Part shown: positions 1-54,541 of the stretch, piece by piece | How positions within the stretch are numbered: position 1 is the stretch's first letter | How the letters are laid out: every line of letters starts with the position of its first letter | Source: a virus | Lineage: Duplodnaviria; Caudoviricetes | Reading direction: 5' to 3' (one strand) | DNA: 54,541 nucleotides | IMG/VR virus record: IMGVR_UViG_3300022602_000128 | Span: 1 to 54,541 of that record | Program-made: the position numbers and the translations under genes | Notes under the pieces: generated by a model | What the model saw: the letters and a program-made list of their open reading frames with translations, nothing else | Database searches by the model: none | Told to the model about the DNA's origin: nothing

Positions 1-121
1 CAGTAGAGTAATCCAAAACTGAAAAAGGATTTGATTTGATCAAATCAATATTAAACTGCCCGTGACTTATTAACGGAACGTTTAATATTGACTTCAAGTA
101 GTCGTCTTGTCTTGGAAGCAT
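1..121 (-). CDS. Hypothetical protein, N-terminal part only (MLPRQDDYLKSILNVPLISHGQFNIDLIKSNPFSVLDYST...), runs off the window
   Basis: ATG at 121-119 and frame open to position 1. A late-box variant TAAGTA (132-127) lies 5 nt upstream. Not in the ORF track because it is truncated. Confidence 0.55.
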   Translation of the reverse strand, partial: MLPRQDDYLKSILNVPLISHGQFNIDLIKSNPFSVLDYST

Positions 122-138
122 ACGATTACTTAGCCAAT

Positions 139-163
139 AAAAAAGGCTCCGAAGAGCCTTTTT
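139..163 (-). terminator. Intrinsic terminator of the head operon, cUUCGg tetraloop, probably bidirectional
   Basis: Minus-strand RNA AAAAAGGCUC-UUCG-GAGCCUUUUUU about 20 nt after the capsid stop. The UUCG loop is typical of T4-like terminators, and A/T runs flank both sides. Confidence 0.92.
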
Positions 164-184
164 GTTAAACAAACCAATAATGGA

Positions 185-1357
185 TTACTGGAATGATAGG
201 TTGTTAACACTGATCTCAGAAACGTAGTCGCCTGCGTTACCTAGAGAAGAAGCAGTATTTGTTAACTCTACATAACCATATCTGGTCATAAAGCCAACTA
301 CTGGTTCAAAAGTGTTTGGATCTAAAACAACACCAGAACTCATTAAAGGAATATAAGGGCAATAGAACGCAGCTGCATCAGCCTCGCTAGAACCTTTGTA
401 TCCAATTAGAACTGGAGTTGAATCATTTGCGTATGCATTTACATAGATACGCATAGCACCGTTCAATGTACCAACAAACTTTGTGTTTGTAGGTGCTTCG
501 AAAGTACCTTCTGTTGTACGTGCAAATGCACTTGTTGTAGCACTTTGTAGTACTGTTAGTACTGCTGGAGATACAATCGCCCAGTTACCAGCGCCACGAC
601 GTGTACGTTGTGCAATCAAGTTAGCACTACGATTGATCAACACTGCTAGAGCGGCATGCTCGTCACCAACGAATGTTGCTGTACCAGATACTGCTGATTG
701 GTCAAATGCGTAATCAGTTGCAGCCAAAGAACTTAGTGAACCGATAATTTCTTGATCGATTTCAACTGTAATTTCTTGTGCTAGAGCAGCCATAATTTCT
801 GCTTCAACATCCAAACCGTGCATAGATTGTGCATCTTGCGCGGCTTCAAATGTCCAACGTGCTGACATTTTACGTGTCTTCGCTTCAACAACTTGTTTCA
901 AGATTTGAACGTTGATACGGTTGCCAGGTACACCTTCAAGTGTTGCTGTGCTTGATGCATAGCCTGATGTAGTACCAGAATATGCAGTAGCAATCTTGAA
1001 TGGGCTCAATGCCTCGTCGCCAGATACAGCACCAGTAGCGCCATTTGTACCTGAAACAGTATCTGCATAACGTACACGTAGTGTATGGATTTGTGATACT
1101 GGACCTGTCATTGGTTGAACACCAATAATTTCATTTGCAATAACTGTAGGCATAACACGACGGATAACTGGTAGAATAACACGGTTAAGTGTTGCTACGT
1201 TACCTGCAGATGTTGCGCCGGCTGTTGCATTTTCAACTAGGTGCTTGCGTGTATTCTCTAATACTACCGCCATTGTTGTTCTTTTAGAACCATTTAAGCC
1301 TTCTAGCAGAGCGTCTTTTGTCTCGCCCCAACGGCTTTCTAATAATGCTTGTGTCAT
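185..1357 (-). CDS. gp23: Major capsid protein, T4 gp23 family
   Basis: Motifs RRVMPTVIANEIIGVQPMTGP, VEAKTRKMSARWTFEAAQD and AFYCPYIPL...FEPVVGFMTRYG. Last gene of the head cluster, with a strong SD. Confidence 0.97.
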   Translation of the reverse strand: MTQALLESRWGETKDALLEGLNGSKRTTMAVVLENTRKHLVENATAGATSAGNVATLNRVILPVIRRVMPTVIANEIIGVQPMTGPVSQIHTLRVRYADTVSGTNGATGAVSGDEALSPFKIATAYSGTTSGYASSTATLEGVPGNRINVQILKQVVEAKTRKMSARWTFEAAQDAQSMHGLDVEAEIMAALAQEITVEIDQEIIGSLSSLAATDYAFDQSAVSGTATFVGDEHAALAVLINRSANLIAQRTRRGAGNWAIVSPAVLTVLQSATTSAFARTTEGTFEAPTNTKFVGTLNGAMRIYVNAYANDSTPVLIGYKGSSEADAAAFYCPYIPLMSSGVVLDPNTFEPVVGFMTRYGYVELTNTASSLGNAGDYVSEISVNNLSFQ

Positions 1358-1386
1358 AATATTTCCTTTTTCCTTTTAGGGTTAAG

Positions 1387-2499
1387 TCACTTTAGCCCTG
1401 CTAGTTTTCGCAATTCAAATACATTAGCGGATGCTTCTGTATCTGTAACTGTTACTTGCTTCGCAGTTTTGTCTCCTGTTACTTCTACACGTGATTCTGT
1501 CAAAACTTGTGCACTAGGTGCAGGTTGTTTTGTAGTACCATTGTTTAGAACTGCAGGTAGATACTTATCAAATGCGGACTGTAACTTGTCGGTCTGCACT
1601 GATTCGAGTAGGCTGCTCATTACAGCGGCTTTCTCTTTGTTTAGAGGTTTCAACATTTCTGCAAGACGTGTCTTGCGCTCAGTTGATTCCTTGATAATAC
1701 GAATTTCTTTTTCTTTTGATTCAACTAACATTGCTTTATTTTCGATAGCCTTTTTAGCCTCGGCAATAACTGCACTTTGTTTCTTCAACATCTCTTGCAT
1801 TTTAGCAATTTCTTTGTTCTCATTTAAGTGAGTAACAGCAAACTCGCTTGCAAAAGCTTCGAATAAACGACGACCAAACATGTTCTCGCGAGCAATATTG
1901 ATGTCTTCTTTTAGTTGAGTCATTTCAGACTCTAGTTTCGCGGTAATAGATTCTTTAACCATTTCAGCACTACGTGCAACAAAATTCTTTTGTAACTCGG
2001 CTAATTTTGCTTTAGCACCAGCCACAAGTTGAACTTTAGTTTCAACAACTGCTTTCTTGTCTGCTTCAAACTCTTGAATTTCTTCTGCAAGTGCTTTGAT
2101 AACAAACGATTCAAGTCTAGCGATGCTATTCTCATATTGTTTACGATCATTGCGTAGTTCTTGGATCTCTTCGGCTAGTTTTGTAACTAGGAATTGATCA
2201 AACTTACCTGCGCTTTCAACCATGCGAGTGTTAAACTTTGCACGATCTTCAGCAAGAGCCAGTTTTTCTGCTTTGAATTCTTCAATCTCAGCAGTTAAAG
2301 ATTCTGTAACCATTTTGTCTAGAGCCTCAACCATAACTTGTTTGTCATGTTGGTAACGGCCAGCGAACTCTTCACGAAGTTCAGCACGTAAGGTTTCACG
2401 TGCCTCAGTTAACTTGGTTTCCCACGCTTCACTGATTGCTTGTTGTGTTGATTCGTTGATTATGCCACTGTCCAACAATGGTTTGATAGCATCTAACAT
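1387..2499 (-). CDS. gp22: Prohead core scaffolding protein, gp22-like
   Basis: Long Glu/Lys/Ala-rich coiled-coil protein between protease and capsid genes, with many L/I-x-E gp21 cleavage-type sites. SD AGGAG. Confidence 0.85.
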   Translation of the reverse strand: MLDAIKPLLDSGIINESTQQAISEAWETKLTEARETLRAELREEFAGRYQHDKQVMVEALDKMVTESLTAEIEEFKAEKLALAEDRAKFNTRMVESAGKFDQFLVTKLAEEIQELRNDRKQYENSIARLESFVIKALAEEIQEFEADKKAVVETKVQLVAGAKAKLAELQKNFVARSAEMVKESITAKLESEMTQLKEDINIARENMFGRRLFEAFASEFAVTHLNENKEIAKMQEMLKKQSAVIAEAKKAIENKAMLVESKEKEIRIIKESTERKTRLAEMLKPLNKEKAAVMSSLLESVQTDKLQSAFDKYLPAVLNNGTTKQPAPSAQVLTESRVEVTGDKTAKQVTVTDTEASANVFELRKLAGLK

Positions 2500-2512
2500 T
2501 GGATTTGTTCTC

Positions 2513-3154
2513 CTATAGTTTCAAATCATTGATAAGGCGCACCACTTCCTTTTCCACGTACTTTTGTACTCTTTGATCGGTGCTGGCGTCTTTAGCCATG
2601 TTAAACAACTTTTCTCCGCCACGCATATTCATCAACGATTCGTAAATCGCTTTTGGATAAGCATTTGGGGCACTGGGTTGTGCAACAATGTCTACGGTAA
2701 TGATTTCAAAATCACTAACGTGTCCACTTCCTTCGTTAACATTACCAGATCCACGTGAACTAACGCCCAGTTTAACTCCGCTTGTTAGCATGGCTTCAAC
2801 TAGTTTGCCCATTGGCGTTGGTAATACTTTTAATTTCCCGTAACCATTCGGACCGTCCATCCACATTTTTGTTATCATGTGGCTAACACGATCTAAGTTA
2901 ATCTTTAAGTCATCTGGATGATCTAATTCGCCCAGTACACTATACCCACCGCCCAATTGCTCAGTGATGGTTTGAACAGCTTTTTTAATTTCGTGAGTGG
3001 GATATACACGTTTGTTGGCGTTTTGTACGCCACCTTGAATGAATATCCCATCCATATAGAAATGCTTGCCACCCTTGCCATCGCCGGAGTCTTCAGATAT
3101 AACCTGAAGCCCAGCGTTGTCAAAAGATAGAGTTTCCTTAAGGAACAAAGCCAT
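2513..3154 (-). CDS. gp21: Prohead maturation protease, gp21 family
   Basis: Motifs GIFIQGGVQNANKRVYP, LGELDHP, LGVSSRGSG and DIVAQPSAPNAY. Confidence 0.96.
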   Translation of the reverse strand: MALFLKETLSFDNAGLQVISEDSGDGKGGKHFYMDGIFIQGGVQNANKRVYPTHEIKKAVQTITEQLGGGYSVLGELDHPDDLKINLDRVSHMITKMWMDGPNGYGKLKVLPTPMGKLVEAMLTSGVKLGVSSRGSGNVNEGSGHVSDFEIITVDIVAQPSAPNAYPKAIYESLMNMRGGEKLFNMAKDASTDQRVQKYVEKEVVRLINDLKL

Positions 3155-3169
3155 TATAATAAGTTCCTA

Positions 3170-4381
3170 TTACTTCTTTTTACCTGTTGGCTGACCTGCT
3201 CCGCCTTCAACACCTTTAGTGTTTAGGCTAGGCTTGTCTCCACCTGTACCAACTGTCTTACCTTGTTCGGTTTGCTTTTGGTCAGCGCCAACTTTACCTT
3301 CATTTTTGTCCCAAACTTTCTTGTTGCCAGGAACGTTCTTGAACTGACCTGCATGAGGTAAGTCACCACGCTTCTTGCTGTACTCGTTGTTTGGTGCTTT
3401 GAATTGCTTGCCATCAGCAGCTTCTTCATTGCCTTGACCGTTTAGAATGTTTTCGTTAGTACCACCAAAGTCAGGTCCTTTATCTAGGCTAGTAGACTTC
3501 TTGTTTATTGTTGGCTCATCACCACCAGTACCAACAGTCTTACCACCTTCGGTATTAGGATTGTCTATTTTGTAGATCTCACCAATCTTGTCAACGTATT
3601 CTTTCATGATCTCTACTTCGGTCTTTTTGTAGCTTTCCATTTTGCCTGAACCAGACTTACCTGAACCGCTTACGCCAGAACCGCTTTTCTTAGCAGCCTC
3701 TTTAATACCAGAGCCAGACATACCAGAACCGCTCATTCCTGAACCGCTCATTTTCTTGGCTTCTTTCATTCCGCTACCAGATTTACCTGATCCACTTGCT
3801 GAACCGCTTTTACCTGATGCTGAACCACTCTTAGCAAAAGGATTAGCAGACTCCATGTTCATGCCTTCCATTTCGCCGCCCATTTCGTCTTCGGCGCCGT
3901 CCATGTCAAAGTCGCTTTCGCCGCCCATTTCGCCTTCATCACCAGCCATGTCGTCCATGCCGTGATCTTCACCGGCTAGCATGCCTTTTAATTCTTCCAA
4001 TTGTGCGCTTAGGTCATCAATCTTGGATTCGATTTCACCGTGCTCGGCTTCTTCACTACCCATGTCGTCCATTTCGCCATCGTCACCAAATGTCTCTTCT
4101 TCGCCGTCCATGTCTGCCATGTCGTCGTCAGTGCCGAACTCGTCTTCACCGTCTAGATCCATTTCTTCGTCATCTTCACCAAGACCTTGCTCTTGTGCAC
4201 TGTCGTTTTGATCGGTGATGTCTGATACAAAGTTTTGACTAGCGTTACCGCCTAAATCTTCGTCCATTAAACTCTCATAAATGTCACGTGATTTTTCAAC
4301 CACTAATTGATGAAATAGTTCTTTGGCTGCTTGTTCGTCTTCGTTGATGATGTGTTCGATCAACTGTTCGTATTTGTTCAT
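3170..4381 (-). CDS. Acidic low-complexity prohead core/internal protein (gp67-like position)
   Basis: Asp/Glu/Met-rich N-half, SGSG repeat block and Lys/Gly-rich C-terminus. Lies between portal and protease. SD AGGAG and a late box upstream. Confidence 0.7.
   Translation of the reverse strand: MNKYEQLIEHIINEDEQAAKELFHQLVVEKSRDIYESLMDEDLGGNASQNFVSDITDQNDSAQEQGLGEDDEEMDLDGEDEFGTDDDMADMDGEEETFGDDGEMDDMGSEEAEHGEIESKIDDLSAQLEELKGMLAGEDHGMDDMAGDEGEMGGESDFDMDGAEDEMGGEMEGMNMESANPFAKSGSASGKSGSASGSGKSGSGMKEAKKMSGSGMSGSGMSGSGIKEAAKKSGSGVSGSGKSGSGKMESYKKTEVEIMKEYVDKIGEIYKIDNPNTEGGKTVGTGGDEPTINKKSTSLDKGPDFGGTNENILNGQGNEEAADGKQFKAPNNEYSKKRGDLPHAGQFKNVPGNKKVWDKNEGKVGADQKQTEQGKTVGTGGDKPSLNTKGVEGGAGQPTGKKK
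3641..3832 (-). repeat. Coding low-complexity repeat (SGSG/SGSA units) in the prohead core protein
   Basis: SGSASGKSGSASGSGKSGSG-MKEAKK-MSGSGMSGSGMSGSG-IKEAAKK-SGSGVSGSGKSGSGK, with variable codons. Confidence 0.9.
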
Positions 4382-4413
4382 TAAGAAACTCCTTTAAATA
4401 ATTGGCTTTGTAA

Positions 4414-4430
4414 TTCTATTTACAATAGAA
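4414..4430 (-). promoter_or_regulatory. Late promoter box (GTAAATA) inside a 7-bp inverted repeat
   Basis: TTCTATT-GTA-AATAGAA on the minus strand, about 35 nt upstream of the 403-aa gene. Confidence 0.6.
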
Positions 4431-4481
4431 CTGTAAAATATGCGTAATATACGTGTTTTTTAAGGTATTTTAGGCAACTAA

Positions 4482-4733
4482 CTATAAGCCGGGTATTGCG
4501 CCCATGCCTCCACCCTCTTCTGCGGGTGCCGCATACTGTGATTGTATGGTCTCGAGTTTCTTTTCAAACTCAAATTTACGCACATCATTTGCCATTCTCA
4601 AGCGATTTAAATGTGCTAATGTTAGTCGTGTTTTGCGTAGATCTGATAATTTCATGGTGGAATTATCATCTTTTTCTGTTTGGTATCCGGGCTTTGCGGG
4701 CTCCGGACTTTCAATAAGATCTAATATAAACAT
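4482..4733 (-). CDS. Small head-module protein (gp67/gp68 position), function unknown
   Basis: 83-aa ORF directly after the portal gene, with its own TATAAATA box 7 nt upstream of the ATG. Confidence 0.75.
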   Translation of the reverse strand: MFILDLIESPEPAKPGYQTEKDDNSTMKLSDLRKTRLTLAHLNRLRMANDVRKFEFEKKLETIQSQYAAPAEEGGGMGAIPGL

Positions 4734-4740
4734 AGTAAAG

Positions 4741-4748
4741 TATTTATA
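4741..4748 (-). promoter_or_regulatory. T4-type late promoter TATAAATA
   Basis: Exact gp55 consensus, 7 nt before ATG 4733. Confidence 0.85.
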
Positions 4749-4759
4749 GCAAAGCGGTA

Positions 4760-6499
4760 TTAACCGCCTGCAGGGGCGGCTGGCGCAGGAGCACCAGGAG
4801 CCGCGCCACCAGGAGCCGCACCAGTATCCAATGCGCCACCTAGATCACCAGCGCCTGCTTCGGGAGTAACGTTTTCAAGATCACTAGCAAGTCCACCAGG
4901 AGTAACACCTACGTTACGCAAATTGGCTTGGCCCGGACTAGTTTCTTCGCTCTTGCCTTTTTCCTCGGCCCATTGCATTTCGTTTTCGCTCATCTCAAGT
5001 TCGCTTAGGCCCAAATAACGCTTCATTAGGAAACGTTTAGAGAAGTAAGGGTATTGCTCAAGTTGTGTGAATGTAGCAATCTTTGCACTGTCAATGTCTG
5101 CTTGACGATAACTTGCAAAGTTTTGTGGTGGATTAAATGTTAAATCAAAGATTTGCCCGTCAATGTTGATGCCTCTCCAGCGCATAAACATCTTGAATTC
5201 TTGGTCCAACTTGTCTACAATCATGCTTTGTAGACGCATACAGTATTGATTAAAACGCCACTCTTGTATTAGAGCAGTGCCCACTTTACCATCGCTTACT
5301 GCTTGAGTTCCATCATCAACACCTGTGGGCAAGTAACTTGCCGGAATACGTAATCCACGGAATAACTTGTTGGTAAAGAACTTTAAGTCAGTGATCTCGC
5401 CCAAGTTTTGCCCGCCTGGAAGAATCTCAACACTGGATCCACGCCCATCAGCAGTCTGTGGGAAGAAAAAGTCTTCGTTAGTCTGTAGAGGATTGTATGT
5501 AGCATCCATCATGTTAACACCAGCTTGTGTTTGTGTGGGGATGCGACGTTGATTTATTTCGTTTTTAATACGATCAACAAACGCCATAGCCATATGTGTG
5601 GGCATATTTCCCACGTCAATCTTAAACATACGACGCTCTGGTGCACGTTGTACACGATAGATAATAATACTGTCTTCCAGCAATTCTTTTTGCTTGAATA
5701 CTTTAAAAATATTCTCTAGTACACTATTTCCAAAAGGCCAGTATACGTCCAAACCCTCTGTTAAACTCAAATGCACTACGTGTTCGGCATTTACAACTGC
5801 TTCGTTTTGTGCATGACTAAATCTGCTACCACCACTGTAGGGGGTACGAGGCTGTGTATAAGACCCTGATGCGCCACCCACTTGTGGGTGATTGGTAAAT
5901 GTGTCACTTGTGCTTACTGCTGTTGTAGTTAAGTTTTGAAAGTTGGGCTGTATGTCTTTGATCACATACTGCTCGGGCTTTTTTCCGTCGCTTTCGTTTA
6001 CAATAACTTTAGTAACCTTCGACATCTCTGTCCAGAATAACTTAAATGTCTCCGGATCACGGATAAAAACTTGATCCCCATACTTGATAGTATTGCGGAC
6101 AATTTTAAATATACGTTTGTTAAATTCATTTAGATTGATCCACTGTTGCAGTTGTTCTTTAATAATCTTAACTTCGTTGTCTGTGGGCTTTTCATGAAAG
6201 TGCAAGTCAAACGCACTTAAGTTTTCTTCATTTTTTTGACTACAGAATTCTGCTAAAATATCCAGTGCGGCATTTACTTCCGAATCCATGTCCATTTGTT
6301 CGTATTGATTATAACGCTCAATACGATTTGGGTGGCCAATATAGACTTCGGGCAAACTGCTGGCCATACTGCGATATGCTGGGTTGGGTTGACTATTGCC
6401 CGGACTGCCCATTGGGCTGATTGCGCCCTGCATGTTCCCGGTCTTAAAATACTTTTTCCAACTCCCACCATTTTTTGGAGTGTTGTTTTGCGTTGCCAT
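4760..6499 (-). CDS. gp20: Portal vertex protein, T4 gp20 family
   Basis: Motifs LLEDSIIIYRVQRAPERRMFKIDVGNMP, EDFFFPQTADGRGSSVEILPGGQNLGEITD and KLFRGLRIPASYL. Confidence 0.97.
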   Translation of the reverse strand: MATQNNTPKNGGSWKKYFKTGNMQGAISPMGSPGNSQPNPAYRSMASSLPEVYIGHPNRIERYNQYEQMDMDSEVNAALDILAEFCSQKNEENLSAFDLHFHEKPTDNEVKIIKEQLQQWINLNEFNKRIFKIVRNTIKYGDQVFIRDPETFKLFWTEMSKVTKVIVNESDGKKPEQYVIKDIQPNFQNLTTTAVSTSDTFTNHPQVGGASGSYTQPRTPYSGGSRFSHAQNEAVVNAEHVVHLSLTEGLDVYWPFGNSVLENIFKVFKQKELLEDSIIIYRVQRAPERRMFKIDVGNMPTHMAMAFVDRIKNEINQRRIPTQTQAGVNMMDATYNPLQTNEDFFFPQTADGRGSSVEILPGGQNLGEITDLKFFTNKLFRGLRIPASYLPTGVDDGTQAVSDGKVGTALIQEWRFNQYCMRLQSMIVDKLDQEFKMFMRWRGINIDGQIFDLTFNPPQNFASYRQADIDSAKIATFTQLEQYPYFSKRFLMKRYLGLSELEMSENEMQWAEEKGKSEETSPGQANLRNVGVTPGGLASDLENVTPEAGAGDLGGALDTGAAPGGAAPGAPAPAAPAGG

Positions 6500-7087
6500 T
6501 TATATGTTATCCTGTGTTTTTTTCTTTATTTGGGCTAACCGTCTTGCTTCAGTCCAAGGCTTTCCCTTGCGTTCTTCAGATTGCTTTGCCTTTATATCCC
6601 AATATTTTTTAGCATACTCTGGATCTGTTGCTAATTTATATGCTCTAGTGGCGGCAGATTTTTTATTCCTACCATCATCAGGCCTGCCTAAATTAGCGAG
6701 GCGTATCTTTTCAGCGTGCTCTGCACTTTTAGGTTGTCTATATTTTTCTTTCTGTTCTTCTGTTCGAACTTTTCCCAAATTACTTTGTTTTATTTTTTCT
6801 TTAGTTTCTGCAGAGTGTTTCCAACCTGCGCGGCACGCCCATTGATTTATTTTAATATTTTCCAAAATACCACCATCAATCTTACGACCATACTTAGTTA
6901 TAAGATCTTTTTCGTACTGTTTGGCTTCTTCGTTGGATAAACCGTCTTTGACAATAATTCTTCGATCCTTGGGAGGAAGTTCTACTTTATGTCCGGCATT
7001 GATTCGATCACCAGTACCTTTACCAATATAGTACGGGTTTCCGTCTTCGGTTAAGTACTGGTATACATAAAATCTATTGTCCGACAT
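6500..7087 (-). CDS. Free-standing GIY-YIG homing endonuclease with NUMOD3-type DNA-binding repeats (Seg-like)
   Basis: FYVYQY...PYYIGKG nuclease motif, plus KHSAETKEKIKQSNLGK and KSAEHAEKIRLANLG NUMOD3-like repeats. Confidence 0.85.
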   Translation of the reverse strand: MSDNRFYVYQYLTEDGNPYYIGKGTGDRINAGHKVELPPKDRRIIVKDGLSNEEAKQYEKDLITKYGRKIDGGILENIKINQWACRAGWKHSAETKEKIKQSNLGKVRTEEQKEKYRQPKSAEHAEKIRLANLGRPDDGRNKKSAATRAYKLATDPEYAKKYWDIKAKQSEERKGKPWTEARRLAQIKKKTQDNI

Positions 7088-7110
7088 TTGTATTGTTTAT
7101 TCCTTGTATC

Positions 7111-7118
7111 CTATTTAC
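7111..7118 (-). promoter_or_regulatory. Late promoter box (GTAAATA) for the endonuclease-portal transcript
   Basis: GGTAAATAG just after the tape-measure stop, followed by an AAGGA SD. Confidence 0.6.
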
Positions 7119-7121
7119 CTG

Positions 7122-9839
7122 TTATGCGGTTGCATTTAGAAGTTTCTGAGTCAGATCTTTGTGATCTTTAACATGGCTCACAAGTTCTTTGCTTTGGTCT
7201 AGGTGTTGTTGCATGATACCGCTTAATTGATTGATACTTTCTGTCATGTCAGCACGGGGTGTTGCAGATCCCGGAAATGTTAGTTCAGTTTTGGTAGAAG
7301 CAACTTTGACATCCTTGAGACTGTTGGTCAACGAATCCGTCATTTGTTTTACCATTGTCGACATCATAGCATTGATTGGGGAATTGCCAGTGGCCAAATC
7401 CATTTGATTTGATAATCCGTTTATTGATGTAACTAAGTCTGCATGGTCTTTGGCAGTGGGCATGGCAGTCATCATTGTTTTTAGATTATCCGACATGTCG
7501 GCAGTTTGCTTGTTAACTAATCCCAGTAAGTCGTTATGGTCCCGCATTGCGCCGTTGTTGGTAATTGACGCTGACAAGTCACCCAAGTTAAACGTGTCTT
7601 TTATAGTACGATTAAAAGAATTTATAATATCAGTTAGATAACTGGGTGCAGTATTCTGCTTAGAGTCTTGCATTCCCTTCATTGATTCGTTCATTGATGT
7701 TAATATACTAGAGAATCCGCCCATGTTAATGGGGATAGATCTTCCGTCTGGTAATGGAACGTGTGCTTCGTTCATGCCGTTTTCGCTGACCAATGCCACT
7801 TGACCCTTGGGCGTTGATATACCGCCGTCAGCAAAGCCCAACATGTCAGATAATTTAGATCCGGCTGCCATACCAATTGCGCCGCCTTCCAGGGCTCCCA
7901 ATGGGGACAAAGCACCGCCTGATACCACTGCGGCGCCTGCCCCGCCTATAGCCCCACCAATCAAAGTGCCAGCACCAATTGTTGTTACTTTGCCAATTGT
8001 TTTTAATGTGCTCTTTATAGTGCCCCAAACTCCGCTTTCGGCACCCTCACCATTGCCAAGACCAACATCTTTTAGCATTTTTCTAACACCACTGAGCATT
8101 TCCTTGGACACGTTGGCAAAGTCTTTGATAGCCGGAGTCAGTTCATCCTGTAGAGCAATTTTTAAATTTTGAGCCGCAGTTTCTGCACCCATTACAGAAT
8201 CCTGCAATTTACCGTTGGCACCCGCGGCTGCTTCTGTTGCATTAGTAGCGGTGTCTAAATTCTTTTCAGTTAGTTTGTATTGTGCTTGTCCCAAAGAATC
8301 AGCACTCTTGGCCAAGTTATTGAGTCCGTCAGCGCCAGCGATTGCACCAGTGGATATTGCTTTGGCAGTGTCACCATAGCGGCTTTCGAAGTTGTCGTTT
8401 GCTCTAGCAAAACCACCAGTCAAGTCTTTAAGGCTTGAATTTCCTCGTTCTAGACTTTGTGCGAATTCTCGGCCAGCATCTGCTTGGCCCAATACGTTTG
8501 CAGACACATCGGTAACTGCCCCACCCAACACTGTGGCTTGTATGGCGGCACGTTGTTGTGTTTCATCCATCAATGCCAAACTTGCTCGCACTCTTGCTGG
8601 CAAGCCTGGATCATTTGTGCGTTTGGCTATTTCATTTACTTTGGCAAAGAAAGCATATTGCTCTGCTTGTTTCTTTGCTTGATCCATCTTGGCTTTGGCA
8701 TCCTCGCCCATAATGTCAGCAACTGTTCTTATGTTCTTGGCCATCTCGGTAGTGGCCTGGGCTACTTGTGCATTGGTGGCAGTGCCGCCAGTTCTCTTCA
8801 AGTCCGATGTCATTTGAGCAACCAAGTTTGCTTGATCCTCAAAACTATAGCCTAGATTTAATAATTCATTTTGTAAACTTTTACCGCTCTTGCCTGTTTG
8901 TGTTGCTAGGTTACTAGTGACTCCGGCAACAATTTTTGCTCCACCGGCAACAGTGTAGCCCGATTCAGCCAATAAGCCCGCATTGTTCTTGATTACGTTT
9001 GAAAATTGATCTACAGTAAGTCCTGCTTGACCCGAATACTTGCGTAAATCATCCATGCCCTGTGCAAATGTAGCACCACTGGCTGTTGCATCATTAAATG
9101 CTTTGACTGTTTTTTCTACTTCTTTGCTTAATACTTCTACACCAAACTTGGCCAGTTTGCTGGCATTTTCTCCCAGTGCACCCAGTAATGGGCCAACAAC
9201 TGAAACAATATTACCAAATCTCTTAATCGCCGGACTGGCGCTGGTTGACATTATTTGCCCAAATGTGCCCGCGGCTTGACCGGCGGCTGCGGCTGTTTGC
9301 CCCTCCATGTCATATTGGGCCTGCATCAGTCCACTGGCTAACTCTATACCAGACTGACCGCTTTGTAGTCCCTTGACAAAAGCACCAACGCCCTGCACAC
9401 CAGACGATGCCACTTTACCCAATGCTTTGCCAAGATTCTTAGTGGTTTCAATTGTGTCGGATTTTACTGCTTCGTCTCTAAGTGCATTGCGTTTGGCCAA
9501 CAGTTCGTCTCGGGCTTTTTGCTCGTCACGAGTCTTTGCGTTTTTGGTAGCCTCTTCAATTGCCTTGTCTAGTGCATCCAATTCATCCTTGAAGTTGGAC
9601 AAGGCATTGGGTGTTGGCGACAACATTTTACTAAAACTTGTGGTTTTTTCGTTGGCTTTCTTTAAAGAAGCAGTATATCGTTCAGTTTGTTTAGACAGGG
9701 TGTCTAAATCTGCGGCTAACTCATCAATGGTTTTGCCTGCCCCGTAAACAGCACCACCCTTGGCTCCACCAGACTGCCTACCAGCAGTACGCATCTCGTC
9801 CAAGAGGTTCTTGAGTAGGCCTTTGATTTCGTCATCCAT
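7122..9839 (-). CDS. Tape-measure/baseplate-hub protein (gp29-like role)
   Basis: 905-aa Ala/Gly/Leu-rich helical protein with a hydrophobic GA-rich segment and the FADGG...LVSENGMNEAHVPL motif common in tape-measure proteins. Divergent from the gp26-like chaperone. Confidence 0.75.
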   Translation of the reverse strand: MDDEIKGLLKNLLDEMRTAGRQSGGAKGGAVYGAGKTIDELAADLDTLSKQTERYTASLKKANEKTTSFSKMLSPTPNALSNFKDELDALDKAIEEATKNAKTRDEQKARDELLAKRNALRDEAVKSDTIETTKNLGKALGKVASSGVQGVGAFVKGLQSGQSGIELASGLMQAQYDMEGQTAAAAGQAAGTFGQIMSTSASPAIKRFGNIVSVVGPLLGALGENASKLAKFGVEVLSKEVEKTVKAFNDATASGATFAQGMDDLRKYSGQAGLTVDQFSNVIKNNAGLLAESGYTVAGGAKIVAGVTSNLATQTGKSGKSLQNELLNLGYSFEDQANLVAQMTSDLKRTGGTATNAQVAQATTEMAKNIRTVADIMGEDAKAKMDQAKKQAEQYAFFAKVNEIAKRTNDPGLPARVRASLALMDETQQRAAIQATVLGGAVTDVSANVLGQADAGREFAQSLERGNSSLKDLTGGFARANDNFESRYGDTAKAISTGAIAGADGLNNLAKSADSLGQAQYKLTEKNLDTATNATEAAAGANGKLQDSVMGAETAAQNLKIALQDELTPAIKDFANVSKEMLSGVRKMLKDVGLGNGEGAESGVWGTIKSTLKTIGKVTTIGAGTLIGGAIGGAGAAVVSGGALSPLGALEGGAIGMAAGSKLSDMLGFADGGISTPKGQVALVSENGMNEAHVPLPDGRSIPINMGGFSSILTSMNESMKGMQDSKQNTAPSYLTDIINSFNRTIKDTFNLGDLSASITNNGAMRDHNDLLGLVNKQTADMSDNLKTMMTAMPTAKDHADLVTSINGLSNQMDLATGNSPINAMMSTMVKQMTDSLTNSLKDVKVASTKTELTFPGSATPRADMTESINQLSGIMQQHLDQSKELVSHVKDHKDLTQKLLNATA

Positions 9840-9865
9840 ATTTAAAATTCCAGTTATTTTTAGTC

Positions 9866-9895
9866 TATAAATAATTATAGTATCATATATTTATA
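9866..9895. promoter_or_regulatory. Two face-to-face TATAAATA late promoters (+ at 9866-9873, - at 9895-9888)
   Basis: Two exact consensus boxes on opposite strands in the 68-bp gap between divergent genes. Confidence 0.85.
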
Positions 9896-9907
9896 GGATT
9901 CAAATAC

Positions 9908-10750
9908 ATGTCTGAGCAACAATCAAACCCTTTAGCCAACTTCTTTCGTCAGCCCGCAATCTACATCAAACTGCCCAGTGGGGGCAAATGGTGGAAAGAC
10001 GGCAGTTTGGAACTGACTGTGACCGGGGAAATAGGGATTTATCCCATGACCACGAAAGATGAAATAACACTAAAAACACCCGACGCACTAATGAATGGTC
10101 AGGGTGTAGTGGATGTTATTCAAAGTTGTGTGCCATCAATTAAAAATGCGTGGGATATGCCCAGTATTGATGTGGATGCAGTACTTATTGCCATACGCAT
10201 TGCCAGTTATGGTGAAAACATGGAGTTTGAAAGCACTTGCCCGCATTGCAATGAAGAAAACAAACACGAGATTGATCTCAAAGGGCCACTAAGTGGAATC
10301 CGATCACCGGACTACAGCCAAACAGTAGTATACAAGACATTGAAAATCAAATTGCACCCACAGAACTATTATGCAGTTAATAGATCCAATCGAGTTAACT
10401 TTGAGGAACAAAAGATATCCGACGCACTGAACATGGGCAAAGATGTCGATCCCGAAGTCAAAGTCAAGTATTTGACTGAGAGCATGAGCAGACTAATCGA
10501 ATTGGGCTTGGAATCAATAACTGCCAGTGTGGAGTATATTGAGATGGAAGATGGTGCTAGGATTGACAACAAGGCGCATATCAAGGACTTCTTTAAAAAT
10601 GCCGAAGCCAGCGTGGTGCGTTTAGTCCAAGACAAACTCAGCGATCTAGCAGAACAAAGCAAGATACAACCAGCAAAACTACAATGCATGGAGTGCACAA
10701 AACCCTATGAAGTGGCATTGTTGTTTGATTACTCTAATTTTTTCGGTTAA
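9908..10750 (+). CDS. gp26: Baseplate hub assembly/tail chaperone, T4 gp26-like
   Basis: YIKLPSGG, PMTTKDEITLK, IDVDAVLIAIRIASYGE and two CxxC pairs (CPHC, CMEC). Ends in NFFG. Confidence 0.8.
   Translation: MSEQQSNPLANFFRQPAIYIKLPSGGKWWKDGSLELTVTGEIGIYPMTTKDEITLKTPDALMNGQGVVDVIQSCVPSIKNAWDMPSIDVDAVLIAIRIASYGENMEFESTCPHCNEENKHEIDLKGPLSGIRSPDYSQTVVYKTLKIKLHPQNYYAVNRSNRVNFEEQKISDALNMGKDVDPEVKVKYLTESMSRLIELGLESITASVEYIEMEDGARIDNKAHIKDFFKNAEASVVRLVQDKLSDLAEQSKIQPAKLQCMECTKPYEVALLFDYSNFFG
10738..10744 (+). other. Candidate -1 programmed ribosomal frameshift site T TTT TTC
   Basis: In-frame X XXY YYZ heptamer two codons before the stop. The -1 frame is open to 10977. Confidence 0.7.
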
Positions 10751-10977
10751 GGCTTTTATCAATAACTGATGATGCCGAACTCATTAAGTTCTTGGAACGA
10801 TATGAGAAACAGGTAAAAGCCTTAAAGCATGAAGCACTTACTATGGCATGGCATATGAGAGGTGGGTTAACTTATGCCGAAGTGATGTCAATAGGAGATC
10901 AAGAAAGAACTATTATATCAGATATAGTCAAAGATCACATAGAAGCAACTAAAAAATCAGGACTTCCTTTCTTCTGA
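10744..10977 (+). CDS. Small baseplate/tail chaperone segment (gp51-like position), probably expressed as a frameshift extension of the gp26-like protein
   Basis: Open -1 frame RLRLLSITDDAELIKFLERYEKQ...WHMRGGLTYAEVM...KSGLPFF. The ORF-track start (TTG 10792) has no evident SD. Confidence 0.65.
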   Translation, partial: RLRLLSITDDAELIKFLERYEKQVKALKHEALTMAWHMRGGLTYAEVMSIGDQERTIISDIVKDHIEATKKSGLPFF

Positions 10978-11016
10978 TTTTCTTTTCAATTCTTTGAGTT
11001 TGTTATGTTCCTTAAG

Positions 11017-11099
11017 AGATGTCTAAAGACATCTGTTGTTGCGCTATCGCTTACAACATTATTCTTTAATTATTGATTAAAAACTTTACGAAGTAAAGT
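11017..11099. repeat. Cluster of short inverted repeats in AT-rich non-coding DNA
   Basis: AGATGTCT-AA-AGACATCT (11017-11034), TGTTG...CAACA (11037-11058), TTAAT...ATTAA (11066-11080) and ACTTTAC-GAA-GTAAAGT (11083-11099). Confidence 0.8.
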
Positions 11100-11469
11100 A
11101 AAGGCCATTCATCCAGAACAAGCAGTCACACTTTGCCCGATAAACGGGCAAAAAATGATTTCATCCGAGACGCACAATCATCAGCGTTAGGGCATTGCAG
11201 AGGCGGTTGACCTGTACCTCGAGCCCCGTCTTTTATTCAACGGCAGTTAATATAATATACGCAGACATACTATATTAACCTGTGGGAGTTACCCACTCAT
11301 TTAGCCTTGGTTTAATTCTTTTCAAATAGCAAAACCGGTTGTATGAAGGCATATCCGATCGTCGTCCTGTTAAGGATAGTTGCTAAGTGCTCTGTACGGC
11401 GCAGAGTCTTCCGTCCGAGTGACACGTAGTCCTCTTGTCTTGGGCACACGTTTTTAACTTGTGCGAGTC
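11083..11469 (-). ncRNA. Candidate large structured non-coding RNA, family not recognised
   Basis: No ORF of 60 aa or more. At least ten stems are visible by eye, and several contain G-U pairs only on the minus strand. Begins immediately after the GIY-YIG stop. Confidence 0.65.
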
Positions 11470-11904
11470 TTAACCGTTTAATTTGTTTAGTATGTGGGAG
11501 CCATGGACACGGACTTGTATATGTCCGTTATAGTAATCTGTAGATTCTAATACTCTATTTGTAAATTGCTCGCGGGCTTCAATGTAACTACATTCTGCCT
11601 TGCTTTTGCAATAATAGAGTATTTCTCTGGTAAAGTTTTCGGTGCCATGAGTTTGAACGTCTTTGTTGAGTTGGTCGTTAGAGCCATAATATGTAAGCCA
11701 ATCGGAATCTACTTTTGATCGTATTTTCTTCTTTTTCTTGGTGCCGTTCTTGAGTTTTACAGTTTTGTAAGATGTTTTTGCGAATTTCGCTAGTTTTTTG
11801 CCTATGTACTTTTTGCCAGATAGATTATTAGTGATAAGATACACAAAACCCACACAGTCTTCGGGAAGTTCCTGTACAGGTGAGTTCTGAAATATCCATG
11901 TCAT
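11470..11904 (-). CDS. Short GIY-YIG endonuclease with a Lys-rich insertion
   Basis: GFVYLITN...KYIGKK, SDWLTYYGS, FTREIL...E and YYNG motifs. Basic segment KTVKLKNGTKKKKKIRSK. Late-box variant TAACTA 6 nt upstream. Confidence 0.88.
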   Translation of the reverse strand: MTWIFQNSPVQELPEDCVGFVYLITNNLSGKKYIGKKLAKFAKTSYKTVKLKNGTKKKKKIRSKVDSDWLTYYGSNDQLNKDVQTHGTENFTREILYYCKSKAECSYIEAREQFTNRVLESTDYYNGHIQVRVHGSHILNKLNG

Positions 11905-11939
11905 GTAATATAGTTATGATTGTTGGAGCCATGATTAAA

Positions 11940-13709
11940 TTATTTTATTTCAATATCAGTATTATATGTTGTGAATCCGTTTTCTTTGACAACGTGCAGG
12001 GTATTATGAACCCGTCCTGCCAATTCATCCTTGTGAGATACCAACCAAATACTCTTGTTGGCATCCCGGCTCATCTTTTTAAGTATCCCGAGACTGTTTT
12101 CAACCCCACTGCTGTCCATTCCGCTGTCAATAAGTTCGTCAATGAATAACAGGTTAATGGGCTGGTATAGGCTTTCCCATACATCACGGAAACTCCAACT
12201 CAGGGATAAGATCAAACGATTGCGCTCTCCCCTACTCAAATTGTCAAAGTCCAGTTCTCTGCCCAGTTCGCTGATACTAACAGTCAAATCGTTATTGAAC
12301 TTGACAGTGTGCGGTAGGCCTATGCGATCTAAGTATTGCCCCAATCGTGCATTTAGATAACTTAAATTTTGATCAATGATACGTTTGCGAATAAACGAAT
12401 CCTTGTTAGTCAGTAACTTGTGTAAGAACTCTTGATGCTGTTTAACACGATCAAGTTCATTCATTAAGTCGTAATTGACATCTTCCAGTGCTTGTTCACT
12501 CATGTCCTTGATCTGTTCAGCATAGGGGTCAGATTCTTCTTGCTTGGCAGTTAACTGTGCAAGAATACTGCCCATACTACTTCTATGTTCAAATGCATCT
12601 GATTCATTGGTATAGTAAACTGTGGGCTTATCGCCTAGTTCGCCCAATGCAGTCAACGCCTCGGTATTCTCCAGCCATTGCGTATGGGCCGCAAGTGCAT
12701 TGAGTGCAGTGTCGCTAATTTGCCTTTGCTTGTCCTCAAGCATTTGTTCATGATTGTCGTCATGCAAGTCCTGTCCACAAGCATGGCACTGGTGATTTTG
12801 CAAGGCCTCTAGTTCGGCCCGTAGTCGAGCCAACACTTTGTCTTCTCTGGCTTGGTCACGTTCGTTTTGTGCAATGTAACCTTTGATCTTGTCTATTTCG
12901 GCTTTCTTCTTGTTGTACTCATTTAACTTTTGGTGGGCCACTAGTTCTGATTCAATGTCTAAGGCATTTAGTTCGTCAAATGACGCAACCAACTTGTCTA
13001 AATCTTCGTCTTTCTTTCTAAGCCAAAGCGTTTGCCTGCGCTTTAGATTTTCTATTTGTTCTTGTATACGTGCATTGGCATCAGTTACTGCTTTGATTCT
13101 ATACTCCTCTTGAGTAATAGCATCCTTGGTAACTTTGACTTGTTCTTTAAGCAATTCTGCTTTTTCACTTAACAGTGTAATACCCAATAACTGCTCAATG
13201 ATAGTTCTTTGATCATTGGCTTTTAACGATAAAAACGGTTCAGTATAGGTGTTTAAAGCCACAATGTGTTTAAACATGTCATGGCTCATGCCCAACATAC
13301 GTTCTATCTCTGCTTGCGTTTCTCGGCTATCGCCCTGTGCTTCGTCTGTGATCTCTTTTTCTTGATCGTTCACAAAGAATCGCATAACATTGGGTTTACG
13401 CCCACGTTCAATTCTATAGGTTGCACCATCTTTCTCAAAGTCAATAGTCACCATCATACCTTTGGTATTGGTTTTATTGATCAAGTTGTCTTTCTTGATA
13501 TTGGTTAGAGCATTGCCGTAAAGGGCATAACTCAATGCATTGATAATAGTTGTTTTACCAGTACCATTGCGTGCACCCGAATCATCTCCACCCAAGTCCA
13601 AGTTTTCACCCAGCACCAGAGTTAAATCATTGCGATCAAAACTGACGGCTTGTGTGGAGTTACCCACACTCATAAAGTTTCTAACTGTTAAATCTTTTAT
13701 TTTAAACAT
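11940..13709 (-). CDS. gp46: Recombination nuclease ATPase subunit, gp46/Rad50/SbcC
   Basis: Walker A NGTGKTT, coiled coil with CHAC zinc hook, signature LSRGE, Walker B LLFIDE and H-loop VSH. Confidence 0.96.
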   Translation of the reverse strand: MFKIKDLTVRNFMSVGNSTQAVSFDRNDLTLVLGENLDLGGDDSGARNGTGKTTIINALSYALYGNALTNIKKDNLINKTNTKGMMVTIDFEKDGATYRIERGRKPNVMRFFVNDQEKEITDEAQGDSRETQAEIERMLGMSHDMFKHIVALNTYTEPFLSLKANDQRTIIEQLLGITLLSEKAELLKEQVKVTKDAITQEEYRIKAVTDANARIQEQIENLKRRQTLWLRKKDEDLDKLVASFDELNALDIESELVAHQKLNEYNKKKAEIDKIKGYIAQNERDQAREDKVLARLRAELEALQNHQCHACGQDLHDDNHEQMLEDKQRQISDTALNALAAHTQWLENTEALTALGELGDKPTVYYTNESDAFEHRSSMGSILAQLTAKQEESDPYAEQIKDMSEQALEDVNYDLMNELDRVKQHQEFLHKLLTNKDSFIRKRIIDQNLSYLNARLGQYLDRIGLPHTVKFNNDLTVSISELGRELDFDNLSRGERNRLILSLSWSFRDVWESLYQPINLLFIDELIDSGMDSSGVENSLGILKKMSRDANKSIWLVSHKDELAGRVHNTLHVVKENGFTTYNTDIEIK

Positions 13710-14725
13710 TAAAGGTTTCTATATAAATCAAGTAGTAAGTTGGGATCGTATTGCTTGCTGTCTATCGTAGTTAGTTGACTATACACGATTTGATCCACAG
13801 ATTCAAATTCAATATTACCTTGTATTTGGTAGTCAGTCAAGTCTGTGACTTTGGCGGGAATAAGAGTAATCTCACGTAACCCATAAGTGCTGGTAAACGT
13901 TTCCTTGATAAAAGTTGCTTCTTCGTAACTGATGTCTACATCCAAATTGACTCTGACATGCATTCCGGGATGCAACATCTTTTCTGTGTGATTTAACACA
14001 TCGCTTAGATTGAATACCCGATATCGAGGTTGGTCAGGCCACGCATGATATGTGGGCGCATTGCCCCACTCAAGGATAGTCAAGCCACGTTCGTCATCTC
14101 CGGCATCGGCGTAGTTGTGCGGAAAGCAATTTCCAATGTATGTAATATTCTTTTGTGTTTGACGTTTGTGAAAGTGTCCCGTAAACACATGATCAAATTG
14201 TCTAAAGTGATCTCGTTCCAATTCACCATGTTGCGGCATCGCAACCATAGCATTCATTAAGTATCCAGGCAATTCGAAGTGACCGAACATGTATTTTCCT
14301 CGTAACTTAGTAATACGTTTATGGTCATCACCACAGAGCCAAGGAGCGATAACCACATCACCAGCACTAAACCAATCATTACAAATTTGTACGTTGGGGA
14401 GATGCTTTGCCCATTCGACACTCTGCACATCACGCTTATCCCTATAATAGAGATCATGGTTGCCAGGAATAAAATAAACAGTAGAAAAATTAGCATTCAA
14501 ATGCTCCAGTGCTTGTAGGCTATAGCCCAAAGTAAGTATATTGATACTGGCTCTGTTATTATGCCAATCACCGAGAAAGAATGCAGTTTCGCATCCCTCC
14601 TCTTTGGCTTTGGTAGTAGCCCATTTGACAAAATTCAAACAGTCTTCGTTGTGTAGAGTACTATTGGACTTTAGTCCAAAATGTATATCAGTGAATAGCG
14701 CGGCTTTTTTAAATAAGTTAGACAT
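13709..14725 (-). CDS. gp47: Recombination nuclease subunit, gp47/Mre11/SbcD
   Basis: Metallophosphoesterase motifs TDIHFG, LGDWH, GNHD, GHFE and GHFH. Coupled to gp46. Confidence 0.96.
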   Translation of the reverse strand: MSNLFKKAALFTDIHFGLKSNSTLHNEDCLNFVKWATTKAKEEGCETAFFLGDWHNNRASINILTLGYSLQALEHLNANFSTVYFIPGNHDLYYRDKRDVQSVEWAKHLPNVQICNDWFSAGDVVIAPWLCGDDHKRITKLRGKYMFGHFELPGYLMNAMVAMPQHGELERDHFRQFDHVFTGHFHKRQTQKNITYIGNCFPHNYADAGDDERGLTILEWGNAPTYHAWPDQPRYRVFNLSDVLNHTEKMLHPGMHVRVNLDVDISYEEATFIKETFTSTYGLREITLIPAKVTDLTDYQIQGNIEFESVDQIVYSQLTTIDSKQYDPNLLLDLYRNL

Positions 14726-14730
14726 TTTGC

Positions 14731-14760
14731 TAGTGTAACATTTCCGCTACACTAAAGCAA
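14731..14760 (-). promoter_or_regulatory. Sigma70-type promoter for gp47-gp46 with an overlapping inverted repeat
   Basis: TTGCTT-N17-TACACT with a TGn extension, 6 nt before the ATG. TAGTGTAGC/GTTACACTA inverted repeat at 14731-14754. Confidence 0.7.
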
Positions 14761-14775
14761 CATCTACTTTGCCAC

Positions 14776-15657
14776 TTAGTCGTCAAAATTTGATTCGCCA
14801 CCACTGCTATATCCGCCACCCATACCCTGTCTGGTGTAGGAAGGATTCAATCCATTCATTTCCAAAATATCATCACGTATGTTTTGATTACGTTTCTCAA
14901 TGTTTAACACTCTAGTAAATGAGTTAGTGACTGCGGCTGTGTAATAAGCAAAAGGATTAGCCGACTTTGATTCATCAAATCTCAATCCTATGTAAGTCAG
15001 TTGTAGCAGTGCTTGACTACGCATCTCATCGTTATAAGTATATCCACGCCAATTGCTACGTGTAGCATAACGTTCGCACAGTTTCATAAACATATGAGCC
15101 AACTTCTTAGTCATATTGCCATGCATCTTGTTGAACTCGCCAGTGGCCAAATCACCTTTCCAATGACTCTTGCCCACTAATATGGGGCTTCCCTCTTCAT
15201 CAACTTTAAAATGCTGAAAGGGCGGAAAGTTTACTTTGACATATTTGGTGTGCGTCAAATCCATTTCATCGTATTCTGTGAGCAATGGATCTTCGTCATC
15301 TTCAATTTCCAAGGCAGTCATGCGTGCTTTTTTGGTTTTAGCATCATCTACAGGAATATGATCCCAAGTCATAACTCTAAATACAACATCTGTTGCAGGA
15401 ACATCCTTGAGTTTAATCTCAAATTCGTCTAATTTACGCTTAACTCCGTCAGCAGTTGCGGCTTCGTGGGCTAGTTTAGCCAGTCTCTCGGCACGTAATT
15501 TTCGTGCTTCTAGGATGTTCTTTTTGTTAATTTTCCCAATATCGGGCAGGATCATATCATAATCTGCATACTCGGGCTGGGTATAAGTGCAGTATGTTGT
15601 CTTGCTTTTGTGTATCTCTTTAAGTATATCTTTGTTATTTAGGTAGTTATGTTTCAC
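14776..15657 (-). CDS. gp55: Late-transcription sigma factor, gp55 family
   Basis: N-terminal NYLNNKDIL, plus NWRGYTYNDEM and FDESKSANPFAYYT motifs. Adjacent to gp47 as in T4-like phages. GTG start with AAGGA SD. Confidence 0.92.
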   Translation of the reverse strand: MKHNYLNNKDILKEIHKSKTTYCTYTQPEYADYDMILPDIGKINKKNILEARKLRAERLAKLAHEAATADGVKRKLDEFEIKLKDVPATDVVFRVMTWDHIPVDDAKTKKARMTALEIEDDEDPLLTEYDEMDLTHTKYVKVNFPPFQHFKVDEEGSPILVGKSHWKGDLATGEFNKMHGNMTKKLAHMFMKLCERYATRSNWRGYTYNDEMRSQALLQLTYIGLRFDESKSANPFAYYTAAVTNSFTRVLNIEKRNQNIRDDILEMNGLNPSYTRQGMGGGYSSGGESNFDD

Positions 15658-15680
15658 CTTAATTCCTTATAAGTTAGTGT

Positions 15681-15710
15681 ATACTAACATATTTATCGTG
15701 GTATTGTCAA
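15681..15710 (-). promoter_or_regulatory. Composite promoter of gp55: sigma70-type TTGACA-N18-TAGTAT with a late box ATAAATA in the spacer
   Basis: -35 at 15710-15705, extended -10 at 15686-15681, ATAAATA at 15696-15690. Confidence 0.6.
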
Positions 15711-15742
15711 GACTTTTATAATATATGCATATTATTCCCGTT

Positions 15743-15750
15743 AATAAATA
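15743..15750 (+). promoter_or_regulatory. Late promoter AATAAATA of the baseplate operon
   Basis: Box 19 nt upstream of ATG 15770. Confidence 0.75.
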
Positions 15751-15769
15751 CACTATAACGGAAATAATT

Positions 15770-16642
15770 ATGGCATCTACATCTGGATACGAAGTTGATT
15801 TATCGCAAGCCGAACCGCAGTTTTTTGGAACATCTGGCGGATCGCAACAAACGCCAATCAACACAGTCACTCCCACAACATCTAGACTATCAGCATCAGG
15901 TCTGCGTCAGGGCGGCGCACCGTCGGCAGCGATTCAGGGTGCCGGACCCAATGTTGGTGTTACGATAACAACTCCGCACAATGCAAATAACCCAACCAAT
16001 TCTGATTGGCGAGTACGTATAAGTATTCCCACTGGAAATGGTATATTTTATAACGATCCCGATAATCAGTTACAACAAATACTAAAGAGTACCAATGGTG
16101 TTATATTCCCCTATACCCCCTCTGTTACAGTAACCCATTCGGCAAGGTATCAAGAACAGGCATTGACTCACAACAATTATAAAAACTATTTTTATGAGGG
16201 ATCGGGTGTAGATGCTATTACAATTTCCGGTGATTTTACGGTGCAAAACCCATCAGATGGGTTATACTTGCTTGCGGCTATCTACTTTTTTAGAAGTGCA
16301 ACAAAAATGTTTTTTGGCGGAGATTTCTTAGCCGGCAATCCCCCACCTGTGGTATTCTTAGATGGTTATGGAGATTTTTATTTTCCGCATGTAAGTTGTG
16401 TTGTTACCAGTTTCCAACACACGCTACCGCCAGATGTTGATTACGTGGAAATTCCCTATTCACAAAATATATCTGCTTCAGTGAGAAGCACAACTAGTAA
16501 TTTAAAGACTCGCTTGCCCACAACCAGTCAACTGTCAGTTACTGTACAACCAATCTACAGTAGAAATAACATTCATAATAATATGACACTAACTGATTTT
16601 AGCCGAGGCGCTCTATTAAGTGGTCATGGAGGATTCCTATAA
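15770..16642 (+). CDS. Baseplate/tail-tube junction protein (gp48/gp54-like); start revised to 15770
   Basis: GVIFPYTPSVTV, ITISGDFTVQ, GNPPPVVFLDGYG and CVVTSFQHTLP are tube-initiator-type motifs. The ORF-track ATG 15725 lies upstream of the late promoter. Confidence 0.7.
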   Translation: MASTSGYEVDLSQAEPQFFGTSGGSQQTPINTVTPTTSRLSASGLRQGGAPSAAIQGAGPNVGVTITTPHNANNPTNSDWRVRISIPTGNGIFYNDPDNQLQQILKSTNGVIFPYTPSVTVTHSARYQEQALTHNNYKNYFYEGSGVDAITISGDFTVQNPSDGLYLLAAIYFFRSATKMFFGGDFLAGNPPPVVFLDGYGDFYFPHVSCVVTSFQHTLPPDVDYVEIPYSQNISASVRSTTSNLKTRLPTTSQLSVTVQPIYSRNNIHNNMTLTDFSRGALLSGHGGFL

Positions 16643-16953
16643 TGGCAACAGTAACTTATAACAAAACAAGTCCCTATTACAATACGCCCACGTGGGGCAA
16701 CGGACAATTCTTGGATTTAATTAATTATACTCCGGTTAGCAAAAAAGCCGATGACGTATTGTTTACCATCAATAAGATATATGAATATCGCCCGGACTTG
16801 TTGGCTTTTGACTTGTACGGTGATAGCGGTTTATGGTGGGTGTTTAAATCACGCAACCCCAATACCCTAGACGATCCAATATTTGATTTTCAAGCAGGTA
16901 TACAAATTTATGTACCGCAAAAAAATACATTAATCGCTAATCTAGGAATATAA
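16642..16953 (+). CDS. gp53: Baseplate wedge protein gp53-like (LysM-type)
   Basis: YRPDLLAFDLYGDSGLWWVF...NP...IYVP pattern. Confidence 0.8.
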   Translation: MATVTYNKTSPYYNTPTWGNGQFLDLINYTPVSKKADDVLFTINKIYEYRPDLLAFDLYGDSGLWWVFKSRNPNTLDDPIFDFQAGIQIYVPQKNTLIANLGI

Positions 16954-19526
16954 TGCCAAGTAGCATCCCGCAACAACAATTCGCCGCGGCACAAAAAGCG
17001 CAAGCCCAATCACAAGGTACTGCTGGTGATGCAGTTACGTCCGGCTACGCTGTTGATCTAAGTCAAGCAGAACCTCAATTCTTAGACAATATAAGCAAGC
17101 CTCCATCAGGTGATCCTTCGTTTGACACTGGATCGGGCAGTAACGACACTTGGGACGACTCTGCCGAAAATGCACCCACAGAACAACCTGATCCAGTAGT
17201 AATTGGCGGACCCAATTATGCAAAATCTAACCTAACTCCCAATCCACTGGGTAATTATTCAAGTTACACATACAATTTAAGTTTGCACTTGTTGTCAAGA
17301 GATGATTACAATGCCATAAACACATCTCCTACTACGTTTAAGCCTACTAGAAACTTAATAAGCGAAGCCAATAGATATAACATAACACTGGATGATAGTA
17401 ATATTGGTTCTGGCACGTACCGTGATCCAAATTTTACCGATGACTTTTATTTCGATAATTTGAAAATGACTACAATTATCGGTATGAATTCTCAGACTCG
17501 CGGCTCCAATGATGTGCAAATAAGTTTTACCATAATTGAGCCCTATGGAATGACATTGATGGATAGGATATTAGACATCAATAACAATGAAATAAATGGC
17601 AAAAATTATTTAGAATCCCCCTACCTATTGGAAATAAATTTCTTGGGCGCCGATGATTCTGGCGTCATGCAGACCATATACAATCAAACCAAATGGTTGC
17701 CCATTAAACTTGTTAACTTTAAAATAAAAGCATCTGTCAAGGGCGCCGAGTATCAAATTGAAGCAGTACCCTATAATCACGTGGCACATCTTGAAACATT
17801 GCAATCAATCAAAGCAAATTTTGAAGTTACTGCCAGCAAAGTATCTGAATATTTTGACAGCACATCTGATTCTAATGCTACATCTCAAGCAGATGCCGCA
17901 GTCAAACAACAGTCCGACGACAGCAAACGCCAACCAACCAGTAACCCAACTAACAATCAACCAGCACAGACTCGACAACCCACAACCACAGAACCCACTA
18001 CAATTAAAACAAAAAGTTTTACTGCCGCATACAATGCATGGATGCAGGCCGAACAGAAGAATGGTAATGTGGGCGTCGCGGATCAAATTGAATTTGTAAT
18101 TGATCCGGCCATAGCAGATTCCAACATTGTTGAACCCAAGAAAAACTCTTCAAAGAAAGTTCCTGCCACTGATGCAAAAACTGCGGCACAATCCACAAGC
18201 CCCCAAAGCGGTGCCACTCCGGCAACTACTGCAAATTTTGCATCAACAATTCACTCGTTGAATGTGGGCACAACAATCAAGGATGTGCTCAACTTGGTAA
18301 TACCCAACAGCAAGTATGTGTTGGATCAGTTAACTGATCCATCGACTCAAGCAAAAGAAACCAACACCCAAGCAGGCGATACTACCAAACTAAAAGATTC
18401 CAGCAAGCCCTTGAATTGGTACAAGATAGTGCCCAAAGTTACTTTGCTTGATTATGATAATATACGCAATACTTGGGGCAAGAAGGTAACATTCTACGTC
18501 CAGCAGTACAAGATATATAACAACCGTGATGACCGAGCGCCAAAAGCATCGCCCCCTCCACCAACCAAGGACTATCAATACATATACACCGGTCAAAATA
18601 CTGAGGTAATAGATTTTAATATAGAATTCAATGCTTTGTATTTTACGGCAATTAACGTTGACAAAGGAAAAACCTCTGCAACTGCCGGACCACAACAAAA
18701 AAATGATGATGCCAATCTAGCCGATAAAAGAGATATTCAAAGCAGTAAGCATATTGATCCTCCAAGATTTGAGCCAGTATCACAAACACAACAAACTTCT
18801 GCTGGTGGATCTGTGGACAAAAGCGATACTGTGAATAGCCAAAGTGTAGTGCAAAGTATCTATACTAGTGCACAGGGCGATATGATCAATCTGAAAATGA
18901 ATATAATCGGAGATCCGGAATTCATTAAACAAGACGACATCTTTGTTAATCCCGGAGTGATCAATGCAGCCTCCAATTCCAGCACTCCGTCTAACTATGT
19001 GCCACAGACACAAAGTATCGTTATGGATAACGGTGAGGTTTATTGTACTGTTACTTTTAAAACTCCCCGAGATTTTAATGATGCAACGGGACAATATTTA
19101 GATACTTCGGGCAAATATAAAATTAGTGCATTTAGTGGATACTACCGTATCAACACTGTTGAGAGTGAATTCAGAGGCGGTAAGTTTGTACAAAAATTAG
19201 ACTTGATTAGGTACCCAAATCAAACGTTTGCCGGTGGTGGCGCCGGGTCTTCCGAATTTGCGGCAACTGATCCCAGAAGACTAGACAATCCCTCAATTGT
19301 CAATGCTCCATCCTCTAGTAGCAAGGTCTCGGGAACATCTGTTGATGCGCCACCAAATGCACAACTAGTAAATTCAGCCCCGCCAAAAGTGCTTGACGAC
19401 ACTGCGTCAAGACCATTGCAACTAACACCCAAATCAGTTATCGGATCAAGCGTTGCTCTCCCGACCAATACTAACTTGCAAAATATTGTTTCAAATGGAG
19501 CAGTGGTTCCGATCGGTAACAACTAA
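16953..19526 (+). CDS. Baseplate hub protein (gp27/gpD-like) with long low-complexity insertions
   Basis: FTIIEPYG, MNIIGDP and FSGYYRINTVESEFRGGKFVQKLDL motifs. Lies between gp53 and gp5. Confidence 0.65.
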   Translation: MPSSIPQQQFAAAQKAQAQSQGTAGDAVTSGYAVDLSQAEPQFLDNISKPPSGDPSFDTGSGSNDTWDDSAENAPTEQPDPVVIGGPNYAKSNLTPNPLGNYSSYTYNLSLHLLSRDDYNAINTSPTTFKPTRNLISEANRYNITLDDSNIGSGTYRDPNFTDDFYFDNLKMTTIIGMNSQTRGSNDVQISFTIIEPYGMTLMDRILDINNNEINGKNYLESPYLLEINFLGADDSGVMQTIYNQTKWLPIKLVNFKIKASVKGAEYQIEAVPYNHVAHLETLQSIKANFEVTASKVSEYFDSTSDSNATSQADAAVKQQSDDSKRQPTSNPTNNQPAQTRQPTTTEPTTIKTKSFTAAYNAWMQAEQKNGNVGVADQIEFVIDPAIADSNIVEPKKNSSKKVPATDAKTAAQSTSPQSGATPATTANFASTIHSLNVGTTIKDVLNLVIPNSKYVLDQLTDPSTQAKETNTQAGDTTKLKDSSKPLNWYKIVPKVTLLDYDNIRNTWGKKVTFYVQQYKIYNNRDDRAPKASPPPPTKDYQYIYTGQNTEVIDFNIEFNALYFTAINVDKGKTSATAGPQQKNDDANLADKRDIQSSKHIDPPRFEPVSQTQQTSAGGSVDKSDTVNSQSVVQSIYTSAQGDMINLKMNIIGDPEFIKQDDIFVNPGVINAASNSSTPSNYVPQTQSIVMDNGEVYCTVTFKTPRDFNDATGQYLDTSGKYKISAFSGYYRINTVESEFRGGKFVQKLDLIRYPNQTFAGGGAGSSEFAATDPRRLDNPSIVNAPSSSSKVSGTSVDAPPNAQLVNSAPPKVLDDTASRPLQLTPKSVIGSSVALPTNTNLQNIVSNGAVVPIGNN

Positions 19527-19540
19527 TTAAATAACAAACT

Positions 19541-22500
19541 ATGGCACAAAATAAATTAATAGGTTCAAAAGTATCAAAGTTTTACGACCGTAATGCAATT
19601 CCGGGAGTTAAATTTGACAGTGCAACGCAACTGGGTATAGTAAAAGACAATCTAGCACCTGCTAGAGATGGTCGCTTGCGTGTTTGGATTCCAGATTTTG
19701 GTGGTAATGAAAATGACTCTCAGATGTGGCGAACTGTGAGTTATGCCAGTCCCTATGCAGGTACTACCTATCAACCACAGACAAGTTTGAATAACAATTT
19801 TACCGGAGTTAATCATAGTTACGGTATGTTTATGGCGCCCCCGGATATTGGTAATTTAGTATTGTGTACATTTGTCAACGGAGACCCCGAACGAGGATTT
19901 TGGTTTGCTTGTGTGCCGGGAGTATTGAGTACTTGGATGATTCCAGGTATTGCCGCAGGCAATAAAGTAGATACATCATCAGTTAGTCCTGACCTACAAC
20001 GAAGTGTACTTCCATCAACTGCCTTCCCTCCGCAATATCTGCCTGTGGTGGAATTCAATGAGAATATCGATGGCACTGTAAACGATACTTTTTATAATAA
20101 TGCAAAACCCATACACGAATATCAAGCAAACATCTTGTTCCAGCAGGGCTTGGATCGAGACAAAGTTCGCGGGGCAATTAGTAGCACAAGTCAAAGAGAA
20201 ACGCCCAGTCATGTGTTTGGTATCAGTACTCCGGGACGTCCGTTGGGCAAAGATCCCGCAGACGATCCCAATTATGCGGCTCGTGTAAATTCCGGCGACA
20301 TAACCAACGATCAATATGCAATTCCTACTCGCAAGGGCGGGCACACTTTTGTAATGGATGATGGGGACACTACTGGTACTGATCAATTAATACGTTTGAG
20401 AACAGCCGGTGGACATCAAATATTAATGAATGATGATCAAAGCACAATGTACATCGCACACAAGGATGGCACTACGTGGCTTGAGATCGATACAACTGGC
20501 GTGAAATTATACACAGCCGGGGATTTAAGTTTTCGCACAGAGGGTAATTTAAATCTACATTCCGACAATGATATAAACATTGAAGCATTGGGTAACATAC
20601 GCATGGACAGTATGGCGGCTACTACTATAACCAGTCCCATTATTGCTATTGGTGGTATAGAAAGCACGTTGATATATGGTGCCAAAACCAATATTGGTGG
20701 TGGGCAATTAACTGTGAGCAGTGATGGTACACTAAATGTAAGTTCCGGTGGCGGTATGAGTATTACTGGTGGCGGTATAGATATTGATGGCGGTGGAGGT
20801 GGAAATAGTATTACTTGTCCGGTTATTAATAAAAATAAACTAGCAGACACTTCATTTGATTCGCAAAAAACCGGATTGTGGTATAGTGTTCCGCAAGCCG
20901 TTGATTCAGTAGTGAATATATTACCCAGTCATGAACCTTGGTTGCGTGTAGGAACACCGGCAAAAACCATCAAAGAAGTTGCAACCACTACATGTACTCC
21001 CAAAATGGGCAGTAATGTTACAGATTATACTTTGCCTCCTGCTAACGGTAATAAACTTGATAACGGTAAAATCAAAGGCGCTCCTGCACCTTGGACCACT
21101 GACACTGCATTTATCAGTGCAGTACAGGCCACGGCTGCCGCATTGAATCTAAATTACATAGACATGCTGGCCTGTATGCACCTCGAAACGGGTGGTACGA
21201 TGGATCCGGCTATCACCAACAGTTTGGGCTACACGGGCCTTATTCAGTTTGGTGGACCGGCTGCAACTGCATGTGGTACAACCACTGCCGCCCTGCGTGA
21301 AATGGATCGCCCCACACAGTGTACCTACGTAACAAAATATTTCCAAGCAAACCGATTGAATCAAAAGGCGCCCAATCCGAGACTAGTGGATATTTACTTG
21401 ACCATACTATGGCCAGCGGCAGTGGGCAAACCCGAGAACTTTGTTATTTGGGCCGGCGGTAGTGCTCAATATAATGCAAACCCCGCATTTGACAAAAGTT
21501 TACCCAACCCCACAGGTAGTGTTACTGTTCAATCAGTTGAAAATATTATTATGCAACACGAAGCCGCGGTCAAGCAAGCATTGGCCAATGCTGGTGTTGC
21601 TCAGCCAAATAATCTAACATCCTCTAATGGATCTACTGTTACCGATGGATCTGGCAACCCAGTCAAAACCGGCACTACCAGCAATAGTACTGCATCTGAT
21701 AATGACGTGGGCATTACCAATGCCGCAGGGCAACAAGTAAGCGGATCAACTTGCCCCGCAGAATTCTTATCGAAGAGTACCACATATAATCCTCCTGGAG
21801 GAATAGGTAATGCAAATCCTAGACTCACGCAACAACAAGCAAAAGCGATGTTGGCTGAATTGGGTTATTTTGAAAGCCAGTTTAATTATAGCGCAATAAT
21901 GGATGCACGAATAGGCAAGTATCAAGTTGATGCTGAATACCTAGCCGCCGCGGGATTTATCAAACCTGATGCCATTACACAATTTGGTGGAAATGTTCTT
22001 ACCAACGATGAGAGTTGGACCAACAACGAAAATATACAAAGCCAAGATGATTTCTTTACAAATCAAAATGTGCAAGATGTGACACAATATAACGAATTTG
22101 TCAGCAATTACGAACTGTTAATGGCCAACGGTGGTATACTGCCCGATGATGATATATGTACAGCCGCTGGTATGTTGTTTGTAGCACATCAATTCAGAGA
22201 TGCAGACAAAGCGACCGAATGGCGCCACAAGGGAGATTTGACTGACGCATTGGGTCAAAATGGAACCGTTTACTTTAACCAAGGCCGATACGCAATTGAT
22301 GTACTGGCTGCAGGTGGTGCTGGACCTGTGCAACAACTGGGGGTAAAAGATACGTCATCAATACCAGTTGTGGGTCCTACAGGCATTGACCCCGATAGTG
22401 TGTTTACTTTCCAATCTTCGGGATCGGGAACTCGTGCAAACTTTGATCATTTGAATAGTTCTTTTAGAAATGCTTTGCTAACAATGGCTCAAGATTTTAA

Positions 22501-22813
22501 AACCAAAGCCGGTGCAAAAATTAACATCACCAGTGCTTATCGCAGTCCTGCAGATCAAGAAGCAGTTTATCAGAAATGGTTGGCCGCAGGCGGTGGTCCA
22601 GGACACCCTACTGCTGGGGGTATTACAACTCCCGCAAAACCTGCAAGCCTGGGTGGCAAGGGTAGCCCGCATAATAACGGTGTTGCTATTGACAGTAGCC
22701 AGTGTCCGTTAATCGCACGTACAGTAAATCTAGCACAATACGGATTGAGATGGGGCGGTACATTCTCTACCCCTGATGCAGTGCACATACAAGAAGCCAA
22801 TGCAAGTCAATAA
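19541..22813 (+). CDS. gp5: Baseplate central spike gp5-like protein with C-terminal peptidoglycan hydrolase domains
   Basis: OB-fold motifs (GRLRVWIP, PPDIGNLVLCTF), beta-helix GHTFVMDD...RTAGGHQI, two lysozyme/SLT-like motifs and a peptidase M15-type C-terminus. Confidence 0.85.
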   Translation: MAQNKLIGSKVSKFYDRNAIPGVKFDSATQLGIVKDNLAPARDGRLRVWIPDFGGNENDSQMWRTVSYASPYAGTTYQPQTSLNNNFTGVNHSYGMFMAPPDIGNLVLCTFVNGDPERGFWFACVPGVLSTWMIPGIAAGNKVDTSSVSPDLQRSVLPSTAFPPQYLPVVEFNENIDGTVNDTFYNNAKPIHEYQANILFQQGLDRDKVRGAISSTSQRETPSHVFGISTPGRPLGKDPADDPNYAARVNSGDITNDQYAIPTRKGGHTFVMDDGDTTGTDQLIRLRTAGGHQILMNDDQSTMYIAHKDGTTWLEIDTTGVKLYTAGDLSFRTEGNLNLHSDNDINIEALGNIRMDSMAATTITSPIIAIGGIESTLIYGAKTNIGGGQLTVSSDGTLNVSSGGGMSITGGGIDIDGGGGGNSITCPVINKNKLADTSFDSQKTGLWYSVPQAVDSVVNILPSHEPWLRVGTPAKTIKEVATTTCTPKMGSNVTDYTLPPANGNKLDNGKIKGAPAPWTTDTAFISAVQATAAALNLNYIDMLACMHLETGGTMDPAITNSLGYTGLIQFGGPAATACGTTTAALREMDRPTQCTYVTKYFQANRLNQKAPNPRLVDIYLTILWPAAVGKPENFVIWAGGSAQYNANPAFDKSLPNPTGSVTVQSVENIIMQHEAAVKQALANAGVAQPNNLTSSNGSTVTDGSGNPVKTGTTSNSTASDNDVGITNAAGQQVSGSTCPAEFLSKSTTYNPPGGIGNANPRLTQQQAKAMLAELGYFESQFNYSAIMDARIGKYQVDAEYLAAAGFIKPDAITQFGGNVLTNDESWTNNENIQSQDDFFTNQNVQDVTQYNEFVSNYELLMANGGILPDDDICTAAGMLFVAHQFRDADKATEWRHKGDLTDALGQNGTVYFNQGRYAIDVLAAGGAGPVQQLGVKDTSSIPVVGPTGIDPDSVFTFQSSGSGTRANFDHLNSSFRNALLTMAQDFKTKAGAKINITSAYRSPADQEAVYQKWLAAGGGPGHPTAGGITTPAKPASLGGKGSPHNNGVAIDSSQCPLIARTVNLAQYGLRWGGTFSTPDAVHIQEANASQ

Positions 22814-22821
22814 ATACTAGT

Positions 22822-23208
22822 ATGGCAATATTATATCGTGGATTTAGCACTATCAACAGGAATAAAAAATTCCGTTTAACTGATCTTGACTTGGTTAAAC
22901 AGGATCTAATAAATCACTTCAGCATCCGCAAGGGTGAAAAGTTAATGCAACCAAATTTTGGTAGCATAATATGGAGCATGTTATTTGAGCCCTTGACCGA
23001 TAGTGCGAATCAGCAGATAATTGATGATGTAAAGGCCATTGTGAGTTATGATCCACGCCTAAGTCTACAAAATATCGCGATTACCGAGCAAGAATATGGC
23101 CTACAAATAGAAGTAGACTTGATATTCCTGCCTCAAAACTTGTCTACTACGCTTAGTATGCAATTTGACTCTAATTCAATGACTCTCACAGCCGGCGGCC
23201 CGTATTAA
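22822..23208 (+). CDS. gp25: Baseplate wedge protein gp25
   Basis: KQDLINHFSIRKGEKLMQPNFGSIIWSMLFEP and YDPRL. ATAAATA box at 22810-22816, 5 nt before the ATG. Confidence 0.92.
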   Translation: MAILYRGFSTINRNKKFRLTDLDLVKQDLINHFSIRKGEKLMQPNFGSIIWSMLFEPLTDSANQQIIDDVKAIVSYDPRLSLQNIAITEQEYGLQIEVDLIFLPQNLSTTLSMQFDSNSMTLTAGGPY

Positions 23209-23239
23209 TAAACTACGTAGTTTATTTTTTAAATAAATA
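23207..23239 (+). promoter_or_regulatory. Perfect 20-bp palindrome followed by a late promoter box
   Basis: AATAAACTAC-GTAGTTTATT (23207-23226), then ATAAATA (23233-23239). Confidence 0.65.
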
Positions 23240-23261
23240 TATAATAACGGGTATATATTAG

Positions 23262-26200
23262 ATGTCTATCACAACACGTCAAACGAATTTATTGGTCAAT
23301 CAGGATTGGACCACGCTCTATCAGACTTTTAAACAGGCCGACTTCCAAAGTTACGATTTTGAGACTTTACGCAAGTCCATGATCGATTATCTGCGAACAT
23401 ACTATCCTGAAGATTTTAATGACTTTACAGAAAGCAGTGAGTATGTCGCACTGATAGATTTAATTGCTTTCTTGGGGCAAAGTCTGTCATTTAGAACAGA
23501 TATGAATGCTCGTGAAAACTTTTTTGATACTGCCGAACGCCGTGACAGTATCTTAAAACTTGCACGATTGATCAGTTATAGTCCTAGTAGAAATATTGGT
23601 GCCAGCGGATACATGAAGATTGACAGTGTCAGCACCACCGAGAATTTAACAGACAGTAATGGGCTAAACCTAAGCAATTTGCTTATTTCTTGGAACGATT
23701 CATCAAATCAAGATTGGCAAGAACAATTCACAACAATCTTAAATGCGGCATTTGTAACCACTCAATCAGTGGGCAAGCCCGGCAATTCTAACGTGGTCAA
23801 TGGTATTAGTACCAACGAATACTCAATTAATCTAGTGCCCGGAGTGTTGCCTAGATATAGTTTCACTGCTCAAATTGAGGGTAACTCAATGGACTTTGAA
23901 GCAGTGAGTGCAACCACTGTTGGTGAAAGTTATATATACGAACCTGCCCCAACTCCATCGGGGTTATTTAATATTCTGCAACTAAATGATAATTTGGGCA
24001 ATGGCAGTATCAATACTGGATTCTTTGTTTACTTAAAGCAGGGCGATCTAGCATCACAAGATTTTAATCTACAACAAAGTCTACCCAATAGAGTTGTTAG
24101 CGTTTCAGTTGATAATATCAACAATAATGATGTTTGGTTATACCAATTGGATTCCAACGGTAACCCCACTATTCCTTGGACCGCAGTTCCGGCAGTTGCG
24201 GGCATCAACGTAATTTATAATCAAAGTTCTGATAGAAACCTATTCCAAGTTAACTCAAGCACCAACGATCAAATTAATTTGGTGTTTGGTGATGGCGCAT
24301 TTGCCAATATTCCCCAGGGCGTGTTTAGATTATACTATAGAACCAGCAACGGACTACAATATAAGATTACTCCTGATGAGTTACAAAGTATTTCTATACC
24401 CATTAATTACGTGAGTCGTAATAATACCGTAGAAACATTGACCATCACTGCAAGTTTGTACTATACAATATCAAATAGTCAAACAAGAGAATTGATTGAT
24501 GATATCCGCACCAAAGCACCTGCGGCCTACTATACACAAAATCGTATGATCACCGGGGAAGATTATAATCTATTCCCCTATACCAATTTCAGTAGTATTC
24601 TAAAAGTCAAGGCAGTCAATAGAACCAGTAGCGGTATTAGCCGTTACTTGGATGTATTGGATGTTACCGGAAAGTATTCTAGCACAAATATATTCTGCGA
24701 TGACGGGTGGTTGTATCAACAAGCGCCTACCTCAAGTACCACTTTTAGTTTCACTACAGCAACTGATTTATACAACGTAATTTACAACACAGTGGTTCCG
24801 TTATTGCAGGGTAATGATATATTGCATTTTTATTATGCAAATTTCCCTCGCTATACTCCCACCAACACACAATGGTATTTGCAAAGTGCTTCTAGCAATA
24901 GTAGCACAGGATACTTTACCAACAGTTCCAATACAATCTACCAAATTGGTTTGGGGGTAAGTAGCAATCTACAATACATAACAACAGGATCGTTGTTGAG
25001 ATTTAATGCTGGTGCCGGCAAGTATTTTGACGCACAAAACAACATCCAAACAGGAACTCCACAATATCCGAGTCAAAACTTGTATCTGTGGGCCAGCGTG
25101 GTAAGTGCCAACGCCGGACAACCTGTGCAGTTAAGTCAAAACTTGCCCAGCGGCGCTTTACTAGACACAATTATTCCGGTGTTTAAAAACGATCTACCAG
25201 GATCAACATTTACATCAGTGATGGTAAATCTGTTACAGAGTTATCAAAACATTGGGTTGAGTTATAATGTTCAAACACAATCTTGGCAGATTATACAACA
25301 AAAAGATTTGAATCTTGGAGCATTTAGTCTTGCCAACCAAGGTGACACCAGCGGAGAAAGCCTGGACAGTAGTTGGTTATTGGCATTTACTTATAACGGT
25401 ATCAACTACAATATAGCATACCGAGGACTACAATATGTATTCCAAAGTAACGGCGAAACACGTTTTTACTTTGATCCCGAAGTCAAAGTATATGACAGTA
25501 AGACTGGATTAACAATCACAGATCAAATTGTAGTGTTAAAAACCAACAGCCAACCAGATAGTGCTAGTCCGATCGGTGAAGACAAGACTTGGTACATCTA
25601 TGACAATGTTGTAACTGCCGATGGCTTTGTTGATAATACACAAGTCCTAGTGACTTTCCCGGACTCTAATAATGATGGAATCCCCAACGATCCTGATTTG
25701 TTTACAACTATTGTTAATCCATCAGTAAATCCTGATATGAAGTACGTGTTCTTTGAACAAGTGGCTGATGTGAACACAGACACCGGTGACTTCTTAACAA
25801 CTGCACCCATAGATAACACCACAGTGGTTTCTATATACCCAACCAAGGCGCAGATTCTAGCGAATCAAAACCTATATGTCAACGGGCAAATATTTTATGC
25901 AACCGCTGAAAATAATTTTTACGTATTGAGCATTTCTTCTACAAATGTAAGAACTTTAACATTGTCAACAAATTATGTTGCCGAGATTGGTAGACAGAAT
26001 TTGTACTTCCAATACAGACATGCAAGTCCCAATGATAGAAGAATTGATCCGAGTCCAAACAATATTATGGACTTATACATTCTAACACAACAGTACTCAA
26101 CTGATTATATTGCGTGGATACAGGATACAACAGGATCTGTTTCCGAGCCAACTCCGCCAACTAACGATCAGTTACAAAGCGAATACGGTTCCGGTAGCAA

Positions 26201-26651
26201 TGGCCTGCAAAACTTCAAAGCATTAAGCGACACTATCGTTTATAATCCTGGTGTGTACAAACCCCTGTTTGGCGCAAAAGCAGATCCAAGTCTGCAGGCA
26301 GTATTTAAAATTGTACCAAACCCCAGTGTAAACGTAAGCAACAATGATATCATTAGCCAAACTCTAGCAGCCATCAACACCTATTTTGATACTGCTAACT
26401 GGGACTTTGGTGATACCTTTTATTTTAGTGAACTAAGCACGTATCTTCACAATCAATTGGCGCCAAATGTGGCAGGTATTATTATAGTACCAAGTAGTAC
26501 CGATATCGCTTTTGGTGGATTATTGCAAATTAATTCAAATCCAAATGAAATCATAATCAGTGCAGCCACTGCGGATAATATCCAAATTATATCGGCAATC
26601 ACTGCGGCACAAATTAATCAGACATTAGCAGGTTTAGGAATAGTAATTTAA
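23262..26651 (+). CDS. gp6: Baseplate wedge protein gp6-like
   Basis: YDFETLRKSMIDYLR, ENFFDTAERRDSILKLARLISY, LVFGDG and YYTQNRMITGEDY motifs. Confidence 0.9.
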   Translation: MSITTRQTNLLVNQDWTTLYQTFKQADFQSYDFETLRKSMIDYLRTYYPEDFNDFTESSEYVALIDLIAFLGQSLSFRTDMNARENFFDTAERRDSILKLARLISYSPSRNIGASGYMKIDSVSTTENLTDSNGLNLSNLLISWNDSSNQDWQEQFTTILNAAFVTTQSVGKPGNSNVVNGISTNEYSINLVPGVLPRYSFTAQIEGNSMDFEAVSATTVGESYIYEPAPTPSGLFNILQLNDNLGNGSINTGFFVYLKQGDLASQDFNLQQSLPNRVVSVSVDNINNNDVWLYQLDSNGNPTIPWTAVPAVAGINVIYNQSSDRNLFQVNSSTNDQINLVFGDGAFANIPQGVFRLYYRTSNGLQYKITPDELQSISIPINYVSRNNTVETLTITASLYYTISNSQTRELIDDIRTKAPAAYYTQNRMITGEDYNLFPYTNFSSILKVKAVNRTSSGISRYLDVLDVTGKYSSTNIFCDDGWLYQQAPTSSTTFSFTTATDLYNVIYNTVVPLLQGNDILHFYYANFPRYTPTNTQWYLQSASSNSSTGYFTNSSNTIYQIGLGVSSNLQYITTGSLLRFNAGAGKYFDAQNNIQTGTPQYPSQNLYLWASVVSANAGQPVQLSQNLPSGALLDTIIPVFKNDLPGSTFTSVMVNLLQSYQNIGLSYNVQTQSWQIIQQKDLNLGAFSLANQGDTSGESLDSSWLLAFTYNGINYNIAYRGLQYVFQSNGETRFYFDPEVKVYDSKTGLTITDQIVVLKTNSQPDSASPIGEDKTWYIYDNVVTADGFVDNTQVLVTFPDSNNDGIPNDPDLFTTIVNPSVNPDMKYVFFEQVADVNTDTGDFLTTAPIDNTTVVSIYPTKAQILANQNLYVNGQIFYATAENNFYVLSISSTNVRTLTLSTNYVAEIGRQNLYFQYRHASPNDRRIDPSPNNIMDLYILTQQYSTDYIAWIQDTTGSVSEPTPPTNDQLQSEYGSGSNGLQNFKALSDTIVYNPGVYKPLFGAKADPSLQAVFKIVPNPSVNVSNNDIISQTLAAINTYFDTANWDFGDTFYFSELSTYLHNQLAPNVAGIIIVPSSTDIAFGGLLQINSNPNEIIISAATADNIQIISAITAAQINQTLAGLGIVI

Positions 26652-26652
26652 T

Positions 26653-29600
26653 ATGGCACAAATACAAACAGTTAACTTCTTACCCGAAGCATTCAGAACC
26701 CCCACAAACCAAAAGTTCTTAAATGCAACGCTGGACCAACTAGTGACTCAACCCGACTTACGCAACATCAATGCATACGTGGGTCGTAAATTTGCGCCAA
26801 CATTTAAAAGTACTGATAATTATCAACCAGAACCAACTACACTACGTCAAAATTATCAATTAGAACCCAGTGTGGTTGTTAAAAACCCAACTACAAGTAA
26901 CATTGATTTCTTTAGCAGTTACATTGATATCATTAATCAAATTGAGTATGATGGTGGTTTGGTCAACAACCAAAGCAGATTATTCAGTAGTGAAAACTAC
27001 AGTTACGATGGCTTGTTTGATTTTGATAAATTTGTTAACTTCACACAATATTATTGGTTAGAAGACGGTCCGGACACAGTAAACGTATTTGGAGCACAAA
27101 TTCCAACCCAACAAACATTTGTTGTGACCCGTGACCCATCTACTGGCAGTTACTTGTTCTCTACAAACGGTTCTGTAGAAAATCCTATATTGCGTCTAGC
27201 CTATGGTGGTACTTACACTTTTGTTGTAAACCAACCTGGATATCCTTTTTGGATCCAAGTTGATCCGGGCACAAGCGGTTTAAAAACAAACCAGTCTAAC
27301 CTAACTGGTCGTGACGTACTTGGGGTAACCAACAACGGTACAGATGTTGGTACCATTACATTCTCAGTACCACAACCCAACGCACAGGACTATTATGTTC
27401 GTATGACTTTGGCTGGTACTGTAAATTTAAGCACGACTTTGCACTATAACCAAATTCAAGGGCAGTTGTTGAGTTCTGTGATTGCGTCAAGCGAGCACGG
27501 TATTGACGGTGTAACTTCCTACAACCAATTAAATCTTCAATCGTTGATCTTTGTTAATAACGATGTTGATGATGTTTATTGGACAGTTGATGGAGTCACA
27601 GTTCCGGTGGCCAATCGCCGAAATGCATGGAAAATGATTCTAACACCGGTGATTGTTAACAACGTTACTGTTGATTATACAATTAATATGAGTATAACTG
27701 CCCAGGCATTTAATGTCGCGGCACTAGAACGTGTGTTTGTGTTGTCCGGAACAACTAGATCAGAATACACCTACTACTTGAATAATGATTACTTAACATA
27801 TAACATTTATAATTTGATGCCTGATATTACGGCACCATTGACAAGTTTATATTACCAAGACGGTGTTGATTCTGGATATGCAGGTCAAATTGATTTATTG
27901 GTTGTTACTGACAATACATTAAATGTTGATATTGACATCGTTGGGCAAAAGAACTACATAAGCCCCAATGGAGTTACCTTTACCAACGGACTACTAGTAA
28001 CATTTGACAATAGTGCTAATCCCAGCACCTATGCGGGAAATAGTTATTATGTAGAAGGCGTTGGTACTGCTATTCAGTTACTGAATGTAGACACTTTCCA
28101 AACGCCCGAAGCGTATGCAGTGAATGGAATATCTACTCCAGATTATTTCACAATCAATCGTGCAAGTATGGATCTGAATCCGTGGACACGTAGCAATCGT
28201 TGGTTCCATATAGATATCATTAATGCCACAGCCAAATACAATAATACAGTTCCGTTGCTGGATCAAAATTTACGTGCAAAGCGCCCTATAATTGAATTTG
28301 AGGCAAATTTACAATTATACAACTTTGGACGTGTTGCCAAAGCGCCAGTGGACTTATTGGACTTTACCATTACCGATGCTCGAAATTCTGTTGAACTGCA
28401 ACCTGCGGGATATGCAATCAGCGGAACTACTTTGACACAGGGCATGAGAGTAATATTTGCCAACGACTTTGATCCCACAGTTCGAAATCAGATCTTTGTT
28501 GTAAACATTGTTTATATACAATCACAGGGTGGTAACCTTGTTAATTTGGTGCCTGCTGAAGATTATCAGGTATTCGCTAATAACAATTTAATTGTATTAC
28601 AGGGCATTAACAAGGGTATAGAATATTGGTTTGATGGTGCCAATTGGAATCAAGGGCAACAAAAGACAGCGGTAAATCAAACTCCCATGTTTGATATAAT
28701 AGACATTGTCAATGATGGTGATTATAGTATCGGAGATACTTCTTTATACCCATCATCATCATTTACAACTACGAAAAATAACTTGGGAACAGTGGTTGGC
28801 GGAAGTCCAATCTTCACTTACAGCGTTGGTACTGGCGTTGCAGATCCGGTGCTGGGATTCCCTCTAAGTTACAGAACTTTTAATCAGATTGGTGATATTC
28901 AATTCACCAACAACTACGACAGTGACACATTTACCTATGTGTCTAACGAAATCACACAAGCCACAACCACCCAGCATATTAACTCATCGGGTGCACTACA
29001 ACAAAATACCAGCCTAACAACCTATAATGTTAGAAATGCATGGACTACGAATGTTGAAGCATCAAAGCAGTTCCAAATTATCAATGGAATATATGACGGA
29101 AACACCCCATATTTTCAAATTGATATCACTGCAAATGCGTCAGTTAGTGTGCCTTATTTTAAAGTCTACATCAACAGTATACAAACTACTGCATATGAAG
29201 TAATCTCCAATGGAACATTGACCTATGTTAACGTAACTGCTTCTACCCTTGCCGCAGGTGATCAAGTTGATATTTTGATATACAGTGATCAAGTCAGTGC
29301 ATTGGGATATTATGAAGTTCCGGAGAATTTAGATTATAATAGTGCAAATGCAAATTTCTCAGTGATGACACTGGGGCAATTGCGTAACCATTTAACCACA
29401 ATGGTTGGTAATAGCAATCAAGTCGTTGGTCAAGTACCTGGCGATAGCAATCTAAGAGATATTCCAATCAAAGCACAGGGCGGTAGTATTCTGCAACATG
29501 CAAGCCCTGTTATGTATAGCGAGTTATTCCTAGTAGATCCTGACACCAACTTCTTAAAGGGACTTAACTTAGCACGATATGAATATTCTAAATTTAAAAA

Positions 29601-32600
29601 TAAGATTATTGAATTAAGTACCAAGACTCCAAATCTTGACTTAACTAATATACCCGCATTACTGGATACACTGCTAACACAAATCAATGCGGTTAAGAAT
29701 ACTTCCTTTGCTTGGTATTATAGCGATATGGTACCATACGGCAGTAATTATCTAAACACCATAACATATACTGTATTGAATCCTGCGCTGAATGATTTTG
29801 AAATTACAAACATTTTCAGCGATACTACCCTAAGCAATCTTGCTGTACTAGTATATAAAAATAATGTACAATTAGTCAAAGACCAAGACTATACATTTGA
29901 CACAACTCGATCGGGTGTTACTATAACCGCGCCCCTGTCGATTGGTGATATTATTACAATCAATGAATACAGTTCCACTGACGGAAACTATATTCCAGAA
30001 ACTCCCACCAAACTTGGTTTATATCCCAAGTTTACCCCAGGTATATATTTGGATACTACTTACGAAACCCCGATCAATGTGATACAGGGCCATGATGGTA
30101 GCATTACTCCTGCTTGGGGAGATTACCGTGATCAATTATTATTAGAATTTGAAAAGCGCATCTATAACAACATCAAAGTAAGTTATGAATCCAGCGTATT
30201 TGATATCTATGAATATGTTCCTGGTAGATTTAGAACTACAGATTATACCATAACAGAATTTACACAATTGTTAACAACTTCATTCTTGCAGTGGGTTGGT
30301 AATAACAAAGTAGATTATATAACCAATAGTTATTTTGATGTAAGCAATCCGTTTACATGGAACTACAACAACTTTAAAGATTCAATCGATGGCTCTCCAA
30401 TACCTGGTTATTGGCGTGCTATTTACAAATACTTCTACGATACTGATCGTCCTCATACAAATCCTTGGGAGATGCTGGGCTTTAGTCAAGCACCAAGTTG
30501 GTGGAATGAGCGATATGGTGCCGCACCCTATACGGGCGGTAACTTGGTATTGTGGGGCGATTTAGCCAAGGGCTATATTTGGAACGGCAGTGATGAAGCA
30601 GCCTACTACGATACTAGATTTGCTCGACCTGATCTACTGTCAATTATACCGGTAGACAACACTGGCGCACTTTTACCACCAAGTAGTTTTGCAGTAAAGA
30701 GTTATAATTCCACTCAAGCAAGTGCTCCATTTAGGGTTGGTGATCAAGGACCAGTAGAAACTGCATGGAGAAGAAGCAGTGATTATCCTTTTGCACTACA
30801 ACAAACACTGGCATTGAGCGCACCCGGTTTTTACTTTGGTTCTCTAGTGGATGTAAGCAACTACTTTAAGAATACTAGATTAAATCAATATGTCTTTGCA
30901 GACACCCTACAAAGACTTACTCCTTCCGCTATCAATATAAATGGAACACAGGTAAACGGCGAAATAGTTCGAGCATCAGGATACCCGAATTGGATAGCAG
31001 AATATTTGCGTAACCAGGGAATTGATCCCGGCACAAAATTATATGGATACTTGGACAACGTATCAATTCAACTTGCATACAAGATGGCTGGATTTACTGA
31101 TCAATCTTTTGTAGAAGTAATTGCCGAACAAACAAGTCCCACAAGTACAAATAATGGTGTTGTAATTCCAAATGAAAGTTACAATATTCAATTGTATAAA
31201 TCTACACCAACTAATACTATTGTGTATAGTGCAGTTAGTATAGAACGAACCAGTACTGGATATGCAGTTAGTGGATTTGACATAGATCAGCCATATTTTA
31301 CAATTATCCCCAGCATTGCAAATAATAACTCTTATCCAGTTACTGTGCTAAAAGCCACCGGGATAGTATATAACGACTATCAAAATTACAAAGTTACAGT
31401 TCCTTACGGATTTGAATTTTCTAATTTACAACAAGTAGTTGATTTCTTAGTAAGTTATCAACGTTACTTATTGGGATCAGGAGTACAATTCCTTGACATG
31501 GATACTGACTTGGGCGTGCAACGTGACTTTAATCTAAGCATACAAGAATTCTTAACTTGGGCACAGCAGGGTTGGAAGGCAAATAGTGTATTAGTAGTAA
31601 GTCCGATTCTAAACAAACTTACATTAGTTACTGCCAGTGGTGTTACAGACACGATTCTAAACCAACCAAATCAAAGTCGTATACTTGATATTAATATGAA
31701 TTTTATCAAGTACAATCAGTTATCGATCACAAGAACAAACACAGTTAATGGCAACACGTTCACTGTGACTGCCAATAACGGACAAACATTGGGCCTAGTC
31801 AAACTAGACTTAGTTGAGTATGAACATGTGATGATTTTTGACAATGTTGATATTTTCAATGACATTATATATGTACCAGAACTGGGTAACAGACAATATA
31901 GACTCAAGATAGTTGGAAAGAAAACTGGTTCTTGGACCGGGGCATTGAATCCTCCGGGCTTTGTATACAATAGCCCCAGCGTTGACTCATGGCAACCTGG
32001 CACTGATTATGCTATGGGCAGTCTTGTAAAATTTAAGAATGTAAATTATACAGCGTTATCTGATCTAGTAGCATCATCCACTTTCCAAGCCAACAGTTGG
32101 GCACAACTAACAAGTTCCGAGATTAAAACAGGTCTACTGCCCAACTTTAGTTACAACGCAGAAAAATTCAATAGATTTAATGATATTGATGATCCTGAAA
32201 CATTGGGAGACTTTAACTTATACAGCGACAGCACGATCGGATTCCATCCTCGTGACTACATGACTAACTTTGGTATTGACGAAGTTACTCAAGCCAAATT
32301 CTATCAAGGATTTATTCGTCAAAAGGGATCATTAAATGCGATCACTGCATTTACTGCTGCTGGTTTCAACGACATCACCAGTAATATCAGTCTTTACGAA
32401 GAATGGGGTATGCGTGTGGGCGAATACGGCGCATTGTCCAATAATCAATTCGTTGAATTAATTTTAACTGAGGGAACCTTTAACGGAGATCCAGTAACAT
32501 TTACGTTATTGCCCAACAATGGTTCAAGTATTAGTGGCATAATTGGAGTGCAACCAAGTCAATTATATTTGACAACCCCAGCATACCAACCCTCTATATA

Positions 32601-35600
32601 CCTCAACCGAGATGCAAGTAGCAACTATGAGAACGACATTCAGACTGCTGGGTATGTGAATATCAATGATGTCGATACTACTATATTTGATATTGGCAAC
32701 TATGCCCAATTATCGGCAAACTTATCCAGTGCTACAAGTAATTTTGGAATTGGTCAAACCATATGGTGCGCCAAGGACACTAACAGCAACTGGAATGTAT
32801 TCCGCGTAACTGAAACAAATTTATCAGTCACAACAGTAACATACAATATTGATAATATTGGTACAGTGACATTAAATGGTCAACATAAATTTGCCTACGG
32901 TGATATAATTATAATTGATGGTTTTGACGTAAGAGTCAATGGGTTCTACCAAGTCTACTCTATAGTAGATGCGTACAATATCAACATTGTATTCTATGGT
33001 CAAAACTTAGATCAAATTAAGTCGGCAAATAAAATCACAGGACTCGGACCGATTTATCGTTTACAAAGTTCTAGAATTCAACAAAGTACAGATTTAAATA
33101 GCATTACCCCGCCACAGGGGTGGTTGGATAATGATAAATTGTGGATCGACACAGATTACGTGTCCGGTGGTTGGGCAGTATATAACAAATCAACACCTTG
33201 GAGCGGCAATGTAAGTTTCTTCAATCCTAGTATGAAGTTGTCCACTAATAACTATGTGACCAGTGGTGGATTTGGAACTGTTACTGCAATTAATTCCACA
33301 GGAACGTTTGCGGCAGCCGGTATGCCTCTATACAATAACGGACAAGTGGCAGTGTTTGTATCCAACATCGCCAACGGAAATGTTTTGACCCAAGTTAGCA
33401 ATATCACAGCATTATCAAATGGTGTAAGCAAATTTGGTTCTAGTCTAGACACCGCGGGCAATTTATTATACGTGGGCGATCCTGGTAACGGAAGCAGTGA
33501 ATCAGGTCGAGTATTTGTGTACACGTTTGATGGTAATACGTCATTCGCCCAAACCCAAGTACTAATGAGCCCCAGCACCAGCAATGTTGGTGATACTTTT
33601 GGATCTGCAATAAGTGTAAGTTCTGATAAAGTTTGGTTATATGTGGGCGCACCCAATGCGGGCAATGTCTATGTTTATCATGCAAACTCAACAAGTTACT
33701 ATACTTACGCCAATACTATTAGCGTGGGCAGTAGCGCATACGCACAATTTGGTCATTCAATTAAGACTTCAACATACGGCCACCAAACAGTGGTCAGCGC
33801 ACCCTACCAAAGTGTTAATGGTGTAACAGCCGCAGGATCTGTTTATGTATTTGATCGCAGTATTGAATCCTTTGTTGCCACAGGCAATGTTGCGTTCTTT
33901 ACAGAGTATCCAATTAATTCTAACACACTACGAGTATCAGTCAACGGAAATGTAGTGACCACTGGATTTACATCAAATACCAGCGCAATCACTTTTACCA
34001 ATGCACCAGTTGTTGGCACCGTTGTTACCATTGATACAAACAAAATTCAATTGACCGAACAGTTAACAGCGCCTACACCATCAAGTGGAGCCGCATTTGG
34101 TACTACCACATGGCTTGCTGGTAATGATGCCGATGTATATGTAGCAAGCCCTGGATACAGTATTCCTGGATATCACAGTGGTATTGTTTATAGATTTGTA
34201 AATCAAGGCGCAAGTTATGGAACCATTACTGGAACTAATTTTGCACCAAACATCTCTGTGGGAGACAGTATCCGAATTAACGGGTTTAATGTTACCTTTA
34301 CGGGAAATACAGTTGCCAATGTAGCAACCAACATTAATCAAGCAAATATTGCCGGAGTCACTGCAATAGCCCAACCTTATGGAGCACTGACAATCGTCAG
34401 CAACGTTGCAACCCCCTATCAGAAATTGGTATTGGGTCCTGGTCCTGGAACTGCCCTAGCAAATCTTGGATTGAATGTTTATGCAAATGTACAGTCATTT
34501 ATTCATCCCGCAACGGATGATGTAAACCAATTTGGTTCACAAGTTATTTCTAGCCCTGACAGTACCAGTTTGGTTATTAGTGCAAGTGGCGGAAGTACAC
34601 AAAACATCACAACATTTGACAATGCAACAACGATGTTTGATTACGGATCAACCTCGTTTGTTGATAGTATCGAGGGATCTGGTATGGTTTATATATACGG
34701 ACTTGTTAATGGTTCGTTTACAGCCAATACACCTGACCAATACGTACTTGTACAAAGATTGCAAAACAACAGCCTAAGTCCAAACGATCAATTTGGATAC
34801 AGTGTTGCTATGAATAGTAATACAATGCTCGTTGGAGCCCCTGGTGACAGCAATAATCTAACAATAAGCACATTGAGTGGTGCGTATGTTAACTTGCCCA
34901 ATGCAGGAACTTATTACACCTATAATAACTTTAGCGGAAATGTTGGATGGGATATTATATCTCAACAACAACCACAAGTTGATATCAATAGCATCAGTAG
35001 ATTCTATTTGTACGATACAACTACATCAACAATCTTAACTAACTTGGATTATATTGATCCAGCCAAGGGCAAGATTTTAGGTGCTGCCGCAGAAGACTTG
35101 GACTTTATTACGGCTTACGATCCAGCAGTATATAATGCAGTTGGCGGAGTCGATTCAACACCCAACCTAGCAAACAGTTTGGATTTCCACTGGGGTGCAG
35201 ATCAAGTTACAAAAACTTGGTGGAATATTGATGCTGTGCGTTACATAGATTATGAACAAGGTAACTTAACTTATCGCGCCAATAATTGGGGTAGTTTCTT
35301 CCCAGGAAGCCAAGTGCAGGTATGTGAATGGGTAGCAAGCAGTATGCCGCCCAGCGCATACGATGGTCTTGGAACACCGTTGTATCCAAATAATACGGCT
35401 TATGTGGTTGAGAGTAAAATAAATCCAGTAACCAACCTAGTAACCAGTACCTACTACTATTGGGTTTATGGCAAGACCAGTTTGGAAGTTGGATCCACAC
35501 ACCAAAACACAGTAAGTACAATTCAATCAATTATTGAAAATCCCCAAGCACAGGGTATTCCCTATGCCGCAGTATTGCGTGATGATACAATAAGTTTGTA

Positions 35601-38600
35601 CGGGGTGAATAATTTACTATCAGGTAATACCACAGTACTTCACGCTGACTTTGATACTCTAAAGAATACAAATATTATTCACAGCGAATATCAATTGGTA
35701 CAAGAGGGCAACAGTAGCAGTCAAATACCCACACGCATCGTCAACAAGATGATTGATAGTTTAAGTGGTATTGATTCTGTTGGAAACCCTGTACCAGCAA
35801 CAGGCCTTACACCGCAGTCAATGATTGGCTTGGGCGTAAACCCCAACCAAACTCTGTTTGTCAATAGATTAACAGCACTGGAAAACTTTGTGCAGTATGT
35901 AAACGGGGTATTGATTCAATATCCTATTATTGAAGAATTCAATATTACTCCTCTGTATGAATCTGAACCCTTGCCCTTGCCAACAACATATGATTTAGAA
36001 GTTGCCAGTTATGCTGATTTGACTTATGTAAACACATCCGGACTACAAGTGGGATATACTATCCTTGTATTGGCAGACGAGACTGAAAACGGCTTGTGGT
36101 CTACTTATGTATGGAATGGTAGTATTTGGCACGCATCGATCATCCAAAGTTACAATACGCAAATGTATTGGGATAAGGTTGATTGGTACGACTCAACTTA
36201 TGATCCCACAGTGTTGCCCACTTATGTAGTGGCAACAACTACTGCTATAGCCGGACTATCTTTGAATTCCGGAGACACTGTAAAGGTATTGAATAACGGT
36301 AATAACCAATTTGCCATTTATCGATACAATAGTGATGGTACTACTGATCTAGTTGGTATTCAAAACGGAACTCTACAATTCAGTAGTGAATTATACTCGG
36401 GTAATGTTGCGGCAAATGAAATAAGAATCATATTTAAAGCAATACAAAACAATATCTTTGTAGATACTTTATTGGGTAATTTCAATAGTTTATTCTTCTC
36501 ATTGATTAACTATATTTTAACAGAACAACCCGCAGTTGATTGGGTATTCAAAACAAGTTTCATTAGCATATTGCACCAATTGCGTAAATTGGCTCAATAC
36601 CCAAGTTATATTCCGGATAATCAAACATATTATGAAGAATATATCAACGAAGTTAAACCTTATAGAACAAGTATTCGAGAATACAAGATTGACTATACTG
36701 GTACCGATGAGTACTACGGTGATACAACTGACTTTGATATACCAGCCACTTACCTAGCCAATATCAAAGCATACCGTAGTCCAAACGGAACTGGGGTATA
36801 CGATCAATATGCACTAAGCAGTTTACCACAGTACAATCAATGGTACAACAATCATACCTATGGTATCAGTGATGTAGTTGTCACCAATGCGGGTGTTGGT
36901 ACAGTTACTACCCTAACAGTAAGCGGTCCAGTGGTTGTTAACACCGGTGACATTATAACACAATTGTCAACCGGCGCAACTGGCGTTGTCCAAGCATCGG
37001 TGTCAGAAACCAGTATTATTAACTTGGTAGATGTTATAGGGACATTCCAAACTAACGTAAATGCAAATTGCTACATTTATGATGGAGTATCAAATCTACA
37101 AGTCAATGCTGTTAGTGTATCTACATTAACCGAAGCGGGCGGATACTATTTAACACCCACTGTGTCAGTAATTGGTGGTGGCGGAACTGGTGCAAATATT
37201 CAAGCCGTAGTAGATTTTACCACAGGCAAGATAGAATCGTTCCAAGTAATTGAGCCCGGATACGGATACACTAGCACTCCAACTATACAAATTAATGGTA
37301 CCGGTATTGGTGCGGCAGGATATCCAAAATTAAGCAATTATTACTTTGTTGATAGTCTGCCCACTGTTACTATAAATGCCAACGCAAACGTTACAGTATA
37401 TGCTGGTAATATTATTACTCAAGCAAATACCGGAGCCGCTGGTACAGTATATACGTCTAGTACAGGTAATGTAATCACATTAATAGATGTGAGTGGTACA
37501 TTTGCAAGCAATCAATATATCTTTAATGATTACGCAAATTTAAATACCACAGTTACTTCAACTTCATCATACACCCAATTTATCAATCAGAGTTACAATA
37601 CTGTAAGAACCTTTGATACTACATTAAAATTTGATCGTATAACATACTCAAGCAATGTTGTTGCATGGACTCCATCTACTACTATTCTTGCGAACACCAT
37701 CGTAAGTTATAACGGTCAGGCATACGAGGCAAAATCAAATGTTTACAGTAGTGCTATTATTACTTTAAATGGTAACGTAAGTGCGAACATTGGCAATTAC
37801 ATTACTCAAAGTAATTCGACTGCTAATTCCCAGATTATTTCTATTACAAACAACAACGTAATAACAGTATCTAATATTACGGGAACTTACACAAATCGCT
37901 GGGGCAACATTTATGTTAACGGAGTCAACTCCAATACTCAACCGATTATAATTAACAATCTATTTGATTATACAAAATACAATCAATTGAATGCCAATTC
38001 GTTTACGACTGCGGCAGATCGTATCTTTGCATACTATCAGCCCACTGCATCAATGCCCGGAAAAGATTTATCTCAGTTAATGACTGGTATTACCTATCCT
38101 GGTGTAAAAGTAACTGGTGTTGGATTCAATGACAGCACATCTGTTATTACTTCAAACGTAATTTATGCTTGGGCGAATTCAAATTCATTGTTTAGTTCAA
38201 ACGTAAGTCAACTTGATTTTACTACTTTGGGGTACACTATTGGTGAGCCGTTGGTATTAATCGATAGTAACACCAGTTCACAATATAATTTAACAATAGC
38301 AAGTATCACACAATCGCAGATTATTGCTTCGGGAATTACTCAAACAATTCCGTTAGGCGCAAATGTGTCGTTGCAATACTACAATTTTAACGATCCCACA
38401 TATTTGGATACTGCTATTCAAAATACCTACAAAAATACAACTTTTGGATCAAACGTTGGTGATGTGATAATAGACGGTGGTCAGTATTATGACACATATA
38501 GCAGTCATGCTCCGGAAGAATTAGTTCCTGGTGTTACATTTGACAACTTGAATATGTGCGTATACACCAATATGACAATCAATGGGGCGTCTGCTAATAT

Positions 38601-39174
38601 TGGTTACAGAATAGTTCAAAATATGTTGGGCAATGCGGCATCGACCAATACTGCACTATGGCCCACATATTACGGAATCAGCCCCAGCCATTCTACAACA
38701 TTGGCGGCAAACCTGCACATAACAGATACGTCAATGACTGTGGTCAATGCCAGCAATTTCACAGTTCCCAATAAAGAATTCTTGGAACCTGGTGTAGTTT
38801 TTGTCAACGGCGAAAAGATTACATTCTGGACTATAGCCCAAAGTGGTGGTAATTGGGTATTGGGTCAGATCCGTAGAGCAGTTGACGGCACTGGCGCTCC
38901 ATTAGTACACGTTGCGGGATCTCCAGTAATCGAGGCGGGTTCTTATGAATTGATTCCTGGCGGAAATGCAGTGCACACCACTACATGGTTGAATTTACCG
39001 CCCGGACCATCACAGTTGATTACAGACAACTTCAATGATCAGTTAGTGGCCAACGTGGGTGGAGTATTCATTAACATGGCTACTTATGGACAAATTCCTG
39101 GTGCAGTCACTGATGGATTGGGCATAGAAGCAAGCAATACTGTAGAAGCAGTATTCATCAAGAATTTAACATAA
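26653..39174 (+). CDS. Giant (4173 aa) baseplate wedge/tail structural protein, gp7-like position
   Basis: Uninterrupted 12.5-kb ORF after gp6. Contains the YINEVKPYRTSIRE motif, FG-GAP-like propeller repeats, CBM5/12-like motifs and Asn/Thr-rich beta repeats. Confidence 0.8.
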   Translation: MAQIQTVNFLPEAFRTPTNQKFLNATLDQLVTQPDLRNINAYVGRKFAPTFKSTDNYQPEPTTLRQNYQLEPSVVVKNPTTSNIDFFSSYIDIINQIEYDGGLVNNQSRLFSSENYSYDGLFDFDKFVNFTQYYWLEDGPDTVNVFGAQIPTQQTFVVTRDPSTGSYLFSTNGSVENPILRLAYGGTYTFVVNQPGYPFWIQVDPGTSGLKTNQSNLTGRDVLGVTNNGTDVGTITFSVPQPNAQDYYVRMTLAGTVNLSTTLHYNQIQGQLLSSVIASSEHGIDGVTSYNQLNLQSLIFVNNDVDDVYWTVDGVTVPVANRRNAWKMILTPVIVNNVTVDYTINMSITAQAFNVAALERVFVLSGTTRSEYTYYLNNDYLTYNIYNLMPDITAPLTSLYYQDGVDSGYAGQIDLLVVTDNTLNVDIDIVGQKNYISPNGVTFTNGLLVTFDNSANPSTYAGNSYYVEGVGTAIQLLNVDTFQTPEAYAVNGISTPDYFTINRASMDLNPWTRSNRWFHIDIINATAKYNNTVPLLDQNLRAKRPIIEFEANLQLYNFGRVAKAPVDLLDFTITDARNSVELQPAGYAISGTTLTQGMRVIFANDFDPTVRNQIFVVNIVYIQSQGGNLVNLVPAEDYQVFANNNLIVLQGINKGIEYWFDGANWNQGQQKTAVNQTPMFDIIDIVNDGDYSIGDTSLYPSSSFTTTKNNLGTVVGGSPIFTYSVGTGVADPVLGFPLSYRTFNQIGDIQFTNNYDSDTFTYVSNEITQATTTQHINSSGALQQNTSLTTYNVRNAWTTNVEASKQFQIINGIYDGNTPYFQIDITANASVSVPYFKVYINSIQTTAYEVISNGTLTYVNVTASTLAAGDQVDILIYSDQVSALGYYEVPENLDYNSANANFSVMTLGQLRNHLTTMVGNSNQVVGQVPGDSNLRDIPIKAQGGSILQHASPVMYSELFLVDPDTNFLKGLNLARYEYSKFKNKIIELSTKTPNLDLTNIPALLDTLLTQINAVKNTSFAWYYSDMVPYGSNYLNTITYTVLNPALNDFEITNIFSDTTLSNLAVLVYKNNVQLVKDQDYTFDTTRSGVTITAPLSIGDIITINEYSSTDGNYIPETPTKLGLYPKFTPGIYLDTTYETPINVIQGHDGSITPAWGDYRDQLLLEFEKRIYNNIKVSYESSVFDIYEYVPGRFRTTDYTITEFTQLLTTSFLQWVGNNKVDYITNSYFDVSNPFTWNYNNFKDSIDGSPIPGYWRAIYKYFYDTDRPHTNPWEMLGFSQAPSWWNERYGAAPYTGGNLVLWGDLAKGYIWNGSDEAAYYDTRFARPDLLSIIPVDNTGALLPPSSFAVKSYNSTQASAPFRVGDQGPVETAWRRSSDYPFALQQTLALSAPGFYFGSLVDVSNYFKNTRLNQYVFADTLQRLTPSAININGTQVNGEIVRASGYPNWIAEYLRNQGIDPGTKLYGYLDNVSIQLAYKMAGFTDQSFVEVIAEQTSPTSTNNGVVIPNESYNIQLYKSTPTNTIVYSAVSIERTSTGYAVSGFDIDQPYFTIIPSIANNNSYPVTVLKATGIVYNDYQNYKVTVPYGFEFSNLQQVVDFLVSYQRYLLGSGVQFLDMDTDLGVQRDFNLSIQEFLTWAQQGWKANSVLVVSPILNKLTLVTASGVTDTILNQPNQSRILDINMNFIKYNQLSITRTNTVNGNTFTVTANNGQTLGLVKLDLVEYEHVMIFDNVDIFNDIIYVPELGNRQYRLKIVGKKTGSWTGALNPPGFVYNSPSVDSWQPGTDYAMGSLVKFKNVNYTALSDLVASSTFQANSWAQLTSSEIKTGLLPNFSYNAEKFNRFNDIDDPETLGDFNLYSDSTIGFHPRDYMTNFGIDEVTQAKFYQGFIRQKGSLNAITAFTAAGFNDITSNISLYEEWGMRVGEYGALSNNQFVELILTEGTFNGDPVTFTLLPNNGSSISGIIGVQPSQLYLTTPAYQPSIYLNRDASSNYENDIQTAGYVNINDVDTTIFDIGNYAQLSANLSSATSNFGIGQTIWCAKDTNSNWNVFRVTETNLSVTTVTYNIDNIGTVTLNGQHKFAYGDIIIIDGFDVRVNGFYQVYSIVDAYNINIVFYGQNLDQIKSANKITGLGPIYRLQSSRIQQSTDLNSITPPQGWLDNDKLWIDTDYVSGGWAVYNKSTPWSGNVSFFNPSMKLSTNNYVTSGGFGTVTAINSTGTFAAAGMPLYNNGQVAVFVSNIANGNVLTQVSNITALSNGVSKFGSSLDTAGNLLYVGDPGNGSSESGRVFVYTFDGNTSFAQTQVLMSPSTSNVGDTFGSAISVSSDKVWLYVGAPNAGNVYVYHANSTSYYTYANTISVGSSAYAQFGHSIKTSTYGHQTVVSAPYQSVNGVTAAGSVYVFDRSIESFVATGNVAFFTEYPINSNTLRVSVNGNVVTTGFTSNTSAITFTNAPVVGTVVTIDTNKIQLTEQLTAPTPSSGAAFGTTTWLAGNDADVYVASPGYSIPGYHSGIVYRFVNQGASYGTITGTNFAPNISVGDSIRINGFNVTFTGNTVANVATNINQANIAGVTAIAQPYGALTIVSNVATPYQKLVLGPGPGTALANLGLNVYANVQSFIHPATDDVNQFGSQVISSPDSTSLVISASGGSTQNITTFDNATTMFDYGSTSFVDSIEGSGMVYIYGLVNGSFTANTPDQYVLVQRLQNNSLSPNDQFGYSVAMNSNTMLVGAPGDSNNLTISTLSGAYVNLPNAGTYYTYNNFSGNVGWDIISQQQPQVDINSISRFYLYDTTTSTILTNLDYIDPAKGKILGAAAEDLDFITAYDPAVYNAVGGVDSTPNLANSLDFHWGADQVTKTWWNIDAVRYIDYEQGNLTYRANNWGSFFPGSQVQVCEWVASSMPPSAYDGLGTPLYPNNTAYVVESKINPVTNLVTSTYYYWVYGKTSLEVGSTHQNTVSTIQSIIENPQAQGIPYAAVLRDDTISLYGVNNLLSGNTTVLHADFDTLKNTNIIHSEYQLVQEGNSSSQIPTRIVNKMIDSLSGIDSVGNPVPATGLTPQSMIGLGVNPNQTLFVNRLTALENFVQYVNGVLIQYPIIEEFNITPLYESEPLPLPTTYDLEVASYADLTYVNTSGLQVGYTILVLADETENGLWSTYVWNGSIWHASIIQSYNTQMYWDKVDWYDSTYDPTVLPTYVVATTTAIAGLSLNSGDTVKVLNNGNNQFAIYRYNSDGTTDLVGIQNGTLQFSSELYSGNVAANEIRIIFKAIQNNIFVDTLLGNFNSLFFSLINYILTEQPAVDWVFKTSFISILHQLRKLAQYPSYIPDNQTYYEEYINEVKPYRTSIREYKIDYTGTDEYYGDTTDFDIPATYLANIKAYRSPNGTGVYDQYALSSLPQYNQWYNNHTYGISDVVVTNAGVGTVTTLTVSGPVVVNTGDIITQLSTGATGVVQASVSETSIINLVDVIGTFQTNVNANCYIYDGVSNLQVNAVSVSTLTEAGGYYLTPTVSVIGGGGTGANIQAVVDFTTGKIESFQVIEPGYGYTSTPTIQINGTGIGAAGYPKLSNYYFVDSLPTVTINANANVTVYAGNIITQANTGAAGTVYTSSTGNVITLIDVSGTFASNQYIFNDYANLNTTVTSTSSYTQFINQSYNTVRTFDTTLKFDRITYSSNVVAWTPSTTILANTIVSYNGQAYEAKSNVYSSAIITLNGNVSANIGNYITQSNSTANSQIISITNNNVITVSNITGTYTNRWGNIYVNGVNSNTQPIIINNLFDYTKYNQLNANSFTTAADRIFAYYQPTASMPGKDLSQLMTGITYPGVKVTGVGFNDSTSVITSNVIYAWANSNSLFSSNVSQLDFTTLGYTIGEPLVLIDSNTSSQYNLTIASITQSQIIASGITQTIPLGANVSLQYYNFNDPTYLDTAIQNTYKNTTFGSNVGDVIIDGGQYYDTYSSHAPEELVPGVTFDNLNMCVYTNMTINGASANIGYRIVQNMLGNAASTNTALWPTYYGISPSHSTTLAANLHITDTSMTVVNASNFTVPNKEFLEPGVVFVNGEKITFWTIAQSGGNWVLGQIRRAVDGTGAPLVHVAGSPVIEAGSYELIPGGNAVHTTTWLNLPPGPSQLITDNFNDQLVANVGGVFINMATYGQIPGAVTDGLGIEASNTVEAVFIKNLT

Positions 39175-39199
39175 TAAATATATAAAAGCGAGAATTTAA

Positions 39200-40018
39200 A
39201 TGACAATTACAATAACGGCGTTACCTTTACAGTCTACTTTATTAAGCACTACCTATATTCCGGTAGAGACGGCCAACGTTACAGCCCACATCACAGCACC
39301 CACAATATTAAACTATGTCTCCACCAATCAATTGACAACGATTGGTGTAACAACCGGAACATTTGGTACTGTTATAGCAGGTGCTGTAGACTCGGTTGCA
39401 TTGGTATCTAGTGGTGATACATCTGTGGGCGGAAACGTGTATGTCACTGGTAATGTAGTGGGAGTAGTGTCCACTGGCTCTCAACCCTATATAACAAATT
39501 TATCAAATGTAGCGATAGGAAATTTAGCAGTAACTGGTATCACAAATCTCAGCGGAAACGTATACCCCACAGCCAACAGTAGTATTGGAATTGGTAGTTC
39601 ATCTAGTTGGTTTGGTGCAATTTATGGTACCGCAGTTCATGCATTATACGCTGACTTGGCAGAAAGATACACCAGCGATAGCCAATATCCCCCGGGAACT
39701 GTGGTAATTTTTGGAACAGACACTGAGGTTACAGCCAGTTATCAACCCAACGACACTAGGGTAGCGGGAGTTGTTTCAACTAACCCTGCATACACAATGA
39801 ATTCTGGAATAGACGGAGTAGACGTAGCGTTGACCGGGCGAGTACCCTGTCAAGTAGTGGGCGAAGTCAAACGTGGTGACTTAATGGTGACCAGTGCAAT
39901 TCCGGGTGTGGCTATGGCCAATAATACACCTGCTATCGGTACAGTAATTGGCAAGGCTTTGGGCAATTATAACAGTGCCACTGTGGGCTTAATCGAAGTT
40001 GTAGTGGGCAGAGTATAA
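39200..40018 (+). CDS. Short tail fibre/spike protein with a C-terminal intramolecular-chaperone-like (peptidase G2-type) domain
   Basis: YADLAERY...GTVVIFG...VAGVVSTNPAY...VALTGRVPC...GDLMVTS...VIGKAL. Late box ATAAATA at 39174-39180. Confidence 0.7.
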   Translation: MTITITALPLQSTLLSTTYIPVETANVTAHITAPTILNYVSTNQLTTIGVTTGTFGTVIAGAVDSVALVSSGDTSVGGNVYVTGNVVGVVSTGSQPYITNLSNVAIGNLAVTGITNLSGNVYPTANSSIGIGSSSSWFGAIYGTAVHALYADLAERYTSDSQYPPGTVVIFGTDTEVTASYQPNDTRVAGVVSTNPAYTMNSGIDGVDVALTGRVPCQVVGEVKRGDLMVTSAIPGVAMANNTPAIGTVIGKALGNYNSATVGLIEVVVGRV

Positions 40019-40049
40019 AGTAATAAATATAAAGATAGAGTAAACAAAT

Positions 40050-40691
40050 ATGAACACACAAAGAAAACCAGACGAATTAAGCGGAATTTATGTCCGCGGG
40101 CATATCAAAATTTATGATCCAATATCTGGGCACATCTATCAGGATAAAAGCAATGCCATTCATTATGAGAATATCAGTACGGCATTGGCATACTGCTTGG
40201 GCAATAAAGAACAGAATTTTATATATGAAATGCATTTTGGAAACGGCGGATCATCAGTGGATCCCACTGGTGTTATTACCTATTTGCCCCCAAATACTAC
40301 AGGACAAAACAGTAACCTTTACAACGCCACGTATAGCAAAGTAGTAGACGATACTTCTGCAGCCAATACGAATCCCGCACAAAACTTTATCCAAATTCGT
40401 CACATTCCCGGACAAATTTACACAGATATTCTAGTAAGTTGTTTGCTAGACTACGGTGAACCTGCAGGGCAAAGCGCATTTGACAACAGTCAAACACTAA
40501 CAGACACATATACATTTGATGAATTGGGCTTATTTGGAAGAAGCACTGATGGTACTAGTGGGTTGACTTCTACCGGTCCTCTACTTACACACGTGGTATT
40601 TCACCCGGTACAAAAATCGCTGAACAGACTTATTCAAATTGACTATACAGTTCGTATTCAAACTTTAACAAACTTAACTAGCCAAGGATAA
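40050..40691 (+). CDS. Putative baseplate/fibre-attachment structural protein
   Basis: GHIKIYDP...NAIH, FDELGL and LLTHVVFHPVQKSLNR...YTVRI pattern. Late box at 40023-40029. Call rests mainly on gene position. Confidence 0.6.
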   Translation: MNTQRKPDELSGIYVRGHIKIYDPISGHIYQDKSNAIHYENISTALAYCLGNKEQNFIYEMHFGNGGSSVDPTGVITYLPPNTTGQNSNLYNATYSKVVDDTSAANTNPAQNFIQIRHIPGQIYTDILVSCLLDYGEPAGQSAFDNSQTLTDTYTFDELGLFGRSTDGTSGLTSTGPLLTHVVFHPVQKSLNRLIQIDYTVRIQTLTNLTSQG

Positions 40692-40694
40692 TAG

Positions 40695-42092
40695 ATGTCA
40701 TACCTAATCAATTCCACCACAGGGCAGTTACTAATAAACATTATAGATGGCACTGCTGATGGTCCAGATATCAATCCGGGGCTAAACACCACTGACTTGG
40801 ATTTATTTGGTAAAAATTATCCCTTATTTGGTCAATATCAAAATGAAAACTTTATCAAGTTATTGCAAAACTTTGCAAACCCAAACCCGCCAACAAAACC
40901 CCTACAGGGTGAGTTGTGGTTCAATACCAATACAGGTTTTTTAAACGTTTACAACGGAACATCTTGGGTTTTGGTGAGTCCAGTTTTAGTAAGCAATGTG
41001 GCACCGGCCTCTACATCATTTGGTAGTATAAAGGGCACACAATGGTGGGATACAATCAACTATCAACTTAATTCTTGGAATGGCAGTTCATGGACTTTGG
41101 TGGGTCCGGGCTATAGCACAGTGACTGGAAAAAGTGGAGCAATATCAGAAACTGTACTGGATACAGTTGGCGGCTCACACATCATTATAAAATTTTACAG
41201 TGAAAATAATGTTATTGCAGTCAGTTCATACGATCCTACATTTACATTAAGCCCAGAAAACCCCATACCAGGGTTTAGTAGTATTGGTCCAGGTTTTACT
41301 GTGGCTACTGGCATCAGTAATGAAGTGTTATTTGTTGGCAGCGCCACTAACGCCAAGAGTTTGGGCAACGTAGCAGCCGCAAATTATGCTAGAACAGATA
41401 TTATCCCAGTATTCTCATCAAACATTGAAGTTGGTGGCGGAAATATTATCATTGATAGTGCACCCACTGGCACTTCTAGATATTACAATACTGTATTAGG
41501 CGGAAATATTAGCCTGCACTTAAATGTGGGCGGTGTTGATACCACTGCATTTAGAGTTAACGGTACCGACGGGTCAAGTCAGATTAATGGCAATTTGCTA
41601 TTAAATGGAAACTTGATTGCCTACGGAGTTACCAGCACTGGGATCACAGGTACCCAACGCCTAGTACTAAGCAACAATCCAACACTAACTGGTACACTAA
41701 CTGCTCAAACAGGCGTGTTTGGTAGTTTATCTACCACCGGCGCATTTTCAGTCAACACAAATATGTTTACTGTTACTCCGGCAACAGGCGATACTGTGAT
41801 TGCAGGAAATTTATCAGTTAACAAGCATATAACAATTGAGGGCGTTACCAGTGCAGGTGCAACTGGCACTGGTGATGTAGTGTTCAATGTGGGTCCAGCA
41901 TTGCAGGGCACACCAACTTCAACTACTCCGCCGCTTGGAGACATATCTACAAGTATCGCAACTACTGCATTTGTGAATACTGCGATTGCAACCAGCAGTC
42001 TTGGCTTGTGGCAAGGTAGCAGACAATTTGTGAGTTCATCATCCCCTTCATCCGGTCAAGGTAATGTCGGAGACTTTTGGTTCCAAATTTAA
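40695..42092 (+). CDS. Tail fibre/baseplate-anchored protein, paralogue of 44748-46292
   Basis: Shares the N-terminal GxNY...ENFIKLLxNF...P..PLxGxLW motif with 44748-46292. C-terminal IATTAFV and GDFWFQI fibre motifs. Confidence 0.75.
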   Translation: MSYLINSTTGQLLINIIDGTADGPDINPGLNTTDLDLFGKNYPLFGQYQNENFIKLLQNFANPNPPTKPLQGELWFNTNTGFLNVYNGTSWVLVSPVLVSNVAPASTSFGSIKGTQWWDTINYQLNSWNGSSWTLVGPGYSTVTGKSGAISETVLDTVGGSHIIIKFYSENNVIAVSSYDPTFTLSPENPIPGFSSIGPGFTVATGISNEVLFVGSATNAKSLGNVAAANYARTDIIPVFSSNIEVGGGNIIIDSAPTGTSRYYNTVLGGNISLHLNVGGVDTTAFRVNGTDGSSQINGNLLLNGNLIAYGVTSTGITGTQRLVLSNNPTLTGTLTAQTGVFGSLSTTGAFSVNTNMFTVTPATGDTVIAGNLSVNKHITIEGVTSAGATGTGDVVFNVGPALQGTPTSTTPPLGDISTSIATTAFVNTAIATSSLGLWQGSRQFVSSSSPSSGQGNVGDFWFQI

Positions 42093-43388
42093 ATGACATT
42101 TTTAGCCAATGGATTTACCTTTATAAAGAGTAATGTCGGATACCAAGCACTTGCAAATCTATTTTATAAGACAGATAGTGCTACATGGACTCCTGTAAAA
42201 ACAGGCTGGATTAAAAACTCCAGCGGTAACTGGGAAACTATATTCCCCACACCCAGCGGCGTCCCGACATCAAACATTAGTTCACTAACGTTTAATCCAT
42301 ACCAACATCATTCAGATGCACCCCAACGTATTGGCATAACAAACACAGGTAATTATCCGTTAGTTATTAATAGTGTTATTGTCCTTGACAGTACAAGCAA
42401 TTATCACTCTACTACTATTAATAGCCAAAATACTCCAGTAACGATACCCATAAATGGAACATTCGTATCTAATATTAGTGTGTTGGGTCAAACAGTTGGT
42501 ACTGGATTTATTGGAAATGTTACATTCATTAATTATGTTGGCTATTTGGGTTATTCTAATGTGACTATTCCAGTAACAACCAATGTACTTGCAGATTTTA
42601 ATGGCCTGGCCGTAACCCCATCTACTACAACATTGCAGTATGACGTATTAGATACTCCGACAAAAGCAAACTTTACAATCACAAACACTGGTAACGGTGA
42701 TGACTTATTAATTAACAGTATTACTAGTCAGTACGGGTATGTAACAATATCCCATGTGCCCAGCAATGTGGGATACAATTTCTCAACAATGACCGGCAAC
42801 AGCGCATCATTTACCGTTACTGCGGCCAATTTAAATGTTGGAACTTATATTGACAATATAATTATATCCAGTAACTCATCCACTAGTCAAGCCACACAGA
42901 CCAGAGGTATAACAGTCAATGTTGTAAAACCTCAAGGTACACAAGCGTTCACCACTCCAGGCACTTATACCTGGCAAGTGCCCACATCATCTACACCGGG
43001 CTATCCAGTAACTGGAAATGTCCACAGGATCAGCATTGCTGGATGGGGTGGTGGTGGATCGGGCGGCGCCGCACTATCCAATGCCACAGCACTTCAAGGT
43101 GGCGGTGGAGGCGGTGGCGGGTCAGGCGCATTCCTTACAGACAATAACCTAACTGTGACTCCGGGAGAAACATTGACCATTGTTGTTGGCGACAGCGATC
43201 AAGCAACAACAATAACTGGTAGTTTTGGTACGGTAACAATACCCAGTGGCGGATCAGGCAGTGCAGCCTACGACGATGGCGTCGCACCCTATTATTCTGG
43301 TGGTGGCGATGGTGGCGGTTCTGACTCTGGTGGCGGTTCTGACTCTGGTGGCGGCGATGGTGGCGGTGGCGATGGTGGCGGTGATTAA
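42093..43388 (+). CDS. Tail-associated protein: Ig-like domains plus the N-half of a glycine-rich domain
   Basis: Two ITNTGN-containing Ig-like repeats, then FTTPGTYTWQVP...GGGGSGG...LTVTPGETLTIVVG. Ends in a (GGG-D/S) tail. Confidence 0.75.
   Translation: MTFLANGFTFIKSNVGYQALANLFYKTDSATWTPVKTGWIKNSSGNWETIFPTPSGVPTSNISSLTFNPYQHHSDAPQRIGITNTGNYPLVINSVIVLDSTSNYHSTTINSQNTPVTIPINGTFVSNISVLGQTVGTGFIGNVTFINYVGYLGYSNVTIPVTTNVLADFNGLAVTPSTTTLQYDVLDTPTKANFTITNTGNGDDLLINSITSQYGYVTISHVPSNVGYNFSTMTGNSASFTVTAANLNVGTYIDNIIISSNSSTSQATQTRGITVNVVKPQGTQAFTTPGTYTWQVPTSSTPGYPVTGNVHRISIAGWGGGGSGGAALSNATALQGGGGGGGGSGAFLTDNNLTVTPGETLTIVVGDSDQATTITGSFGTVTIPSGGSGSAAYDDGVAPYYSGGGDGGGSDSGGGSDSGGGDGGGGDGGGD
43299..43385 (+). 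repeat. Coding Gly/Asp/Ser tandem repeat with an exact 18-bp duplication
   Basis: GGTGGCGGTTCTGACTCT twice (43311-43346) within GGGDGGGSDSGGGSDSGGGDGGGGDGGGD. Confidence 0.9.
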
Positions 43389-44349
43389 CACAAACATTAA
43401 CTCAATCAATGATTTTTTTCCGGATAATATTCTAATAAAACTTGATTTAGAATTGCAAAAATCGGGATGGAATTATGGCTGGAGATCAAACCCCACAATG
43501 GGCTACGGGCATTGGAATATTGATTTTGCTAACTGTATCATTGAAAACGGATTAGATGTTAGTGATAAACTCCCTGATGTACTTAAAGAAGCATGGGCTT
43601 ACACTCAAATAAAACATTTCCCCGATCACAGATTAATTCGTTGCTACGCCAATAGCCACACTTTTGGTGTAGAGGGATATCCGCATAGGGACTCACTTAG
43701 ACCCAACGACAAAACTGTAATAGTCTATATGAATAAACTGTGGCGTCGTGAGTGGGGCGGAGAAACTATGATATATGACGGTGACTCCATTGCTCATGCA
43801 GAATTGCCCAAACGAAACAAAGCCCTAGTCTTTACCGGCAATCAATTGCACGTGAGTCGTGGTGTGACTCGTATTTGTCCCGATCTTCGCATCAGTGTCA
43901 TGTTTAAAATAACTCCCAATTCTGCCACAGATGCTGATAGAGACAGAGTCCAAGTATTTTTAGAATCACTGGGCGCAGATAAAATAAATCACAGTAATAG
44001 AACATTGATAACACATCTACTTCGCACCTATGATATACTTAAAAACGCCGGGCAAAGTACTGATGTGTGTTTGGCGGGCGCAGTGCATTCAGTATTTGGC
44101 ACTAATATTTTTAAAACACAATTATTACCGCACCGCGATAGGAATATGGTTGTGGCAGTTGTGGGTGAAAAAGCCACGTATCTAGCAGAACAATTTTCTA
44201 AATTAGATAGGCCTGATGTTTTGGAACAAAATGCGGGCAATATTGTATACGATGACCTGTGTGTCATTGAATGTGCCAACCTAATAGATCAGAATTGTTT
44301 AGATAAATACCCAAAACTAAATGAGTTTTGGAAAAATAAAAGGAGATAA
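43381..44349 (+). CDS. 2OG-Fe(II) oxygenase (prolyl-hydroxylase-like) fused to a DUF6817/HD-like domain; start revised to GTG 43381
   Basis: HRD...H...R triad with WGGET. C-terminal HSNRTLITHL...CLAGAVHSVFGT. The extension to 43246 is the off-frame reading of the Gly repeat. Confidence 0.8.
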   Translation: MINTNINSINDFFPDNILIKLDLELQKSGWNYGWRSNPTMGYGHWNIDFANCIIENGLDVSDKLPDVLKEAWAYTQIKHFPDHRLIRCYANSHTFGVEGYPHRDSLRPNDKTVIVYMNKLWRREWGGETMIYDGDSIAHAELPKRNKALVFTGNQLHVSRGVTRICPDLRISVMFKITPNSATDADRDRVQVFLESLGADKINHSNRTLITHLLRTYDILKNAGQSTDVCLAGAVHSVFGTNIFKTQLLPHRDRNMVVAVVGEKATYLAEQFSKLDRPDVLEQNAGNIVYDDLCVIECANLIDQNCLDKYPKLNEFWKNKRR

Positions 44350-44351
44350 CT

Positions 44352-44705
44352 ATGGCAGGTGGTACAGGTGGTACAGGCGGCTCACCAAACGGAGTCGCAG
44401 GGTTGCCGGGAGCAGTAGAGCCTCAAGGCACAAACGTTCAGGCTATCGGCGGTCATGGCGGTGTTAATGAATTCAAAGTAATCGATGGTGGCACCACTTA
44501 CGGGCCCTATGGCACGGGCGGTGGGGGTGCATCTATTCTAAATTATCTAGAATGGTATACGATAACAACATACCCCAACGGAGCACAAACTGTAACCCCA
44601 GACTATGGTGTCACAGCATATCAACCCAGCGATGGTAATCCAGGGGCATTAATAATATCCTGGGGCGGCGGCAATTCGGGGCAGATCTATTCTACGAATT
44701 CCTAA
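44352..44705 (+). CDS. Small glycine-rich protein, apparently the C-half of the glycine-rich domain begun in 42093-43388
   Basis: GGTGGTGGSPNGVAG...YGTGGGG...DGNPGALIISW. Has its own AGGAG SD (44341-44345) and ATAAATA box (44303-44309). Confidence 0.7.
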   Translation: MAGGTGGTGGSPNGVAGLPGAVEPQGTNVQAIGGHGGVNEFKVIDGGTTYGPYGTGGGGASILNYLEWYTITTYPNGAQTVTPDYGVTAYQPSDGNPGALIISWGGGNSGQIYSTNS

Positions 44706-44747
44706 TCCAAATCCGCATAAATAAGTGATAAATGGGAATACAGGATA

Positions 44748-46292
44748 ATGGCGTATAATTTAACACTTACAAACGGTTCGGCTCTGCTGACGCTAAATGA
44801 CGGTACCGAAGATTCAACTACCACAAGTATCAACTTAGTGGGGGAAAATTATACGGGCTATGGTCTACTCATCAATGAAAATTTTATTAAAATCCTGGAA
44901 AATTTCTCCAGCGCATCAGCACCCAACAACCCGCTACTAGGTCAATTATGGTGGGATAGCACAAACAAACACCTTTCAGTTTGGCAGGGCACAAATTGGA
45001 AGATTATTTCCAGCAGTCAAACTGGCGCAACACCTCCGCTGAACCCAGTAGTGGGTGACTTTTGGTGGAATACCGTAAACAGTCAGTTTAGCGTTTATAG
45101 TGGAACATCATGGATCTCAATCGGTCCGGCAATATTGCCCGGTGCGGCTATTACTGCTATTACTGGAAATACAGTAACTGATATTACATCAACTCCTCAT
45201 ACTGTTGGTAACGTATTGGTTAATAATAAGTTGGTTGCTGTTGCCAGTAGTGATTCAACAGCCTTTGTGCCGCAAACGTCTATATCAGGTTTATCTACAA
45301 TCAATCCTGGATTGAATTTTGCATCATCAGTTGAATCAACAATGATTACTTCTGCTAACTCTGCTATTGGTGTATCCAGTGGTAACCTGCAGATATCATC
45401 AACTGCAAACAGCAATGGTCTTAATCTTTCAGTCAATGTTGGTGGAACACAAACCAATGTACTGGCTTTCTCGGGAACAACCGGTTTGGGCGTAGTTAAT
45501 GGTACTCCCACTGCTCCGTTGGGAATTGCCACAAAGGGTTATGTAGACACACAGATATCTGCAATCACTGGTGGTGGTAGCGGAAACACAATTTTTGCAT
45601 CAAATTTATTACCAGCCGCTACACTAAATTATACCATTGGTAATGTATCTAGACAATGGTTGACTGGCTACTTTGGTACAGTTTCTGCAGGCAATGTATA
45701 CGCCGCAACGATAGGTAATTCGGGTGCAACCATAACAGGTACAATCGCTACGGCAAGCCAAACAAATATCACAGCAATAGGAACTATTGCAACTGGTACT
45801 TGGCAAGGTAACATAGTTAACCCCACATATGGTGGTACTGGTGTCAACAACGGATCCAACACCCTGACTCTAAGTGGTGGTAGTTATACTCTAAATCAAA
45901 GCGTGGTAAACGGTGCCGCCCCAACATTTGTTGGTACAAACTTTAGCGGAACTGCCGCAAATTTGACTGTGGGTGCGGTCACCAACGGAGTTTACACCAG
46001 CGGTTCATATGCAAACCCTGTATGGATAACAAGTTTGGCATATGGTAAATTAACTGGTGCTCCCACAAGTTTAAATGCTTTTAGTAATGATCCTGGATAT
46101 CAAACAGCATCGGGTTCTGTGGCACATGCAACCACTGCTAGTTCTACCCCATCATTGTCAACAACTAATTTTGCAGTGTTCCAATCCGGTAGCAAATTAT
46201 ATTTTCAATACAACGGAACAAATATTGCATCACTTGACAGTTCTGGCAACTTTATTGCCCTAAATAACATAACAGCCTTCGCATCTCCATAA
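44748..46292 (+). CDS. Tail fibre protein, paralogue of 40695-42092
   Basis: Shared N-terminal domain, IATKGYVD, YGGTG and C-terminal KLYFQYNGTNIASLDSSGNF. Late box at 44717-44723. Confidence 0.78.
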   Translation: MAYNLTLTNGSALLTLNDGTEDSTTTSINLVGENYTGYGLLINENFIKILENFSSASAPNNPLLGQLWWDSTNKHLSVWQGTNWKIISSSQTGATPPLNPVVGDFWWNTVNSQFSVYSGTSWISIGPAILPGAAITAITGNTVTDITSTPHTVGNVLVNNKLVAVASSDSTAFVPQTSISGLSTINPGLNFASSVESTMITSANSAIGVSSGNLQISSTANSNGLNLSVNVGGTQTNVLAFSGTTGLGVVNGTPTAPLGIATKGYVDTQISAITGGGSGNTIFASNLLPAATLNYTIGNVSRQWLTGYFGTVSAGNVYAATIGNSGATITGTIATASQTNITAIGTIATGTWQGNIVNPTYGGTGVNNGSNTLTLSGGSYTLNQSVVNGAAPTFVGTNFSGTAANLTVGAVTNGVYTSGSYANPVWITSLAYGKLTGAPTSLNAFSNDPGYQTASGSVAHATTASSTPSLSTTNFAVFQSGSKLYFQYNGTNIASLDSSGNFIALNNITAFASP

Positions 46293-46293
46293 T

Positions 46294-47316
46294 ATGACAT
46301 TACCCACAAGTGCTATATCAATGTCGCAGGTCAACACAGAACTTGGGTTGTCAAGTACTCAATCCATCAGTTTTAACGACAGTGGTGTTAGATACTTAAC
46401 CAGCGAGTCTGGTATTGCTTCTGGTGGTGGTTCGTCAGGCACAACCAATTCCATGTATGAACTATTGGGCAAAGCGTATGTGTTTGAGTTTAATATGCCC
46501 GGTGGTTATAATTTAGATTTATACACTGCGGCAATCAACGCCGGGTGGAATGGATCTCGACCTCTGATAGCCGTAGTTCCTTCCGGAACTGTTATTGGAT
46601 CTACATCCACTGGTTCTCCGGCATTGACAATACAAAATTCCTTCCCTCGCGGCGTCACTCTAATTAATCAGGGATATATTATTGGTGCAGGTGGTGCCGG
46701 AGGCAATAGTCAGTGGATCAATGACTCAATTAATAACGGAGCACCGGCACAACCCAATTCTACTCCATTGTCCAGCACGGGCGGTAATGGCGGGCCTGCG
46801 ATATCAGTTTCAGTAGCAGTGACCATACAAAATAATGGCATCATTGGTGGTGGGGGTGGTGGGGGTGGCTCTGCTATAGTCGGCGACCATGTATATTGGA
46901 CTCTAGCAGATGGCGAGGGTGGCGGTGGTGCTGGCTCGGTGCCGGGCAGTGGCGGATTGACTTACGGATATTGGGACCAGGGCAATTATGCATGGTATCA
47001 GGGCAGTGGGTACTACTCTATGGGCGGAACAAATGCTCAAGGCGGATCGTTAACTGGTGGTGGATTGGGGTCTACGGGCCAATATGGCTATGGGCAACGA
47101 CAATCAACTTACTCCTTTTTAAACGGCCAGGGCACTGTTCAAGGGTATAGTTGCAGTGGCGGCAACGGCGGAGGTTTGGGATCATCTGGCGGTAGCGGTA
47201 CCAGTAATACCGACCCAGGTAGCAATAAATCTGGTGGTGCCGGTGGCGCCGCAGTATTGGGCAGTAGTAATGTATCTTGGTCACCACAGGGTACAACTTA
47301 CGGGGCGCTGTCTTAA
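46294..47316 (+). CDS. Glycine-rich fibre-tip adhesin, similar to T2-type gp38
   Basis: LINQGYIIGAGGAGG...GGNGGPAI...IQNNGIIGGGGGGGG, with aromatic-rich loops between Gly motifs. Directly follows a fibre gene. Confidence 0.7.
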   Translation: MTLPTSAISMSQVNTELGLSSTQSISFNDSGVRYLTSESGIASGGGSSGTTNSMYELLGKAYVFEFNMPGGYNLDLYTAAINAGWNGSRPLIAVVPSGTVIGSTSTGSPALTIQNSFPRGVTLINQGYIIGAGGAGGNSQWINDSINNGAPAQPNSTPLSSTGGNGGPAISVSVAVTIQNNGIIGGGGGGGGSAIVGDHVYWTLADGEGGGGAGSVPGSGGLTYGYWDQGNYAWYQGSGYYSMGGTNAQGGSLTGGGLGSTGQYGYGQRQSTYSFLNGQGTVQGYSCSGGNGGGLGSSGGSGTSNTDPGSNKSGGAGGAAVLGSSNVSWSPQGTTYGALS

Positions 47317-47328
47317 CTATTATGGCTA

Positions 47329-47357
47329 TTGACTTGCTCAAGTCATAAGTATATAAT
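47329..47357 (+). promoter_or_regulatory. Near-consensus sigma70 promoter with an inverted repeat and an embedded late-box variant
   Basis: TTGACT-N17-TATAAT. TGACTTG-CT-CAAGTCA inverted repeat at 47330-47345. ATAAGTA at 47345-47351. Confidence 0.75.
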
Positions 47358-47395
47358 ATAGTCTAGTGTCTTAGACAATTACATAGGATTTTACA

Positions 47396-48382
47396 ATGGC
47401 ATACAGTCAAGGCGGCATAATTGCGGCAACTGATTATAACGGTTTTGTTGGTACTAGCCCGAGTAGTACTGCCAATCAAATTAACACAATTTGGGCAGTG
47501 GGCAACGGTCAATATGGATATGGGCAAACGGCCCTGGCCCAGGTTTCTACTAGTGGTACTGTTACAGCCGCTCAATGGGCCAGTGCTATTAACTCATTGA
47601 ATAGTATAAAAACACACCAAACAGGTAGCGGAACTGGCATCGGTGCTCCCACTGCTGGTAGTTTAGTTTCTTATTTAAGCACCTTCAGTTCAAGTATCAG
47701 TACAGCATATACAAATCATTTACTTTTCAATAGTCAGGGTACAACAGTAACTGGCAGTAACTTTGCTGGAAATATATCCGATACCAATAGCCAAGGGGCA
47801 TACACACAAACATTTACAAGAACCATTACATTCCCCAGTGGTGACGCGGCACGTTATTTCTTTAATGCCGGTGGACAGTTAAACTTTGTGGTTTCCAGCG
47901 CAACAAATAACGATAGCACTAGTCGTTCTGGTGACATGGTTACACTGGCAGCAACTAACCTTGGTGGATTTACTGCATTTCGTGCCACAACTGGTGGTGG
48001 CAGAACTGGTAGTGGAGGTACATTGAACACCAACGCCACTGGAGTTGGTTATTACAATCTAACCACAACGCCACAGACATTGGTTGGAATTACCAGCACT
48101 ACTAGCGGATATACCAGTGACACTGCAACATTGACAGTACAATCTAATGGTGCACAGGGCTCAAATGGTGATGTAGGATCCGTTATTACTTTTGTGTTGT
48201 CGTTGACATCTGCGGCACGCCCAACACTAACTGCTCCAACTTGGGCAGGAGTTGGCACTGCGCCCACAGTTAACACCGTAGTGAATGATACAATCAATGT
48301 CACAGTTAATCATAGAATTGACATTATTCCTCCAGAAACCACTAACTTGACTTCGAGTTGGGGTTCAATCGTAGTAGCCTAA
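47396..48382 (+). CDS. Putative virion structural protein (Thr/Ser/Gly-rich)
   Basis: Composition resembles the neighbouring fibre proteins. Contains GYGQT and ARYFFNAGGQL. SD AGGA. Confidence 0.6.
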   Translation: MAYSQGGIIAATDYNGFVGTSPSSTANQINTIWAVGNGQYGYGQTALAQVSTSGTVTAAQWASAINSLNSIKTHQTGSGTGIGAPTAGSLVSYLSTFSSSISTAYTNHLLFNSQGTTVTGSNFAGNISDTNSQGAYTQTFTRTITFPSGDAARYFFNAGGQLNFVVSSATNNDSTSRSGDMVTLAATNLGGFTAFRATTGGGRTGSGGTLNTNATGVGYYNLTTTPQTLVGITSTTSGYTSDTATLTVQSNGAQGSNGDVGSVITFVLSLTSAARPTLTAPTWAGVGTAPTVNTVVNDTINVTVNHRIDIIPPETTNLTSSWGSIVVA

Positions 48383-48393
48383 TCCAAAATCAG

Positions 48394-48422
48394 TTGACAT
48401 CGACCCCGTGTTGTGTTATACT
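48394..48422 (+). promoter_or_regulatory. Sigma70 promoter of the modification operon (leaderless)
   Basis: TTGACA-N17-TATACT with a TGn extension, 6 nt before ATG 48429. Confidence 0.85.
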
Positions 48423-48428
48423 GTGTAG

Positions 48429-48758
48429 ATGGACTTAGACACATTCAAATCATACATCACGGTGGCCACAGACTACCAAGTTAACAAGCGTATTCTCCGA
48501 GAGAAAATCCAAACCGATTTGCATTTTGCCTACAATGGCGGCTTGTTTAAAGCCACTCCCGAATTGATATTATTTGCAAATGCATGGCCTCGGACTCGAG
48601 ACTTGTACCTGGAAGACACATATCAAAATCCCATACACATTCCCGATCCTGAAGTCTTTGCAGAGAAGTGTCAAGAATGTTATTCTAAAGTAATGAACCG
48701 CTGGCATCAACAACATGACGAACTCAAAAAACTTAGAAAAATCCACTTCAACATCTAG
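48429..48758 (+). CDS. Hypothetical protein
   Basis: 109-aa ORF directly behind a consensus promoter; first gene of an overlapping-gene operon. Confidence 0.7.
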   Translation: MDLDTFKSYITVATDYQVNKRILREKIQTDLHFAYNGGLFKATPELILFANAWPRTRDLYLEDTYQNPIHIPDPEVFAEKCQECYSKVMNRWHQQHDELKKLRKIHFNI

Positions 48759-49533
48759 GGGTGTTGTTGTATTTGCATTCAATACCAAGACTGTTGACTA
48801 CGTAAAGATTGCAGATCGCACAAGTCAACTTGCAAGTCGGTACCTAGGGTTGCCTGTTACATTGATAACTGATCATGACGCAGATCCCAAGTTTAGATAC
48901 GACAACATAATCACAATAGATCCACAAGGGGATAATTTTAGAGATGGAGTTGTACAATGGAGAAACTTTGGTAGACACTATGCCTATAGTCTAAGCCCTT
49001 ACGATGAGACTGTGCTTTTAGATACTGATTATTTGGTATTGGACAATAGTCTTAACACACTGTTTGAAACTGATTTTGACTACAAATTAATGCATCACAA
49101 TACAAACTATGCGGGTGCGGTTTACGAACAAATGGGCGAAGTTAGTTTGCCATTTGTTTGGGCCACAGTGGTGCTATTTCGTAAATCAAAACGTGCAGAA
49201 TTATTATTTGATCTAGTGGGAAAGATACAACGCAACTACAATTATTACAGAGCATTGTATAATATTCGTGAAGGCAATTATAGAAACGATTATGCGTTTG
49301 CTATCGCTAACAATATCTTAAACGGATACAACTTAAATGAAGATCAAGGAATTCCGTGGCCTATGTTTACTATAGAAGAAAAGATTGATCAAGTGTTATA
49401 TGACAGCAATTTTTTATACGTATACAGTAAAGAAACTGGCCGAGCAGTACCTAGACAAAACACACACGTCATGGACAAACAATATCTACAAAGTCATGAT
49501 TTTGAACAATTGATAAATGGACTACTAGCATGA
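48715..49533 (+). CDS. GT-A fold glycosyltransferase-like protein (GT8-like)
   Basis: RGVVVFAFN...DY, SPYDETVLLDTDYLV (DxD) and NDYAFAIA. Confidence 0.7.
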   Translation: MTNSKNLEKSTSTSRGVVVFAFNTKTVDYVKIADRTSQLASRYLGLPVTLITDHDADPKFRYDNIITIDPQGDNFRDGVVQWRNFGRHYAYSLSPYDETVLLDTDYLVLDNSLNTLFETDFDYKLMHHNTNYAGAVYEQMGEVSLPFVWATVVLFRKSKRAELLFDLVGKIQRNYNYYRALYNIREGNYRNDYAFAIANNILNGYNLNEDQGIPWPMFTIEEKIDQVLYDSNFLYVYSKETGRAVPRQNTHVMDKQYLQSHDFEQLINGLLA

Positions 49534-50372
49534 GTCAACATCGAGAACAACAGGGTTTTTTAACCTTTGCAATTAACACGCCCGAAGTTGACTACGGCAG
49601 ACTGGCGTACCTACAATGCTTGAATGTTAAAGCCACACAACAAGAAAACCGTTATGCAGTTATAGCAGATGAAGCAACTTACAATTCATTCAACAACAAA
49701 CAACTGAATGCATTTGATTACATTATTAGACTGCCCGAGGGAATTGAACAAAATCCCTTTATGACAGAACCCTATGTGTTTTCTCTTACTCCATTTAAAG
49801 AAACTATAAAACTGGAAAGTGATTTACTATTTACCCGCAGTATCGATCATTGGTGGACTGCATTTAGACTTCGAGATGTTTGTTTGGGTAATGGCGCCAA
49901 AAATATTATGGACACACCCAGTGCGATTAGAAAATACAGACAATTGTTTGATGCAAACCGTTTACCTGATGTTTACACAGGTTTGATGTATTTTAGATAT
50001 ACAAAAACCGCCATGCAATTTTTCGAACTTGCTAGGTTTGTATTTAAGGAATGGAATTTCATTAAAACTTATCTTGAAGGTGTAGACCTAGAACTAAATC
50101 CCACAACAGATGTTGTATATGCATTGGCTGCATTGATATTGGGGGAAGAAGCAGTCACAATACCTAGCATGGACTTTATAAACTTTGTACACATGAAGTC
50201 GGGCTTTAATGGTTGGAGTGATGCACGTAGTTGGTTAGAAACTGTGATGCATGAACGTGATGGTGATGTTATACGTATCAACAATTTAAATCAGTATAGT
50301 CCTGTACATTATCATGACAAGACATACGCCACACAGGAACTAATAGAATATTATGAGCAACGACTGGGATAA
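49530..50372 (+). CDS. GT-A fold glycosyltransferase-like protein, paralogue of the preceding gene
   Basis: QGFLTFAIN...DY, TPFKETIKLESDLL (ExD), TDVVYALA and FVHMK. Confidence 0.65.
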   Translation: MSQHREQQGFLTFAINTPEVDYGRLAYLQCLNVKATQQENRYAVIADEATYNSFNNKQLNAFDYIIRLPEGIEQNPFMTEPYVFSLTPFKETIKLESDLLFTRSIDHWWTAFRLRDVCLGNGAKNIMDTPSAIRKYRQLFDANRLPDVYTGLMYFRYTKTAMQFFELARFVFKEWNFIKTYLEGVDLELNPTTDVVYALAALILGEEAVTIPSMDFINFVHMKSGFNGWSDARSWLETVMHERDGDVIRINNLNQYSPVHYHDKTYATQELIEYYEQRLG

Positions 50373-50691
50373 TTTCGACAGTCTAATTAAACCTATACCC
50401 AATCAAGATTTGGAATATAGGATTTATTATAATGCAGAAGGTAATATCACAAGTTGTAGTATGCGGGATCATGCACTGGGAGACTATATAGTAGTGTCCA
50501 AAGATGTATACGATCATTATTTTCAATACCAAGTTATAAATGGAAAACTTAAAAAAATTGACAGTGATGCCAAGTACAGAGTAAAGTTGCAAAAAAGCAA
50601 TAAAGGGGTTGCAGTTGTAGCGGGACACGCTGGGCTTGTAATAGAAGATGAAGATTATAAAGATATAGAATATTATGCAAGAATTAATTGA
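50353..50691 (+). CDS. Hypothetical protein
   Basis: 112-aa ORF overlapping both neighbours in the operon. Confidence 0.65.
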   Translation: MSNDWDNFDSLIKPIPNQDLEYRIYYNAEGNITSCSMRDHALGDYIVVSKDVYDHYFQYQVINGKLKKIDSDAKYRVKLQKSNKGVAVVAGHAGLVIEDEDYKDIEYYARIN

Positions 50692-51571
50692 TATAGCAGA
50701 CTTAGATGTAATTTATTTGACTTATGATGAGCCCAAACGAGAAGAATTTTGGATTAAGATACAGAACATGGTGCCTTGGGCGCAAAGAGTGGACGGCGTT
50801 AAGGGTTCAGATGCGGCGCATAAAGCAGCCGCTGATGTCAGCACCACTGATCGCTTTGTGCTCGTTGATGGCGACAATATTCCCGATCCCAGTTTCTTCA
50901 ACTTACAATTGGATTCACGAATTAATACTCGTGGTGTATTTCGTTATCGTGCCAGGAATAACATTAATGGCTTGATGTATGGCAACGGTGGATTGAGCAT
51001 TTGGCACAAGGACTTTGTCCACAACATGAAGACGCATGAGAATACGGATGGCACAGATGCAACCGCTGTGGAGTTTTGTTTCCACCCTGACTATTGGGCT
51101 ATGCATGACTGCTATAGCACCACATACCCTGATGCCACTCCGTTTCAAGCATGGAGGGCAGGATTTAGAGAAGGTGTCAAGATGTGTTTGGACCGTGGAG
51201 CAAAGCCCAGTATTGCTGAGTTTAAAACTCGTGTGGTTAGTCGCAACATGGACAATCTCAGCATTTGGCACAATGTAGGTGCTGACAATGAGAATGGTGT
51301 TTGGGCCATGGCTGGTGCTAGACAAGGCACGTACAACACAATGCTCAGTGACTGGGATTATCGAGAAGTACAGGACTTTGGGATGTTAGCAGAGTATTGG
51401 GAAGAGACTGTACAACATTTTAATCCCGAGGACTTTCTCCACAATTATGAAGAAGAATTAACACAACGTCTAGGATTGCCAATGGTTAATTTGGATTCTG
51501 AACAAAGCAAATTTTTCAAGCACCATTATAAAAGTAATTTTAAAAATACAGGACCAATGGTAAGAGAATGA
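50675..51571 (+). CDS. GT-A fold (GT2-like) glycosyltransferase-like protein
   Basis: DVIYLTYDEP, RVDGVKGSDAAHKAAA, FVLVDGDN (DxD), YGNGG and AWRAGFREGVK. Confidence 0.65.
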   Translation: MQELIDIADLDVIYLTYDEPKREEFWIKIQNMVPWAQRVDGVKGSDAAHKAAADVSTTDRFVLVDGDNIPDPSFFNLQLDSRINTRGVFRYRARNNINGLMYGNGGLSIWHKDFVHNMKTHENTDGTDATAVEFCFHPDYWAMHDCYSTTYPDATPFQAWRAGFREGVKMCLDRGAKPSIAEFKTRVVSRNMDNLSIWHNVGADNENGVWAMAGARQGTYNTMLSDWDYREVQDFGMLAEYWEETVQHFNPEDFLHNYEEELTQRLGLPMVNLDSEQSKFFKHHYKSNFKNTGPMVRE

Positions 51572-52515
51572 TTAACTTGCCCAACAAAGATCGCGTAATA
51601 TTTGATCTTGCCCTACGTGTTGTGGACATGATAAAAGAATATCAAGTAACGGGCAACCTTGTATTGGAAACTAATTCAGAAGGGTTAAGTTTGGCCAGTG
51701 CAAACTTTTATCCTATATTAGATTATATATGTAATCAGTTTAGTATAGACAAGTCTAGGGTTACTATCGTCACCAATAATGCCGAAGAGTCCCATCCCGA
51801 ATACACAATACAAGTCAATGGAGATCATTGGATCTCTAATTGTAAACCAATTTTTAATTACGTTCTAAAGGAAAAAACATTTGAATATACCGCAGGTGCT
51901 TTCTTTGGAAAACCCAATTGGCATAGATTAGTCTTAGGCGCTTGGTTATATAAAGATCCACAATGCCTTTTGACTATGCATTATAATCCGCAAGATGAGC
52001 GTCATAGGATTGATGCTGGTTTTGGTGATATAAATATTATGGCACCTGAAGAGTTGACGGCTGTAACGGAGTTTGTTAACAAATGTCCTATCATACTTGA
52101 TGACGGATTTTTGAATTATACAATCGGTCCACCCATACACTATAATATTATACACCAATATCACAAAATATTTGTTGATGTTGTGAGTGAAACTTATGTG
52201 TCTGGCTTGTCGTTCTTTCCTACAGAGAAAACGCTAAGACCCATTATTGCCAAGACTCCCTTTATAGCAATGGGACCGGCTGGATACTTGAATAATTTAA
52301 AGCGTATGGGATTCAAAACATTCAACAGTTGGTGGGACGAGAGTTACGATGACCTTAGTGATTATGATCGTGTCAAGGCTATACAATGCACAATGGCACC
52401 TATATTAAAATTGTCATCAAGCGATCTTCGAGAACTAACCAAGGACATGACTCCAATATTAGAGCACAATAGACTACATCTACGCAAACTCAATGCAGAA
52501 AGTGTTAAACTATGA
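51568..52515 (+). CDS. Putative glycosyltransferase (GT10/fucosyltransferase-like C-terminal motif)
   Basis: VDVVSET...FPTEKTLRPI...PFIAMG...LKRMGFKTF...WDESYD. Confidence 0.5.
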   Translation: MINLPNKDRVIFDLALRVVDMIKEYQVTGNLVLETNSEGLSLASANFYPILDYICNQFSIDKSRVTIVTNNAEESHPEYTIQVNGDHWISNCKPIFNYVLKEKTFEYTAGAFFGKPNWHRLVLGAWLYKDPQCLLTMHYNPQDERHRIDAGFGDINIMAPEELTAVTEFVNKCPIILDDGFLNYTIGPPIHYNIIHQYHKIFVDVVSETYVSGLSFFPTEKTLRPIIAKTPFIAMGPAGYLNNLKRMGFKTFNSWWDESYDDLSDYDRVKAIQCTMAPILKLSSSDLRELTKDMTPILEHNRLHLRKLNAESVKL

Positions 52516-53357
52516 ATTACATAGACTATTGCGAATTTTATATTACCAATGTATGCAACCTTGCTTGTCCGGGATGTAATAGATTCAACAATTATAAATT
52601 TACAGGATTCCAACGTTGGGACGAATACAAAGATGATTATACCAAATGGAGCAAGGAGTTGACTTTTGGTAGTATTGCTGTTTTGGGCGGTGAACCGTTA
52701 TTGAATCCCGATTTTATGAAATGGGTCAGTGGTTTGCGATCACTGTGGCCATCGGCAATACTAAGAATTATCAGTAATGGGTTTCAACTGCCCAAAGTAA
52801 AAGGGCTATACGAGCATCTACTTGTAAGTAGAAAAACACAACTTTGGGTGGGTATTCACAATAAGAAACACAAAAGCGAGATCTTTAATATTGTTGAAAA
52901 CTTTTTAACCGCACCATTTAAGTATGAATTTAATGGCGATAACAAGTATCAAGAGTATATGACAATCACTGATGCCAATGGTATTCGAGTTAGAATAGAA
53001 TACAATTGGTGGTTCCATCAAGGAGCATTGATCAAACAGGACAATAAACTTACCCTACACACCAGTAATGCCGAAAAAGCACACGCCAACTGTCATATGA
53101 AAACGTGTCATCATTTTATAAGGGGCAAGTTATATAAATGCGGAGTAGTTGCGGTACTGCCCGAATTCTCTCAACAACATCCCCTAGAATTAACAACTGA
53201 TGATAGAGGTTTGATGCAGGGGTACACACCATTATCAATCGCAGACAGTGCAGAAACAAAAGCAACATTTATCAGCAACCTACCCAATGCAATACCACAA
53301 TGCAAGTTCTGTCCGGAGGCATACAAAGGTGATCAGATCTTTGCAGAACTCAAATGA
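52512..53357 (+). CDS. Radical SAM protein with extra C-terminal Cys ligands
   Basis: CNLACPGC, LGGEPLL, ISNG, and C-terminal C...C...LYKC...CKFC. Confidence 0.88.
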   Translation: MNYIDYCEFYITNVCNLACPGCNRFNNYKFTGFQRWDEYKDDYTKWSKELTFGSIAVLGGEPLLNPDFMKWVSGLRSLWPSAILRIISNGFQLPKVKGLYEHLLVSRKTQLWVGIHNKKHKSEIFNIVENFLTAPFKYEFNGDNKYQEYMTITDANGIRVRIEYNWWFHQGALIKQDNKLTLHTSNAEKAHANCHMKTCHHFIRGKLYKCGVVAVLPEFSQQHPLELTTDDRGLMQGYTPLSIADSAETKATFISNLPNAIPQCKFCPEAYKGDQIFAELK

Positions 53358-53974
53358 AACTATTTTTATCCGGAGCACACGGTAGCGGTTGCAGTCTAGT
53401 AAAATCATTATTGACCAATATAAAAGTATTGGCCAATGAAGGCACATGTCATGAATCTTGGAAGATAGCATCAACACAGGCCCATGACTACATTTACTTT
53501 GATCATGTGCCCGATATTGATTTAATAAAGCAACAGTGGCAGTCAGATCAAGTAATATGGCTATGGTTGAATCCAAAAAATGTTGAGTTTGTGTGTAGAA
53601 GAATCGTTTATTTGGATTTTGTATATGCAAACGATCCAGAATGGTTGGCCAAAGATTGGGCATGGACAGTGAGCAAACATAACAGACTTGCGGGCAGTGA
53701 TTGGCCCGCATACAGTAAAAATTTACAAGACTATCCTTTATTTGTACGACAGGAATTATATCAAACAGCCTATGATCGCAGTGCCGATTGGATGCAATCA
53801 AATCCTCAAGCAGATTATTTTATCGATAGTGATGAATTATTTGGAAATGCCCTGCCTAGGACTTTACAAACAGTCGCAGATCAGTTACAATGTACAATAG
53901 ATTTAGAATTTTTAACTAAGTGGAAAACAAAAAATCATGCGATGTACGCAGAATACAAGAAGTTATTTGAATGA
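53354..53974 (+). CDS. P-loop/sulfotransferase-like hypothetical protein
   Basis: N-terminal LFLSGAHGSGCSLV resembles a PAPS/P-loop strand-loop-helix. ATGA-coupled on both sides. Confidence 0.45.
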   Translation: MKLFLSGAHGSGCSLVKSLLTNIKVLANEGTCHESWKIASTQAHDYIYFDHVPDIDLIKQQWQSDQVIWLWLNPKNVEFVCRRIVYLDFVYANDPEWLAKDWAWTVSKHNRLAGSDWPAYSKNLQDYPLFVRQELYQTAYDRSADWMQSNPQADYFIDSDELFGNALPRTLQTVADQLQCTIDLEFLTKWKTKNHAMYAEYKKLFE

Positions 53975-54541
53975 GTAAAAGCGATTTCATGGCCAGTGCT
54001 GAATGGATGAAGGAGAACCTTGGTCCTGCACTTTGCTTGGCTAAATGGAAACAAGTAAGTTTACACCTGCCTACGGGACTCAATAACAGTTGTTATCATC
54101 CTCCACTACACGCCATTGATGCTACTGTGTTAAAAACAAATCCTGGGGCATTACATAACACCGAGCATAAAAAGCAACAACGTGTTATGATGCTCAAACA
54201 GGAAAAGCCCAGTGAGTGTAGTTACTGTTGGAATATTGAAAAGCATGGGCAATTAAGTGATAGACATTACCGTAGCGGAGAGAAATGGGCCGCAGAAGAC
54301 TATGACACAATAGCGAACAGTACCGGAGAAGAAGATGATGTTGTCCCAAGTTACGTGGAAGTTAATTTTAATCATGCCTGCAACCTTGCTTGTAGTTATT
54401 GCAGTCCTCAATTCTCTAGTACCTGGCAAGCGGAAGTTGATAAGTGGGGAGGATATCCTACTAGCACTATTCATAACGACCCTAGTCACTTTGTTGGTAG
54501 AAACCGCCCTATACCTGCCAGCCATGACAACCCATATGTAG
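53971..54541 (+). CDS. Radical SAM protein with an N-terminal SPASM/twitch-like Cys domain, truncated by the window end
   Basis: Manual translation MSKSDFMASAEWMKENLGPALCLAKW...SCYH...ECSYCW...VEVNFNHACNLACSYCSPQFSSTW. ATGA overlap with the previous gene. Missing from the ORF track. Confidence 0.9.
   Translation, partial: MSKSDFMASAEWMKENLGPALCLAKWKQVSLHLPTGLNNSCYHPPLHAIDATVLKTNPGALHNTEHKKQQRVMMLKQEKPSECSYCWNIEKHGQLSDRHYRSGEKWAAEDYDTIANSTGEEDDVVPSYVEVNFNHACNLACSYCSPQFSSTWQAEVDKWGGYPTSTIHNDPSHFVGRNRPIPASHDNPYV

What the first reader, a model, noticed from the sequence alone, without database searches (positions are those of the whole stretch)
11083..11904. Candidate large ornate ncRNA attached to a short, basic GIY-YIG nuclease gene
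Seen: this is the only long ORF-free interval in a densely coding 54 kb, and it looks more GC-rich than the other spacers. Read on the minus strand from the nuclease stop, the stems are: GCACA/UGUGC (11464-11444); CUCUG/CAGAG (11406-11390); a junction closed by UAGCAA/UUGCUA (11385-11327) holding UCCU/AGGA and GAUCGG/CCGGUU plus UAUG/CAUA; GUGGG/CCCAC (11296-11282); a 15-bp stem GGUUAAUAUAGUAUG/UAUAUUAUAUUAACU (11280-11245); CCGUU/GACGG; GAGGU/GCCUC (11220-11200); UGAUU/AAUCA; UUUGCCCG/CGGGCAAA (11152-11132); and a final hairpin with a U-run at 11099-11079. The non-Watson-Crick positions in several stems are G-U on the minus strand but would be A-C on the plus strand, which points to selection on a minus-strand RNA. 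The loop UCUGCG can pair at 5 of 6 positions with CGCUGA (11186-11181), a possible pseudoknot, and GGAUGAA occurs twice near the 3' end. The upstream 144-aa nuclease has no separate DNA-binding domain but carries a poly-Lys insertion. Inference: a nuclease-RNA ribonucleoprotein (guide, scaffold or ribozyme), or a replication-primer RNA. I do not recognise it as a known RNA family.
Basis: partly seen in the sequence, partly recalled or inferred. Interest (0 to 1): 0.82.

Follow-up and report, generated by a model that had tools for sequence, protein, structure and literature searches.

The report
Phage RNA with twin seven-letter words
The gap behind a small nuclease gene of a giant freshwater T4-like phage encodes a large, knotted non-coding RNA: its first third is an already catalogued orphan motif, and the rest is unlisted and shows the same freely varying seven-letter word twice, which no known RNA mechanism readily explains.

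Summary
Window 11079-11469 (minus strand) is a conserved structured RNA.

- **Known part.** Bases 11469-11324 are Rfam RF01718, Polynucleobacter-1 (95.7 bits, cut-off 37). The RNA is therefore not wholly unknown.
- **Unlisted part.** The remaining ~245 nt match nothing in Rfam.
- **Twin words.** A 7-nt word stands twice, after CUC and after UCU, 47-74 nt apart. The two copies are identical in 100 of 100 aligned relatives. The word itself differs between relatives (14-15 forms).
- **Copy number.** The RNA is single-copy in two complete ~346-kb phage genomes.
- **Link to the nuclease.** The GIY-YIG gene lies upstream in 83 of 88 RNA loci. Four loci carry a PD-(D/E)XK nuclease instead, never both. 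The GIY family also occurs in 413 cultured-phage records, and the two nearest examined lack the RNA. The link is therefore strong synteny, not a shown ribonucleoprotein.
- **Function.** Unproven. I favour a trans-acting RNA whose twin words read one partner.
- **Expression.** No expression data were available.

The parts
11079..11469 (-). Whole conserved non-coding RNA: 5' domain, two hairpins, pseudoknotted 3' core, twin words, end hairpin.
   Evidence: nhmmer over the whole length in 45 of 80 loci, and over the 3' part only in 20 more. Covariation.
11324..11469 (-). 5' domain = Rfam RF01718 (Polynucleobacter-1). It starts at the base after the GIY stop codon.
   Evidence: 95.7 bits against a gathering score of 37, model positions 1-141 of 141, E 2e-19.
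11282..11296 (-). Small hairpin GUGGG/CCCAC.
   Evidence: Three inner pairs covary in 78 type-A sequences, for example GC 32, CG 23, UA 13.
11245..11280 (-). Long AU-rich hairpin. Its 6-nt loop UCUGCG (11265-11260) forms pseudoknot PK2.
   Evidence: Inner 5 pairs covary. The loop is 6 nt in 70 of 84 sequences, consensus UUAGCG.
11181..11186 (-). CGCUGA, the partner of the hairpin loop in pseudoknot PK2.
   Evidence: 55 of 70 sequences pair 6 of 6, against 38% after permutation. Compensatory sets include UUAGUG/CACUAA, UUAACG/CGUUAA and CUAGCA/UGCUAG.
11189..11241 (-). Pseudoknot core. Pa: 11241-11237 with 11210-11206. Pb: 11227-11223 with 11193-11189. Pc: 11220-11217 with 11203-11200. Invariant loop GGUAC.GG...ACCGCC.
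   Evidence: Pa is paired in 23 of 23 sequences, with 3 of 5 pairs changed on both sides, on an alignment not fitted to the structure. Pb and Pc.
11160..11169 (-). First copy: CUC plus the word GGAUGAA, in the loop of a variable hairpin (Pd).
   Evidence: Pd duplex energy is -6.35 with its own partner against -5.13 permuted.
11132..11152 (-). Hairpin Pe, UUUGCCCG/CGGGCAAA.
   Evidence: 98.5% of cells paired, with 4 of 8 pairs changed on both sides.
11108..11117 (-). Second copy: UCU plus the word GGAUGAA, in a single-stranded stretch before the end hairpin.
11079..11103 (-). End hairpin (CUUUAC...GUAAAG) plus UUUUU, terminator-like.
   Evidence: Read from the sequence. Relatives carry a UUCG-loop hairpin at the same place. 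Not flagged by the consensus scan.
11017..11057 (-). Two further conserved hairpins beyond the U-run: GUUGUAAGCGAUAGCGCAACAAC and AGAUGUCUUUAGACAUCU. Whether they belong to the RNA is uncertain.
   Evidence: Conservation bump. Like hairpins in relatives. Strand not settled.
11470..11904 (-). 144-aa GIY-YIG nuclease gene.
   Evidence: Pfam PF19835, 114.9 bits. Invariant F20, V21, Y22, Y33, I34, G35, R93, E94, N126 in 20 sequences.
11910..11917 (-). ATAACTAT, part of a motif (CATAACTATA-like) conserved 8-40 nt before the GIY start codon in relatives.
   Evidence: Not enriched in the window. Not complementary to the RNA.

Best explanation
**What it is.** Window 11469-11079 (minus strand) encodes one single-copy, multi-domain, structured non-coding RNA of a lineage of giant (~346 kb) T4-like freshwater phages.

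**How it is made (inferred).** It is transcribed behind, and probably together with, a conserved small GIY-YIG nuclease gene at the end of the gp47-gp46 operon. It ends at a hairpin plus U-run where transcription from the baseplate genes converges.

**Architecture.**
- An exchangeable 5' domain: RF01718 in this window (type A), an unrelated ~190-210-nt domain in type B, and yet another in type C.
- Two hairpins.
- A conserved 3' core tied together by two pseudoknots (Pa, and the hairpin-loop pseudoknot PK2).
- The core displays the same 7-nt word twice: once in a hairpin loop after RACUC, and once in a single strand after RAUCU.

**How I think it works (inferred, not shown).** It is a stable trans-acting RNA, and the twin words are its specificity element. 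Both copies must read the same partner. I favour base pairing with one complementary strand that is present twice or bound in turn. This would explain why each letter may change only if its twin changes too.

**The nuclease.** The neighbouring nuclease gene is a tightly linked neighbour and a possible but unproven partner.
For: **Identity.** RF01718 scores 95.7 bits against a cut-off of 37 over the full model. No other Rfam match appears at E up to 5.

**Conservation.**
- At least 584 viral contigs encode the GIY protein.
- Of the best 80, nhmmer finds the RNA in 69: 45 whole, 3 cut by the locus end, 1 partial and 20 with the 3' part only.
- My 3'-core model hits 100 of 100 chosen sources over its full length.

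**Structure.**
- On the fitted alignment, 94.6% of cells are paired against 77.1% shuffled. The covariation score is 0.502 against 0.167 (0 of 500 shuffles reach it), and slid controls give 0.06-0.10.
- On the unfitted alignment the values are 90.9% against 79.2%, with Pa paired in 23 of 23.
- PK2 is supported by compensatory changes.

**Modularity.** RF01718 is found in 10 of 10 type-A loci scanned and in 0 of 18 type-B loci. The type-B 5' region has mean column identity 0.81.

**Twin words.**
- The longest shared string between the two flanks of Pe is at least 7 nt in 100 of 100 sequences, against 2 of 100 after shuffling.
- The identical block is 7 nt in 81, 8 nt in 17 and 9 nt in 2.
- There are 15 words among 136 distinct loci, one of them perhaps a false hit. 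Remote members keep the identity with other words: ACGAAAU, AUGAAGAG, UGGUAAU and ACAUGAA.
- Mutual information between the twins is 1.0 bit, against at most 0.32 with any other column.

**Single copy.** One match in each of 5 records, two of them 99-100% complete at ~346 kb.
Against: - There is no expression evidence at all.
- No partner was found. There is no consistent complement in cis within -400 to +500 nt. There is none in the window beyond the gene's own antisense.
- In two complete genomes the complement plus three purines occurs 7 and 8 times, the same as the reversed-pattern control.
- Seven nucleotides is short for a specific pairing.
- Where a cis pairing of the first copy with AUCU is possible, the partners of the variable letters are an invariant U or a mismatch, so pairing in cis does not explain the identity (read by eye).
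- The end hairpin is a weak terminator.
- Co-transcription with the GIY gene is inferred only from the missing gap.
- One weak model hit (L157, 23 bits) lacks twin words.
Confidence: 0.45

Rival explanations
1. Nuclease-RNA particle. The RNA scaffolds or guides the nuclease encoded beside it, which has no binding domain of its own. The twin identical words would direct a dimeric enzyme to two equivalent sites, for example the two strands of an inverted repeat.
For: - GIY lies within 2.6 kb upstream in 83 of 88 RNA loci.
- The twin-word RNA lies within 2.6 kb downstream in 66 of 72 GIY loci, and two more have it with other flanks.
- A PD-(D/E)XK_15 gene is found in 4 of 200 sequences, and these are exactly loci without GIY. 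This looks like replacement of one nuclease by another in the same slot.
- The GIY domain fills residues 3-129 of 144.
- The words vary without any matching change in the GIY protein (mutual information at most 0.36), as expected if specificity sits in the RNA.
Against: - The GIY family is present once each in 413 cultured-phage records. Only the two nearest were examined, and both lack the RNA and lack room for it.
- The RNA occurs in other contexts with neither of these two nuclease genes found beside it (L092, L171, and L116 with an unrelated 175-aa ORF).
- In about a dozen loci, 1-2 kb lie between the GIY gene and the RNA core motif, against 200-290 nt in the rest.
- 7-nt words are far shorter than known guides (guide lengths recalled, not tested).
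- The locus is a plastic region with variable inserts on both sides, so gene swaps may be unrelated to the RNA.
Confidence: 0.15
2. Protein decoy or platform. The two RAYYY-plus-word elements are two equivalent binding sites for the two halves of a dimeric RNA-binding protein of phage or host. The RNA would sequester or deliver that protein.
For: - The correspondence is position by position and in parallel register, which is what two identical protein subunits would impose.
- The 5' flanks RACUC and RAUCU are constant.
- No nucleic-acid partner was found.
Against: - 14-15 different words, some unrelated (ACGAAAU, AUGAAGAG, UGGUAAU), would need as many co-evolved protein specificities.
- The neighbouring GIY protein shows no such co-variation.
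- No candidate protein was identified.
Confidence: 0.15
3. Cis-acting 3' element of the gp47-gp46-GIY transcript. The structure would protect the mRNA end, stop transcription at the convergent junction or set processing sites. The words would then be two identical cleavage or pause sites.
For: - The RNA starts at the base after the stop codon and ends at a hairpin plus U-run facing the convergent genes.
- Further hairpins follow in relatives.
- Weinberg 2010 lists the 5' motif as possibly cis-regulatory (table row seen).
Against: - Some 390 nt with two pseudoknots and exchangeable 5' domains is far more than a terminator or stabiliser needs.
- The 3' core also occurs behind other genes (L092, L171).
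- Identical but freely varying words are not explained by one conserved processing enzyme.
- No gene follows on the same strand here, so a 5'-UTR role is excluded for this locus.
Confidence: 0.1
4. Copy-and-jump template or excised unit. The identical words are donor and acceptor sites that let a nascent complementary strand re-anneal (template jumping, as described for some reverse-transcriptase defence RNAs and for telomerase; recalled). Alternatively they mark the ends of a ~50-nt unit that is cut out and joined.
For: - This is the one class of mechanism that directly demands identity in parallel register with a free choice of sequence and no complement in cis.
- The unit between the words holds a strong hairpin (Pe).
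Against: - The flanking genes identified in the related loci (gp46, gp47, GIY or PD-(D/E)XK, the 61-aa ORF, the baseplate protein) include no reverse transcriptase. Reverse transcriptase was not searched for.
- Unit length shows no clear three-base periodicity (mod 3: 49, 26 and 25 of 100).
- There are no read data to look for joints or cDNA.
Confidence: 0.05

Closest known systems
Rfam RF01718, Polynucleobacter-1 RNA motif (Weinberg et al. 2010, PMC2864571; I saw only the table row, supplements closed)
   Same: The first 146 nt match the full model at 95.7 bits. Ten of 10 type-A relatives scanned also match, at 72-120 bits. The listed habitat is fresh water and estuary, and the function is unknown.
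   Different: The family model is 141 positions. Here it is only the 5' third of a ~390-nt RNA. The 3' core is the more widespread part: it also occurs with other 5' domains (types B and C) and once in a genome-collection contig (L302). In this locus it lies 3' of a gene, not in a 5' UTR.
Phage T4 gene 60 translational bypass element (recalled knowledge)
   Same: Matched words about 50 nt apart with a hairpin between them. The word is followed by UGA or UAA in the common forms (NNA URA N). T4-like phage. In T4 it travels with a mobile endonuclease gene.
   Different: The identity spans 7 nt, not one codon. The second copy would also be followed by a stop. Spacer lengths before the first copy vary by 7, 8, 9 or 10 nt (read by eye from the alignment), so no frame is kept. 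Remote members (ACGAAAU, AUGAAGAG) have no stop. Rejected as a mechanism.
RNA-guided mobile-element nucleases and recombinases (TnpB/IscB omega RNAs, IS110 bridge RNAs; recalled, abstracts seen)
   Same: A structured RNA is encoded directly beside a nuclease gene, with a short variable segment set in a conserved scaffold.
   Different: Other nuclease folds (GIY-YIG, PD-(D/E)XK). Words of 7 nt in two identical copies rather than one long guide or two different loops. No transposon ends. The protein family is common without the RNA.
Free-standing Seg-type GIY-YIG homing endonucleases of T4, including SegB beside the tRNA genes (recalled)
   Same: The best Pfam family is the SegE GIY-YIG domain. 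The gene sits next to a conserved RNA gene in a plastic region of a T4-like genome.
   Different: No C-terminal binding domain. One copy in each of 413 cultured-phage records and conserved gene order. The protein is more conserved (71-92%) than the baseplate protein (24-55%) and often more than gp46 (53-92%) in the same loci. This looks like a resident gene, not a roaming one.

Membership tests
Rfam RF01718 (Polynucleobacter-1) | Score at or above the curated gathering score over the whole covariance model. | tested here: met
   95.7 bits against 37, model positions 1-141 of 141, window 11324-11469 minus strand.
Rfam RF01718 (Polynucleobacter-1) | The family model accounts for the whole element. 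| tested here: not met
   About 245 further conserved, covarying nucleotides lie 3' of the match. No other Rfam family matches at E up to 5.
GIY-YIG nuclease superfamily (SegE-type domain, PF19835) | Domain match above the cut-off, with the GIY and YIG motifs and conserved Arg, Glu and Asn present. | tested here: met
   114.9 bits against 25, residues 3-129. F20, V21, Y22, Y33, I34, G35, R93, E94 and N126 are invariant in 20 sequences. The catalytic roles of these residues are inferred from recalled I-TevI data.
Seg-type free-standing homing endonuclease | A separate C-terminal DNA-binding domain. | tested here: not met
   144 aa in all. Only 15 residues lie beyond the domain.
Seg-type free-standing homing endonuclease | Sporadic presence and variable insertion sites. 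| tested here: not met
   Same gene order in most of the 80 loci where the flanking genes are in view. One place per record in 413 cultured-phage records.
RNA-guided nuclease systems (omega RNA or CRISPR kind) | Obligate pairing of the protein family with its RNA. | tested here: not met
   The RNA lacks GIY in 5 of 88 loci. GIY homologues of Melnitz-3 and ACP17 have no RNA. Only 2 of 413 records were examined.
RNA-guided nuclease systems (omega RNA or CRISPR kind) | A guide long enough for unique targeting, with a matching target. | tested here: not met
   The variable block is 7 nt. There is no excess of complements in two complete genomes.
Programmed translational bypass (gene 60 kind) | Matched take-off and landing words inside one reading frame. 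| tested here: not met
   The words match. No conserved frame, read by eye from the alignment. Spacing is not in threes.
Type III toxin-antitoxin RNA | Tandem whole-unit repeats upstream of an endoribonuclease toxin gene. | tested here: not met
   Only about 25 nt of partial likeness plus a 7-nt identity, and it lies downstream of a DNA-nuclease-type gene. No tandem-repeat search was run.
Stable expressed non-coding RNA | A discrete transcript with defined ends. | not testable with these tools
   The run search listed no holder recorded as RNA.

The most novel reading that the evidence does not exclude
The twin 7-nt words are a programmable two-fold address. The RNA lends sequence specificity to the binding-domain-less nuclease encoded beside it. 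That nuclease is GIY-YIG in most phages and a PD-(D/E)XK enzyme swapped into the same slot in a few. The pair would direct a dimeric enzyme to two equivalent sites. This would be a new kind of RNA-directed nuclease in giant phages, unrelated to the RuvC/HNH lineages.
Probability: 0.1. Interest if true: 0.95.

Novelty: new variant of a known kind. Interest (0 to 1): 0.74.

Why it matters
**It redefines an orphan motif.** RF01718 has stood since 2010 as a 141-position motif of unknown role. These data indicate it is one of several exchangeable 5' domains of a much larger, doubly pseudoknotted phage RNA. That RNA is present once per genome in ~346-kb T4-like freshwater phages.

**It shows an unusual kind of co-variation.** The two 7-nt words co-vary by identity, not by complementarity. 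Standard structure-finding tools do not look for this. Only a few mechanisms predict it: a shared partner strand, a symmetric protein, or template jumping.

**It gives a direct test.** Change one word, then restore the match by changing the other.

**It may bear on the nuclease question.** A nuclease gene of one of two unrelated folds almost always sits beside the RNA. This makes the locus a candidate, though unproven, for an RNA-assisted nuclease.

Tried and rejected
**Readings tested and rejected**
1. Translational bypass or a small ORF. Spacers before the first copy differ by 7-10 nt (by eye). Spacing between the copies is mod 3 = 49, 26 and 25. Remote words lack a stop.
2. A complement of the words in cis. 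No consistent place within -400 to +500 nt, allowing at most 1 mismatch and Watson-Crick pairs only.
3. Pairing of the first copy with AUCU before the second copy. It is seen in many minimum-energy folds. It is absent in remote members, and it does not explain the identity.
4. A helix between the two spacers X1 and X2. Own partner -3.52 against permuted -3.49 kcal/mol. It covaries only in three type-C sequences, read by eye.
5. A hairpin around the second copy. Own -4.35 against permuted -4.26.
6. Co-variation of the words with GIY residues. Mutual information is at most 0.36.
7. A partner elsewhere in the phage. The window holds only the gene's own antisense sites. Two complete genomes give 7 and 8 matches, equal to the controls.
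8. The conserved motif before the GIY start pairing with the RNA. No better than shuffled.
9. It is displaced by Pa and Pb.

**Searches that found nothing useful**
10. blastn of the RNA against 50,697 GenBank phage records found no match.
Only 1 (L302) is the RNA. This says little about bacteria.
12. RNA evidence: no RNA holder listed. Read laying was not used because only DNA contigs were offered.
13. Single-sequence folding z-scores do not separate the strands.
14. RNAalifold on the plain MAFFT alignment of 96 sequences gave only 7 pairs, because types A and B were out of register. I therefore built model R1.
15. The promoter and terminator consensus scan found nothing above chance.
16. Papers. 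'Polynucleobacter-1' appears in 1 paper, where I saw one table row. Two further searches found nothing on such an RNA. Passages of PMC9964418 were read and are not relevant. Supplements are closed, and the 2010 paper's motif description may lie there.

**Rows dropped before counts**
- For A1: 10 of 124 unique sequences longer than 185 nt, and then 19 that were more than 93% alike.
- For A2: 23 of 61 type-A sequences were kept, those less than 86% alike.
- searched 100 chosen sources: the 95 of A1, the window, L087, L101, L171 and L302.
- The 164 of 164 count holds only for copies that fit NNAURAN. Searches are the unbiased counts.
Full report
**Setting.** The window is a 54.5-kb fragment of a virus record, with CheckV completeness 16%. 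Around the finding, the minus strand carries a Metallophos protein (gp47-like), a 589-aa AAA_23/SMC_N protein (gp46-like) and a 144-aa GIY-YIG protein. On the plus strand, a 61-aa ORF and a T4 baseplate protein converge on them. Two related records are 99-100% complete at ~346 kb, so this is a lineage of giant T4-like phages. The best DNA holders among public runs are labelled pond metagenome; they may be the source sample.

**The observation.** With ORFs of 90 aa or more masked, 10751-11469 is the longest free stretch. It is 719 nt, or 492 nt without the 61-aa ORF. Stretches of 378 and 278 nt exist elsewhere. GC is 0.455 at 11100-11299 against 0.409 for the window. No tRNA or tmRNA lies in the window.

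**What is already known.** Rfam's gathering scan of the whole window gives one match: RF01718, Polynucleobacter-1, at 11324-11469 on the minus strand. It scores 95.7 bits against a cut-off of 37 and covers model positions 1-141 of 141.
- A permissive scan of 10700-12100 adds nothing at E up to 5.
- The match begins at the base after the GIY stop codon.
- The full-text library holds the family name in one paper (Weinberg 2010, PMC2864571), where I saw only its table row: RNA 'y', cis-regulatory 'y', switch '?', Burkholderiales, fresh water/estuary. Its supplements are closed.

**The RNA is longer than the family.**
- The GIY protein has at least 584 relatives in viral contigs. The best 80 are 71-92% identical.
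- Gene order is conserved: gp47, gp46, a variable insert of 0-2 kb, GIY, RNA, a variable insert of 0-2.5 kb, then the convergent 61-aa ORF and the baseplate gene.
- Profile nhmmer finds the region behind GIY in 69 of the 80 loci. Forty-five cover the whole ~355 nt, 3 are cut by the locus end and 1 is partial. I call these type A. Twenty match only the last ~135 nt, and I call these type B. Eleven show nothing, and two of those end right after the gene.
- RF01718 is present in 10 of 10 type-A loci scanned, in 0 of 18 type-B loci and in 0 of 9 loci without a hit.
- Type B carries its own conserved 5' region of ~190-210 nt, with mean column identity 0.81 in 32 sequences.
- Five loci that nhmmer had missed give weak full-length hits to my 3'-core model at 22-28 bits. 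I read three of them and call them type C: the pseudoknot part differs but the twin-word part is kept.
- The 3' core is therefore the common element, and the Rfam motif is one of several 5' domains.

**Structure.** I built a covariance model (R1) from 23 diverse type-A sequences with three helices. It matches 100 of 100 chosen sources over its full length at 34-154 bits.
- On that fitted alignment, 94.6% of cells pair against 77.1% after shuffling. The covariation score is 0.502 against 0.167 (0 of 500 shuffles reach it), slid controls give 0.06-0.10, and 11 of 17 pairs change on both sides.
- On the plain MAFFT alignment, which is not fitted, the same helices plus a pseudoknot helix Pa give 90.9% against 79.2% and 0.339 against 0.137. 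Pa pairs GUUGA (11241-11237) with UCAAC (11210-11206). It is paired in 23 of 23 sequences, with double changes at 3 of 5 pairs.
- In the middle region, the small hairpin and the inner part of the long AU stem covary in 78 sequences.
- The 6-nt loop of the long stem (consensus UUAGCG, UCUGCG here) pairs with CGCUNN downstream. Fifty-five of 70 sequences pair 6 of 6, against 38% after permutation. Compensatory sets include UUAGUG/CACUAA, UUAACG/CGUUAA, CUAGCA/UGCUAG and CUGAUA/UAUCAG.
- About 140 of 1695 paired cells are G-U (my sum of the table), which fixes the minus strand as the RNA strand.
- Folding of the single sequence is only modestly better than shuffles (z -2.1) and about the same on the other strand (z -2.4).

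**The twin words.** After Pb, a variable hairpin (Pd) shows RACUC plus 7 nt in its loop. After the hairpin Pe, a single strand reads RAUCU plus the same 7 nt.
- In 100 of 100 aligned sequences, the longest string shared by the two sides of Pe is at least 7 nt, against 2 of 100 after shuffling.
- Counted from CUC and UCU, the identical block is 7 nt in 81, 8 nt in 17 and 9 nt in 2. The tail beyond 7 nt is about what chance would add.
- A pattern asking only for CUC-N7, 30-80 nt, then UCU and the same N7 hits the window once, on the minus strand at 11169. It hits reversed control sequence 3 times in 1.57 Mb.
- The word differs between phages: 15 forms in 136 distinct loci, one of them perhaps a false hit. 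Remote members keep the rule with unrelated words: ACGAAAU in L171, AUGAAGAG in L101, UGGUAAU in L087 and ACAUGAA in type C.
- Mutual information between twin positions is 1.0 bit, against at most 0.32 with any other column. The letters therefore drift freely but only together, in parallel register.
- One weak hit (L157) lacks the rule.

**What the words do not do.**
- They have no steady complement in cis.
- They do not form a reading frame or a bypass site.
- They do not track GIY residues.
- They have no excess of complements in the window or in two complete genomes.
- The flank after the first copy is complementary both to the spacer before it (Pd: -6.35 against -5.13) and to the spacer before the second copy (-8.51 against -7.13). 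Two alternative folds are therefore possible.

**The nuclease link.**
- From the protein side, 66 of 72 GIY loci with at least 700 nt downstream have the twin-word pattern within 2.6 kb. L020 and L081 have the RNA with other flanks. L030, L060, L062 and L065 have none.
- From the RNA side, 113 of 119 loci found by the core motif are real. Eighty-three of 88 with at least 1300 nt upstream have GIY within 2.6 kb. The five exceptions are L087, L092, L101, L162 and L171.
- Three of these, and L143, carry a PDDEXK_15 gene beside the RNA (E 1e-24 to 1e-26). That gene is found in 4 of 200 sequences, all of them without GIY.
- L092 and L171 have quite different neighbours.
- The GIY family occurs once each in 413 GenBank phage records at under 60% identity: cyanophages, the OM43 phage Melnitz at 52%, Acidovorax ACP17 and others.
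- The two nearest records examined leave 148 nt and 0 nt after the gene. They show no R1 hit at E up to 1 and no twin-word pattern.
- The protein keeps the GIY and YIG motifs and invariant R93, E94 and N126. It has no separate binding domain.
- The link is therefore close synteny with a striking nuclease-for-nuclease swap, but the family does not depend on the RNA.

**Copy number and spread.**
- There is one R1 match in each of five large records.
- No GenBank phage matches the RNA by blastn.

**Reading.**
- Shown: a conserved, modular, doubly pseudoknotted RNA gene on the minus strand, with RF01718 as its 5' domain here, twin identical words, single copy, and tight synteny with a small nuclease gene.
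- Inferred: co-transcription with GIY, the end at the U-run, and a trans-acting role.
- My favoured mechanism: both words read the same partner, most simply a complementary strand present twice or bound in turn. This rests on the logic of the identity rule, not on a found partner. I give it 0.45.
- Rivals: a nuclease-RNA particle (0.15), a platform for a dimeric protein (0.15), a cis-acting 3' element (0.10), and a copy-and-jump template or excised unit (0.05).

**Limits.**
- There are no expression data.
- The paper's supplements are closed.

Noticed in passing
window 11905-11939 (motif at 11910-11917, minus strand); L002-L200 upstream of the GIY start: A motif like CATAACTATA or GATAACTA lies 8-40 nt before the GIY start codon in most relatives, whatever lies further upstream. 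It is not enriched in the window (8 matches against 6.4 expected) and is not complementary to the RNA. It may be a gene-specific promoter or operator.
   Followed up: partly
window 11017-11057; same place in relatives: Beyond the U-run, relatives share a hairpin of the form stem-GA-GC-GAAA-GC-GAA-stem (GUUGUAAGCGAUAGCGCAACAAC here), followed by a perfect hairpin. In some relatives its letters recall the hammerhead core (UGAUGAG...CGAAA), but it is a closed hairpin and Rfam gives no match.
   Followed up: partly
L163, L042, L015, L075 and others, just after the second word: A subset of relatives has AUCGCUUCGCUCUU(U/A/G) directly after the second word, where others have a UUCG-loop hairpin. GCUCUUUA resembles a boxA element (recalled).
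   Followed up: no
L101, L143, L162, L087: A ~170-aa PDDEXK_15 nuclease gene replaces the GIY gene beside the RNA. It is found only in loci that lack GIY, 4 of 200.
   Followed up: yes
L171 (RNA at 7747-7920): A remote copy of the 3' core (50 bits, word ACGAAAU) sits among bacterial-looking genes, including a phosphorylase-family gene (Pfam) and what look by eye like a Bug-type binding protein and a ferredoxin-reductase-like ORF. This may be a prophage or a bacterial contig filed as viral.
   Followed up: partly
window 4382-4759: A second stretch of 378 nt without an ORF of 90 aa or more, GC 0.37. No Rfam family matches there in the gathering scan of the whole window.
   Followed up: no
L091, L096, L097, L104, L123, L151, L152 and others: In about a dozen loci, 1-2 kb lie between the GIY gene and the RNA core motif, against 200-290 nt in the rest. 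The content of the extra DNA was not examined.
   Followed up: no
   Followed up: partly
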